Assembly (NCBI GenBank): GCA_015257605.1
Contig: JABZJV010000001.1
Coordinates: forward strand, 1 to 48,256
Reading direction: 5' to 3'
DNA: 48,256 nucleotides
From: Candidatus Nanosynbacter sp.
GTDB taxonomy: Bacteria; Patescibacteriota; Saccharimonadia; Saccharimonadales; Saccharimonadaceae
The notes beneath the pieces were generated by a model. The model was not told the DNA's origin. It saw only the letters and a program-made list of their open reading frames with translations, and searched no databases. This document shows, in pieces, positions 1 through 48,256 of the stretch; the first letter of the stretch is position 1; each line of letters opens with the position of its first letter. The translations under genes were made by a program, and so were the position numbers.

Positions 1-450
1 AAACTTTGGTGCGATTGTGTTACGGATAATTTGACTAGCTCGCGCATCGGTTAACAAACCTTCCATACCATTGCCGACCTCGATTCGCATTTTACGGTCA
101 TTCTTGGCAATAAGCAGTAATATGCCATTACTCTTTTTCTTGTCGCCGATACCCCATTGGCGGGCTACTTTGAGGCTATATTCCTCCAGACTATCATCAC
201 TGCCAAGCGTCGGAATCATCAACACGCCAATTTGGAATGATTTTTTCTGGCGCTCAGCATTAATCAGCTGCGCAATGCGGTCAATATCTTCATTTGCCAA
301 ACTTTCCGTCTGGTCAATTATAGGACGTTCAAGCGGCGGCGTATCCGGCACTTCTAGTTTAGCGAAAGCCGTATTACTAAACAGGCAGCCAAATAACACT
401 GCCAATGACAACAATCCAACTAAATTAATAACAGAGCTTCGCCAACGCAT
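1..450 (-). CDS. TPM-domain (TLP18.3/Psb32/MOLO-1, YgcG-like) protein, runs off the window edge
   Basis: Manual translation from ATG 450: signal peptide, then IIDQTESL...QIGVLMIPTL...LEEYSLKVARQWGIG...NGILLLIAKNDRKMRIEVGNGMEGLLTDA; typical partner directly downstream of lemA. Confidence 0.85.
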   Translation of the reverse strand, partial: MRWRSSVINLVGLLSLAVLFGCLFSNTAFAKLEVPDTPPLERPIIDQTESLANEDIDRIAQLINAERQKKSFQIGVLMIPTLGSDDSLEEYSLKVARQWGIGDKKKSNGILLLIAKNDRKMRIEVGNGMEGLLTDARASQIIRNTIAPKF

Positions 451-458
451 ATCTAGTT

Positions 459-1064
459 TTATTGTTTGGTTGAATTTGCTGCGTTGAAATCAACCGACGG
501 AGCTTTATTAGCACCAGCGTCCGACTCAAAATACGGTCGCTCCTTGAAACCGAACATGCCCGCTAACAAATTTGTCGGGAAAGATTTAACCTTCGTGTTA
601 TATGATTTAGCAGCGTCATTAAAGTCATTGCGCGCCACAGTTATACGATTTTCTGTACCTTCTAACTGTGATTGCAAGTCTTTGAAGTTTTCCGTTGCTT
701 TGAGCTGCGGATAGTTTTCGGCAACCGCCAACAGCCGACTGAGCGACGAGCTAACCTCGCTTTGGGCCTGCTGGAACTTGGCTATGTCATCTGGATTATT
801 GGCGTCGACTTTGATTTGCGTGGCTTTAGCGCGCGCCTCGACTACCTTTGTTAGTGTCTCTTGCTCGAAATTAGCCGCGCCCTTGACGGTGTTCACGAGG
901 TTAGGAATTAAGTCGCTGCGCCGTTGATATTGCGACTCAACCTTGCTCCATGCCGTATTAACCGACTCGCGGCTAGCCACCATGCTATTATAAGATCCAG
1001 CGACTATCATTATTAGCAGCAACACCACGCCGCCGATGACTGCTGGGATTTTCCAATTTTTCAT
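459..1064 (-). CDS. lemA: LemA family protein
   Basis: N-terminal TM; YNSMV..., YQRRSDLIPNLV, AENYPQLKA, ENRITVAR, FPTNLLA motifs; GGAGG SD upstream. Confidence 0.95.
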   Translation of the reverse strand: MKNWKIPAVIGGVVLLLIMIVAGSYNSMVASRESVNTAWSKVESQYQRRSDLIPNLVNTVKGAANFEQETLTKVVEARAKATQIKVDANNPDDIAKFQQAQSEVSSSLSRLLAVAENYPQLKATENFKDLQSQLEGTENRITVARNDFNDAAKSYNTKVKSFPTNLLAGMFGFKERPYFESDAGANKAPSVDFNAANSTKQ

Positions 1065-1141
1065 TCCAACCTCCTACTTATTGATACTTTTATTTTATAG
1101 GCTGCCAGCGAAAATCGCAACAAGGAGTTCATACCAGCTTA

Positions 1142-2275
1142 TCAAGGGTGCTGCCAAATCCGGACCCAGTCAACTTCCATCGGCCAGGTTTTTCCGGTAC
1201 CCAGAATAACGTCAATCGCTGTCTCGGAATCAAACAGTCCAAACGGATTACTAAGCGTCGGATTAGTGCCGTCGGCAGCTACCGGATTTTGCTGCGGATC
1301 ATTCGGCACCAAGAGGTTCCGCTTTTCTCCCCAATATTGCTTTAATACCAACACGCCGTCGATATACCATTCAACGCCGTTTGTATCCCATAAACAACCG
1401 TACGTATGCCAATCCGCTGAATGATAGTTCGGATTTCGATAATCGGCTTTTCGATTTTTAATCATTAAAGATTTATCAAACTGACCGCCATGATGAGCCC
1501 ATAGCGTACCCAGAAACTCATCTTTGCGCATAATCTCAACCATATCAAGCTCGACATACGGCCGCTGATTCAAACGATGCAAATGATTCGACTGCGCCCA
1601 AAACGCCGGCCAAGAAGAATTCTCCGGCGGCACATTGCGTACGCCGTCAGCATCGACGCGCATCCGCACTTCGTAATAACCGCACCCAAACGATTGCCCC
1701 TCGCCGGTATTTGGGTCGCGCGTCATGAAATTACGATTGTAGGTACTATGTGATGGTGCAATCCGCAGCACAGAATTATTCACAGATTATTCGCTTGGCT
1801 GAGTGTCGGGTTTGCCCCACTTGTGAACCCCAGCTGGATACCATTTGAAACCTGGCGCGCCGGTATTGCCAGTGTCAATCGTGCTAATTGAAGTAAAATC
1901 ATCCTCAAAAGCCAAGCGAGTAAAGCCATTATTAGCGGCGGCACCCGGAACAGCAGGCGCAGGCGGTGTAATCGGCGGAGTAACTGGCGGCGTTGACGGA
2001 TTGCTCGGCGCAGGTGAATTATCTGGCGTCATCGGCACGGGCACGCCATTTACCAGTTTAACGCAGCCAGCGTATTGATAACCGTCAATCGCTGCTGGAG
2101 TATAGGTAATTTCTTCGCCATCCTTCAGGCTAATAACTTCGCTTGAACCAATACTAGTAATAATTGCTGAAGCGGTGTTGTTGAAATAGCCTGACACGCC
2201 GACGCCCGCCACCACGAGCACCGCCAATATACAGCAAAAAGATATAACGCAATTGAGACGCTTATGGGAAATTGT
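1142..2275 (-). pseudogene. Secreted GH16-like glycoside hydrolase interrupted by an in-frame TAA (1787-1789)
   Basis: ORFs 1787..2227 and 1142..1783 share one frame (..QPSE*SVNN..); signal peptide, Pro-rich linker, LAFEDDF, GYYEVRM, WPAFW, ELDMVE catalytic motif, WHTYG, VEWYIDG, MEVDWVRIW. Confidence 0.75.
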
Positions 2276-2276
2276 A

Positions 2277-2747
2277 TTATTGACGCGTAACTTTGACCAT
2301 CGCGTCGCGAATCACTACGCCGTCCAATGTATAGCCGGCACGCAGTTCCTCAGCAATCACTTCTTTGTCGCCTTCTGCTGATTCGTCGAATTGGATGGCT
2401 TGGTGCAATTCAGGATTAAACAGCGTACCAGGTTTAGCGTTAATTTTCTCGAGGCCGATTTCTTTGAGTTGCTTATCGAGCTGTTTATTCAGGCCCGCCA
2501 CACCCTTAGCCCAGGCGTTATCCTGTAATTCCTCTGGCACATTGGCAACCGCCCGCTCAATCGTATCGATCACTGGCAATAGTTTCATCACCGACTTCGC
2601 CTGGCCCATTTGGTGTGCCGATTGTTTCTCTGTCTCGACGCGCTTGCGATAGTTCTCGAAATCCGCCCGCGTCCGCTGCAAGTCCAGCGTCAACTCGCCC
2701 AATTGCTGCTCTAAGTCTTCAGTTTTGTTAGTCTTATTCTTTGTCAT
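2277..2747 (-). CDS. grpE: Nucleotide exchange factor GrpE
   Basis: ADFENYRKR, LLPVIDTIERA, FNPELHQAI, GYTLDGVVIRDAMVKV. Confidence 0.97.
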   Translation of the reverse strand: MTKNKTNKTEDLEQQLGELTLDLQRTRADFENYRKRVETEKQSAHQMGQAKSVMKLLPVIDTIERAVANVPEELQDNAWAKGVAGLNKQLDKQLKEIGLEKINAKPGTLFNPELHQAIQFDESAEGDKEVIAEELRAGYTLDGVVIRDAMVKVTRQ

Positions 2748-2756
2748 TTTTTCCTC

Positions 2757-3467
2757 CTACAACATTCCCTCTAGCATAGCGCCGGTTCGCCGCACCAGCT
2801 CCATCGTTCGGCGATAATTTTGCCGCGTCGGGCCGATCACACCGATATAGCTATCATCGCTAAACTGCGAGCGGAATTTACTGATGATCAGCGTGGCGCC
2901 AGAGCTTTTACCAATCGGATTTTCACTGCCGATAAACACATTCAGCGGCTGGTTCGGCGCTGCTTCACGTAGCCACGGCTCGATATTATCAATCAACCTG
3001 GCAATCGCTTGCACGTGGTCGCCCTCGACAAATTCCGGCTGGCTAAACAGCTGCGTCATGCCGTTCATATACAAGTGCGTGCCAAACGACGCAAAGCCGA
3101 AATTACCCGTCAGCTCCACCAGACTATCAACGGCGCTGCGAATTGCCCGGTCAGACTTATCAACGTGCGAGTTAACATGCGCTTCGATCGCTCTCGCACT
3201 GCGATCGATGCCGCTCGGCAGCTCCGTCATCTGAGCATTGGTGATGCCATTGACATAAAAGCGATAGCCTTTGTCGGTAGGAATCCGGCCGGCGCTGGTA
3301 TGCGGCGCCTCGATAAAGCCCATTTCCTCCAGCTTCGCCATCTCGCTGCGAATCGTGGCGCTACTCACGCCAAACAATTTGGCTAGCGTCACGCTGCCAA
3401 CTGGCGCCGCAATCTCGGCATACTGCTCAATGATGGCAGCTAAAATCGCCTGTTGACGTTCGGTCAT
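2757..3467 (-). CDS. hrcA: Heat-inducible transcription repressor HrcA (short form)
   Basis: [47 protein letters not shown]; start taken at ATG 3467. Confidence 0.95.
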
Positions 3468-3487
3468 ACTCCTATTATATCGCACAT

Positions 3488-3514
3488 TTAGCACTCTTGC
3501 AAGGCGAGTGCTAA
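3488..3514. promoter_or_regulatory. CIRCE operator overlapping the hrcA sigma70 promoter
   Basis: Exact TTAGCACTC-N9-GAGTGCTAA; minus-strand TTGCAA-17 nt-TATAAT (-10 at 3479-3474). Confidence 0.97.
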
Positions 3515-4224
3515 CCAGCCGCTTTCAATTGCTCTAGCAAATCACGCGCTGCCAACCTGGCCTCATCATCCTTGCGATTATAAACGTCCGGTTTCGAGGC
3601 AATTTCGCGAACAATACGCGCAGTTTCGTCGATGTCATCGTTTATAACAAAATGATAATATGGCACTTCAAGCGCATGAGTAATTTCACGAATTGCACTA
3701 TTGTAGCGTTTCGGCCATTCGCGATCAAATTCCTCTTGCGAAGCGTAACGTACACTGAGACGACGACGCCATTCTTGATAATTTGGCGGCAACAAAAATA
3801 TCGCTACCACGCCTGGCGACAGCTTTTTATATTCATCGACACCTTGCACATCAATATCAGTAACCGCAATTTTACCAGCATCATGAATATCCTGAATCTG
3901 CTTGACGCCAGTACCATAAACTGTACCGTGCACAAATTTCGCCTCGACAAAAGCATGACTTTCCAACAATCTAGCGGCAGTCGCTTCATCAATATAGTTA
4001 TAATCAATGCCTTCACGCTCCCATACACCTTTATTTTGACGCGGCTGGCGAGTCGTATACGACACAATATCAGCAAACTCCGACGACTGCATTAATCGCT
4101 GCTTGGTCGTGTCCTTGCCTGCACCCGATATACCGACGAGCAACACAATTTTAGTTTGAATAATGAGCTGGCGAACCGCTTCGCTCGGCTGATATTCTCT
4201 GATAAGCTTTTCGATCTTTGACAT
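3511..4224 (-). CDS. gmk: Guanylate kinase
   Basis: [10 protein letters not shown]-loop, [32 protein letters not shown]. Confidence 0.9.
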
Positions 4225-4233
4225 AATATCTGC

Positions 4234-4701
4234 TTATAATAACTCATCCAGCACCGATTGCCAATCGGGAAACTGCGGACTGCCGAAGTGAATATGCCGG
4301 CCAGCAAACTCAGCAGCGCCTTTAGTTGTCCGGTCATCAATCAAAATATCACCGCGACTCAGCTGCTTGACCGACGAAAATACCACTTTGCGAAAGAAAA
4401 TATTTTCTTGGCCATCACCACCAAAATACTTCTTTACCCACGCCAATTTATCGCCTAGCGCTGTCGGATTCTCCCATGGCGATGACGACAGGATATACAA
4501 ATCATACTTTTCTTTCAGCTTGTCGACCACTTCAATTGCCCCCGGCATCGGATCCATCAGCGCAAAAACGCCCGGGATATTATCATACTCGCCCGCAAAC
4601 TTCTCGAGCAGCTCCGGCGGAATCTTCGTCAAAGCCGACTCAAAATCAACCAGCACGCCGTCCATATCGATATAGACAATCGGCTTCTTATTTTCGCACA
4701 T
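4234..4701 (-). CDS. 5'(3')-deoxyribonucleotidase (NT5C, HAD superfamily)
   Basis: YIDMDGVLVDF, PMPGAIE, YILSS, KLAWVKKYF, GDILIDD; likely start ATG 4701. Confidence 0.85.
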   Translation of the reverse strand: MCENKKPIVYIDMDGVLVDFESALTKIPPELLEKFAGEYDNIPGVFALMDPMPGAIEVVDKLKEKYDLYILSSSPWENPTALGDKLAWVKKYFGGDGQENIFFRKVVFSSVKQLSRGDILIDDRTTKGAAEFAGRHIHFGSPQFPDWQSVLDELL

Positions 4702-5296
4702 CTTTACCCCTACCAGTGAAGGATGAAAAATCACGATACACAGTACTTCCATCACCAGGTGCACTACCTTTATTTCGGTGAACAAAGCCCTGTTTACGAG
4801 CAATTTTCAAGTCGCCAAGTGTAGGGAATGTTGTCACTTCATTCCATTCGTTTGGCAAGCGACGTTTCGTGACAGCAAAGTCGCTGTCAACACCTCTAAT
4901 AACTACAGCTCTAATTATTTTTATGCCCATACGCCTCGCCAATGTTGTTCGATGCATACCGTCAACAAGCAGTAATCCTTCATGATCATCTTCCTCAATA
5001 ATAGGCGGGAGCATGACTCCGCCCTCCCCATTTTCTTCATCGATAATATCAATTCCACCAGTTCCCATGCACAGTGTATCTTCACCGTACGGCAAAACAA
5101 GCTCTCTTAAACCCTCTTGCTTGCGTACACCAGCGTCAATAACATACCGCTGCGTCGGCTGAAAATCACCTATGCAGACACCCTCAATTGAGATATCACT
5201 ACCAGCGTACGGTCGCACATCTTTATCGGCTAATGTCGGTGTCTGATACAGATTATCAATTAACCACCCTTGAGACTTAAATCCCTCTACTCGCAC
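4688..5296 (-). CDS. Hypothetical protein with ParB/sulfiredoxin-like motif
   Basis: PPII...LLLVDGMHR...IRAVV signature; GTG start overlaps the stop of the lepA C-terminal gene. Confidence 0.55.
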   Translation of the reverse strand: MRVEGFKSQGWLIDNLYQTPTLADKDVRPYAGSDISIEGVCIGDFQPTQRYVIDAGVRKQEGLRELVLPYGEDTLCMGTGGIDIIDEENGEGGVMLPPIIEEDDHEGLLLVDGMHRTTLARRMGIKIIRAVVIRGVDSDFAVTKRRLPNEWNEVTTFPTLGDLKIARKQGFVHRNKGSAPGDGSTVYRDFSSFTGRGKDVRK

Positions 5297-6255
5297 TAAT
5301 CTCTCCTTAGCATTATTGTAAATGCCTCGCTCGGAATGTCAACCTTGCCGAAGCGTTTCATGCGTTTTTTGCCGCGGGCTTGCTTGGCGAGGAGCTTCTT
5401 CTTGCGGCTGACGTCGCCGCCGTACAGATAGCCAGTGACGTCTTTACGGTAGGCACCGATGTTTTCTCGGGCGATAAACCTACCGCCAATCGCCGCCTGC
5501 AACGCCACTTCAAAGCTCTGGCGCGGCACCACCTCTTTGAGCTTTTTGACGATTTCGCGACCCAAGCCTGGCGCCTCAGAGCGGTGACACATCACACTCA
5601 GCGCATCGACCATTTCGCCCGCTACATAAAAATCCACTCGCACCAAATCTTCCGGCTGATAACCCGCTAGCTCATAATTAAACGAGCCGTAGCCACTGGT
5701 TACCGACTTCAGTTGATCATAAAAATCCGTCAACAGATTTGCCAGCGGTGCCGTAAAGGAAATGAGGGCGCGCTCATCGATGTAACTGAGATTTTTCTGC
5801 CGGCCGCGCTTGGCGACAATCAGCTGAATCACCGCACCGATATAATCTTGCGGCACCACAATTTCGCCGTCAATCCACGGCTCGCGAATTTCTTTGATCT
5901 GCGCTGGGTCAGGTAGTTCGCTGGCCGATTTGATATCCAACTCCTCACCGTTGGTCAAACTAACTTGATAATCCGTACTCGGATTGGTGACGATGAGATC
6001 CAGATTATACTCGCGCTCCAGCCGCTCGCGAATGATGTCCATGTGGAGCAAGCCGAGGAAACCAATCCGCACACCATAGCCCAACACCGGCGAATTCTCC
6101 GGCTCAAACTGCAGCGCCGAATCGCTCAGACTCAGCTTCTCGATTGCCTCTTTCAGGTCATTATAATCCTCGTTAGATACCGGAAAGAACCCCGCATAGA
6201 CGAAGGGCTTGACTTCTTTGTAGCCAGGGAGAGGCTGGATGGTGATATGAGACAT
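5296..6255 (-). CDS. lepA: Elongation factor 4 (LepA), C-terminal half (domains III, V, CTD)
   Basis: PLPGYKEVKPFVYAGFFP, GFLGLLHMDIIRERLEREY, GYGSFNYE, RKDVTGYLYGGDVSRKKKLL, GKKRMK; own TATAAT upstream; alternative start 6270. Confidence 0.93.
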   Translation of the reverse strand: MSHITIQPLPGYKEVKPFVYAGFFPVSNEDYNDLKEAIEKLSLSDSALQFEPENSPVLGYGVRIGFLGLLHMDIIRERLEREYNLDLIVTNPSTDYQVSLTNGEELDIKSASELPDPAQIKEIREPWIDGEIVVPQDYIGAVIQLIVAKRGRQKNLSYIDERALISFTAPLANLLTDFYDQLKSVTSGYGSFNYELAGYQPEDLVRVDFYVAGEMVDALSVMCHRSEAPGLGREIVKKLKEVVPRQSFEVALQAAIGGRFIARENIGAYRKDVTGYLYGGDVSRKKKLLAKQARGKKRMKRFGKVDIPSEAFTIMLRRD

Positions 6256-6325
6256 ATTAGTAAAGTGCATTATAACATTTTTGTCCGAAGACGTCGATTA
6301 AGCAACGTATTTTACAAAAACCACG

Positions 6326-7012
6326 CTAATTGATATACCGCTCAATACGCTCAGCCCGCAGCATTAGCACCTCAGTCAAACCTTGCAAATATGCTGTATA
6401 CTGCTCAACAGTCTGAGGTAGCGGTGACGATTGAAAATCATCAAAATCTGTTAGTATTTTAACTTGGTATTTATCATCAACAAAATCTTGCAACAAGAAA
6501 AAATCGACATAGTCCTGAAAATCACCAAACCACTCAAAAAAGTCACGATAACGATCAAAAACATTAGCGAGCGGGCTGTCCTTGCCTTGATACCAGCGGG
6601 CAATACATTCTAAAGTCAGGTCAAACCGATCACCAATTTTGCGGTGCCAACCTCTCGCACGATTGATGGTCTGCGTTCCGCCGCGTAGTTCGCTGGGGAA
6701 AATAATCTCTGAGCCAATGCGCCAATCAACATTATCTATTGCCATCAAAACATCTCGTGGTGTTTGCTCAACAATCAACTTATTACGTTTCCAAGTTTCA
6801 AAAGTAGCCACCATATTATCGCTCGAAACAGGAATCTGACACCGACCATCACTGGCTATCAAGTACGCCCCCTGATCCAACATTATCAGCTGACAACCAT
6901 CAGGCAGCGGCTTAGTCCACAATTCAGCATGATAACGCTTTAATGTCGAACTGTGCTGATCTGGATCTTTATTGTTAGCGTCTTGACGACAATCAAACCA
7001 AACATCAATCAT
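6326..7012 (-). CDS. Conserved hypothetical protein (DUF6994-like)
   Basis: KDPDQHSSTLKRYHAELWTKPLP, TINRARG..IGDRFDLTLECI, FGDFQDYVDFFLLQD; AAGGAG SD before ATG 7012; family name from memory. Confidence 0.6.
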   Translation of the reverse strand: MIDVWFDCRQDANNKDPDQHSSTLKRYHAELWTKPLPDGCQLIMLDQGAYLIASDGRCQIPVSSDNMVATFETWKRNKLIVEQTPRDVLMAIDNVDWRIGSEIIFPSELRGGTQTINRARGWHRKIGDRFDLTLECIARWYQGKDSPLANVFDRYRDFFEWFGDFQDYVDFFLLQDFVDDKYQVKILTDFDDFQSSPLPQTVEQYTAYLQGLTEVLMLRAERIERYIN

Positions 7013-7175
7013 TAGTGTCGCTCCTTTCTTGGTACTAATTTGCATATCGCATACAATATACAAATTAAAATACTCAATCCGCCGCAATAACGTCCCCAAC
7101 AGACCGCCGCTTGGAATAAGCCTGCCGCTCTCGCCATAACCGATACACAGCAAAATTGTTACTGCGAGAAAATAA

Positions 7176-9173
7176 CTAGTTTCTATCAATTTGTGTGATA
7201 GATAGCAGATACCCAAGAGCTTTTAGCTTCCTAGCTTGGTCTGGTCGGATATTTTTAACCCTCATGTCCGCATGCGGTACAATCTCATCTAACCGCTTGA
7301 GTTTTCCTGATTTTGTATCTATTACAGCATACAGCATTCGCTGAGCCTCTGGCAAGTTGGACAAATCTGCCTCAATAGGCAATTCATCATTATGCGGTCC
7401 AAATCGTTTCATGTATAGCTGCGAATCCAAACCCGCTAAATCCTGCAACAGGTGCGCAGTAGTATGATTCGGCGTACCGCTGTATGGCAAATACCAATAG
7501 CGATACATTTTCGTCCCTAATTCTGATATTATATCCGGACGTCTCTCGTCTTTGATTGCTTGATACTGATTCTCTAACTGCTCCGCAGTAGCTTTATTAT
7601 TTCGTGTTGCAATACCTATACGTACATAAGCTTGAGTGGTTGACTTCAAAAGTCCAACAGGTTTCCCAACGAAAGCAGCAAACCGAGATATTACATCGCC
7701 TCGAATACCAAGTGCATACGTAAAGGCGCCGTTTTCTTGATTCATAACATCAATAGTTATCGCGCTACCTTCAAAGGAAGTTCCCTCATATTCGTAGGGA
7801 GCATCTGGATATTCAGCGCCTTTTGGCATAAATGTTCTATATTCGCCTGGTCGTAGCTCTTTTGTCAGTCGATCCAACGGTCCAATTATATCTTCTTGAA
7901 GAATGTTACTGTCGCTTCGATAACCCAATGCATTAAAAGAAGACTCGCTGTTTTCACCGCCAATTGGACTGATAAAATACTTCTTCAAGTCGCTATATAA
8001 ATCCGCCTTACTGGTATATTTGACATACATCTGCCCTACTTCTATATCAAGGCAGGAGACATCGGCTTCACGAAGCAACCCAAGCACCGAAGGGTCGACT
8101 TCCTGCAACGCGCTTTCTTTCAAGCGCAAATCTATGAATGATTTTTTCCAATCTTCATACATCTCGTCATTTTCTTCCAGACCTGGATATTGACAGACGA
8201 GTTCTTCGTATGATTCAATATCTGGAACAATTACTGCTAAGTTATGGCGAATATAAGGATAGTTCTGCCACCACATTTCGCCGCCGCGCTCTTCTTTGCT
8301 GCGCTCTGCTAATTTTTTATGCAAGACCTCCGACAAAGCAAGGGCTGCACGATCATGAAGCTGCGGATCAGAACCTTCAATTGCTGTTGCTTTCAGATAC
8401 GCATCAGCGCAGCGGCTTTTGACGTTTTCTTTATATCTATCTGTATCTGGCACGTCTATCTCAAACTCTTTACGCACAATCTCGCCGAAACATTTATTTG
8501 GGTCAGAGGAGATAGCCGCAACGAACCCATCTAGCTGCTCATTAAACATACTCTCCCGTTTTCGTTCAGCCTCCCGATGCGCAATGTTCTCTTGTGTAGC
8601 CTCCATTTCTTGCCTCGTTTCCTCGGCTATTTGTGCTGTTCTCTCTTCTTCCTCATTAGCTGTTCTCCCCAGAACATACTGGGTCAATAATTCCAGCTTC
8701 TTTGAATCGCCCGGATTTTTTTCCTGACGATACGAACCGCCTAAACGCCCACATCTCTGCAGCAATGTATTTAGCTTGTCATCGCCCCACTCATCCGTTA
8801 ACCTTGCGGCTGCATCGCTATTTAAGAGCCACTCCATCTCCTCAGGAGTAGCCAGGTTCGCTATAACGTCAAAAATAACCAGCAGTCTCTCGCTTCTTTT
8901 TCGAGGCTTCCAGCCCTCCTCCGGATCTTCGTAATCATCCAAAGATACGCAAATAGCCTCAGCCATTTGTCCGGCTAAATCAAACTCGCCAGGTTTCTCT
9001 TCTCGCAGTCTTTCTGCAACTTGCATCATCTTTTTACCACTAGTAAAGGCTAGAAAACTCCCATTTCGTAGTATGCTTTCTAAATCTGAATCAAGAAGCG
9101 AATCGCCATCAGCGTGCGGCGTCTCTGCGCTGCTATCACCGCTACGCGGCAGGTTAGGAAATCTATCAATCAT
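7176..9173 (-). CDS. Hypothetical protein, 665 aa, acidic and helical
   Basis: Long ORF; TTGACA-17 nt-TAGCAT promoter-like motif upstream; no family recognised. Confidence 0.7.
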   Translation of the reverse strand: MIDRFPNLPRSGDSSAETPHADGDSLLDSDLESILRNGSFLAFTSGKKMMQVAERLREEKPGEFDLAGQMAEAICVSLDDYEDPEEGWKPRKRSERLLVIFDVIANLATPEEMEWLLNSDAAARLTDEWGDDKLNTLLQRCGRLGGSYRQEKNPGDSKKLELLTQYVLGRTANEEEERTAQIAEETRQEMEATQENIAHREAERKRESMFNEQLDGFVAAISSDPNKCFGEIVRKEFEIDVPDTDRYKENVKSRCADAYLKATAIEGSDPQLHDRAALALSEVLHKKLAERSKEERGGEMWWQNYPYIRHNLAVIVPDIESYEELVCQYPGLEENDEMYEDWKKSFIDLRLKESALQEVDPSVLGLLREADVSCLDIEVGQMYVKYTSKADLYSDLKKYFISPIGGENSESSFNALGYRSDSNILQEDIIGPLDRLTKELRPGEYRTFMPKGAEYPDAPYEYEGTSFEGSAITIDVMNQENGAFTYALGIRGDVISRFAAFVGKPVGLLKSTTQAYVRIGIATRNNKATAEQLENQYQAIKDERRPDIISELGTKMYRYWYLPYSGTPNHTTAHLLQDLAGLDSQLYMKRFGPHNDELPIEADLSNLPEAQRMLYAVIDTKSGKLKRLDEIVPHADMRVKNIRPDQARKLKALGYLLSITQIDRN

Positions 9174-9251
9174 CTTAGTTATAATGCTAATATTTCTTTG
9201 CTAAATTGTCAACATTAGTGCGATGATTTACCGCCACCAGCGACAGTCAAA

Positions 9252-10715
9252 CTACTTTAAGGCAGTTCCGCCAAGCTGCCCTTTGGCTCTAGCTCTCCGC
9301 TTTTCTAATAATCGTTCAACCTTAGCTGCAACCTGCCCGACTTCATCTTCGGAAAGATAGAATACTCCTCCTGCCTTAACTGGGATTAATTCAAGTTGCT
9401 CAATAGCATGCCAAGCATCCCCGTAAGATACGTCTTGTCTACCTCTACGCTGTTGATCTTCTCTTACGAACTTAGTAACAGGAACATAACCCTCTGGAAT
9501 AGGCTGACGGCTCTCTATAGCAGCGCGAATCTTTTCAGCTTCCGACGGAGAAAAAATAATAGGCAGTCCAGCTTCACCCAACAATCCAAGCTTCTCGGCC
9601 GTACGTCTTACAATATGCTTTGGCACACCTGTCTCATTCATAATATCTTGAACCCCAACAAAACCTTCTGGAATTGATCTTGTTCGCCTTCTTTTCTCGT
9701 CTACAATAATTCGGGCATCTTCTCCAGTAAAAGCAAATATTCGACGGTTTTTCTCGCTACGATATACGCCCATTGTTATTTTTCCTTTCTTAGCCAATTC
9801 TCTGGCAAGTCTTGAAATCATCGTTCCATCTTTTAAGCCTAATTCTTTTGCCATATCTTTAGTAGTAACATACCCATCCGGAACTAGAGGCAAATGTTTT
9901 GAACTTCTTGAACTTCTTAGATACCTCGTATCAACAGGCTTATCCAATTTCTGTTGGCTGAATCCACCTTTTAGCGCATTTACCAAATTGGCTGTAAAAT
10001 TCTTCTTGGTTAGAATTCGCGCACCTTGTTCTGGATTGTCCTTTATTAGCTTGCTCAGCTCCTCTTTCGTATAGTCCGTTAGCGGGCGTTTCGGCTCATT
10101 CTCCGACGGACGGTTAGCGCTAACTTGCTCGCGCACCCATTCGCCATTAAACACAAACGTAGCGTTGCCATATTCCTGGCAGACTAGAATAACTTTATCA
10201 ATTCCAGGCACGGTAACTTGATAGTACGGCTCTTCGCGCATCATATTCGGATTGACGCTTCCCCAAACGATAGACACCGCCTCAGAGTCGTCAGGATTTA
10301 TGTCAAAATCATTCATTAATACAAATAGCAGATTCTCTAACTTCGGCTGCTTGCCTTTTTTCTCCATTCCAGTACCGCTGCCTGTCGCCTGCGGAACAGG
10401 CGCGCTGTCTGACGGCACGAATACATCGCTGGCTTCGTTCGCCTGCGCAATCACCTGACCAATTACCGCAAATTAGCTAGCTTTACCCTCCAAATGCCTG
10501 AGAATGCCTTCCACATCCTCCAGTCCAAAATATTCAAGCGCCGCGTCCTCATGTTCTTTTCCATTGGCCTCTCCAAGCTGCTGCCACTCAGCACCCGGCT
10601 GGGCGTCGTATTCGGCAACCACATCTTCGACCAGATTAATAACCGCGCCCAGCGCGTCATCGACATACGTGTCCGTATTTTCCAGCGTTAACGGCCTGTC
10701 GATCACTTCAGACAA
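9252..10715 (-). pseudogene. Hypothetical protein with tandem HTH-like repeats, interrupted by an in-frame TAA (10473-10475)
   Basis: ORFs 10473..10715 and 9252..10454 are in frame (EGKAS*FAVIGQVIAQ); three (V/I)P(D/E)G(Y/F)V-initiated repeats. Confidence 0.55.
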
Positions 10716-10825
10716 TCGATTCTTAAAAGTTTCTTTCTGGTTAATATAATGTCAATAATAAATTGTCGCGTTTCTTACGCTTTTATTTTATTGATTACAT
10801 CTTGAAAGGAGTATAGCAACTTATT

Positions 10826-11296
10826 CTACAACTGCTCAAAAATCTTATGAGCTTGATTCTTGCCAATAGTCTGAATCAATTCAGAGTAGCCCATCCACCG
10901 CCCGCGTTTAGTTTTGTCGCGACGATAATCCTTCTCATCGGTGATATCACCCTTAACTATCGCATCAACATTATGCCAAGTAATCCAAGGTGTGTCATCG
11001 CTCAAAAAGCTATAATCTAAATGAACATAATTTTCGTTGACTAGTTTATAGCCTGACGATGAAAATCCGCGTGCATACAACTCGCGGAGAATAGCGTCTG
11101 CTAGCTCGGCAAAACTGTCAACCGTAACACACAAAAAGTCATCATATTCCTCACCGAGTTCGTATGATCGTCCATTTATAAAAGCACTATACGAATCATC
11201 ATCGACAACTTTTTCATCCAACCACACGTGGCGGTCGCGTGCTATCGGAATCACCCGGCAGCTAATTTTCTCTGTAAAATTTTTGAAGTTATTCAT
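10826..11296 (-). CDS. Hypothetical protein
   Basis: 156-aa ATG-initiated ORF, co-oriented with neighbours. Confidence 0.6.
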   Translation of the reverse strand: MNNFKNFTEKISCRVIPIARDRHVWLDEKVVDDDSYSAFINGRSYELGEEYDDFLCVTVDSFAELADAILRELYARGFSSSGYKLVNENYVHLDYSFLSDDTPWITWHNVDAIVKGDITDEKDYRRDKTKRGRWMGYSELIQTIGKNQAHKIFEQL

Positions 11297-11315
11297 TCTG
11301 TATCCAATTTCCGCC

Positions 11316-11954
11316 TCATGCGCTTTGCGTATCTATATACGATGCGCTATTTAATATTTCTTCAAATACTTTACTATTTTGTTTCCAATATTCATTGTAA
11401 GAGAATACCGATATGTAACGAAGACATCCGTCTTCGCGGCCAACAGCTAAGCGTGTTACCATTTTAGTATTTTCAGGTCGAGAACCGCAACTTGATGTAA
11501 TTCTGACAATACCAACTAAACCATTTTGTTCCAAAGTATCGTCCTTGATATCGACAGTCGCTTGACAATTTTCCAATCCCTTAATAGTAAAGAATCTTTT
11601 CGCGTCTTCGCGCAACTCTTTGCTATCATAAGCCATTTTGCGCACTAATTCATAAGCTTCATCAGGCGCAGCCGGTAACACCAACCGCTCCGAATCCTGA
11701 GTCACGCCAACACCGCTAATTGACTTATTATCCTTGCCCAGTTTATCGCCGTAACCTTCAGTTTTACCATTTTTTACATCAATCCTTTGCCACTGCTTTG
11801 GTATTAGAAAACGGGTTTTCTGAGTTCTTGCTTCAACCAAATTTTTACTTTTCAGATAGACTGGCACTTCATGCAGCAAATAATCATACGAAGTATAAGC
11901 GCTTACACTGAAACACACTAAAGCTAAGATTAATTTGAGTATTTTTGTTTTCAT
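11316..11954 (-). CDS. Secreted or membrane-anchored hypothetical protein
   Basis: N-terminal hydrophobic segment (MKTKILKLILALVCFSVSA); 212 aa. Confidence 0.65.
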   Translation of the reverse strand: MKTKILKLILALVCFSVSAYTSYDYLLHEVPVYLKSKNLVEARTQKTRFLIPKQWQRIDVKNGKTEGYGDKLGKDNKSISGVGVTQDSERLVLPAAPDEAYELVRKMAYDSKELREDAKRFFTIKGLENCQATVDIKDDTLEQNGLVGIVRITSSCGSRPENTKMVTRLAVGREDGCLRYISVFSYNEYWKQNSKVFEEILNSASYIDTQSA

Positions 11955-11982
11955 TTGTACATTTTAATAATAGCACACGTTC

Positions 11983-12590
11983 CTACATTTCTACATCCGG
12001 CAAGTCCTTCAATTTCTTGCCATCAAAACAAAAGTAGGCTGCACCCTGGTACGCGCCGCTATCATTAACTTGATTCCTGTCCTCAAATATTTTTCGCACC
12101 AGCGGCGACAAAAACCACCTCTGCCCGCCATATTCAACTTCGCGCTCGCCAACAATTTTTGCTACAATTGTTTTATCTTTGAGAAAGACAACCTCATCGC
12201 CATTTTTGAGACCTTTCCGGTAAAAGCTAAACTTTTGATTACTGTTTTGGCTTTGGTGATTTTATCAAATTCCGCTTCTTTATTTTTCTGCTCCGGAAAG
12301 ACCACCTCGCCCTCAAACGACAGCAACAGCTGCTGTACCAAATCATAATCAAGCGCAAGAAGCTCGCTACTACCGACTCGATGCTTGGCAAATATTTCGT
12401 GCAGTAATGTTTCCTTTTCGGAATAATCAGCCACCTCGATCGCAAACAACCGCTTCAAACCAACCACATTGTAGTAGCCGTTCGCCTCGAGAAAGCGCAT
12501 CCGCTCTGGGTACTGCTTGGTTTGTGTCTTGCCGATTTTGATAAGACCTGACACTGCAGTGGTCATGACGTAGATGATACCTTTGCTCAC
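11983..12590 (-). pseudogene. GIY-YIG/T5orf172-like nuclease, frameshifted near 12245
   Basis: GIIYVMT...LIKIGKT...RM...E motifs; a second frame continues FSFYRKGLKNGDEVVF...GAYQGAAYFCFDGKKL to TAG at 11983. Confidence 0.65.
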
Positions 12591-12600
12591 TTCTAGCCTC

Positions 12601-13674
12601 CTATTTGGTCTCTTTCGTGAAGTACTTTTTCAGCGTTACCGTATCACCCACCCGTGCCTCACGCGTGGTTTTGAGGTTGGTGACGATGTAGCCAATTTCA
12701 CCGGTATCCAGCGACGGGTCGGGGATCATGCCGGGGCTGAGGTGACCGACTTCTAACGCCAAACCATTAGCACCGGTCGCCATCATGTGAATAGCTTCAC
12801 CTTTTTTAATCTGGCCGTCAACCATTCGCACGTACAAAATCACACCACGATAATCATCATAATAACTATCAAAAATCAGCGCCCGTGTTGGGTCATCTGG
12901 CTGACCAATTGGTGCTGGAATTCGTTCAACAATCGTCGCCAAAACTTGATCAACATTCTGCCCGGTTTTAGCAGAAATATGAATAATCTCGCTCTCATCG
13001 CAGCCCAGCAGATTGATCACCTGCTTGGATACTCGCGGCACATCAGCGGCTGGCAAATCAACCTTGTTGAGTACTGGAATAATTGTGAGGTCCTGCTCCA
13101 TCGCCAAGTACACATTCGCCAGCGTCTGCGCCTGAATACCTTGGCTGGCATCAACCACCAACACCGCACCCTCGCAGGCTTGCAAACTACGCGACACCTC
13201 ATAACTAAAATCAACGTGGCCAGGTGTGTCGATAAGGTTGAGGTCGTAGACAGTTGACTGCTCCAGCCCATTCACGCCAACATCTGCACAAGCCCGAGAA
13301 TCAGACTGCGCTAAGCGGGTGGCAGTCGATGGGGTAGCGCCCGCTTCTGAAGAAATCTCCGATTTTTCAGAAGAAGGGGCGGATCGACTGACAGGACCCG
13401 CGTCTAGCGACCGACGTGAAGACTCTGCAAGATTCTTCGACGATGGAAACGGTGATGCGCCACTCGCTTCCGCCTCCTGATATTCATATTTCATCCGCAC
13501 CGGCGCGAGCTTAATAGTGATGCCTTTCTCACGTTCCAAATCCATACTATCCAGCAGCTGCGATTTCATCTCGCGCTTCTCCACCGTCCCCGTCATCTCC
13601 ATCATCCTATCCGCCAGCGTCGATTTGCCGTGATCAATATGAGCGATGATACAAAAATTGCGGATATGTTCCAC
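12601..13674 (-). CDS. lepA: Elongation factor 4 (LepA), N-terminal half (G domain + domain II) with a long in-frame insertion
   Basis: [70 protein letters not shown] then stop. Confidence 0.95.
13297..13436. repeat. Long nested imperfect palindrome inside the lepA coding sequence
   Basis: Arms CGCTA/TAGCG, GCGGGT/ACCCGC, CAGTCGAT/ATCGACTG, CGCCC/GGGCG, CTTCTGAA(G)AAATC/GATTTTTCAGAAG around loop 13358-13360; outer AGAATC/GATTCT. Confidence 0.85.
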
Positions 13675-13675
13675 T

Positions 13676-15313
13676 CTAACGCCTCACTCTGCCGAATAGC
13701 AGCTGTCGTAATTTCGCAACAATCGGATCCGCCTCTTCAAGCTTAAATACTTTGCTTAAAGCTATATATACCGCAAAACTCACCACCACAATAACAGTAA
13801 ACTTCGGGAAAACCGCCATAAAATTCATATCACGCGACTGCAGCTGTAACATCTGTACTACAAAATAAGTCACCACACCCATAATTGCACTAGCAATCAT
13901 CATAGTAATAATACTGCGCAGTGTCTTGCGATTAAAAATACCTGGTGTACGTACGTGTAATATAGTCAGCAAAATCGCAATCTCTACCACTGAAACAATC
14001 GATTGCGCCCAAGCCAAACCAAACACTCCCCAGCCGAACAGCTGCGTGAAAATTATTGCCAATACAATATTCAACGATATCGTCGCTATCGAAATATACA
14101 GAGGTGTTCGCGTGTCTTGCTGCGCGTAGAACGTTCGCGCCATGATGTGATAAAGCGTCCGGAAGAATATCGATATCACCAACGCGCCGAGAACACTAGC
14201 AATCGCCGGCTGCCCGCCATTCTTGATAAACGCCACCACATAACCACGCGCGAAGAAAGTAATCACAGCAATCGGCAAAGCCAGCCAGACAATCCAGCGG
14301 AAAACCGAGCGCAACTCTTTCTTGAAGAGGTCAACTCGCCCTTCCGCTAGCCGTTCAGTCATCCGCGGAAAAGCCGCATTGCTAATAGCTACGCCAACTA
14401 GATTCACTGGCATCAAACTCAAGCTTGACGCCTGCTGGTAAACACGCATAATTCCGTCGCCCATTCGTGACGCTAAATTAATTTCAACAATTCCATTAAA
14501 ATAATCAATCCCTTGATCAATTGAGCGCGGCGGTAGAAGTTTCAAGACTTGACGAAAACCTTTGTTGCGCCAAGAAATCACCGGACGATAGTCAAAGTTT
14601 ACGCCGACCAGACCAATTGAACTAACCACTAGCTGCAGAATTGCCCCTAGCACCACACCAAGCGCCACGCCCATAATGCCGCCTTCAAATATCTGCCAAC
14701 CAAAGATATTAATGCCATTAGTGAAATATTTGGCGCCAACGACGATGCCTAGATTATAAATGGTCGGTGCTAGCGCCAAAAAAGTAAACCGGCCGATCGC
14801 TTGCTGCATGCTCGACACTACCGTCGCAATCGCGAACAAAAACGGATTGACGGCAATTATACGCATCATACTCACCGCCAAAGCATGTCCTTGTTCGCCA
14901 AAGCCCGGGCCAACAACATAGCGCACTAGCGGGTCGGCAAAGATGATAATTAGCACGCTAGTGATTAACGTCAATACCGCAAAGAGATTCAGTAAGCTTG
15001 AACTCAGCTCCCACGCCGATCGCTTATTGCCGCTCGCCAAACGCTGATTAAACACTGGGATAAACGATACGCTCAAAGCGCCCGACACTAGCAGGAAATA
15101 CATAAAATCCGGCACGGTAAACGCCGCTACGTAGGCATCAGCACCTACTTTATAAGTGTCTAGGTACATGCCATTAATTAAACGATCGCGGTAAATCCCC
15201 AGCAAGCTTGACAGCATTGTCGATCCAGACAGCAGAATTGCCGCCCACTGTACTGACAATTTGCTATTCGCTTTCGCAACAACCGACCGTACTCGACTTC
15301 CTCGCCCCGCCAT
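13676..15313 (-). CDS. murJ: Lipid II flippase MurJ (MviN)
   Basis: [42 protein letters not shown]; many TM helices. Confidence 0.95.
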
Positions 15314-15316
15314 AGT

Positions 15317-17176
15317 TTATGCGTGTAGTTTTACTTCCTTTGGCAGCACCGCATCCTTCATGTATTTAGCGGCGTCTTCTTCTTCGAGAGTTTCGTTTTT
15401 GAGCAAAGCATCCTTGAGCTTTTCAAGCACTGCCCGATTCTTGCTGAGTATTGTCTCGGCACGAACCGACGCTTCCTTGATTAGCGCCTCGACCTCGTTG
15501 TCGATCTCTTGTGCTGTCGCCTCTGAGTATGGACGGTCGTGGGTAATTTTGTCAAAAACCATGCCGCCATTGTCCTCGTGGAAGACTTGGTCGCGCAGTT
15601 TCGAGCCCATGCCTTGTTCAACTATCATATTGCGAGCAACTTTAGCGGCGTGGCGCAAATCACTGCCAGCGCCAGTAGTGATACCATCATCGCCGTAAAT
15701 CAGCTTCTCGGCAATCCGGCCGCCCAGCGCTCGCGCTAGAATATCCTTGAACTCGTAAACATTAGTGTAACTTCTGTCTTCTGGCGGCAAGAACCACGTC
15801 ACGCCACCCGTACCACCGCGCGGAATGATAGTGATTTTGTGTACTGGATCGCTATCTGGCAAAACATGACCAACAATGGCATGGCCAGCTTCGTGATAAG
15901 CAGTTAATTCCTTTTCGTGGTCGTTCATTACTTTAGCTTTACGCTCCGGGCCGATAGCCACCTTTTCAAAAGCTTCGGTCAGGTCGTCATTCGACACTTT
16001 CTTGGAGTTGCGCCGCGCTGCAATGATTGCCGCCTCGTTGGCAATATTCGCCAAATCGGCACCGCTAGAGCCAGCCGTTTTGGCTGCTAATTTATCGAGA
16101 TCAACCGTGTCGTCAGTCGGCTTATTTTTGAAATGAACTTTCAAAATAGCTTCGCGATCTTTGCGCTCCGGCAAACTAATCGTTACGTGCCGGTCAAAGC
16201 GGCCTGGTCTGAGCAATGCCGGATCAAGCACGTCAGCCCGGTTGGTCGCCGCGATTACAATCACATTGGTGTCCGCTTCAAAACCGTCCATCTCTACCAA
16301 AATTTGATTCAGCGTCTGCTCGCGCTCGTCATGACCGCCGCCCATACCGCTGCCGCGTTTGCGCCCGACGGCGTCAATCTCATCGATAAAAACAATCGCC
16401 GGCGCGTTTTTCTTGGCCTTCTGGAAAAGGTCGCGCACGCGGCTGGCACCAACACCGACAAACATTTCAACAAACTCTGAACCAGAAATCGAGAAGAAAG
16501 GTACATCCGCCTCGCCAGCTACTGCTCGCGCTAGCATCGTCTTGCCAGTACCTGGATCGCCGACTAGCAGCACACCCTTCGGTATTTTGGCACCGAGACT
16601 TTGATATTTTTTCGGATGCTTGAGAAAGTCAACGACCTCTTGTAAATCCTGTTTAGCATTATCATTGCCAGCGATATCATCAAACACCACCCGCTCTTTA
16701 TCAAGGCCGTATAGCCTAGCCTTACTTTTACCAAAACTCATCGCCTGGCTATTCTGGCCCTGAGCTTGCCGCATCATAAAAACAAACAGCGCGCCGATCA
16801 GCAATACTGGCAAAACCACCGTCATCAAAGTCAGCATCAAAGAATTATCAACTGGCGCGCTATCCGAAACAACTGTACGGCCTTTTTCGTTAAGTATATT
16901 GTCTTTCAGTAGCGACGAAACCCCGCCGCCTAAGTATGTCCGCTTAGATGGCTTATTCTCGCCCTTCATGGTCACCTGAAGGTCACCGCCTTGGCCTTCG
17001 ATCTTGGCTACTTTGCCTTCGTTGGCGTCTCGAATCACCTGAGCGATTGGTACTTCCTGGAGCGGCTTAGCCGGCATAAATGCCGCATATAGCGACAGTC
17101 CAATCAAAACGATAATTGCCCAGAATAAACCGAGCCGAACTTTATTACTCACCTTTTGTTTACGAGGTTTAGGCAT
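15317..17176 (-). CDS. ftsH: ATP-dependent zinc metalloprotease FtsH
   Basis: Two TMs, [34 protein letters not shown]. Confidence 0.98.
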
Positions 17177-17229
17177 TGAAATATGTATCCTTTCGTGGTT
17201 TTATAATCAAATTCAGAATATCTCTGTAA

Positions 17230-18075
17230 TTATACCACCTTCGCGCAGTAAGTTCGAGAGGTAATTTCTAATTGCACGCCATCACCGACATCAATTTTGG
17301 CACCCGGCCGCGCCGTCTTGATAGCCAGCAAAGCCCGTTGAGTACGCGGCCGAGTCGGGCGCAGTCCGCCAGTTTGCCTGGCAATATCGCTCGCTAACAG
17401 CTCTAACGCTACATCATCATCAATCTGCGACAAAAAATACCGCGAACCGCTATTGCGCAACGTGATCCGCTCAGTTTCGCGTTCAATATCTTTCCGTAAA
17501 GCTAGCTGCCTAGCGCGCAACTGCAATAGTCTTACAATTGTGCGTTGACTAATAACACTTTTTAGTGCTTTTCTGACACGATTGCGTTGATAAAGGTCGC
17601 TTGCGTTCGTTGCGTCCTCAACCCACTCCAAGCGATGCTGCAGCGCGTAATCATACAATTGCGTCTTGGTAAAAGAAATCAGCGGACGTTTAACTCCTGT
17701 GCGCGCTAACACAGCCAACCCGCGCCACCCCGTACCTCGCTCAATATTGATAGCAACCGTTTCGGCAACATCTTCAGCATGATGCGCCGTAACCAGCACC
17801 GCGCCAAACTTCTGCGCCTGTGCTAGCAAAAAGTCATACCGCTTCTGGCGCGCTAATTCTTCGCTAGCATTCGGCCCGAGATTAAGCGCCGTCGAAACGA
17901 ACGGTAAATTATATTTCTGCGCCAACGCTGCCACAAACCGTGCATCAGCGCGCGAAGCCTCGCCGCGGATTCCATGTTCGACATGCGCTACAATTAGCTG
18001 ATGATCTGACCGGCTCAGTATATCCAATAAACACACGCTATCCACGCCGCCAGAAACTGCCACTAGGTACGTCAT
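17230..18075 (-). CDS. tilS: tRNA(Ile)-lysidine synthase
   Basis: VAVSGGVDS PP-loop, HVEHGIR, ARQKRY, TAHHAED..ET, RPL, EDATN..RNRVR; classic tilS-ftsH order; start ATG 18075. Confidence 0.95.
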   Translation of the reverse strand: MTYLVAVSGGVDSVCLLDILSRSDHQLIVAHVEHGIRGEASRADARFVAALAQKYNLPFVSTALNLGPNASEELARQKRYDFLLAQAQKFGAVLVTAHHAEDVAETVAINIERGTGWRGLAVLARTGVKRPLISFTKTQLYDYALQHRLEWVEDATNASDLYQRNRVRKALKSVISQRTIVRLLQLRARQLALRKDIERETERITLRNSGSRYFLSQIDDDVALELLASDIARQTGGLRPTRPRTQRALLAIKTARPGAKIDVGDGVQLEITSRTYCAKVV

Positions 18076-18137
18076 ATTACCTTTATTATAATCCATCAGG
18101 ACGCTGGCGTTAACTGATGCTATATGCAGTAATACAT

Positions 18138-19463
18138 TTATAAATAGCGCGTACTACCAAACGGAATCTTGGTGCGAACCACCTCGGTATTAAGCGTACT
18201 AGCAGCGTGAATAGTCCGAGCACCGTACCGCTGATTAATCTCGTCAATCGCCCAAGTGGTTTGCTGCTCACGCGCTAATTCGTCGCCAAACAAACTCAGC
18301 TGATCGCTGGTGCTGTTATACAGATTATAACAATGCACGCCTATCTCGCGTATATCGCCAGCCGGCGCCTGGCAGAATAGCTCTTCGGCCACGCGCCACA
18401 ACGCAGCATCGCTAAACATTGGTAATGGCGCTAAATATTTACGCTGCCAGTAATTACCCACGCGGCCCCAGCGTCCATTATTCGACGATAGTTTTGAGTC
18501 GCTACCCACGCCCGCCATTCGCACATAAATACCGACGCCGCGCGCCGACTTGCGCTGCGAACGCAATTTTTGTCCAACCGCCTCGACTAAATTGTGCAAT
18601 CGAGCGGCTATTTGTTGCCGTGGCATATTGCGCTCCTCTAGTACGTATTGGCGGCCGCATGTTTTAACGTCGCTTATCAAATCATCGACTTCCCAGCCAT
18701 GCAGACGTTGATACCATTTTTCACCATTAATACTATGAAAAGTAGCATGAAGCGCCTCTGGCGACGATTCATACATTTGCAACGGCGTAAAAATACCCAC
18801 CGCGTTCAGCCGCTGCTCGTTGTGCCGCGCAATTCCCGTTAGATCGCGTAAAGTTAAGCTAGCTAACACCGTTTGTACATTTTGCGCCGTCACGACATCA
18901 AGCCCGTCAGGTTTGTGCAAGCTAGCCGCCATCTTGGCCCAGAAACGGTTAGTACCGATACCGATATTACAACGCATGTACGAGCCTACTTCGGTGCGCA
19001 ACCGATGCTTTATCTCTTTGCCGATCGCTTCTAAGCCGCGCGACCGCATCGATTCGGGCGCTACTGCAAAATCAATTATACCTTCATCAATGCTTTTCAT
19101 TACCACCGACGGACTGTAGCTGTTCATAATTCGTAGCAGCTGCCGATATACCCAGCGATACTTCGGCGGGTCGCTGTCGAGTGCTACTAGCTCGGGACAC
19201 AGGCGTTTAGCTTGGCGGTATTTCATGCCAGCCTTAACACCGTAAGCCTTCGCTTCGTAACTCACGGTGATAACCGAAGTGTTCTCGACCAAACGATTAA
19301 CTACCGCCACTGGCCGCCCGCGCAGCAGCGGCCGCGACTGCTGTTCAATAGTCGCAAAACAACTATTGAGATCTATATGCATAATCAGCGGTAATGTTTG
19401 ACTATGTCCTAAGTTTAAGCCATTCGAGAAGGATTGCTTTCTTTGGCTAGCTGATTCAGCCAT
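18138..19463 (-). CDS. dinB: Y-family DNA polymerase (DinB/UmuC-like)
   Basis: HIDLNSCFATIEQ, SYEAKAYGV, SIDE, AKMAASLHKPDGL, QLSLF clamp-binding motif. Confidence 0.85.
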   Translation of the reverse strand: MAESASQRKQSFSNGLNLGHSQTLPLIMHIDLNSCFATIEQQSRPLLRGRPVAVVNRLVENTSVITVSYEAKAYGVKAGMKYRQAKRLCPELVALDSDPPKYRWVYRQLLRIMNSYSPSVVMKSIDEGIIDFAVAPESMRSRGLEAIGKEIKHRLRTEVGSYMRCNIGIGTNRFWAKMAASLHKPDGLDVVTAQNVQTVLASLTLRDLTGIARHNEQRLNAVGIFTPLQMYESSPEALHATFHSINGEKWYQRLHGWEVDDLISDVKTCGRQYVLEERNMPRQQIAARLHNLVEAVGQKLRSQRKSARGVGIYVRMAGVGSDSKLSSNNGRWGRVGNYWQRKYLAPLPMFSDAALWRVAEELFCQAPAGDIREIGVHCYNLYNSTSDQLSLFGDELAREQQTTWAIDEINQRYGARTIHAASTLNTEVVRTKIPFGSTRYL

Positions 19464-19719
19464 GCTCCGCCTCGCGCGTCAATCGCCAAGTCAACCGCTC
19501 GCTATCAAATTCCAGCCGATAATCAGCTTGCCCGTCCGTCACATCAAAAATATGCATCGTTCGCCGTCCTTTAGCTACTGGATGCCGCAAACCTAGCTCG
19601 CTTACTTCAACCTCACGCCCATTCGGACGTCTAAACCGCCGCGGTACGCACAATTCTAAACCGCTGCCAAACGTCGCAATAACTTCTACTCGTTCATTCA
19701 ATTCTAGCTCATCGTTCAC
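19456..19719 (-). CDS. Small hypothetical protein overlapping the start of the Y-family polymerase
   Basis: 87 aa, beta-rich (HIFDVTDG..YRLEFD...W); TGCTATAAT 6 nt before GTG. Confidence 0.7.
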   Translation of the reverse strand: MNDELELNERVEVIATFGSGLELCVPRRFRRPNGREVEVSELGLRHPVAKGRRTMHIFDVTDGQADYRLEFDSERLTWRLTREAEHG

Positions 19720-19898
19720 GGCAAAATTATAGCACAGAATAGCAAACCGCCCTTGACACAGAAGGGCGGCTCACTAGAGAAGTACGGGAAATATTTCTCG
19801 AAGCATATTGTCCGCCAGCTTCATTAAATTATCCTTAAAAAACCTAGCTTGCCACCGATTACTGTTATCTGCTATAATCTACAGTGCTTTACTCTTGC

Positions 19899-19975
19899 GG
19901 CACTGTAGCTCAGTTGGTTAGAGCGTAGGACTCATAAGCCTAAGGTCACTGGTTCGATCCCAGTCAGTGCTACCA
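19899..19975 (+). tRNA. tRNA-Met (CAT), elongator type
   Basis: GGCACTG/CAGTGCT acceptor, D arm, CTCATAA loop, GTTCGAT T loop, encoded CCA; TGCTATAAT upstream. Confidence 0.9.
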
Positions 19976-19983
19976 AAGAAAGC

Positions 19984-20013
19984 TCCCCGCCTTTGCTGCG
20001 GGGATTTTTCTTT
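19984..20013 (+). terminator. Intrinsic terminator after tRNA-Met
   Basis: TCCCCGC-7 nt-GCGGGGA followed by TTTTTCTTT. Confidence 0.8.
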
Positions 20014-20028
20014 GCGCTTAAACCGCCG

Positions 20029-20163
20029 CTAAAACGCAAAATCTTCAACTTCCAGCAGATCATTACGGCGATTAATAAATTCTCGCAGTTCTACCGTTGT
20101 ACGCGGCCGATTCCAGGTGGCATTCTCGTTATGTAATGAGTTATTTGATTCGGTGACTTCCAT
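20029..20163 (-). CDS. Small hypothetical protein (44 aa)
   Basis: MEVTESNNSLHNENATWNRPRTTVELREFINRRNDLLEVEDFAF; AAAGGA SD and TGTTATACT upstream; below the ORF-track cutoff. Confidence 0.5.
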   Translation of the reverse strand: MEVTESNNSLHNENATWNRPRTTVELREFINRRNDLLEVEDFAF

Positions 20164-20309
20164 TTTTATTTTTCCTTTTTTGTATAAGTTAATTACTTAT
20201 ACTTTTAGTATAACACAAACTTGCCAAAAAAGCAATAGCTTTTTACAAAATCTTTTGACTTCGCCAGACCGCTTATGGTATAAATAAGATAAGGATTATC
20301 AAGACAAAC

Positions 20310-21023
20310 ATGAATACTCTCATCGCTGTTAGCATCATCGCCCTGGCAGGACTTATCCACGCTAGCTTTCAGTTAAGCGTTAGTATGGCTACATCTCTAT
20401 CGGGGCATGCCTTAGGACGCAAGCTGGCCGCTCGGCGCACGTTACGGCTGCTATTTAGCTTTGTAGCTGGCGCCTTCACTATGACACTTTTATGTGTTAG
20501 TTTCGCTAGCTATGCTATCGGTGTATTCGCGCCGCACAGTAATTTGTTGTGGATCACTTTGACTGCTGGTCTGATGATCGTTGGCTTGGCAGTTATCCTT
20601 TTTTACTATCGTAAAACCGAAGGTACCGAATTGTGGATTTCACGCAGTTTTGCCCGATTCTTGCGTAAACGCACCGCCAAAGCCAGCCTTGCCGCCGAAG
20701 CGTTTAGTCTAGGATTGACTAGTGTTGTCGCGGAACTACTATTTACTATCGTACCAATCATTACCGCAGCCTGCGCTATCATCGAGCTGCCGCCGATTTG
20801 GCAAATCGTTGGCGCAGCAGGTTATACGCTAGCTGCTTCGCTCGGGCTGCTAATCGTCGCCCTATTGATTGGCAGCGGACGCCAACTGAGCCGCATCCAG
20901 CGCTGGCGCGAACAAAACAAATACTTTTTACAATTCGCTGCCGGTCTGGGTTTGATTATCCTTGGTTTTTATATATACGTTAATACTGTTTCCGACTTAA
21001 TCATTCAGGTGAACGCTGTATGA
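20310..21023 (+). CDS. Integral membrane protein (about 6 TM)
   Basis: Multiple hydrophobic helices; stop overlaps the next start (ATGA). Confidence 0.75.
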   Translation: MNTLIAVSIIALAGLIHASFQLSVSMATSLSGHALGRKLAARRTLRLLFSFVAGAFTMTLLCVSFASYAIGVFAPHSNLLWITLTAGLMIVGLAVILFYYRKTEGTELWISRSFARFLRKRTAKASLAAEAFSLGLTSVVAELLFTIVPIITAACAIIELPPIWQIVGAAGYTLAASLGLLIVALLIGSGRQLSRIQRWREQNKYFLQFAAGLGLIILGFYIYVNTVSDLIIQVNAV

Positions 21024-21295
21024 AAGTTACTGTTTTCAAACGAGGCAAACGCCCGCCAGAAGATTTCGATGCCAAAAAGCTGCGCGCTAGCCTGTACGCC
21101 GCCTGCCTTAGCGCTAAAAGCCCCGAAGGGTTAGCCCGCAATTTAGCCGATCAAGCTGCTCGCGAGGTCGAAGCTTGGAGCGGCCAAAAATCAGATATCA
21201 CCACCACCGATATTCGCGCGCAAGCTGGACGATTTCTAGAGCATAATCATCCTGACGCAGCATATTTATATAAACACCACAAAAAAATGATGTAG
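21020..21295 (+). CDS. Stand-alone ATP-cone domain protein
   Basis: VFKRG...EDFDAKKLRASL...ITTTDIR...AAYLY. Confidence 0.8.
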   Translation: MKVTVFKRGKRPPEDFDAKKLRASLYAACLSAKSPEGLARNLADQAAREVEAWSGQKSDITTTDIRAQAGRFLEHNHPDAAYLYKHHKKMM

Positions 21296-21304
21296 GAGAC
21301 ATGA

Positions 21305-22681
21305 ATGGCGAAGAGACACAATAAATTTGATTACGATTTAATAGTTATCGGCAGCGGAGCTGGCGGATCAGCCGCTGCCACTATCGCCGCTCGCAATGGC
21401 GCGCGCGTAGCGATTATTGAGGAAGACACCTTCGGCGGCGATTCGCCTAACTGGAGCGATGTACCAACCAACGCCTTATTACACGTCGCGCACCTCTATG
21501 ATCAAGCACGCCACGGCGCCAAGTTCGGCTTACGCTCTAACACGCTTGGCTACAATTATCCGAGTATTCGCGCCTGGAAAGACCTCGCCGTCAAGCGAAC
21601 TGGGGCTGCCGGTAATCGCAAATTCTACGAAAACCAAGGCATTACTACCTATACTGGACACGCCCACTTTCTGTCGCCCAATGAAATCTCTGTTCGACGC
21701 AAACACATCAGCGCCGAAAGATTCTTGGTCGCTACGGGTTCGCACTGGGTAGCTCCAGAAGTACCAGGATTAGACGAAATCCCATTTTTGACAGCGCGCA
21801 CCATTTTAGAATCGATGCGTCCACCGAAGAGTCTTTACATCATAGGTGCTGGCAGCGTTGGCGTCGAGATCGCGCAGCTGATGGCTACTTTCGGTACTAG
21901 GGTTTATTTGACTGATATCGCTGCCCGCATTTTGCCAAAAGAAGACGAAGAAGTTGGCGAGCTGCTAGAAGCCTACCTCAAGAAGCATAAAGGCATTACG
22001 TCATTAACACAGACACGGACAGTCGCAGCAGTCAAAGACGGACTCGGCTACCGCGTATCATTCCTACGCGGCGGTGTCGAAAAGTCGGTACGTGTCGAGG
22101 ATATCTTGGTGGCGACTGGACGTCGGCCAAACCTTGATTTAGGATTAGAGAACGCCAGCGTCCAATACGACCCAACCGGCATCCATGTTAACGAATATTT
22201 ACAGACAAGCGCTCGCCACATTTATGCAGCTGGGGATATTATCGGCAACTCTGAACACACGCATACTGCACTGCTAGAATCGCGGATTGCTGCTCATAAC
22301 CTTTTTTCAAAGAATCAAATCGCGCCAGACTATACTGCTACGCCGCGGACAACCTTCACCTTCCCAGAAGTGTCATCTGTTGGTTTGACCGAAGACGATT
22401 GTATCAAACGCGACCTCAAAATCAACAAAGCCATGGCACCGCTATCAATCATCGGCCGCTCAAATACCAGCGATTTCCGCGACGGCTTCGTCAAACTAGT
22501 ATGCGACAAGAAAGGCGTTATAGCCGGCGGTACTATTGTCGCGCCGAATGCTAGCGATAGTATCCACGAAATCGCCCTAGCTGTGCGGCACGGCCTAACC
22601 GCCAAAGACTTGGCAGACACGCCGCACGTTTTCTTGAGCTGGAGTGAAGCTGTTAGAGTCGCTGCTAGCAAATTGGCTTAA
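21305..22681 (+). CDS. Pyridine nucleotide-disulfide oxidoreductase family flavoprotein (Lpd/MerA-like fold, redox Cys absent)
   Basis: YDLIVIGSGAGG, ATGS, IIGAGSVGVE, ATGRRPN, TSARHIYAAGD, dimerisation domain. Confidence 0.85.
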   Translation: MAKRHNKFDYDLIVIGSGAGGSAAATIAARNGARVAIIEEDTFGGDSPNWSDVPTNALLHVAHLYDQARHGAKFGLRSNTLGYNYPSIRAWKDLAVKRTGAAGNRKFYENQGITTYTGHAHFLSPNEISVRRKHISAERFLVATGSHWVAPEVPGLDEIPFLTARTILESMRPPKSLYIIGAGSVGVEIAQLMATFGTRVYLTDIAARILPKEDEEVGELLEAYLKKHKGITSLTQTRTVAAVKDGLGYRVSFLRGGVEKSVRVEDILVATGRRPNLDLGLENASVQYDPTGIHVNEYLQTSARHIYAAGDIIGNSEHTHTALLESRIAAHNLFSKNQIAPDYTATPRTTFTFPEVSSVGLTEDDCIKRDLKINKAMAPLSIIGRSNTSDFRDGFVKLVCDKKGVIAGGTIVAPNASDSIHEIALAVRHGLTAKDLADTPHVFLSWSEAVRVAASKLA

Positions 22682-22700
22682 GCCAGATAACTAAGAAAGA

Positions 22701-22730
22701 AAAAAGCCCAACCAAAAGTTGAGCTTTTTT
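22701..22730. terminator. Bidirectional intrinsic terminator (probable original tRNA-fMet terminator)
   Basis: AAAAAGCCCAAC-CAAAA-GTTGAGCTTTTTT; pairs fully on the minus strand with one G-U; abuts attL. Confidence 0.8.
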
Positions 22731-22902
22731 CTTGGTAGCCCAAGTGGCCCTGCATTGGAACCAAATCTGTAATGAGATATTGCAATGGAAGCAGCTCATA
22801 GAGGTACAGTTACTGTCGGAAAGGTAACCGTATCGAATTAGAACTAGGTTTACGACTAGCGACTAAGTTGCCAGAAAAGTTTAAGAAGCATAAACGTATT
22901 CC

Positions 22903-22939
22903 ATGCACAAATATTTTCGTGTATAATAAATTTGTGCAT
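22903..22939 (+). promoter_or_regulatory. Inverted-repeat operator bracketing the -10 box of the ATPase/protease operon
   Basis: ATGCACAAAT (22903-22912) and ATTTGTGCAT (22930-22939) flank TATAAT (22922-22927). Confidence 0.65.
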
Positions 22940-22954
22940 ACAACGAAATTAAAT

Positions 22955-24052
22955 ATGAACTCCGACTTACTTGTTGAGCTAGCCCAGCTGGGGTTAGATG
23001 GTGACAAGAATAAACTAATCAACTACCTAAAAAACCTTGCGGCTCGTAGTGCAGACGAAAGAAAACTAACTCTCTATAAGAAAATATCTGAACTATTAGA
23101 GGATTATGAAAGCAGTAGTAAGGTACAGTGGCAGGTATCAGGTCTGCCAACGGGACAAGTTATCCCTATTCGCGGCGAAGACAAGCTGTGGTTTCCAAAG
23201 CGTCTTGAGGATAGGATTGGTTTGGTTTCTAGACTACTCGCAGACCAAACGCTACCCGAAGATATCAAAGTAAAGTTTAATAGAATACTCCTTCATGGAG
23301 TACCTGGAACTGGCAAGACAACTATCGGCCTTTATCTTGCTAAAAAAATGGGCTACCCAATTAAGTATGTGAAAGTAAGCGACGTCATATCTTATAAGTT
23401 TGGAGAGACGCTAAAGAACATATCAGAAGTCTTTAACGATGGAGGTTCTTCGATAATTTTCATTGACGAGTTTGACGCATTCGCTAAGAGCCGCTTTGAT
23501 TCTAACGATGTTGGCGAGTTGAAACGAATAGTAAACTCACTTATTCAGACACTTGATATGCTACCGAGCAATAAGATTGTTATTGTAGCGACCAATTTAG
23601 TTGAAACCATTGACCCTGCTATTGCACGTCGATTCCCTATCAAAGTTCATGTAGGCAAACTCAATAAGTCGGAGCGTATGGACTTTATCAACTTCCTAGT
23701 AAAACAGTCCTATATACCCATCAAGCTATCAAAGAAAGACCTTGAACTTTTTGATGCCATACTTCGTGAATCCGACCTAAAGACAGTTGATGCAATAAAA
23801 GGTGTCATCGACTCAAGTATCGTGTCTGCCCATGTCGAGAAAGCAGAATCAATTTATATGCAAAATATTGCAATCAGCATGCTGAACAATGGCCTCATAG
23901 ATTCAGACACATTGAAGCGCCTTGGAAGCGAGAAGCCTGATTTATATGCAAAATTGATAAAACTATTTTCGATACAGTACACTAAAACAGATGTTGCTGA
24001 GATTCTTGGTATGCATCGTAACTCATTATTGAACTATGGCAAAGAAATATAA
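22955..24052 (+). CDS. ietA: AAA+ ATPase with C-terminal HTH, IetA-like
   Basis: GVPGTGKT, FIDEFD, R..NDVGELKRIVNSLIQ, ATN...IDPAIARRF; C-terminal TKTDVAEILGMHRNSL; overlaps the S8 protease gene; start ATG 22955. Confidence 0.8.
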   Translation: MNSDLLVELAQLGLDGDKNKLINYLKNLAARSADERKLTLYKKISELLEDYESSSKVQWQVSGLPTGQVIPIRGEDKLWFPKRLEDRIGLVSRLLADQTLPEDIKVKFNRILLHGVPGTGKTTIGLYLAKKMGYPIKYVKVSDVISYKFGETLKNISEVFNDGGSSIIFIDEFDAFAKSRFDSNDVGELKRIVNSLIQTLDMLPSNKIVIVATNLVETIDPAIARRFPIKVHVGKLNKSERMDFINFLVKQSYIPIKLSKKDLELFDAILRESDLKTVDAIKGVIDSSIVSAHVEKAESIYMQNIAISMLNNGLIDSDTLKRLGSEKPDLYAKLIKLFSIQYTKTDVAEILGMHRNSLLNYGKEI

Positions 24053-26315
24053 TCACATCACAATCCCGAAGCAGCTTGTTAATGAATCTGGTGACCACGC
24101 CAATACGCGCAGGGGTCGTAATATTCAAAATATCCCCAAGCTAGAAAATGTAAGTGCTCATAAAGAGCACCTAAGTGAAGGTGTTAATCGTTTAAATGGC
24201 TTCCAAGAGGAAAAGTTGAAGAAAACTGGTGAAATTGTAGAGCAAGTCGATATGAAGATTCGTTTCCGAGGACTTGCTAATGTTGAATTCCTCGACCGAT
24301 ATCACGCAAAAGTGTACCAGCGCTACGATGACAGGCCAGACGAACAGGAATACGCCAACGATGTAGTTGTAGCGAAGATTAGCACAATCCGCCCAGAAGG
24401 AAGGACCACATCTGACTACGAGCATTTTCAGCGTGAATTTGACACCTACTTAAAAACAGGAAAACTAAAATCCTACTTTGACTATGTTGAAGATATTGCA
24501 CCGTTAACTCTTGATGAAATTACAGAACCCGAATTGTATAAAGCAATAAGCGAGGACGAAACGAATAAGCAGCTCGTTGATGTTGTGTTCGGAAGTGGCC
24601 CCCTCACATCAGATAGCGAACTACGAACTTTTAATAGTTTATACAGTGATGACATAGTCGTAGCTGTTGATTCCGTTGACATGCATTACTTCCGAGTTGA
24701 AGCCAGCAAATCTTCACTTGAGGATATGACGGAAGTATTTTCGGGCATAGTAAGTGTAGAGCGTGCTCCATTGGTTGTATTTTCCAGTGGAGAAAGCAAA
24801 GAGGTCGATGAGTATGACATTGATGACAATACAGACACCAACGCAAAGCCTATATTACTTATAGACTCCGCAATCAATGGCGAACATCCAATTCTAAAAA
24901 TTGCTGCCTTAGCACAGCAAGGTGACTCTTCTGGGCGTAAGGACCATGGAACAATGGTGGGCAGTTTAATCGCATGCGGCCCGCACATTAGTGCCAAACG
25001 TCAATTTGCTGTTGAAAATAAAGTTCTACCAATTAATGCATTTATAACAACTCCTCACGGTGTAACAATTAATGAACCGTTAATTGAAGAAGCTCTTAAA
25101 GACAGTTATTCGAAGACCAGGGCAACTATTGCAAACTTCTCTATTAACGGCTATCTATGGCCTATGTACTCGCGCAGAAAAGTAGATAAAATGAGCATTC
25201 TATTCGATGAGTGGGCTCGTAAATATAATGCAGTATTCACTATCGCAACAGGTAACCTATTTCAAGAAAATCATTGGCCGCCAGAAGTAGAGCAAGAGTT
25301 ATTTAGCTTAGGTTATCCTAATTATTTCATGCGAGAAGAGACTTGCATACTCCCACCATCTGACAGTATCAATAATATTGCTGTCGGCTCAGTAGTATAC
25401 GGTGCGACGCCCGACTCAATGGCAGATTCAAAAGACCCTTCACCTATAACACGAAGAGGGTTTTTGAACGCAAAGCACAATTACTCAATTAAGCCTGACG
25501 TGGTGCAATACGACTCAAATTTTGATGTCCAGTTCAACGGTGAAGAAAACGGTCCGTATATGGCGGCCGAAGACGGGAATCTTGTGCGAGCAGCGGGTAC
25601 TAGTTTTGCAGCACCTTTATCTAGTTTTGCACTTGGTATGCTTGCAAAGAAATATCCTTTGTATAACGCCAATACGCTCAAGGCTCTACTTCTTCACTTT
25701 GCCGAAGACTTAGGAACATCAAAGAAAGTTACGAATAATGATATCCTTCATGCTTTAGTCGGAAATGGCATGCCAGATTTAGATAAATCCCTGTATTCGC
25801 TATCGAACTCAACATCACTTGTTATTGAGGATAGTATTCAGATTAACCACAAGAAGAAGATAAGCATCCCAATACCAGCCTCGCTTGCTGGCTCGTCGAG
25901 GCTACGTCTACGCGTAAAGACCACCCTTGTCTACAACCCACCTGTAAATAGCGTCGACATTGCCATGTACAACCCCATAGTAATTGCGGCGAAACTTGTT
26001 CGTTCAGATGGCCAAGACATGAGTAACTTTACGACTACAAAATCAAAAGATGGTGCACACCGTAAATCGAATGTGAAGATTTATGATGAAGTTACAAAGA
26101 GTACAGTTGAGCATATGGGTGAAATGTGGAGCCTAGAAGTTATAGCAGAGCCTTGCTCAAAATATATGACTGATGACATCACACAAGACTATTCAGTCAT
26201 CGTCACCATTGAAGATATGGAGCAAAATGACGATATTGACATACATCAGGAAATCAACCAGATGATTAATGTCGAAGTCGAAAACAGTATTGACGTAACT
26301 GTTGAAGCTAGTTGA
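24036..26315 (+). CDS. ietS: S8 (subtilisin-like) serine protease, IetS-like
   Basis: Triad D (LLIDSAI), H (DHGTMVG), S (GTSFAAP); ATGN, SINNIAVGS, IKPDVV; no signal peptide. Confidence 0.8.
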   Translation: MAKKYNHITIPKQLVNESGDHANTRRGRNIQNIPKLENVSAHKEHLSEGVNRLNGFQEEKLKKTGEIVEQVDMKIRFRGLANVEFLDRYHAKVYQRYDDRPDEQEYANDVVVAKISTIRPEGRTTSDYEHFQREFDTYLKTGKLKSYFDYVEDIAPLTLDEITEPELYKAISEDETNKQLVDVVFGSGPLTSDSELRTFNSLYSDDIVVAVDSVDMHYFRVEASKSSLEDMTEVFSGIVSVERAPLVVFSSGESKEVDEYDIDDNTDTNAKPILLIDSAINGEHPILKIAALAQQGDSSGRKDHGTMVGSLIACGPHISAKRQFAVENKVLPINAFITTPHGVTINEPLIEEALKDSYSKTRATIANFSINGYLWPMYSRRKVDKMSILFDEWARKYNAVFTIATGNLFQENHWPPEVEQELFSLGYPNYFMREETCILPPSDSINNIAVGSVVYGATPDSMADSKDPSPITRRGFLNAKHNYSIKPDVVQYDSNFDVQFNGEENGPYMAAEDGNLVRAAGTSFAAPLSSFALGMLAKKYPLYNANTLKALLLHFAEDLGTSKKVTNNDILHALVGNGMPDLDKSLYSLSNSTSLVIEDSIQINHKKKISIPIPASLAGSSRLRLRVKTTLVYNPPVNSVDIAMYNPIVIAAKLVRSDGQDMSNFTTTKSKDGAHRKSNVKIYDEVTKSTVEHMGEMWSLEVIAEPCSKYMTDDITQDYSVIVTIEDMEQNDDIDIHQEINQMINVEVENSIDVTVEAS

Positions 26316-26347
26316 TATAGCTAGTTACGCCGAATAGGTCTTATCAT

Positions 26348-26379
26348 TTATTTACCCCTGTTACATTAGGGGTAAATAA
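26348..26379. terminator. Perfect 12-bp hairpin after the protease gene
   Basis: TTATTTACCCCT-8 nt-AGGGGTAAATAA. Confidence 0.6.
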
Positions 26380-26409
26380 GAATATTCTAGCAAATGATAT
26401 AATAAGCTC

Positions 26410-26552
26410 ATACGACCTAATCCGCCCTCGGCGGTATGGTTGTTTGAAAATCCATTAGGAATATAAAGCTCGTCGTCAGAGCACTATTCCTAGTGGTCGG
26501 TACTGGAAACGGTATCGGGTAGCCTTGGCTATCACTGGCGGCGAGCTTTTTA
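26410..26552 (+). ncRNA. Candidate structured RNA (5' hairpin plus four-way junction ending in a U tract)
   Basis: TGATATAAT upstream; closing stem 26465-26479/26535-26549 with G-U pairs enclosing three hairpins; family not recognised. Confidence 0.55.
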
Positions 26553-26594
26553 GTTTGCCGCTGGTAATAATATCAATTAGTACGGAGAGCGATT

Positions 26595-27350
26595 ATGAGT
26601 GCGGCAAAAGACGGCGACACATTATCAGAAATAAGACACGAGTACAAAGCAAAGAAAAAGCAGCTTGAAGAGTACGATACATTTATCGACCGCCACCAAG
26701 GGCTAGTAGTATTCTTGCCTCTGCTACTCGTACTTATTGGCGTACTTGTTCTAGTTGGCATTACAAGTGGCTCGACTGGCGATAATCTGGCAGCAAAAGC
26801 AATAGGCATACTATCTCTTGTACTGTTGGTGGTAGCTATCATAATGGCATTTATAACTGGTGGCCGCAAGTCTACTAAAAGCAAAATAGAAAAGCAGCTT
26901 GAAGCTCTCACGCAAGAGGCAGCAGTATTTCAAAAGCAGGCCAAAGACCACGATAATATTACCAGAGATGAGCTAGGTTTATGGCGTGATATTGAGCAAG
27001 ATACGAGCGGTAATCATTCAAATAAAGGCGGCTGGGTGATGGGAATTATCGTCATTGTCGTTGTTGCAGCAGTCATATCTATCAATCAAGCAAATCAGAG
27101 GAACCAAGAAGCAGCCGAACGAGCTAGGCAAACGCAAATTATGGAACAGCAGCGAGCAAAACAAGAGCAAGACGCAATCGAGCAGCGAAAACTTGACCAG
27201 CAGGACGAGGCGAACCGCTTACAGCAGCAACAAAACGCCATTGACCTATACAACAGCACCAAGCCCTCGAACAACAATAACTATCGTTCTAGTACGAACT
27301 GCTCCACCAGCTACTATGGTGGATATACAGCATATACGACTTGCGACTAA
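26595..27350 (+). CDS. Membrane protein (3 TM) with Gln-rich coiled coil and Cys-bracketed C-terminal tail
   Basis: Hydrophobic segments; GGAG SD; ends NCSTSYYGGYTAYTTCD. Confidence 0.75.
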   Translation: MSAAKDGDTLSEIRHEYKAKKKQLEEYDTFIDRHQGLVVFLPLLLVLIGVLVLVGITSGSTGDNLAAKAIGILSLVLLVVAIIMAFITGGRKSTKSKIEKQLEALTQEAAVFQKQAKDHDNITRDELGLWRDIEQDTSGNHSNKGGWVMGIIVIVVVAAVISINQANQRNQEAAERARQTQIMEQQRAKQEQDAIEQRKLDQQDEANRLQQQQNAIDLYNSTKPSNNNNYRSSTNCSTSYYGGYTAYTTCD

Positions 27351-27640
27351 TCACGTCTACGAAGCAAGACGTGATAACAGGGGCGGGTATCCACGAAGCA
27401 AGATACCTCACCTGCTACGAAGCAAGCAGGTGGAGGCTGTCTAATCCTAGTCGTTTTTCAGGGGTAGCAATTTATAAACGATGTAAATCATACATCAATA
27501 CTTAACAGAGGAAAAACTATCCTCAAAGCAAGATAGATAACCCCTATTTTTACATCTACGAAGCAAGATGTAAGATACGGCCGTCACCGTCTACGAAGCA
27601 AGACGGTAAAACGCCCTCCGCCTATTACGAAGCAAGTACG
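27350..27640 (+). repeat. Array of seven hairpins with a conserved ACGAAGCA loop and different stems
   Basis: ACGAAGCAAG at 27359, 27393, 27417, 27558, 27593, 27627 and variant TCAAAGCAAG at 27523, each flanked by its own inverted repeat. Confidence 0.92.
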
Positions 27641-27711
27641 CACGTTCAGTATAATAGAACGTACTATGTCTGACGAAACCAATCGAGCAAAAGCACTTCA
27701 AGAATGTATTT

Positions 27712-28191
27712 ATGGGCATTTATGAGCTGCTAAAACGCGTCGAGGGCGATGATAAAAATGCTCGCAAAGTGTACGCCTGTGCTGATGAGATAAGCGAGGT
27801 ATTCAAAATAAGCAAAGAAAACGCCCTACGGTTATTACTTACAGCTAAGGCTCCCACGGCGTACGGTATGAGATACGCTCCACATATCAAGCAGGACGGC
27901 GATGAGGTTGTAATGCGATTCGGTCACAAAACAACACTGGCGGATATTAAAGCCGTTTGGAAAATAGTAAAAGATGTACAGCGAGAGATTGGCGGTACTG
28001 GTAGTAAGCAGTCTATAAATCCAGAGTTGGCGTTTTGTATATATCGCCAATATATACTCAACGGAAGAAGGATGGCGGATATATTCAAGGACTACTCCCA
28101 CAAAAGACTTGAGGGCTATGAGGGTAAATCGCCTACGATGAGTGAAAATGACTTTAGGAAATATTATCTCAACATTGTCGATGGGCTATAA
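27712..28191 (+). CDS. Hypothetical protein (5' end possibly damaged)
   Basis: 159-aa ORF; an out-of-frame ATG at 27666 follows a TATAAT, so the true N-terminus may be frameshifted. Confidence 0.6.
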   Translation: MGIYELLKRVEGDDKNARKVYACADEISEVFKISKENALRLLLTAKAPTAYGMRYAPHIKQDGDEVVMRFGHKTTLADIKAVWKIVKDVQREIGGTGSKQSINPELAFCIYRQYILNGRRMADIFKDYSHKRLEGYEGKSPTMSENDFRKYYLNIVDGL

Positions 28192-28245
28192 ATAGCCTAA
28201 ATATACCCCAGAGATTTTAGGCTCTTGCAAACATACCATAGAAAT

Positions 28246-28464
28246 ATGGTTAATAAGCTGCGTTCAGACGACAATAGTCCTGCAAAAACAGGCTCACTTG
28301 TCGTCAGCGTTCAGAAAGCCCGCAGGATATTAGGAACTCTCGCAAATTCTATGAGCGATGACCAAGTCAAAGACCTTATTTACTCTCTACATCTGTTAGC
28401 AAAAGAGCAATTAGTGTATACTGGTTCCAAACATGACACAACGGAATCAATTACGAACCTCTAA
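28246..28464 (+). CDS. Small helical protein upstream of the recombinase (possible regulator or directionality factor)
   Basis: VSVQKARRILG..MSDDQVKDLI; overlaps the recombinase start; function is inference. Confidence 0.55.
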   Translation: MVNKLRSDDNSPAKTGSLVVSVQKARRILGTLANSMSDDQVKDLIYSLHLLAKEQLVYTGSKHDTTESITNL

Positions 28465-30031
28465 TGACAAGCGTGCTCTCGCATATATTCGCATATCTAG
28501 CCAACGTCAGGTAAACGGCGAAAGCCCTGAAACTCAACTGCAAGCAATAAACAACTTTGCAGCCAACAATTACATCGAGATTGCTAAAACATTCTATGAC
28601 GAGGCTAAAAGTGGCAAGAATACAGACCGCCCCGCACTTAAAGAGCTACTCAAATATGCCGAAAATCACAAAGACGATATTGACCACGTAATCGTCTACA
28701 AAATGAACAGAGCTTCTCGTAATATGACTAGCTACGTGACAGGGTTTCTGCTACCCCTAAAGCGGCTCGGTATATCAATACGCTCCGCAACCGAGCCAAC
28801 CGACGACAGTGTGCATGGGCAGTTTATGGAAATGCTCAACGTGCTGCTTGGCTAGATGGATAATGAAACAAAACGCGCTTTCACTGTAGATAATATGACC
28901 AACCTATCCCTACAGGGCTGGTGGCAAGCCCCAGCAATGGTTGGATATGATGTCTACAAGATACCTAACGAGGTTGGCAAGCTACGGCCAACCCTCAAGC
29001 CAAACAATATGGCTCCACTCGTCAGACAAGTACTGGAACGGTTTTCGGAGGGTAATATTACCAAAGCGGAGCTAACACGCTACGCCGCTTCTATAGGCTT
29101 ACGTAGTCGTTATGGCAAGAAACTGAGTGAAGACCGTATACATGCAATGATAAAGCACGCTATATATGCTGGGTACGTCGCAAACAAGCAGACAGGCTGG
29201 GAGCTGGTAGACGGCAAGCACAAGGCTATTATCTCTCGTGATACATACGAAATTAACCAGAGGCTATTATATAGCAAGCGTAAAAGAGCTGGCGAGGTTC
29301 GCCAAAAGTTTAATCCCGACTATCCACTAAAAGGCTTGGTGCTATGTCCCAATTGTATGAAACCTCTATATGCGTCGGCTCCAAAAACTAGTGCAGGTGG
29401 CAAATCACCTCGCTATCATTGCTCTCGCACTCAGTGTAAAGGCAAATATAAACCAATCAAAGCCGATATAATGCACGATGATTTTGAGAAAATGCTACAA
29501 CGTATCAAGCCAGATGACAGGCTCTTGGCTCTGTATAAAGAGGTATTAGTCACGGAAGCCGCAAACCAACTCGGCAACCTTAACAGCAAGATTAGCAAGG
29601 CTCGCAGGCAACTTGATACTATCGCAGAAAATCGCCTTAATGCTATCAAAAAGTTCAATGCCGACCAACTGATCGTCGATGAAAAGATAGAGTTAGTAAA
29701 CGCATACGATGACGATAAGGCCGTAATCACCGACGAGCTACGCCATCTGGAACGCCAGCAAACAATCCGAGAAACAGATATTGATATTGCTCTTGAGATT
29801 ATGCGAGATGTAGACAGGCAGTGGCTACTTGCGTCGCCAAGTGCTAGAGTGAGGTTCCAAAGCATATTATTCCCACAGGGGTTGGTTTACGACTACGAGA
29901 ACCATAGGTTTGGAACCAGTCAGATTAGTGCATTTTACAGAGTGCTACCAACTAAAAAAGACTCCGAAGAGGCTTCGAAATCTTTCTTGGTAGCGGGGGC
30001 TGGATTTGAACCAGCGACCTCTTGGTTATGA
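28433..30031 (+). pseudogene. Large serine recombinase interrupted by an in-frame TAG (28853-28855)
   Basis: YIRISS nucleophile motif, SGKNTDRPAL, YKMNRASR; recombinase domain (APAMVGY, GKHKAIIS); zinc ribbon CPNC...YHC...C; coiled coil; reads through attR into the tRNA antisense. Confidence 0.9.
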
Positions 30032-30065
30032 GCCAAGCGAGCTGACCAGGCTGCTCCACCCCGCG
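29988..30065 (-). tRNA. Initiator tRNA-fMet (CAT)
   Basis: CGCGGGGTGGAGCAGCCTGGTCAGCTCG...CTCATAA...GTTCAAATCC...CCCCGCTACCA; unpaired C1:U72. Confidence 0.92.
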
Positions 30066-30094
30066 ATACGGGTACTATTATAGCAAACCACGCA

Positions 30095-30571
30095 TCACTT
30101 ATGCAAGCGCGAAGCAGCAGTTTTGCCAGTCAGAAAATCAATCCATTGCTGGAAGTTTGACTTGTGCACGGCAGGCGTATTGTTGCGCGGAGTTGTTTTA
30201 ACATATGATGAGTTATCGTCCTGGCCGTCAAGAGATTTCACTGCAGCGCTATTCTCTGGCAGTATTAGCTGTTTCTCGCCAGGATCTGCCAGACCTAACT
30301 TACTGCGCGCTTCTAGCTCTTTATATTCATCGCTCTTATAATAATTTTGTTCGTATTTCAGCGTCTCTACTTCTAGCTGCGCCAGCCGTAATTGTTGTTT
30401 TTTTTCGTCAAGCACTCGTTGGGCGCTAAAGTTCGTCTGGATCGTCGACATTGTACCCATCACCCAGCTAATCGCAATGATAATCGCCAACAACAGCACC
30501 AATCCATTAAAGTTCGCGTAATTGAACCAGATATAATGCAGTTGTTGGCGTAATCTTTCAACAAGTTTCAT
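30095..30571 (-). CDS. Septum formation initiator (FtsB/DivIC-like)
   Basis: TM + coiled coil + YKELEARSKLGLADPGEKQLIL. Confidence 0.8.
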   Translation of the reverse strand: MKLVERLRQQLHYIWFNYANFNGLVLLLAIIIAISWVMGTMSTIQTNFSAQRVLDEKKQQLRLAQLEVETLKYEQNYYKSDEYKELEARSKLGLADPGEKQLILPENSAAVKSLDGQDDNSSYVKTTPRNNTPAVHKSNFQQWIDFLTGKTAASRLHK

Positions 30572-30626
30572 CTATCAACTATTATAAACCATGAGCGGTA
30601 ATCGAGATAGCGAGATAAAACGACTC

Positions 30627-33600
30627 TTATTGGCGACGACGGATGATAGCGTATACGCCGGCAGCACCGCCTAGCACCAGCACGCCAGCGCCGATAATAT
30701 AACCGTATAGGCTATCGCCAGTTTCAGATAAGCGTCCGCCGTTAGCGGCAGCCTTGCCATTCTTTGCTGGAGCTCCAGGTTGATTACCACCATTAGCTGG
30801 CGTAGTATTCTCCGACCGCTCATAAATTATAACTGGATCGTCGATAACGCCGTTAGCAGTTTTATCCATGTCGCCAAAGCCGCCATCGGTAATTGAGTAT
30901 TCAACAATAGTGCGTTTGCCATCGACTGATGTTTTGAATGCGACTTTCTCGGTAATATCGGTAGCATTAGCGCCATTAATACTGTACTTGATTACTTTTA
31001 GGCGATTAACTTTGTAGATACGCGATAATTCGAGAGTAATTTTGGTAGTATACCCAACTACTGGCTGCGCGTGCCCGTCACAGTTGATTGTAAACTTGGC
31101 CGAGCCCTGCATCTGATAGCCAGTCGGAATATTTTTCGGCTGTTCTACCGCGGTAGCGTTTTTGATGTTGTAACATTTATCACCTGAGGTAGATAGCGTA
31201 ATATTGGTATTGTTTGCTTGGCGAATTGTTTGCTTATTGACAAAGGTTTGGACAACAATCGCATCTAGGCGCGCCTGAAGGTTTGTCTTAACGGCTTGAT
31301 CCTGTACTTTATCGACTAGTGTTCGCGCATGCGCTATAGACTGAGCAGTTTTCTGGCTTTCAGCATCAGCAACAGCTGCCTGCGCGGACGCCTGGGCGTC
31401 AGCTTCTTTCTTCTGAGCGGCAGTAACTGCCGAATTGAGCTGTTGTATCGCGGAACTAATATCAGCTGGCGTCGAGCTAGCAGCGGCCTCAACGTTCTTG
31501 GCATGCTGCAAAGCAGATTTGACTGCAGGATCGTTTCGGATATATGCTGGCTGCGCTTCCGCCCGAGCAATCACGTCGCGCAAAGTAGTCTTGTCTGGCC
31601 GCAAGGCATCGAGAGCTGCTTGCAACTCCGACGCCGCCGCTTGCAGGCGCATTACTGATACTGAAGCATCATTGTAGACTTGTTTAGCTTGCTTAATTTT
31701 AGCCTTTAGCGCATTGACAGTGTCAGCACTCATACCGGTCGTATCGACAGTCTCAGCTTTAGTAATAAGTGTGCCAAGCGTTTGTTTAGCGTTGCTGAGC
31801 TGCTGCGATACAGCGTCAAGACGCACCTGCAGAGCAGATTTAACCGACGCGTCCTGGACAGCGTCAACGAGAGTTTGAGCCGCCGTTACCGACTGCGCCG
31901 TTTTAGCGCCTTCTGCTGCCGCAACCGCATTGGCAGCAGCTGTTTGAGCATCAGTTTCTTTCTTTTTAGCAGCATTAATTGCCGACTTCAAATTATTGAC
32001 AGCTGTGCTAACTTCTGCTGGTGTTGGATTAGCCGCAGCATAAACATTTTTAGCATGTTGCAGGGCAGTTTTAACCGCTGAATCGTTCTTGATATAAACT
32101 GGCTCTTTGTCAGCATCCGCTATAGCTTTGGCTAGCGCTGTCTTATCGGTTTTGAGGTTATCAAGAGCTGATTGCAATTTGGTTTTGGCTTCAGTGAGCT
32201 GCACCACGGTCGACTCTTGGTCGTTATTGACCGCTTTAGCGGCAGCAATCGCGGTATTCAAAGCAGCAACAGTCTCGGCCGCTAGACCATCCGTCGGCGT
32301 ATTCTTCGCCTTGTCAATCAATTTCGATAAGGCTGTCCGCGCATCGGTAATTTCCTGTTTGACGGCGTTGAGCTCATCTTGCATCGCTGATTTCTTGGCT
32401 GGGTCCTGAACGTGCGCTAAAAGTGCCTCTGCAGCGCGAACATCAGCAGGCGACTTACTGTTTTTTGCTTTATCAACCGCCGTCCGTGCGGCCGCCTGAG
32501 CTGCTGTTTCTTTAGCTATTGCGGCGTCAAGTGCTTGCTTGAGATCGTTTGTCGCTTGGCTAATTTCGGCAGGTGTCGGATTTGGTTTAGCAACAACGTT
32601 CTTCGCAGCTGACAGCGCACTGGCTACCGCCGCATCTGCTTTGATATAATCTGCAGAGTTATTCGCGCGATCAATTTGCGCTTGGAGCTGAGCTTTATCA
32701 GCTTTCGGCAGCGTTGCAGACACTGTTAGTTGACCGTTGAATTGGGCGGTAGCAGTGCCAACTGTAACATTCTTGGTCCAAGTTGCCGACAACTCATGAG
32801 CATTATTATCATAAATTGGCGAGACGATTTTGACACGACCAGCCCCATCATTAGCCAAATCAGCGCTGTTGGTTATGGCAACAGCCGTACCCGATACATC
32901 TTTGAGCGGTGATGCAAACGGCGTTGTATTCGTACTCATACGGACGCGCTGATTAGAAACGTCAAGCATAGTCAATTTAGTTAAGCGACCCGCAAACGAC
33001 ATATCGCTAATATTACTGCGGTCTGCCTGCAGCGATGTTAATTGCGTCATCGCGCCAATACTATTCAGATCGTTATCAGTTAACGAGGTTGACGATACTT
33101 GGAGAGTCGTTACTTTAGTAAGTTGCTTTAGAACTTCGCTATGCACTAGCTGCGGCGTACCATTATCAGCACCAGACAGCTGCAATGTCGTCAAGGTGCC
33201 CGCACTCTTGGCAAAATCAGAAATATCAAACGCTGTCGATTTACTATCTACACTTACTTGTGTCAAATGCGTCAGATTAGCTAGCGGCTTGGTCGAAGCA
33301 ATCGGATTACCAGACGCTAAAAGTACGCTTAAGTTAGCCAAATGCGCCAACGGTTCGATCGACGCGACTTTATTATTTGTCATTGTCAACTTGGTCAATT
33401 TTGCTAACGATGACAAAGGCGCCAAATCAGCAACTTCGTTATTGTCAACCTTCAGCTCTTGCAAATTAGTTGCCTTCTCGAGACCTGTTAGATTTTTAAC
33501 TTTAACACCGCCGTCTACGGTAAGTTGCGTCAATTGAGCTAGCTCGTCCACTGTGATATCCTGAGTGCTCGGACGATTGCTATCAAGCGTTTTATTGATA

Positions 33601-35759
33601 GCTGCCTTGAGGCCAGCATCAGGAATATTGACAGTTACTGGAGGTGTCGGCGGAGTCTGCCCGCCCGTCGCATCCATCAGCACATTAACCAGAGCACCAG
33701 CATTTACCGGTACGCCAGCTTTAACAGTTTTGCCTGTTGGGTCAATCGCTTGCGCTACGTCGCTTGATAACGGTTTACCCTTGTTGATAGCTGGGCTACC
33801 TGGTTTGAGATTGTAATTGCTCTTTTTGTAATCGTTATTATTTGCTGCTTCTTTCACGAAATACGGATTATTTGCTCGCGAGCCAAAAGTATCAAGCGAA
33901 TGCGCATCGCGGCCGTCAATCGAGTTCGACAATTTTGGATTATTCGCGATATCAGAAGCTCTGCTTATAACTGTATCAGTCTTTGAAGGAATCTGTTTGA
34001 AATCCCACACCGACAAATTTATATCGTCTGATTCGTTACGGTAATATACATTATAATCAAATCCTTTGAGCATATCGTTGGCATCGACATACGGTCTATT
34101 TTGATCATTCTGAGATCCTTCAACACGCAGTGAATACGCGCGTTGATAATTACCGCCAGAAAGATCCTCTGCTCGAGCTAACGGCCGCGAAGATATAATG
34201 TTGTTATACAATTCAACGCCCGAAGTATTCCAATCTAGGCCCAGCCCCTGCGACCAACTTTCGTTAGCTACACAGGACCCACCTTTCCAATAATTGCATC
34301 CGTCAATACGACTATCTTCAAATATGTATATTGGCCGATAAGTGCGAGATATGGTATTGTTATACACCTTAACATCATCGCTGCCGGCTACACGAATGCC
34401 CGTACCGGAACTTTCGATTATATTAGAAGCAATTATACCATTACCAGAAACTTCATACATGATAGCAAGCGGAGAATTAGTAAAGAAGTTGCCAACGATT
34501 TTCGTTTCTACGCAACCCTCATCGCACCAAAAGCCAATCATACCTTCGCTATTAGCGTTGGCAGCAGTAGAATACGCTTTAGTGTCGCGAGAATAATCAA
34601 CAATATTATTACGGAATGTGAAATTTCGCGTATGCGTAACTTTGATATCAGCCATCGTACAATAAGCTCCGCAGCCAATCGTCAAGAAACCTTCCGCGTT
34701 GTTGCCATATAATTCACCGTTAGTAAATACTGTGTTGTGGGATTTGTTAGCCCCAACTCCCGAGCCGCCATTATCTATCGCCTTTACGCCGCGCGCCGTC
34801 GACGACTCTGCTTTGTTAAAGAACAGGCCTTGGCTTGCACTTTGGGTAACAATCATGTCTTGAACTAGCGAGCCAGATCCATTAATACTCACCGCAGTTG
34901 GACCCGAATAAACCCCTCTGTCAGCGGCAGGATCGTAAGGATCATTAAAACCCCAAACCTGAACAGGCGAATACTGAGCAACGTTAATGCCTTTCACGGA
35001 AACGTTTTTGCCAGTACTAGTGAAAGCTCGCGCCCGCTCTGATATCTCGGTTACGCCGCTAGCTGGATTCTTGCCAATATAATAAGATATCGCATCTTGC
35101 TGGCCAATATTATAGCCGTCTGCATTATTGTTAGGGGTTTTGAGTGTAGTAGGAGTATTGTCTTCGACATAAAAAGTATTACTACCAGGCGTTACCTCTA
35201 CTTTGGTTTTAACCTGCTTTAGCGGCTCGTCATTAATGAAGACCTGTTCTGGGTAGGCCGCGGTACCTTCAACGCTTGGATTGGCATTTGTGGTACAAAC
35301 ATGACAGAAGTTGTGATAATTCCCAGTTGTTTTCCATATGCCATTTTCACTAGTCCATGAATTTACGACATCGCTACCCTTTAACCAAACTTCTGCCCCC
35401 GGTGCCGCTTGAATAGTCACATTATCGCCAGAGATGAAAAAATGCGGTTCACGATAAATACCCGACTTCGCGACTACTGTACCGCCACTACCAATAGAGC
35501 TGAGAGCTTTCTTAAAAGTAGCGTACGGCGAACCCTCGGAGCCATTACCTGAAGTGTCGTTGCCATTCGGTGCTACCCACGCGACATTACTCGTTGGGAC
35601 GGTGTAATTGGTTTTAATAAAAGAGTACTTTTTGTTGAGCTGCGACGCCTGAGCTCGCGGCAAATTCACCAGCACCAAACTTAATGCCGCAATGAATACG
35701 GTTATTCCAACGCCAATACGGCGATATTTATATTTGATATTTTTCCTGTGTATTTTCAT
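30627..35759 (-). CDS. Large surface protein: right-handed beta-helix, internalin-like LRRs, Ala-rich helical repeats, C-terminal anchor
   Basis: Signal peptide; WVAPNGNDTSGNGSEGSPYAT; Asn-rich beta-helix; IPDAGLKAAI + LRRs; three ..DK..L...I..A....YI..D.AV..AL..AKNV repeats; ITDGGFGDMDKTANGVIDDP; LSETG + TM + RRRQ. Confidence 0.85.
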   Translation of the reverse strand: MKIHRKNIKYKYRRIGVGITVFIAALSLVLVNLPRAQASQLNKKYSFIKTNYTVPTSNVAWVAPNGNDTSGNGSEGSPYATFKKALSSIGSGGTVVAKSGIYREPHFFISGDNVTIQAAPGAEVWLKGSDVVNSWTSENGIWKTTGNYHNFCHVCTTNANPSVEGTAAYPEQVFINDEPLKQVKTKVEVTPGSNTFYVEDNTPTTLKTPNNNADGYNIGQQDAISYYIGKNPASGVTEISERARAFTSTGKNVSVKGINVAQYSPVQVWGFNDPYDPAADRGVYSGPTAVSINGSGSLVQDMIVTQSASQGLFFNKAESSTARGVKAIDNGGSGVGANKSHNTVFTNGELYGNNAEGFLTIGCGAYCTMADIKVTHTRNFTFRNNIVDYSRDTKAYSTAANANSEGMIGFWCDEGCVETKIVGNFFTNSPLAIMYEVSGNGIIASNIIESSGTGIRVAGSDDVKVYNNTISRTYRPIYIFEDSRIDGCNYWKGGSCVANESWSQGLGLDWNTSGVELYNNIISSRPLARAEDLSGGNYQRAYSLRVEGSQNDQNRPYVDANDMLKGFDYNVYYRNESDDINLSVWDFKQIPSKTDTVISRASDIANNPKLSNSIDGRDAHSLDTFGSRANNPYFVKEAANNNDYKKSNYNLKPGSPAINKGKPLSSDVAQAIDPTGKTVKAGVPVNAGALVNVLMDATGGQTPPTPPVTVNIPDAGLKAAINKTLDSNRPSTQDITVDELAQLTQLTVDGGVKVKNLTGLEKATNLQELKVDNNEVADLAPLSSLAKLTKLTMTNNKVASIEPLAHLANLSVLLASGNPIASTKPLANLTHLTQVSVDSKSTAFDISDFAKSAGTLTTLQLSGADNGTPQLVHSEVLKQLTKVTTLQVSSTSLTDNDLNSIGAMTQLTSLQADRSNISDMSFAGRLTKLTMLDVSNQRVRMSTNTTPFASPLKDVSGTAVAITNSADLANDGAGRVKIVSPIYDNNAHELSATWTKNVTVGTATAQFNGQLTVSATLPKADKAQLQAQIDRANNSADYIKADAAVASALSAAKNVVAKPNPTPAEISQATNDLKQALDAAIAKETAAQAAARTAVDKAKNSKSPADVRAAEALLAHVQDPAKKSAMQDELNAVKQEITDARTALSKLIDKAKNTPTDGLAAETVAALNTAIAAAKAVNNDQESTVVQLTEAKTKLQSALDNLKTDKTALAKAIADADKEPVYIKNDSAVKTALQHAKNVYAAANPTPAEVSTAVNNLKSAINAAKKKETDAQTAAANAVAAAEGAKTAQSVTAAQTLVDAVQDASVKSALQVRLDAVSQQLSNAKQTLGTLITKAETVDTTGMSADTVNALKAKIKQAKQVYNDASVSVMRLQAAASELQAALDALRPDKTTLRDVIARAEAQPAYIRNDPAVKSALQHAKNVEAAASSTPADISSAIQQLNSAVTAAQKKEADAQASAQAAVADAESQKTAQSIAHARTLVDKVQDQAVKTNLQARLDAIVVQTFVNKQTIRQANNTNITLSTSGDKCYNIKNATAVEQPKNIPTGYQMQGSAKFTINCDGHAQPVVGYTTKITLELSRIYKVNRLKVIKYSINGANATDITEKVAFKTSVDGKRTIVEYSITDGGFGDMDKTANGVIDDPVIIYERSENTTPANGGNQPGAPAKNGKAAANGGRLSETGDSLYGYIIGAGVLVLGGAAGVYAIIRRRQ

Positions 35760-35867
35760 ACTCCTACCTCACTTGGGTTATATACTTGACATAGTAGCAT
35801 AAGCAAATCGAGCCAGTCAACAAATAATCTGTACGTCGTAATGATTTTACGCTATAATATCAGCAAT

Positions 35868-35943
35868 GGGGGCGTAGCTCAGGGGTTAGAGCAGCGGGCT
35901 CATAACCTGTTGGTCGTTGGTTCGATCCCAACCGCCCCCACCA
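35868..35943 (+). tRNA. tRNA with CAT anticodon, probably tRNA-Ile2 (lysidine)
   Basis: GGGGGCG/CGCCCCC acceptor, CTCATAA loop, A73, CCA; the other two CAT tRNAs fit fMet and elongator Met; TATAAT upstream. Confidence 0.85.
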
Positions 35944-36071
35944 CCATAATCAACCACAGAAATCAAAAAACCTCCCTTAGGGTAATCAGGGAGGTAATTT
36001 TGTGCACCTGTTTGTTTACATATCTAGATTAGCAAACTTGCTATCTAAACGCAAGCACTTTGCCACCACAA

Positions 36072-36101
36072 AAAACCCTCAGCTGACAAGCCGAGGGTTT
36101 T
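36072..36101. terminator. Intrinsic terminator downstream of the 68-aa gene
   Basis: AAAACCCTC...GAGGGTTTT. Confidence 0.7.
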
Positions 36102-36115
36102 AAAAAAAGCAAAAT

Positions 36116-36322
36116 TTATTTCTTCTTAGAAACTGTCAGAAAGCCATTGCGCGGGTTTTCTTTAACGACGCGATCCTCTGGCAAGTCGCATGGTTCGCCT
36201 TTTTCGTTTTTCTCTACCTTAGTGAAAAAATAGATAGTTTGCGGTTTACCGCCGCGAAGTGTAACCTCAGTTTTGTGTAGATAATAAGTGACGCCCTTTG
36301 AATTCGTGTGCTTGTAAGCCAT
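36116..36322 (-). CDS. Small basic conserved hypothetical protein
   Basis: MAYKHTNSKGVTYYLH...IYFF...ENPRNG; AGGAGG SD. Confidence 0.85.
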   Translation of the reverse strand: MAYKHTNSKGVTYYLHKTEVTLRGGKPQTIYFFTKVEKNEKGEPCDLPEDRVVKENPRNGFLTVSKKK

Positions 36323-36414
36323 TGTTTTATACCTCCTATTAGTATTGGTTTACATCTGTTAGCTTATCGTAACCTGCATTGAGTGTCAACACTTTACACC
36401 CCTAGCCGTACCAG

Positions 36415-37041
36415 TCAAGCAGCTCGATATTTATAGCGCAATAATAGGTGTAATATTACAAGGCTAATCAAACGCAGTACTATAACTACCAAAATCACTA
36501 CCGCCAAAACTATCGACCAGCCAGCAAAATCAGGCGTCCAAAGCGGCGACGTATATTCGTGGCGGTATAGTTCGGTGTTGGGCAATTCTGGGTCTTTGAG
36601 TTTGTCAGAGGTGGGATATTTTGATAATTCATTAACAAAACATTGAATATAAGCCATCGACCAACCGCTATATTGCGGATGGCAAACTGCTTCAGCCTGA
36701 GCATGAACTCTTGCGTTCTCGGACGACGCCGCCGAAGCTCTCTGGATAGCCGCTTGCGAGTCGCGCTCATACTGATGCTGTAGATAAATCACGCCGCTGC
36801 TGGCATTCATATGCGTGGTTGAGTAACGCTGCAAATCTTGCAGACGATTAAATATTTGTGTTTCGTTGCCTGATTTGTCGGCTGTCGCCACAGCACTGCG
36901 GCGCTGTATCATGCCAACATTATTAATACGCAAAAAAGTTGCCGCTACAAAACAAACTAGTACAAACAAAATCAATAATTGCCAGGTCTTGACTCGCTCA
37001 AGACGCCGAAGATTTCGCCTCGCCACGCGTTTATCGGCCAT
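36415..37041 (-). CDS. Membrane protein (2 TM)
   Basis: N- and C-terminal TMs around a soluble domain (LRINNVGM, SPLWTPDFAGW). Confidence 0.8.
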   Translation of the reverse strand: MADKRVARRNLRRLERVKTWQLLILFVLVCFVAATFLRINNVGMIQRRSAVATADKSGNETQIFNRLQDLQRYSTTHMNASSGVIYLQHQYERDSQAAIQRASAASSENARVHAQAEAVCHPQYSGWSMAYIQCFVNELSKYPTSDKLKDPELPNTELYRHEYTSPLWTPDFAGWSIVLAVVILVVIVLRLISLVILHLLLRYKYRAA

Positions 37042-37104
37042 TATTCCCGCCCTTCATTACTTAATAGTATACCACGAGCAGCTTGATTGCGTTATAGTAG
37101 AAGT

Positions 37105-38358
37105 ATGAATATTTATTTCTCTGGCATTGGCGGCGTCGCTATCGGACCGTTAGCTGAATTATCTCATGACGCCGGGCATAGCGTACAAGGCTCGGACGCG
37201 CACTCGAGTCTAGAAACTAGCGAGTTAATGCAGCGCGGCATTGTCGTTACTGATGACCAGTCTGGCGATTATCTAGAATACTGCCATAAGCAGCGCCGTA
37301 TCGACTGGCTCGTTTACACCGCCGCCTTGCCCGCTGACCACCCAGAGCTAGTGAGAGCGCAAAAATTAGGCATTTACACAGCTAAGCGCGACGAGCTGCT
37401 ACGCTACATTATGAGCGAGAAGAATCTCAAGATGATCGCTATTGCTGGCACTCACGGCAAAACAACAACTACCGGCATGATGATTTGGGTGCTGCGCCAA
37501 CTCGGCGTCCCAATCAGTTATTCAATTGGCACCACTATCAGTTTTGGGCCGAGCGGGCACTACGCACCGAACAGCGAGTATTTCATATATGAGTGCGATG
37601 AATTCGATCGCAACTTCTTGCATTTCAGCCCACACCTTTCGCTGATTACTTCTATTGATTACGATCATCCCGATACGTACCCAACTCAAGCCGCTTATAC
37701 CAGAGCTTTCCAACAATTTCTCGGACAAAGCGAACTATCTATTCTCTGGAAAAAGGACACCCTTACCGGTCTAGAACCAGTTAATAAATCTTGGGTGCTC
37801 AAAGACGAGGAAGTTAAAAGTTTTCGCATTCCAGGCTGGCATAATCGAGCCAACGCCACGCTGGTTGCCAAAGCCTGCGAGCGGCTAAAGCTGGGTAATC
37901 CTGATATCGTGAAGGTTGCCGTCGAGAATTTTCCTGGTACGCAGCGGCGATTTGAACGCTTGGCGCCTGGACTGTACTCCGATTATGGCCACCATCCAGC
38001 CGAAATATACGCTACGCTGCAAATGGCGCACGAAATATCCCGTGAAGTAACTCTTGTTTACCAGCCGCACCAAAATGTTCGTCAGCACGAAATTCAATCA
38101 ATGTACACAAACGAAGTTTTTCGCTACGCTGACAGCGTATATTGGCTGCCGACATATTTGACGCGCGAGAATCCGGATTTACCGATACTGACGCCTGCAG
38201 ACTTAACTAAAAACCTCACCCGCCCCGAAGTACATATTGCCAGCCTCAACGATGATTTGTGGAAGTCTATCATGCTTGACCGCGAGTTAGGCAAACTAGT
38301 CCTCTGCATGGGCGCTGGCACCATTGATGAGTGGCTGCGGCAGCATCTGAAGATTTAG
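37105..38358 (+). CDS. murC: UDP-N-acetylmuramate-L-alanine ligase
   Basis: IYFSGIGG, IAGTHGKTTTT, ECDEFD, DYDHPD, PGTQRRFE, DYGHHPAEI, YQPHQ, MGAG; start ATG 37105. Confidence 0.85.
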   Translation: MNIYFSGIGGVAIGPLAELSHDAGHSVQGSDAHSSLETSELMQRGIVVTDDQSGDYLEYCHKQRRIDWLVYTAALPADHPELVRAQKLGIYTAKRDELLRYIMSEKNLKMIAIAGTHGKTTTTGMMIWVLRQLGVPISYSIGTTISFGPSGHYAPNSEYFIYECDEFDRNFLHFSPHLSLITSIDYDHPDTYPTQAAYTRAFQQFLGQSELSILWKKDTLTGLEPVNKSWVLKDEEVKSFRIPGWHNRANATLVAKACERLKLGNPDIVKVAVENFPGTQRRFERLAPGLYSDYGHHPAEIYATLQMAHEISREVTLVYQPHQNVRQHEIQSMYTNEVFRYADSVYWLPTYLTRENPDLPILTPADLTKNLTRPEVHIASLNDDLWKSIMLDRELGKLVLCMGAGTIDEWLRQHLKI

Positions 38359-38362
38359 AGTT

Positions 38363-38704
38363 TTACCGATTATCGCCGCTACCATGCAGCTGGCCGCGCT
38401 GCTGGCGACTGGCTAGCTTTTCGTTATTAAGCCGCGCTACCTCTTCCAAGCTAGAGCCGAGCAAATGCGCCGCCGAATTGACATACCACAATATGTCACC
38501 TAATTCTTTGATAATTTCTGCGCGATCATCGGCAGTTAGTTCGCCCCGCCTGTCGCGAATTAGCTTTTTGAACTTTTCCATCACCTCGCCCGACTCGCCA
38601 GCCAAACCTAGTATTTGCGCCATCAAATCAGCGCTGATATCGCCGTATGCGTGATCGCTCGTTAGCGTTGAAATAGCTTTTTGCGAATAATCTTGAAAAT
38701 TCAT
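38363..38704 (-). CDS. MazG-like NTP pyrophosphohydrolase
   Basis: LGLAGESGEV, KELGDILWY, N.EKLASR. Confidence 0.9.
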   Translation of the reverse strand: MNFQDYSQKAISTLTSDHAYGDISADLMAQILGLAGESGEVMEKFKKLIRDRRGELTADDRAEIIKELGDILWYVNSAAHLLGSSLEEVARLNNEKLASRQQRGQLHGSGDNR

Positions 38705-38771
38705 GTTCCCCTCCTATTTGTATGTATTATAACAGTAATTACTAGCCGCTAGCTATTTGGCGTGAACCTGA

Positions 38772-39083
38772 TTATTTGCTTTCGCGAGGGTTTGGGTTTG
38801 AACCATATCTATCTAAACATGTAGCCAGGTCTTCTACTTCTTGTCGAAATCCTGGATCTTGCTGGCACCTTTTAATATAATTGCCGACAGCTTTTCTTGC
38901 AACACAACCCAAGGTTTCGCGCCTTACCTTTGCAACCGTTGTAAACCTATCAAATAATTCTCCTGACATCTCTACGTCAACAGTACGCCATCCTTTACCC
39001 ACTGGTACTTCTGAACAATCTATCCCTTCTGCGGACTGCGACACGCCTGCACAATCGCAAGGTTTTCCTTCAATATTTGCCAT
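38772..39083 (-). CDS. Hypothetical protein, possible ribbon-helix-helix
   Basis: RTVDVEMSGELFDRF...ETLGCVARKAVGNYI pattern; AAGGAG SD. Confidence 0.55.
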   Translation of the reverse strand: MANIEGKPCDCAGVSQSAEGIDCSEVPVGKGWRTVDVEMSGELFDRFTTVAKVRRETLGCVARKAVGNYIKRCQQDPGFRQEVEDLATCLDRYGSNPNPRESK

Positions 39084-39191
39084 AACATTCTCCTTTCGTT
39101 ACCAGCAAATCATATCGTACCGCTGCTGCCGATTCCAGACAAAATGGTTGATATTTTATGACAATTTTATAATTTATGCTATATTACAGAT

Positions 39192-39935
39192 ATGGATTTT
39201 TCGATTATCGGCTTGTCTATTCGTGACAAACGCGTATATGAGGCGCTGCTGGCAATTCCTAATAGTTCGCTGCGAGCCATCGCAGAAACAACGAATATCA
39301 ACCGCGGCAGCGTCTATGAATCCATCAAAAGTCTGCGCGCAGCCGGACTTGTCAACAGCGTCACCCAAGGCAAGCAGCTGCGCTACCGCGCCGAAGATCC
39401 AGCTGTCTTGGCAGAAATTTTACGCGAGAAGCAGCAAGCTCTGCAGGTAACCGGCCAGCAGCTTGATCAATACATTGTCCGCCTGCGAACCGCAAACAAA
39501 ATCGCAGAAACCCGGCATATGGCGGCATTTTACGAAGGTGACGAAGGTTTGGCAAATATTTTGCGCGATATATTGAGTACTTGCCGCCTGCAAAAGGTTA
39601 ACCTGTACCGCGTAATTTCTTCGCCGCGTGTCAGCCGCTATCTATACAACAACTTTCCGAATTTTAGCCGCGAACGCGCCAAACGAAATCTACGAGTACG
39701 CGTCTTGCGCTACGCCAAGCCCCTGCGCATAACAACAGGCTTAGCGGACAGCCGCTACTTAGCCGGACCAAAACTAGATGACGGCTGTTACACAATATTG
39801 TATGCCAGTAAAATGGCTATTATTACTCTGGACAAATATAACTCTATGCACGGAGTAATTATCGACAACGCCAGCCTAGCCTCGGTGCAAACGCGCTTGT
39901 TTGACATTGCTTGGCAGGGTGCTAGCGAGGGCTAA
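39192..39935 (+). CDS. TrmB-family transcriptional regulator (wHTH)
   Basis: GLS...VYEALL...IAETTNINRGSVYESIKSL...GLV; FYEG.EG. Confidence 0.85.
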   Translation: MDFSIIGLSIRDKRVYEALLAIPNSSLRAIAETTNINRGSVYESIKSLRAAGLVNSVTQGKQLRYRAEDPAVLAEILREKQQALQVTGQQLDQYIVRLRTANKIAETRHMAAFYEGDEGLANILRDILSTCRLQKVNLYRVISSPRVSRYLYNNFPNFSRERAKRNLRVRVLRYAKPLRITTGLADSRYLAGPKLDDGCYTILYASKMAIITLDKYNSMHGVIIDNASLASVQTRLFDIAWQGASEG

Positions 39936-39964
39936 CCCGCTTCCACTGGTACGATAGCACAACA

Positions 39965-40627
39965 TCAACGCGTAGCCTCCACAAAATTAATCGCCTTGCC
40001 CTCGTTCAGCCATCGCTGCTCGTATGTCGTCATGATTTTGTACTCGTCGTCCAGAGATGATTCGTGCAGGTCAAAGCTCAGTTCTGTAATTTGCCATTTT
40101 TCTGCCACTAATTGTTCCAAACTCCAGCAGAAAAAGTCGCGGTCGTCATGCTTGAAAAGCAGCTCGCCGCCAGGCTGTAATAATTGCGCGTAACGGCGCA
40201 AAAAATACGGATGCGTCAACCGCCGCCCGGCAGCCCGCTTTTTCGGAAACGGATCAGGAAAAGTCACCCAAATATTTACTAACGTTGACAAAGCGAACAA
40301 ATCGCCAATTTGGTCGGCGCGCGCCCGGATAAAATAGATATTTTTTAAGCTTCGCTCTAACGCGATGTAAGCGCCTTTTTGCAAACGGTCAGCCTTAACG
40401 TCAATCGCCGCGAACAGCTTATCTGGATAACGCGCCGCCAATTCGACGCTAAACAAACCAGTACCAGCACCAATCTCTAAACCGAAAATCCCCGGCTGGC
40501 GCTGCTGGTAAAAATCGCGCCATTCGTCAAACTCAAAGCAGTTCTCGGCGTTATGAAACTTGGCAAATTTGTATTTTTTGCGCTTGCGAACAATAACAAA
40601 ATCGTCAGGGTTGAGCAGTTCGCTCAC
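39965..40627 (-). CDS. trmB: tRNA (guanine-N7)-methyltransferase
   Basis: LEIGAGTG, FPDPFPK, RRLT, FKHD, MTTYEQRW. Confidence 0.93.
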   Translation of the reverse strand: MSELLNPDDFVIVRKRKKYKFAKFHNAENCFEFDEWRDFYQQRQPGIFGLEIGAGTGLFSVELAARYPDKLFAAIDVKADRLQKGAYIALERSLKNIYFIRARADQIGDLFALSTLVNIWVTFPDPFPKKRAAGRRLTHPYFLRRYAQLLQPGGELLFKHDDRDFFCWSLEQLVAEKWQITELSFDLHESSLDDEYKIMTTYEQRWLNEGKAINFVEATR

Positions 40628-41037
40628 TAGTTTGAAGCCTCTCCGCTTGACGTTGTTCCCGATGAACGTTCATTAAAGACTTGAATTGAACTATCTGATA
40701 GCGCCTCGCCACCAAAACTGGTCGATGCAGCCGCACGTTTGGCGTGTTTATCGTACACATTTTTAAAATCTTTGATAGTTTTTTGATCAATCTCCCCTTG
40801 CGCCGAGAAACCTTTTTCAGTTTCTTCGCTAGCGCCAGCCTGCTTCTGCACAGAACTAAAACCTGGGCGGCTCAAATCGACTTGTGCTGCACCGCTAGTG
40901 TTATACATCTCTAAAGCTACCGCCACCATGACGAGCGATATTATAATTACACAGACCAGCATAGCCGCAAAGCCGCACCGCTGACAAATATGATCAGCCC
41001 GCTTTTTCAGGCGAGCACGAGCGTGAAGTCTAGTCAT
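40627..41037 (-). CDS. Single-TM hypothetical protein
   Basis: TM followed by SGAAQVDLSRPG; overlaps both neighbours. Confidence 0.75.
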   Translation of the reverse strand: MTRLHARARLKKRADHICQRCGFAAMLVCVIIISLVMVAVALEMYNTSGAAQVDLSRPGFSSVQKQAGASEETEKGFSAQGEIDQKTIKDFKNVYDKHAKRAAASTSFGGEALSDSSIQVFNERSSGTTSSGEASN

Positions 41038-41578
41038 TACTACCTCCTTGACTACTCAAACCCATTTTTGACAAATCTAATTTGTCGATTTGTGAGCTAT
41101 ATTGCTTAATTAGCTTTTCGAGTTCGACTACTGCTTTTCGTACATCACCGCGATAATAACGCGCTCGTTCAATATCCATATAAAAGTCTGCTGGCTTATC
41201 TTGGCAATCCGTCTGGGCTATATGCGACATTATCTGCTCGTAACGCTGATAAGAGCTGCGGAATTGTCCGATTTGATGGTCGAAATCGACGGTTGTTTTG
41301 GTTAAGTCGATGCCGTTGAGCTTATTGAGAGCAATACGGCTATTCATCGGCGCCATCAGTTTGGTAGAAATTGCATCATATTCGCGGCCGAGGTTGATGC
41401 GCACCAAAGCGTCGTTAGCACGAATACGCTCTAAAACAGTTTTAGTCGTCGCACAATTACTGCGCACCAAATTAAGCTGCCGCTCAGTCAATAGAGTCAT
41501 AGTTGGACCTTCAGCGCTAACCGTTGGAGCACAAGCGACATAGACTAACGCACACAATATAATAAGGCTTCTTTTCAT
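41030..41578 (-). CDS. Secreted helical hypothetical protein
   Basis: Signal peptide (..PTVSA), Cys pair, all-helical pattern. Confidence 0.75.
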   Translation of the reverse strand: MKRSLIILCALVYVACAPTVSAEGPTMTLLTERQLNLVRSNCATTKTVLERIRANDALVRINLGREYDAISTKLMAPMNSRIALNKLNGIDLTKTTVDFDHQIGQFRSSYQRYEQIMSHIAQTDCQDKPADFYMDIERARYYRGDVRKAVVELEKLIKQYSSQIDKLDLSKMGLSSQGGSND

Positions 41579-41671
41579 TACGTATTATTATGGCGAAATA
41601 TTCCCAGACGGTCAAGTCTACGTGTTAGGCTGCTAATTTATAACCTGCAAGTCACTTGCACCAGCCTGGCA

Positions 41672-42292
41672 CTAATTTACATCTTTGATACTAAAACCAA
41701 ATTTACTGGCGACAAGCGCAATATCCAGTTTGCCAAACTCGTCTGCTAGCGCCTGAAATTTAGCTTGTTTGTCGCTGCCAAATTTTTGCACCAGATTATA
41801 ATACCATTCAAACGTGCAAAAATATGGCGGCTCTTTGAGTGGTTTGCTTTTGGAATGGAGTTTGTCGGCGTACATTAGCAGCCGCTCCTCAGGCGTGCTA
41901 GCGGTATAGTCGGCTGGCGGAATGGATAAGTTTTGGTCAATTACGTCCTGCTTGGTCAAGCCTACACCAGTATGGTGTGAAGCAAACCGCCAAATTTATT
42001 CGGGAAAACCTTCATTTCGCAGAATCTTTTCACCAATCACGCCGTGGCGAACGCCGTCGACAAATTTGCCGTTTTCCAGAACATCATACGCACCGATATC
42101 ATGAAGCATGCAGGCAACATGCAGCAAATCACGGTCTATCTGCGAGTTTGGCTTAGCATCTAAAAGCTGCGCCGCAATCGCGTCAACCACTTGGCAATGA
42201 GTGTAAATCAGCGCAAAATCAGCATCAGTTTTGGCGTATTTTTTGTGCAAGTTTTTGATTTGAGCTTCGGTTGGTAGTTTTGTTTTACTCAT
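41672..42292 (-). pseudogene. HD-domain phosphohydrolase interrupted by an in-frame TAA (41996-41998)
   Basis: HCQVV...LHDIG...HG...GFPE*IWRFASHHTGVGL...YADK, all in one frame. Confidence 0.85.
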
Positions 42293-42313
42293 ATACTTAT
42301 TTCGCAGACCAGT

Positions 42314-42853
42314 CTATTTATCAAATTTTAATTCCGCAAGTTTCTCGATGTCTATACCGATATTCCGGTATAAATCAGAAGTGCTTTTCGTTATCAAATC
42401 GCTCTCAGTAAAGCCAAGCAGCGCTGCCGTTTTTACCACTTCCGCTACGCTGTTAGCTTCTATTTCGACATATGGCTTTAATTTCGGCCAGCGGTCAATG
42501 ACAACCTGAACGCCACCGAGGTCGTATTCTTGGCGTTTGTTTTCTTGATAACCGCGCGGTTTGATGCCGATTTTTGCTAATATTTCCAGTGTCGTTTCCA
42601 TATCAGACACTTCAACTTCCCACTCATGAGTGCCATCAATAGTGTCGGCAGTTATTTCTTTGACGGTCAAAGTCGCCTGTTTCCCATCAGAGCGCAACCG
42701 CACCCAGCGATCTGGCTTAGCTGGAATCGTATCAAATACGTAACGACAAAAATTGTAATTACCGACTTCCTTAGCACCGAGATTTGTCAACTTTTCTATG
42801 ATATCAGCGGGATCGACATCATATATTTTTGCTTCATATTCTATGTTTGACAT
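42314..42853 (-). CDS. CYTH-domain protein (class IV adenylate cyclase-like)
   Basis: EYEAK, WVRLR, LTVK, EWEVEV, QENKRQEY, YVEIE. Confidence 0.88.
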   Translation of the reverse strand: MSNIEYEAKIYDVDPADIIEKLTNLGAKEVGNYNFCRYVFDTIPAKPDRWVRLRSDGKQATLTVKEITADTIDGTHEWEVEVSDMETTLEILAKIGIKPRGYQENKRQEYDLGGVQVVIDRWPKLKPYVEIEANSVAEVVKTAALLGFTESDLITKSTSDLYRNIGIDIEKLAELKFDK

Positions 42854-42863
42854 GAAAATCCTT

Positions 42864-44213
42864 TCATACTTTTATATCGCCGTCTAAACTAACATAGTTC
42901 TTAGCGCCGCTGCGGTACATGGCGGAAGGTTTATTTTTGGCGTCAAACTCATATTTCATCAGTTCGCCAAAATAGCTAAAATGATTACCCTTCGCAATTT
43001 TTAAGGTGGCGTCATCGACTATTTCCAGCTCTTCAGCCATGTTGAATGGCTGCCAGTCGTTTGACCATAAACCTCTGAGACCTTTCTCGGTATCAACGAC
43101 TTCGTACACGCCATAATTATTGACAAACCGCGCTTCAAATTTTTGACGGTTCTTATCATAAATATTGCCAAACTGATCAATAATCTCTAAGATTGAGTTC
43201 GCAACTATTCCTGGCGCCGTATCATACGCGTTCGCCAACACTGAAACAGTTATTCCGTCATCTATCCGCGACCAGGTGCGGCCGATAAATCCTGGATAAC
43301 CGCCGCTATGACCGACGAGCCGCTTACCGTCTTTAGCTTTTGCAACATCAATGCCTAATCCGTAACTTCCTGCGTTTGCTTCGTCGGCAACTTGCCATGA
43401 TGGGCGCTGCATTTCCCGTTTGGAGATGTCACTCAACAATTTGCCTGAGCCGACTTGCAGAGCAGCAAAGAATTTCGCCAAGTCATGCGCCGTTGAGCAA
43501 AATCCCGTGGCTGGCTGCAATACGCCAGTTGTAACGTGTTGAAAGGGTCGACGCTGCTGATACAAATCAAACCTACTGTAGCCAGTAGCCATACGAAGTT
43601 CTGGCGAATATTCCGTGGTGGTTTGTGTTAAGTTAAGCGGCGTGATGATGTTTTCCGCCACAAAATCAGCATACGACTTACCGCTGACTCGTTCAATAAC
43701 CAACCCCAGCAAGCCAAAACCAAAATTGGAATACTTGAATTCGGAATTTGGCTCGAATACTAGCTCCGATTGCATGATTTGCTGCTTGAACTCGTCTTCA
43801 TCTGGAAATTCTCCTTGGAACTGCCAAAAGCCTGACGCCTGACCGTCGCGAATTACACCTGCTGAGTGACTCAATAATTGACGCAAGGTCACATCGCGCC
43901 AACGCTGGTCGCTGTGCTGCGCCAGCCACGGTAGATGTGTCGTAACTGAATCATCAATGCGCAACTTGCCGCGCTCCTGCAGCTGCATCACGGCCGTGGC
44001 AGTAAATGTTTTTGATTGCGAAGCAACGTGAAAGAGATGGTTGGTTGTTAATTTCTCATTATTTTCTATATTTGCCAGACCGTAGACTTTATGAAAAACC
44101 ACCTCGCCGTCTTTGGCTATCGCCACCGTAAATCCCGGCCAGCGCGCCCACCGGCTGCGCAGCGTTAGCCATGAGTCAATGAATTTCAGAGTTCGTTTGG
44201 GAATTGATTTCAT
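42864..44213 (-). CDS. Serine hydrolase, beta-lactamase class C / D-aminopeptidase-like
   Basis: SQSK (SxxK), LLSHSAG, YSN, HSG; no signal peptide; GGAGG SD. Confidence 0.88.
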   Translation of the reverse strand: MKSIPKRTLKFIDSWLTLRSRWARWPGFTVAIAKDGEVVFHKVYGLANIENNEKLTTNHLFHVASQSKTFTATAVMQLQERGKLRIDDSVTTHLPWLAQHSDQRWRDVTLRQLLSHSAGVIRDGQASGFWQFQGEFPDEDEFKQQIMQSELVFEPNSEFKYSNFGFGLLGLVIERVSGKSYADFVAENIITPLNLTQTTTEYSPELRMATGYSRFDLYQQRRPFQHVTTGVLQPATGFCSTAHDLAKFFAALQVGSGKLLSDISKREMQRPSWQVADEANAGSYGLGIDVAKAKDGKRLVGHSGGYPGFIGRTWSRIDDGITVSVLANAYDTAPGIVANSILEIIDQFGNIYDKNRQKFEARFVNNYGVYEVVDTEKGLRGLWSNDWQPFNMAEELEIVDDATLKIAKGNHFSYFGELMKYEFDAKNKPSAMYRSGAKNYVSLDGDIKV

Positions 44214-44245
44214 AGCTTATTTACACCTCCTCAGATATACATTCC

Positions 44246-44665
44246 TTATGGCCACCACTTCAGCACAAAATCCCGGTAGCCTGGCGCAATTTTGTCAGTA
44301 GCTTCGACTTCTGTTCGCGTCAGCCAAACTATACGTTCCTCGCCGCCATCACACGCCCGGTCTGGCAGTTCAACGTTACTGTCAACTGTAGCCGTATAGC
44401 CAAGAATAATTTTATGATCTTTGACGGCACTACCTCGCGGATAGCGCATATAGAAATCAGCTGGCGTCGCATCAATTGTGATACCCAGCTCCTCGCGCAG
44501 CTCCCGCTCTAATGCCACGTCAGGCGTTTCGCCGGCATCAATATGCCCGCCCGGCAGGCCAAAACCATCATCGTGCGGATAATACATCAGTAGCACACGC
44601 TTGCCGTCGCTGCTATACAGCGCTACTTTTACGCTAACTTCGTGTCGATCGTACATTGCACTCAT
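44246..44665 (-). CDS. NUDIX hydrolase
   Basis: GGHIDAGETPDVALERELREELGI Nudix box; ATGA overlap with aspS. Confidence 0.92.
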   Translation of the reverse strand: MSAMYDRHEVSVKVALYSSDGKRVLLMYYPHDDGFGLPGGHIDAGETPDVALERELREELGITIDATPADFYMRYPRGSAVKDHKIILGYTATVDSNVELPDRACDGGEERIVWLTRTEVEATDKIAPGYRDFVLKWWP

Positions 44666-46437
44666 AGCCCCAATTCCTTTAGCTGCGCTGGATCAACCAT
44701 TGACGGCGAGTCCATCATCACATCGACACCCGAACCGTTCTTTGGAAAGGCCAAGGTCTCGCGGACATTAGTTTCGTCAATGAGTTCCATGAGGATACGA
44801 TCAACGCCAAAGGCACAGCCAGCGTGCGGCGGTGCACCGTATTTGAAGGCGTTTAGCATGGCGCCAAACTTTTCCTCGACGTAGCTTTCACTAAAGCCAA
44901 GTAGGTCAAACACTTTGTATAGCACCGCTGGGCTGTGGTTGCGCACGCCACCGGAGCAGATTTCGTAGCCGTTCATCACCATGTCGAATTGGTCGGCGAC
45001 AATTGCCAATTTATCAGCATCAGTGGCAGCAGCTTCCAAGGCTTGCAAACCGCCTTTTGGCATACTAAATGGATTGTGGCCAAAGTCAAGCTTCTTGCCG
45101 CGGTCATCCCACTCGTAGAATGGAAAGTCGATAATCCAAGCCAAGGCTACCTCATCCGATTTTTTCAGGTTGAAGTGAGCAGCAAATTCGTTTCGCAGAC
45201 GACCAAGCACAGCGTTGACGACTGGGCGAGTGTCGGCGCCAAAAAAGACTGCGTCGCCATCAACTGCGCCAGTTTTTTGCTTAATCGCCGTAAGCTCTGT
45301 TTCGCTCAAGAATTTGGCAATTGGCGATTTCGCTTCACTGTCTTGATAGGTGATATACGCTAAACCGCCTGCCCCCTCACTTTTGGCAATGTCAGTAAAC
45401 TGGTCGATTTGCTTGCGGCTCAAACTAGCGCCATTTTTCACGCAAATCGCCTTGATACACTCAGCGTTTTTGAACACGCCAAATTCGGTGTTGGCGAATA
45501 CATCAGTCAGATCAATCAGCTCCATGCCAAAACGCAAGTCCGGCTTGTCCGAGCCATATGTCTCCATGGCGTCGCGGTAGGAAATGCGCGGAATTGGCTG
45601 GCCGTCACCGACCGCGAGACCACTCAAATCCAGCAATTTCTTGCCCGCAAACTCAGTCGCCAGCTGCCGCATCAGCGGCTCAACTTCCTGGCGGACTTCC
45701 TCGCCGTCTTCCACAAAGCTCATCTCCAAATCCAGCTGATAAAACTCGCCGTACAGTCGATCAGCCCGCGGATCTTCATCGCGGAAGCAGGCTGCCAGCT
45801 GGTAATACCGCGGCACGCCGCCAACCATCAGCAGCTGTTTGAACTGCTGCGGTGCTTGCGGCAGGGCGTAAAACTTGCCCTCTTGTAGACGGCTCGGGAT
45901 CAGAAAATCGCGCGCGCCCTCGGGGCTAGAATTTGCCAAAATCGGCGTCTGAATCTCGATGAAATCGTGGTCATCCATGTACTGATGCATACGCTGGTAC
46001 ATTTCGGCACGTTTTTTCAGCATGTCCTGCATCTTCGGACGGCGCAGGTCAAGGTAACGATACTTAAAACGCAAGTCCTCGCCCGCCTGGTTTTCCTCGG
46101 CAAAGGGCTGGATTGGCAAGGTCTCAGCACGATTAAATAGCGTCAACTTCTCTACCACCAGTTCAACTGCGCCAGTCGGAATTTTATCGTTTTTTAGTCC
46201 AGCCGCGCGTTCGCACACCATGCCTTCGGCGCGAATGACAAATTCGTCGCGCAGCTCATCAGCAAGTGAAAATGCTTCCGGATTATCAGAATTAAAAACT
46301 AGCTGCAACAAACCGGTGTGGTCGCGCAAATCCACAAAAATTAACCCGCCGTGATCGCGGCGCGAGTGTACCCAGCCGCTAACTGAAATTTTTTCGCCGG
46401 CAAGTTGCGCCGCCTGTGTATTAAAAGTTCGCTTCAT
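44662..46437 (-). CDS. aspS: Aspartate-tRNA ligase (His in RRDHGG suggests the non-discriminating type)
   Basis: GWVHSRRDHGG, RYLDLRR, PEGARDF, LPQAPQQFKQLLM, CFRDED, GAPPHAG; start ATG 46437. Confidence 0.97.
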   Translation of the reverse strand: MKRTFNTQAAQLAGEKISVSGWVHSRRDHGGLIFVDLRDHTGLLQLVFNSDNPEAFSLADELRDEFVIRAEGMVCERAAGLKNDKIPTGAVELVVEKLTLFNRAETLPIQPFAEENQAGEDLRFKYRYLDLRRPKMQDMLKKRAEMYQRMHQYMDDHDFIEIQTPILANSSPEGARDFLIPSRLQEGKFYALPQAPQQFKQLLMVGGVPRYYQLAACFRDEDPRADRLYGEFYQLDLEMSFVEDGEEVRQEVEPLMRQLATEFAGKKLLDLSGLAVGDGQPIPRISYRDAMETYGSDKPDLRFGMELIDLTDVFANTEFGVFKNAECIKAICVKNGASLSRKQIDQFTDIAKSEGAGGLAYITYQDSEAKSPIAKFLSETELTAIKQKTGAVDGDAVFFGADTRPVVNAVLGRLRNEFAAHFNLKKSDEVALAWIIDFPFYEWDDRGKKLDFGHNPFSMPKGGLQALEAAATDADKLAIVADQFDMVMNGYEICSGGVRNHSPAVLYKVFDLLGFSESYVEEKFGAMLNAFKYGAPPHAGCAFGVDRILMELIDETNVRETLAFPKNGSGVDVMMDSPSMVDPAQLKELGL

Positions 46438-46533
46438 ATCTCTGTTATTATACTCGATTTGACCATCCTTTACCAATCTGCGCTGCATTGATAGCTTTTC
46501 TAAATAAAATGCGCTACAATTAGCATAAGAATT

Positions 46534-48256
46534 ATGAGGATCCTAAATAATACTCTGGTTAAGATTCTGACGCGTAATAATATTGCGACCGAAGAAACTC
46601 TCAAACCGCTAATGGAAGAGGCGGAGCGTTCTTCGCGGCCGCTGCAAGATATTGTATTAGATTCAAAGCTTGTATCTGAAACCGACTTGACAAAGCTTTT
46701 CGCGCAATACGCCGATATACCTTACATTGAGGTCGATCCACGTAATATTCCGAGCGAGGTACTGAACCGTATCCCAGAGCGTATCGCCCGTCAATACAAT
46801 GCAGTGATTTTTCAAGTCGACGAAGACGGCACCATGCACTTGGCGATGGATGATCCAGATGATGTGCTGGCTACTAATTTTATCGAGAAAGAAATCGGCA
46901 GCAATACTAAAATTTATATCGCACCGCATTCTAATATCTTGCAATGTTTAGAAAATTATCGCGGCGATGTCAATCAAGAGCTCAATGAAGTCATTGACGT
47001 GCAGCGCGAAGATGACGGCTCGGATCAGAAAATCTCCGAAGCTGATGTTGCCGAGGATTCGCCAATCGCCCAAACCGTTAATTTGCTGCTAGAATATGCT
47101 ATTCGTTCTCAGGCCTCAGATATTCACATCGAGCCGCGTGAGAATTTCGTGCAAGTACGCTACCGCATCGACGGCGTCCTCAAAGAAGTCAATCAATTAC
47201 CGCGCAACGTGCTAAATGCACTGGTCAGCCGCATTAAGATTCTATCCAACCTCAAGATTGACGAGCGTCGCGTGCCACAAGACGGCCGCTTCAAAATCAA
47301 AGTTGCTGGCAAACAATACGCCTTACGCGTTAGCACCCTGCCAATTACCGACGGCGAGAAAGTCGTCATGCGAATTCTCGACGAATCCAACCAAGCAATT
47401 ACGCTACAGCAGCTTGGTTATTGGGGCAGATCGCTATCCATCATAAATAACGCTATTGCCGAACCAAACGGCATGATTCTAGTAACCGGACCAACTGGTA
47501 GCGGCAAGTCTACTTCCTTATTTTCAGTACTATCTATACTAAACACGCCGGAGGTTAATATCTCAACTATCGAGGATCCAGTCGAATACAAAATCCCCGG
47601 CGTCAACCAAACCCAAACCAACGCCAAGGCGGGAATGACTTTCGCCTCGGGGTTGCGAGCACTGCTGCGCCAAGATCCGAACATCATCATGGTCGGTGAG
47701 ATCCGCGACGGCGAGACAGCCAACCTAGGCGTACAGGCAGCGCTGACTGGGCACTTGGTATTTTCAACCTTGCACACCAACAATGCGGCGACTTGTCTAC
47801 CACGTTTATTGGATATGGGTATCGAGCCATTTTTGATCGCTTCTACAGTCAAAGCAGTCGTTGGGCAGCGCTTAGTACGACGACTGTGCATGAACTGCCG
47901 CGAACAATACGTACCGACGCCAGACGAAATCAACGAAATAGTCTCGCTGTTCAATCTGCGTCCAGACCAAACGTTTGCACATATCCATGATCTAGAATTA
48001 CAAGCCATTGAGCAAAAAGTTGGCGGCGACACACCAGCTGGCACCGACGAAACTACTATTCGCACCCTCTGGAGAGCGCACCCAGGTGGCTGCGACGAGT
48101 GCGGACACGTCGGCTTCAAGGGACGCGTCGGTATTTACGAAGTGTTGGGCATGTCGCGTGAAATTCAAAAAATGATAACTTCCGACGCCACTAGCAACCA
48201 GATTCAAGATCAAGCAATCAAGGAGGGAATGATTACAATGCAATCTGATGGATTAG
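46534..48256 (+). CDS. pilB: Type IV pilus assembly ATPase PilB/GspE, runs off the window edge
   Basis: Manual translation from ATG 46534: ASDIHIEP, VRYRIDG, RVPQDGR, VTGPTGSGKST, IEDPVEY, LRQDPNIIMVGEIRD, TGHLVFSTLHTN, two CxxC. Confidence 0.93.
   Translation, partial: MRILNNTLVKILTRNNIATEETLKPLMEEAERSSRPLQDIVLDSKLVSETDLTKLFAQYADIPYIEVDPRNIPSEVLNRIPERIARQYNAVIFQVDEDGTMHLAMDDPDDVLATNFIEKEIGSNTKIYIAPHSNILQCLENYRGDVNQELNEVIDVQREDDGSDQKISEADVAEDSPIAQTVNLLLEYAIRSQASDIHIEPRENFVQVRYRIDGVLKEVNQLPRNVLNALVSRIKILSNLKIDERRVPQDGRFKIKVAGKQYALRVSTLPITDGEKVVMRILDESNQAITLQQLGYWGRSLSIINNAIAEPNGMILVTGPTGSGKSTSLFSVLSILNTPEVNISTIEDPVEYKIPGVNQTQTNAKAGMTFASGLRALLRQDPNIIMVGEIRDGETANLGVQAALTGHLVFSTLHTNNAATCLPRLLDMGIEPFLIASTVKAVVGQRLVRRLCMNCREQYVPTPDEINEIVSLFNLRPDQTFAHIHDLELQAIEQKVGGDTPAGTDETTIRTLWRAHPGGCDECGHVGFKGRVGIYEVLGMSREIQKMITSDATSNQIQDQAIKEGMITMQSDGL

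Follow-up and report, generated by a model that had tools for sequence, protein, structure and literature searches.

Seven constant-loop hairpins suggest that a small integrated element of Saccharibacteria hijacks a helper phage

A 48,256-nucleotide stretch of a Candidatus Nanosynbacter genome (contig JABZJV010000001.1), referred to here as the window, carries an array of seven hairpins that suggests that a small integrated element hijacks a helper phage. The hairpins present a constant loop on variable, complementary stems, and the unit from which they are built recurs once at the start of the gene that, by position, encodes the small terminase (terS) of phages. Our tentative reading, which we hold at somewhat less than even confidence, is that the element is a terS-less mini-satellite bearing multiple copies of a helper's terS-start hairpin, either as a packaging signal or as a decoy.

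The array and its internal features are located as follows, in window coordinates.

27350..27638, + strand: hairpin array h1-h7, with variable stems and the loop [A/T]C[G/A]AAGCA closed by CT..AG
27350-58/27367-75: stem of h1
27386-91/27402-07: stem of h2
27409-16/27425-32: stem of h3
27517-21/27532-36: stem of h4, with the loop TCAAAGCA
27550-57/27566-73: stem of h5
27586-92/27601-07: stem of h6
27623-26/27635-38: stem of h7, which includes one T.G pair
27376..27383, + strand: box AACAGGGG, preceding h2
27504-27511, + strand: box AACAGAGG, a second copy of the AACAGGGG box, preceding h4
27480..27496, + strand: central GATGT..ACATC inverted repeat, whose arms are conserved while its centre varies

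All seven hairpins, with loop starts spaced by 34, 24, 106, 35, 35, and 34 nt, lie where a first-pass annotation of the sequence had placed them. The loop is ACGAAGCA in six of the seven, h4 being the remaining one. Three repeats are followed by an 80-nt A+T-rich, hairpin-free middle segment and then by four further repeats; the middle segment comes after a run of five to six T residues and contains the central inverted repeat. The repeat unit spans about 34 nt and consists of AACAGRGG, a variable stem, CT-ACRAAGCA-AG, and the complementary stem, and the AACAGGGG/AACAGAGG box forms part of this unit, which is common to the array and to phage terS 5' ends. The 10-mer ACGAAGCAAG occurs exactly six times in the window, always on the + strand and within the array, compared with an expected count of 0.20, and six copies were reached in 0 of 100 shuffles; the rest of the 696-kb assembly holds one more copy, which is not part of a hairpin. 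The 321-nt array stretch also folded better than its shuffles on both strands (z of −6.4 for + and −5.4 for −). An Rfam scan of positions 27200-27800 returned no family match (the best was CyVA-1, at 13.7 bits and an E value of 6.4 against a gathering score of 41.4), in line with the earlier proposal that the motif lies outside described families.

For the covariation analysis, we used 46 hairpins from eight homologous array loci on other Saccharibacteria contigs. In the homologous arrays, the loop was kept and the stems had changed in a compensatory manner: stem positions were paired in 85.6% of cases compared with 61.1% after shuffling, and the covariation score was 0.606 compared with 0.182, with 0 of 500 shuffles as high for either measure. 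Slid controls reached only 28 to 48% pairing. The first-pass annotation had proposed co-varying stems around a constant loop, and hence structural selection, and had named loss of stem complementarity in homologous arrays as the outcome that would speak against it; across the eight loci the stems vary and stay paired. Because the covariation is this strong, it supports the conclusion that the structure of the constant-loop hairpins is under selection. RNAalifold, applied to seven arrays, found 17 of 61 pairs in which at least one sequence had changed on both sides with pairing kept, and it recovered no conserved long-range helices, among them the pairings GGGCG/CGCCC and AGGGGT/ACCCCT that had been suggested to close domains. 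Two finer points of the annotation also lost ground. A G-U bias favoring the + strand was not significant in a hand count of G.T versus A.C across loci (3 versus 4 inside stems and 14 versus 8 at stem ends), and the comparison with C-GAA-G mini-hairpins is weakened by loop position 3, which varies among G, A, and C. One homologous array (L177) has three repeats only and lacks the middle segment.

Among 401 class-level genomes, a strict two-unit pattern matched none but the genome of the window itself. A looser two-copy 8-mer pattern matched in 17 of 101 related genomes; inspected by eye, these matches proved to be different sequences, mostly conserved, that form no hairpin array. Scanning genome contigs gave at least 120 loci, and among the matches listed, L110 alone was of the array kind, while L053, L063, and L105 were unrelated repeats. 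The scan of metagenome contigs gave 48 loci, 28 of which had at least two hairpin-like matches. Many of these 28 belong to a second hairpin class, with identical GGGTCT..AGACCC stems on contigs of about 63% G+C, which had neither a recombinase nor either of the two gene families described below (ORF201 and X) nearby and was set aside as unrelated.

The array is embedded in an element with the following genes and candidate boundaries.

22728..22739, + strand: 12-bp repeat TTTCTTGGTAGC, with a second copy at 29983-29994, beside the tRNA 3' end
22868-24052, + strand: IetA defence gene
24036-26315, + strand: IetS defence gene
26414..26533, + strand: LOOT RNA (Rfam RF03000, 65 bits)
26595..27350, + strand: membrane protein of 251 aa, whose stop codon adjoins h1
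27650..27655, + strand: TATAAT box, conserved across arrays
27666..28191, + strand: ORF201-family gene, the window copy of which starts MSDET at 27666, with a C-terminal helix-turn-helix (HTH) domain
28225..28464, + strand: small ORF of 79 aa, with a conserved position between ORF201 and the recombinase
28433..30031, + strand: large serine recombinase (Resolvase, Recombinase, and Zn_ribbon_recom domains)
29988..30065, − strand: tRNA-Met(CAT), whose 3' end overlaps the end of the recombinase gene and marks the integration site

The array always lies upstream of the same module, comprising the 201-aa HTH protein, the small ORF, and a large serine recombinase at a tRNA, and the suspected link between the motif and the recombinase therefore holds in the sense that the array is tied to a recombinase-bearing element. 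The overlap between the recombinase gene and the tRNA 3' end was also found in L110, L172, L182, and L234. The 79-aa ORF may, judging by its position, encode a recombination directionality factor. In the window, the recombinase gene is broken by an in-frame TAG at 28853-28855, and the ORF201 copy lacks about 27 codons and carries a frameshift; because two of the three core genes are thus broken, this copy of the element is probably no longer mobile. The protein that the first-pass annotation had started at 27712 does correspond to an open frame (27712-28191), but this is a truncated remnant of a gene whose homologs encode 201 aa. ORF201 has a possible winged helix in addition to its C-terminal HTH. 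The family had no sequence match in Pfam, PHROG, PADLOC, or PDB, a Foldseek search gave nothing at an E value of 0.001 or better, and fold matches were to generic HTH proteins with Z scores of at most 5.3. In the protein atlas, it fell into unnamed clusters only, and a direct scan of viral contigs found no homologs. The homologs collected number about 90 for ORF201, with an intact copy in L182, for example, and about 220 for gene X (described below); the oral Nanosynbacter lineage with the P0039-type protein occurs on 178 contigs.

We tentatively place the left boundary (attL) at the TTTCTTGGTAGC copy at 22728, which would give a 7.3-kb element; the chance of such a repeat match is about 0.09 by a rough estimate, and searches by exact words found no att repeats in L110, L182, or L234. 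With this left end, IetA and IetS are probably cargo. IetA had been put forward as a partner of the hairpins, which is not supported: IetA/IetS were found only in the window, and the five other arrays whose upstream genes were scanned with Pfam (L110, L172, L177, L182, and L209) have different genes there. The 251-aa membrane protein is kept in L179 and L182, and a different gene occupies its place in other loci. LOOT RNA is present in the L182 and L234 elements too, in identical orientation; the accessible portion of the main text of PMC5737381 contains no discussion of LOOT. The elements measure about 4 to 7 kb (4.2 to 7.3 kb), compared with 38 to 40 kb for the phages, and no capsid, portal, or tail families were found in the elements examined.

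The repeat unit also occurs as a single copy at the start of a gene that we call X, both in more distant integrative elements and in a group of Saccharibacteria (TM7) phages. The hairpin of the distant elements lies in the 5' part of X, about 33 nt past the ATG. The hairpin site encodes xxT[KNR][QL]xx in 119 of 120 X proteins, and the codons flanking the motif were complementary in 20 of 31 motif types, compared with 11.2 expected and with 0 of 2,000 shuffles as high. Gene X lies directly upstream of the large terminase gene, and we therefore regard it as the small terminase by position. In the complete phage L235 (G728; 40,094 bp, 100% complete), the gene order is HNH, X, TerL, portal, and GenBank TM7 phage MG269973 has the order HNH, X, annotated terminase large subunit. 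A tblastn search showed TerL following X in 14 of 50 viral loci, and Pfam showed this order in 13 of 14 further loci. X had no match in Pfam, PHROG, or PADLOC; in BFVD, it matched uncharacterised phage proteins at an E value of 2e-7 and, weakly, DUF5681. Its fold resembles solved small terminases only weakly (Z scores of 3.3 to 3.6; 3.3 for NV1 terS), which counts against a packaging role. No gene X was found in the window's genome (75% complete).

Of 50 viral loci, 12 had the hairpin at the 5' end or in the 5' untranslated region (UTR) of X according to a covariance model (R1), each time on the X strand, and 17 of the model's 19 matches overall were in this position. The kinship between phage and array units is close: the unit of phage L235 and that of the L182 array differ at 6 of 34 positions, which are exactly three compensatory stem pairs. 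The complete G728 genome contains one exact loop motif with CT..AG closing pairs, inside terS, and its sole site with one mismatch is not a hairpin. The ORF201 family is absent from all three complete phages, and the hairpin is therefore independent of ORF201. At terS, the motif lacks a stem in L241 and L242, the stem measures 4 bp in L250 to L253, and no hairpin is present in L239, L240, L243, L246, or the GenBank TM7 phage. Several phages of the group thus do without a good terS hairpin, which shows that it is not essential to all of them and counts against the packaging reading. A further point against it is that nothing similar to the conserved middle segment of the array lies near terS in the phage loci. 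The position of the cut is not given by the IMG/VR end classes (direct terminal repeats).

These comparisons set the window-type elements apart: more distant elements carry the terS-position homolog X itself, while the window type carries only the multiplied terS-start hairpin. The first-pass annotation had offered a single-stranded origin or packaging signal as one option, and given the homology between the unit and the 5' ends of phage small-terminase genes, a packaging signal is now the leading reading; the origin half is retained as a low-ranked rival. In this scheme, a helper-encoded factor, most likely the small terminase, would recognize at the terS start what is to be packaged, and the array would be a multivalent copy of that signal. 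The element, which would depend on the helper phage, could then be packaged at the helper's expense, or the array could soak up the factor. We infer that the terS protein is the reader of the hairpin, as extruded DNA instead of RNA, and that the site is active in packaging. Satellite-like traits of the elements are the recombinase, the tRNA att site, the defence cargo, and the lack of virion genes. In P22, SPP1, and P1, the pac site is located within terS, and some satellites, among them P4 and cos-type SaPIs, bear packaging sites of their helpers; P4 and SaPIbov5 have helper cos sites.

Several observations weigh on the other side. Small terminases are otherwise known to read double-stranded DNA, which counts against the packaging reading; to our knowledge, none of the described pac or cos sites is a hairpin. 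Stems that co-vary are more characteristic of RNA. Neither a replication module nor a helper phage was identified, which counts against the satellite reading. A more specific version holds that a family of Saccharibacteria phages marks the terS start with a hairpin, that the packaging or late-gene machinery recognizes its loop as a folded single strand and not as a duplex, and that a hitherto unrecognized family of minimalist satellites has lost terS and carries six to seven such hairpins as a multivalent trap, securing its own packaging and blunting the helper. This would be the first satellite family in the Candidate Phyla Radiation; we consider this version unlikely, though worth stating.

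An RNA-level element is the best-surviving alternative, and we regard it as possible although rather improbable. The hairpin would then be read in the transcript, as a boxB/nut-like antiterminator target or as a translational operator, at the beginning of the late (terS) message of the phage. The seven satellite copies, lying in the read-through transcript of the upstream gene, would make a helper factor govern the expression of ORF201, the small ORF, and the recombinase, or would sponge that factor. A constant loop, conserved closing pairs, and co-varying stems are the classic signature of a protein-binding RNA hairpin. Where phages have a recognisable −10 box, this box precedes the hairpin, which would therefore be transcribed, so that an RNA role fits equally well there; hairpins of the phage/X type lie in the 5' UTR or the first 60 coding nucleotides, in any frame, and every copy is co-oriented with transcription. 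In seven loci, h1 begins 0 to 8 nt past the stop codon of the upstream gene, and no + strand terminator is predicted between that gene and ORF201. In contigs of two metatranscriptome libraries that are 85 to 95% alike to the window, array depth resembled that of the flanks, weak evidence given possible DNA carry-over, and these data consist of contigs only that cover small shares of the stretch, without strand or ends. Against an RNA element, the window-type hairpins lie upstream of the sole conserved promoter, the G.U over A.C asymmetry is not clear, no candidate RNA-binding reader was identified, and both an Rfam family match and long-range structure across the seven arrays are absent.

A fixed geometry at the promoter brings in a second alternative, an operator array. 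TATAAT lies 12 to 13 nt past the last loop motif in seven window-type arrays, the motif overlapping the −35 position, and in L177, ATAATA follows after 17 nt. The distance from TATAAT to the ATG of the 201-aa gene is 10 to 11 nt in the six arrays that reach the ATG, making the transcript near-leaderless. The fixed distance of the last hairpin from the ORF201 promoter hints at a regulatory role. ORF201 might thus bind the repeats and control its own promoter and the excision genes, with the phage terS hairpin as an interference target. Its HTH and possible winged helix would suit this role, its gene is directly 3' of the array in seven of eight window-type loci (the contig of the remaining one, L179, stops just past TATAAT), and one hairpin is retained near distant ORF201 homologs. 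We nevertheless judge an operator array quite unlikely, given the hairpins in phages that have no ORF201, the variable yet complementary arms, which would be unexpected for a double-stranded operator, and the ORF201 lineages L220 and L221, which have a changed loop and no array.

A replication origin or single-strand initiation site, with the neighboring protein as initiator in the manner of iteron plasmids or island origins, is the least probable reading and a distinctly doubtful one: two repeat clusters around an A+T-rich middle (three repeats, 80 nt, four repeats), an adjacent gene for a protein with two HTH-like domains, and the need for replication if the element is packaged as PICMI-like concatemers (PMC10803314, in the portion available) would fit, but ORF201 matches no Rep family (Pfam, PHROGs, and PDB), the 24- and 34- to 36-bp repeat spacing is not helically phased, L177 manages with three repeats and no middle segment, and an origin does not explain why the unit is homologous to the 5' end of terS.

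Under the satellite reading, the closest known systems are PICI/PICMI-like satellites, which share with these elements a small size (4 to 7 kb versus an approximately 40-kb phage), an integrase, few core genes, defence cargo, and a lack of capsid genes. PICMI, about 6 kb long, encodes three core proteins and enters particles in the form of concatemers, and the available part of its description identifies no packaging site (PMC10803314). The present elements differ in their host, which belongs to the Saccharibacteria of the Candidate Phyla Radiation, in the large serine recombinase at a tRNA, and in a putative signal that is a six- to sevenfold hairpin array with co-varying stems, and their dependence on a helper is putative. 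Pac and cos sites in or beside terS (P22, SPP1, P1, and lambda cosB) resemble the phage hairpin in being cis sites that occur once, where the small-terminase gene begins, as G728 displays with its single motif. SPP1 and lambda use several terS-binding boxes. Such sites are recognized in duplex form and lack covariation of stems, whereas in the putative site described here the stems vary and stay paired.

Other parallels concern the hairpin itself. Lambda N/boxB (nut) and other loop-specific RNA-protein pairs likewise use a short hairpin close to the 5' end of a phage transcript, in which the loop and its closing pairs are constant and the stem varies; the loop here is 8 nt and of another sequence, and neither a boxA nor an N-like protein was identified. 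We know of no nut sites in array form. CsrB/RsmZ sponges, also named in the first-pass annotation, present one loop motif on tandem hairpins, an analogy that is formal only: the array loops ([A/T]C[G/A/C]AAGCA) contain no GGA, the unit derives from a phage gene start, and transcription here is putative. The promoters of the phage N4 virion RNA polymerase are DNA hairpins extruded from the duplex and read loop- and stem-specifically by a phage protein. N4 loops, in contrast, are 3 nt and need a giant RNA polymerase, for which there is no gene here.

A literature search, over the portions of the texts available, found no published description of such a Saccharibacteria element. Saccharibacteria are epibionts with genomes of about 1 Mb, and only a small number of their phages and mobile elements have been characterised. 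If the satellite reading is correct, it would provide the first case known to us of a terminase-gene start signal that is recognized via a hairpin and naturally multimerised in a phage parasite. The orphan LOOT RNA gains a genomic context through the element, which is simple enough to be tested with oligonucleotides and one or two purified proteins. The array, serine integrase, and tRNA att site form a compact module for genetics in a hard-to-manipulate phylum and, if the reading is true, would offer a first handle on phage-satellite-host conflicts in Saccharibacteria.

Seven hairpins occupy positions 27350-27638 of the window (+ strand); their 8-nt loop is ACGAAGCA in six and TCAAAGCA in one, and their stems, of 4 to 9 bp, are all different. 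The first-pass annotation had described seven constant-loop hairpins on differing stems, which was borne out, and the intervals between loop starts (34, 24, 106, 35, 35 and 34 nt) are those it gave. The window contains six copies of the 10-mer ACGAAGCAAG, always inside the array and on the + strand, against 0.20 copies expected, and at least six copies were reached in none of 100 shuffles; the rest of the 696-kb assembly contains one more copy, outside any hairpin. The array region folds far better than shuffled sequence on both strands (z = -6.4 and -5.4), and the individual hairpins fold as DNA on either strand. An Rfam scan of the array gave no family match.

The source genome is about 0.7 Mb (75% complete; relatives span 0.4 to 2.2 Mb and are mostly below 1.3 Mb), and homologs of the proteins around the array are labelled Saccharibacteria or Nanosynbacter by their source. 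The array is part of a small integrated element with the following order.

Features of the element in the window, in + strand order
IetA and IetS genes (confirmed by PADLOC)
26414-26533, +, LOOT RNA (Rfam, 65 bits)
+, gene for a 251-aa membrane protein, its stop codon abutting hairpin 1
27350-27638, +, hairpin array
+, conserved TATAAT
+, ORF of the ORF201 family (201-aa HTH proteins encoded directly after the array)
+, 79-aa ORF
+, large serine recombinase gene, its 3' end overlapping tRNA-Met

This copy of the element is decaying, with two core genes damaged and all seven hairpins intact. The ORF at 27712 has 201-aa homologs that begin with MSDET, and the window has this start at 27666; about 27 codons have been deleted internally and the frame shifted (27666-27712). 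The recombinase gene carries an in-frame TAG at 28853-28855. A 12-bp direct repeat, TTTCTTGGTAGC, is present at 22728-22739 and 29983-29994, one copy abutting the 3' end of tRNA-Met and the other following a pyridine-nucleotide oxidoreductase gene; the two may be att remnants that bound an element of 7.3 kb whose cargo would be IetAS, a boundary that we regard as tentative. In a further source (G601), a related element adjoins a homologous oxidoreductase gene. Three tRNA genes with anticodon CAT lie within a 16-kb part of the window (19899-19975, 29988-30065 and 35868-35943), one of them the integration site. LOOT RNA, an orphan Rfam motif, was present in three of six sources scanned (the window; locus L182, 3042-3162, +; locus L234, 11694-11811, -), upstream of the genes preceding the array and in the element's orientation; it could be an additional part of the element or a marker of its left end. 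Elsewhere in the window, lepA is seemingly split (5296-6270 and 12601-13674, both -), its GTPase and LepA_C halves lying about 6.3 kb apart; the insert looks like a mobile element, since it encodes, besides several unknown ORFs, DUF6994 and a T5orf172 (GIY-YIG-like) protein.

Searches by pattern and by protein turned up homologous arrays on other contigs, at L110 (identical to L219), L172, L177, L179, L182 (identical to L189), L209 and L218 (part of L234), and the comparison covers eight arrays, the window included; the DNA analysed represents a minority of the roughly 90 ORF201 and 220 X proteins (X being a gene introduced below). Seven share a common plan; L177 deviates, with three hairpins only and no middle segment. 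The gene upstream of the array belongs to one of two unrelated families.

Common plan of the arrays
Start: first hairpin 0-8 nt past the upstream stop codon (L209 has a degenerate motif in this place)
First cluster: three hairpins
Middle: about 80 nt, with a T-run, a GATGT..ACATC inverted repeat and a AACAGAGG box
Second cluster: three or four hairpins
Promoter element: TATAAT 12-13 nt beyond the last loop motif
End: ORF201 ATG 10-11 nt after TATAAT in the six arrays reaching it (the L179 contig stops after TATAAT)

When the 46 hairpins were aligned on their loops, 85.6% of positions were paired, compared with 61.1% after shuffling and 28-48% in slid controls; the covariation score was 0.606 versus 0.182 for shuffles, none of 500 of which equalled it, with controls that ignore kinship among the hairpins. 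Orthologous hairpins differ by compensatory changes, for example CACCTGCT/AGCAGGTG versus CGCCTGCT/AGCAGGCG. What stays constant is the loop together with its two closing pairs (CT..AG), and loop position 3 is G, A or C across arrays, which argues against the strict C-GAA-G ssDNA mini-hairpin suggested at first. Two other early proposals lost ground: domain-closing long-range pairings, for which RNAalifold gave local hairpins alone and no conserved long-range helix, and a + strand favoured by G-U/G-T pairs, for which a hand count from the hairpin pairing table showed no clear bias (G.T 3 versus A.C 4 in stems, 14 versus 8 at stem ends).

Hairpin 5 in the window (27549-27576, +) lies within a promoter-like pair, TTTACA and TAAGAT separated by 16 nt, and a transcript from this pair would open with hairpin 6. 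A -10-like T(A/G)A(A/G)AT follows hairpin 5 in five arrays (window, L172, L182, L209 and L218).

The order array, ORF201, large serine recombinase recurs in the window, L110, L172, L177, L182 and L234, the L209 and L179 contigs stopping short of the full module. A 70- to 80-aa ORF separates ORF201 from the recombinase in five of these six loci (none was called in L110), and the recombinase overlaps a tRNA in all five loci in which this was compared (the window, L110, L172, L182 and L234). The L234 element measures about 4.2 kb from LOOT to tRNA. Pfam detected no virion genes in these elements, and their cargo varies: IetAS in the window, an ApeA-type HEPN protein in L182, and AAA_15/AbiEii-like or HEPN proteins at other loci. 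Few genomes encode ORF201 proteins (6 of 401 sampled at class level and 10 of 401 at family level), and the ORF201 family has no sequence match in Pfam, PHROG, PADLOC or PDB. AlphaFold (pLDDT 82.5) models an HTH at the C-terminus and perhaps a winged helix in the middle; the top fold match of the HTH is a small-terminase HTH (Z 5.3), a score shared by DeoR/SorC and sigma region 4.

At more divergent ORF201 loci (28-40% identity) the array is missing, and the ORF201 gene is preceded instead by a gene, X (148-164 aa), with one hairpin about 33 nt past its ATG (TACCGCT, loop ACAAAGCA, AGCGGTA); in two lineages the loop is altered. The peptide xxT[KNR][QL]xx is encoded at the hairpin position in 119 of 120 X homologs. 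Complementarity of the flanking codons holds for 20 of 31 motif types (11.2 expected; equalled in 0 of 2,000 shuffles), so conservation here is of the hairpin and not of the peptide. X homologs occur on 50 viral contigs, with neighbours covered in 30; a large terminase follows X at 14 of the 50 by tblastn and at 13 of 14 further loci by Pfam. In G728, a 100% complete phage genome of 40,094 bp, locus L235 reads HNH endonuclease, 193-aa ORF, X, large terminase, portal, and GenBank TM7 phage MG269973 has HNH, X and an annotated terminase large subunit. Lying directly before the large terminase, X by gene order holds the small-terminase (terS) position; its fold resembles solved small terminases weakly (Z 3.3-3.6), and its sequence has no Pfam or PHROG match. 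Two of the 50 contigs (L236 and L237) are of the recombinase type. The HNH gene adjoins the terS-position gene in phages (L235, 3868-4200; L290, 3124-3399), and HNH genes beside terS accompany cos-type HK97-like packaging.

A search with a covariance model of the 46 array hairpins, whose E-values are rough, gave 19 matches. Of these, 17 fall at the 5' end of X, either within the coding sequence or in the 5' UTR a few nucleotides before the ATG; 12 of the 50 viral loci have the hairpin there, in each case in the orientation of X. Of 34 positions, 6 differ between the L235 unit (AACAGGGGTAGAGC, stem, loop, stem) and the second hairpin unit of the L182 array, and these make up exactly three compensatory stem pairs. 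It is the hairpin form of this phage terS-start element that is under selection. G728 has one exact copy of the loop motif. The ORF201 family was absent from all three complete phages searched, and a search of the window's own genome (75% complete) gave no X.

By sequence comparison, the array is a multimer of the phage terS-start cis element, and its carrier, a small integrative element, either has lost terS or was always without it. A helper-phage factor would read the loop and closing pairs; the simplest proposal is the small terminase, since everywhere else its gene has the hairpin in cis. This candidate fits precedent, in that pac sites can lie within terS and satellites can carry helper packaging sites. 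With seven copies, the element would engage the helper's packaging machinery multivalently and could also titrate it. We tentatively favour, at somewhat less than even odds, an element that uses terS-start hairpins to engage helper packaging machinery and possibly titrate it, functional steps that we infer.

The main weakness of this packaging reading is that known terminases read duplex DNA, and stems that co-vary suggest recognition of a folded single strand. A good hairpin is also missing from several phages of the group, and where a phage has a clear -10 box, the hairpin lies inside the transcript. For these reasons an RNA-level reading, somewhat less likely, stays close behind: the hairpin could be a nut-like site or an operator in the 5' part of the late message, copied by the satellite to sense or soak up a helper factor. 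Metatranscriptome contigs covering array relatives at flank-like depth are a weak hint of this. An operator array for ORF201 would suit the fixed distance from array to promoter, but the hairpin also occurs in phages without ORF201, which makes this role doubtful. A replication origin is improbable, as nothing beyond the two-cluster layout fits it. The one Csr/Rsm-type sponge feature tested, GGA in the hairpin loops, is absent from the array.

A second repeat class has the same ACAAAGCA loop on identical GGGTCT/AGACCC stems, in two to three tandem copies on metagenome contigs of about 63% G+C (L167-L169, L186, L187, L193, L196, L197, L200, L201, L204, L206 and L207), with no ORF201, X or serine recombinase within 4 kb.

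Among the closest known systems are PICMI (minimalist satellites) for the element and terS-embedded packaging sites for the array unit; boxB-type RNA sites and N4 hairpin promoters are among the closest formal analogues of the hairpin. The results surveyed in a literature search mentioned no such element, nor any phage satellite, in Saccharibacteria. We read the element as a putative satellite with a helper-derived recognition signal; if packaging machinery proves to read the hairpin as a folded strand, it would be categorically new.
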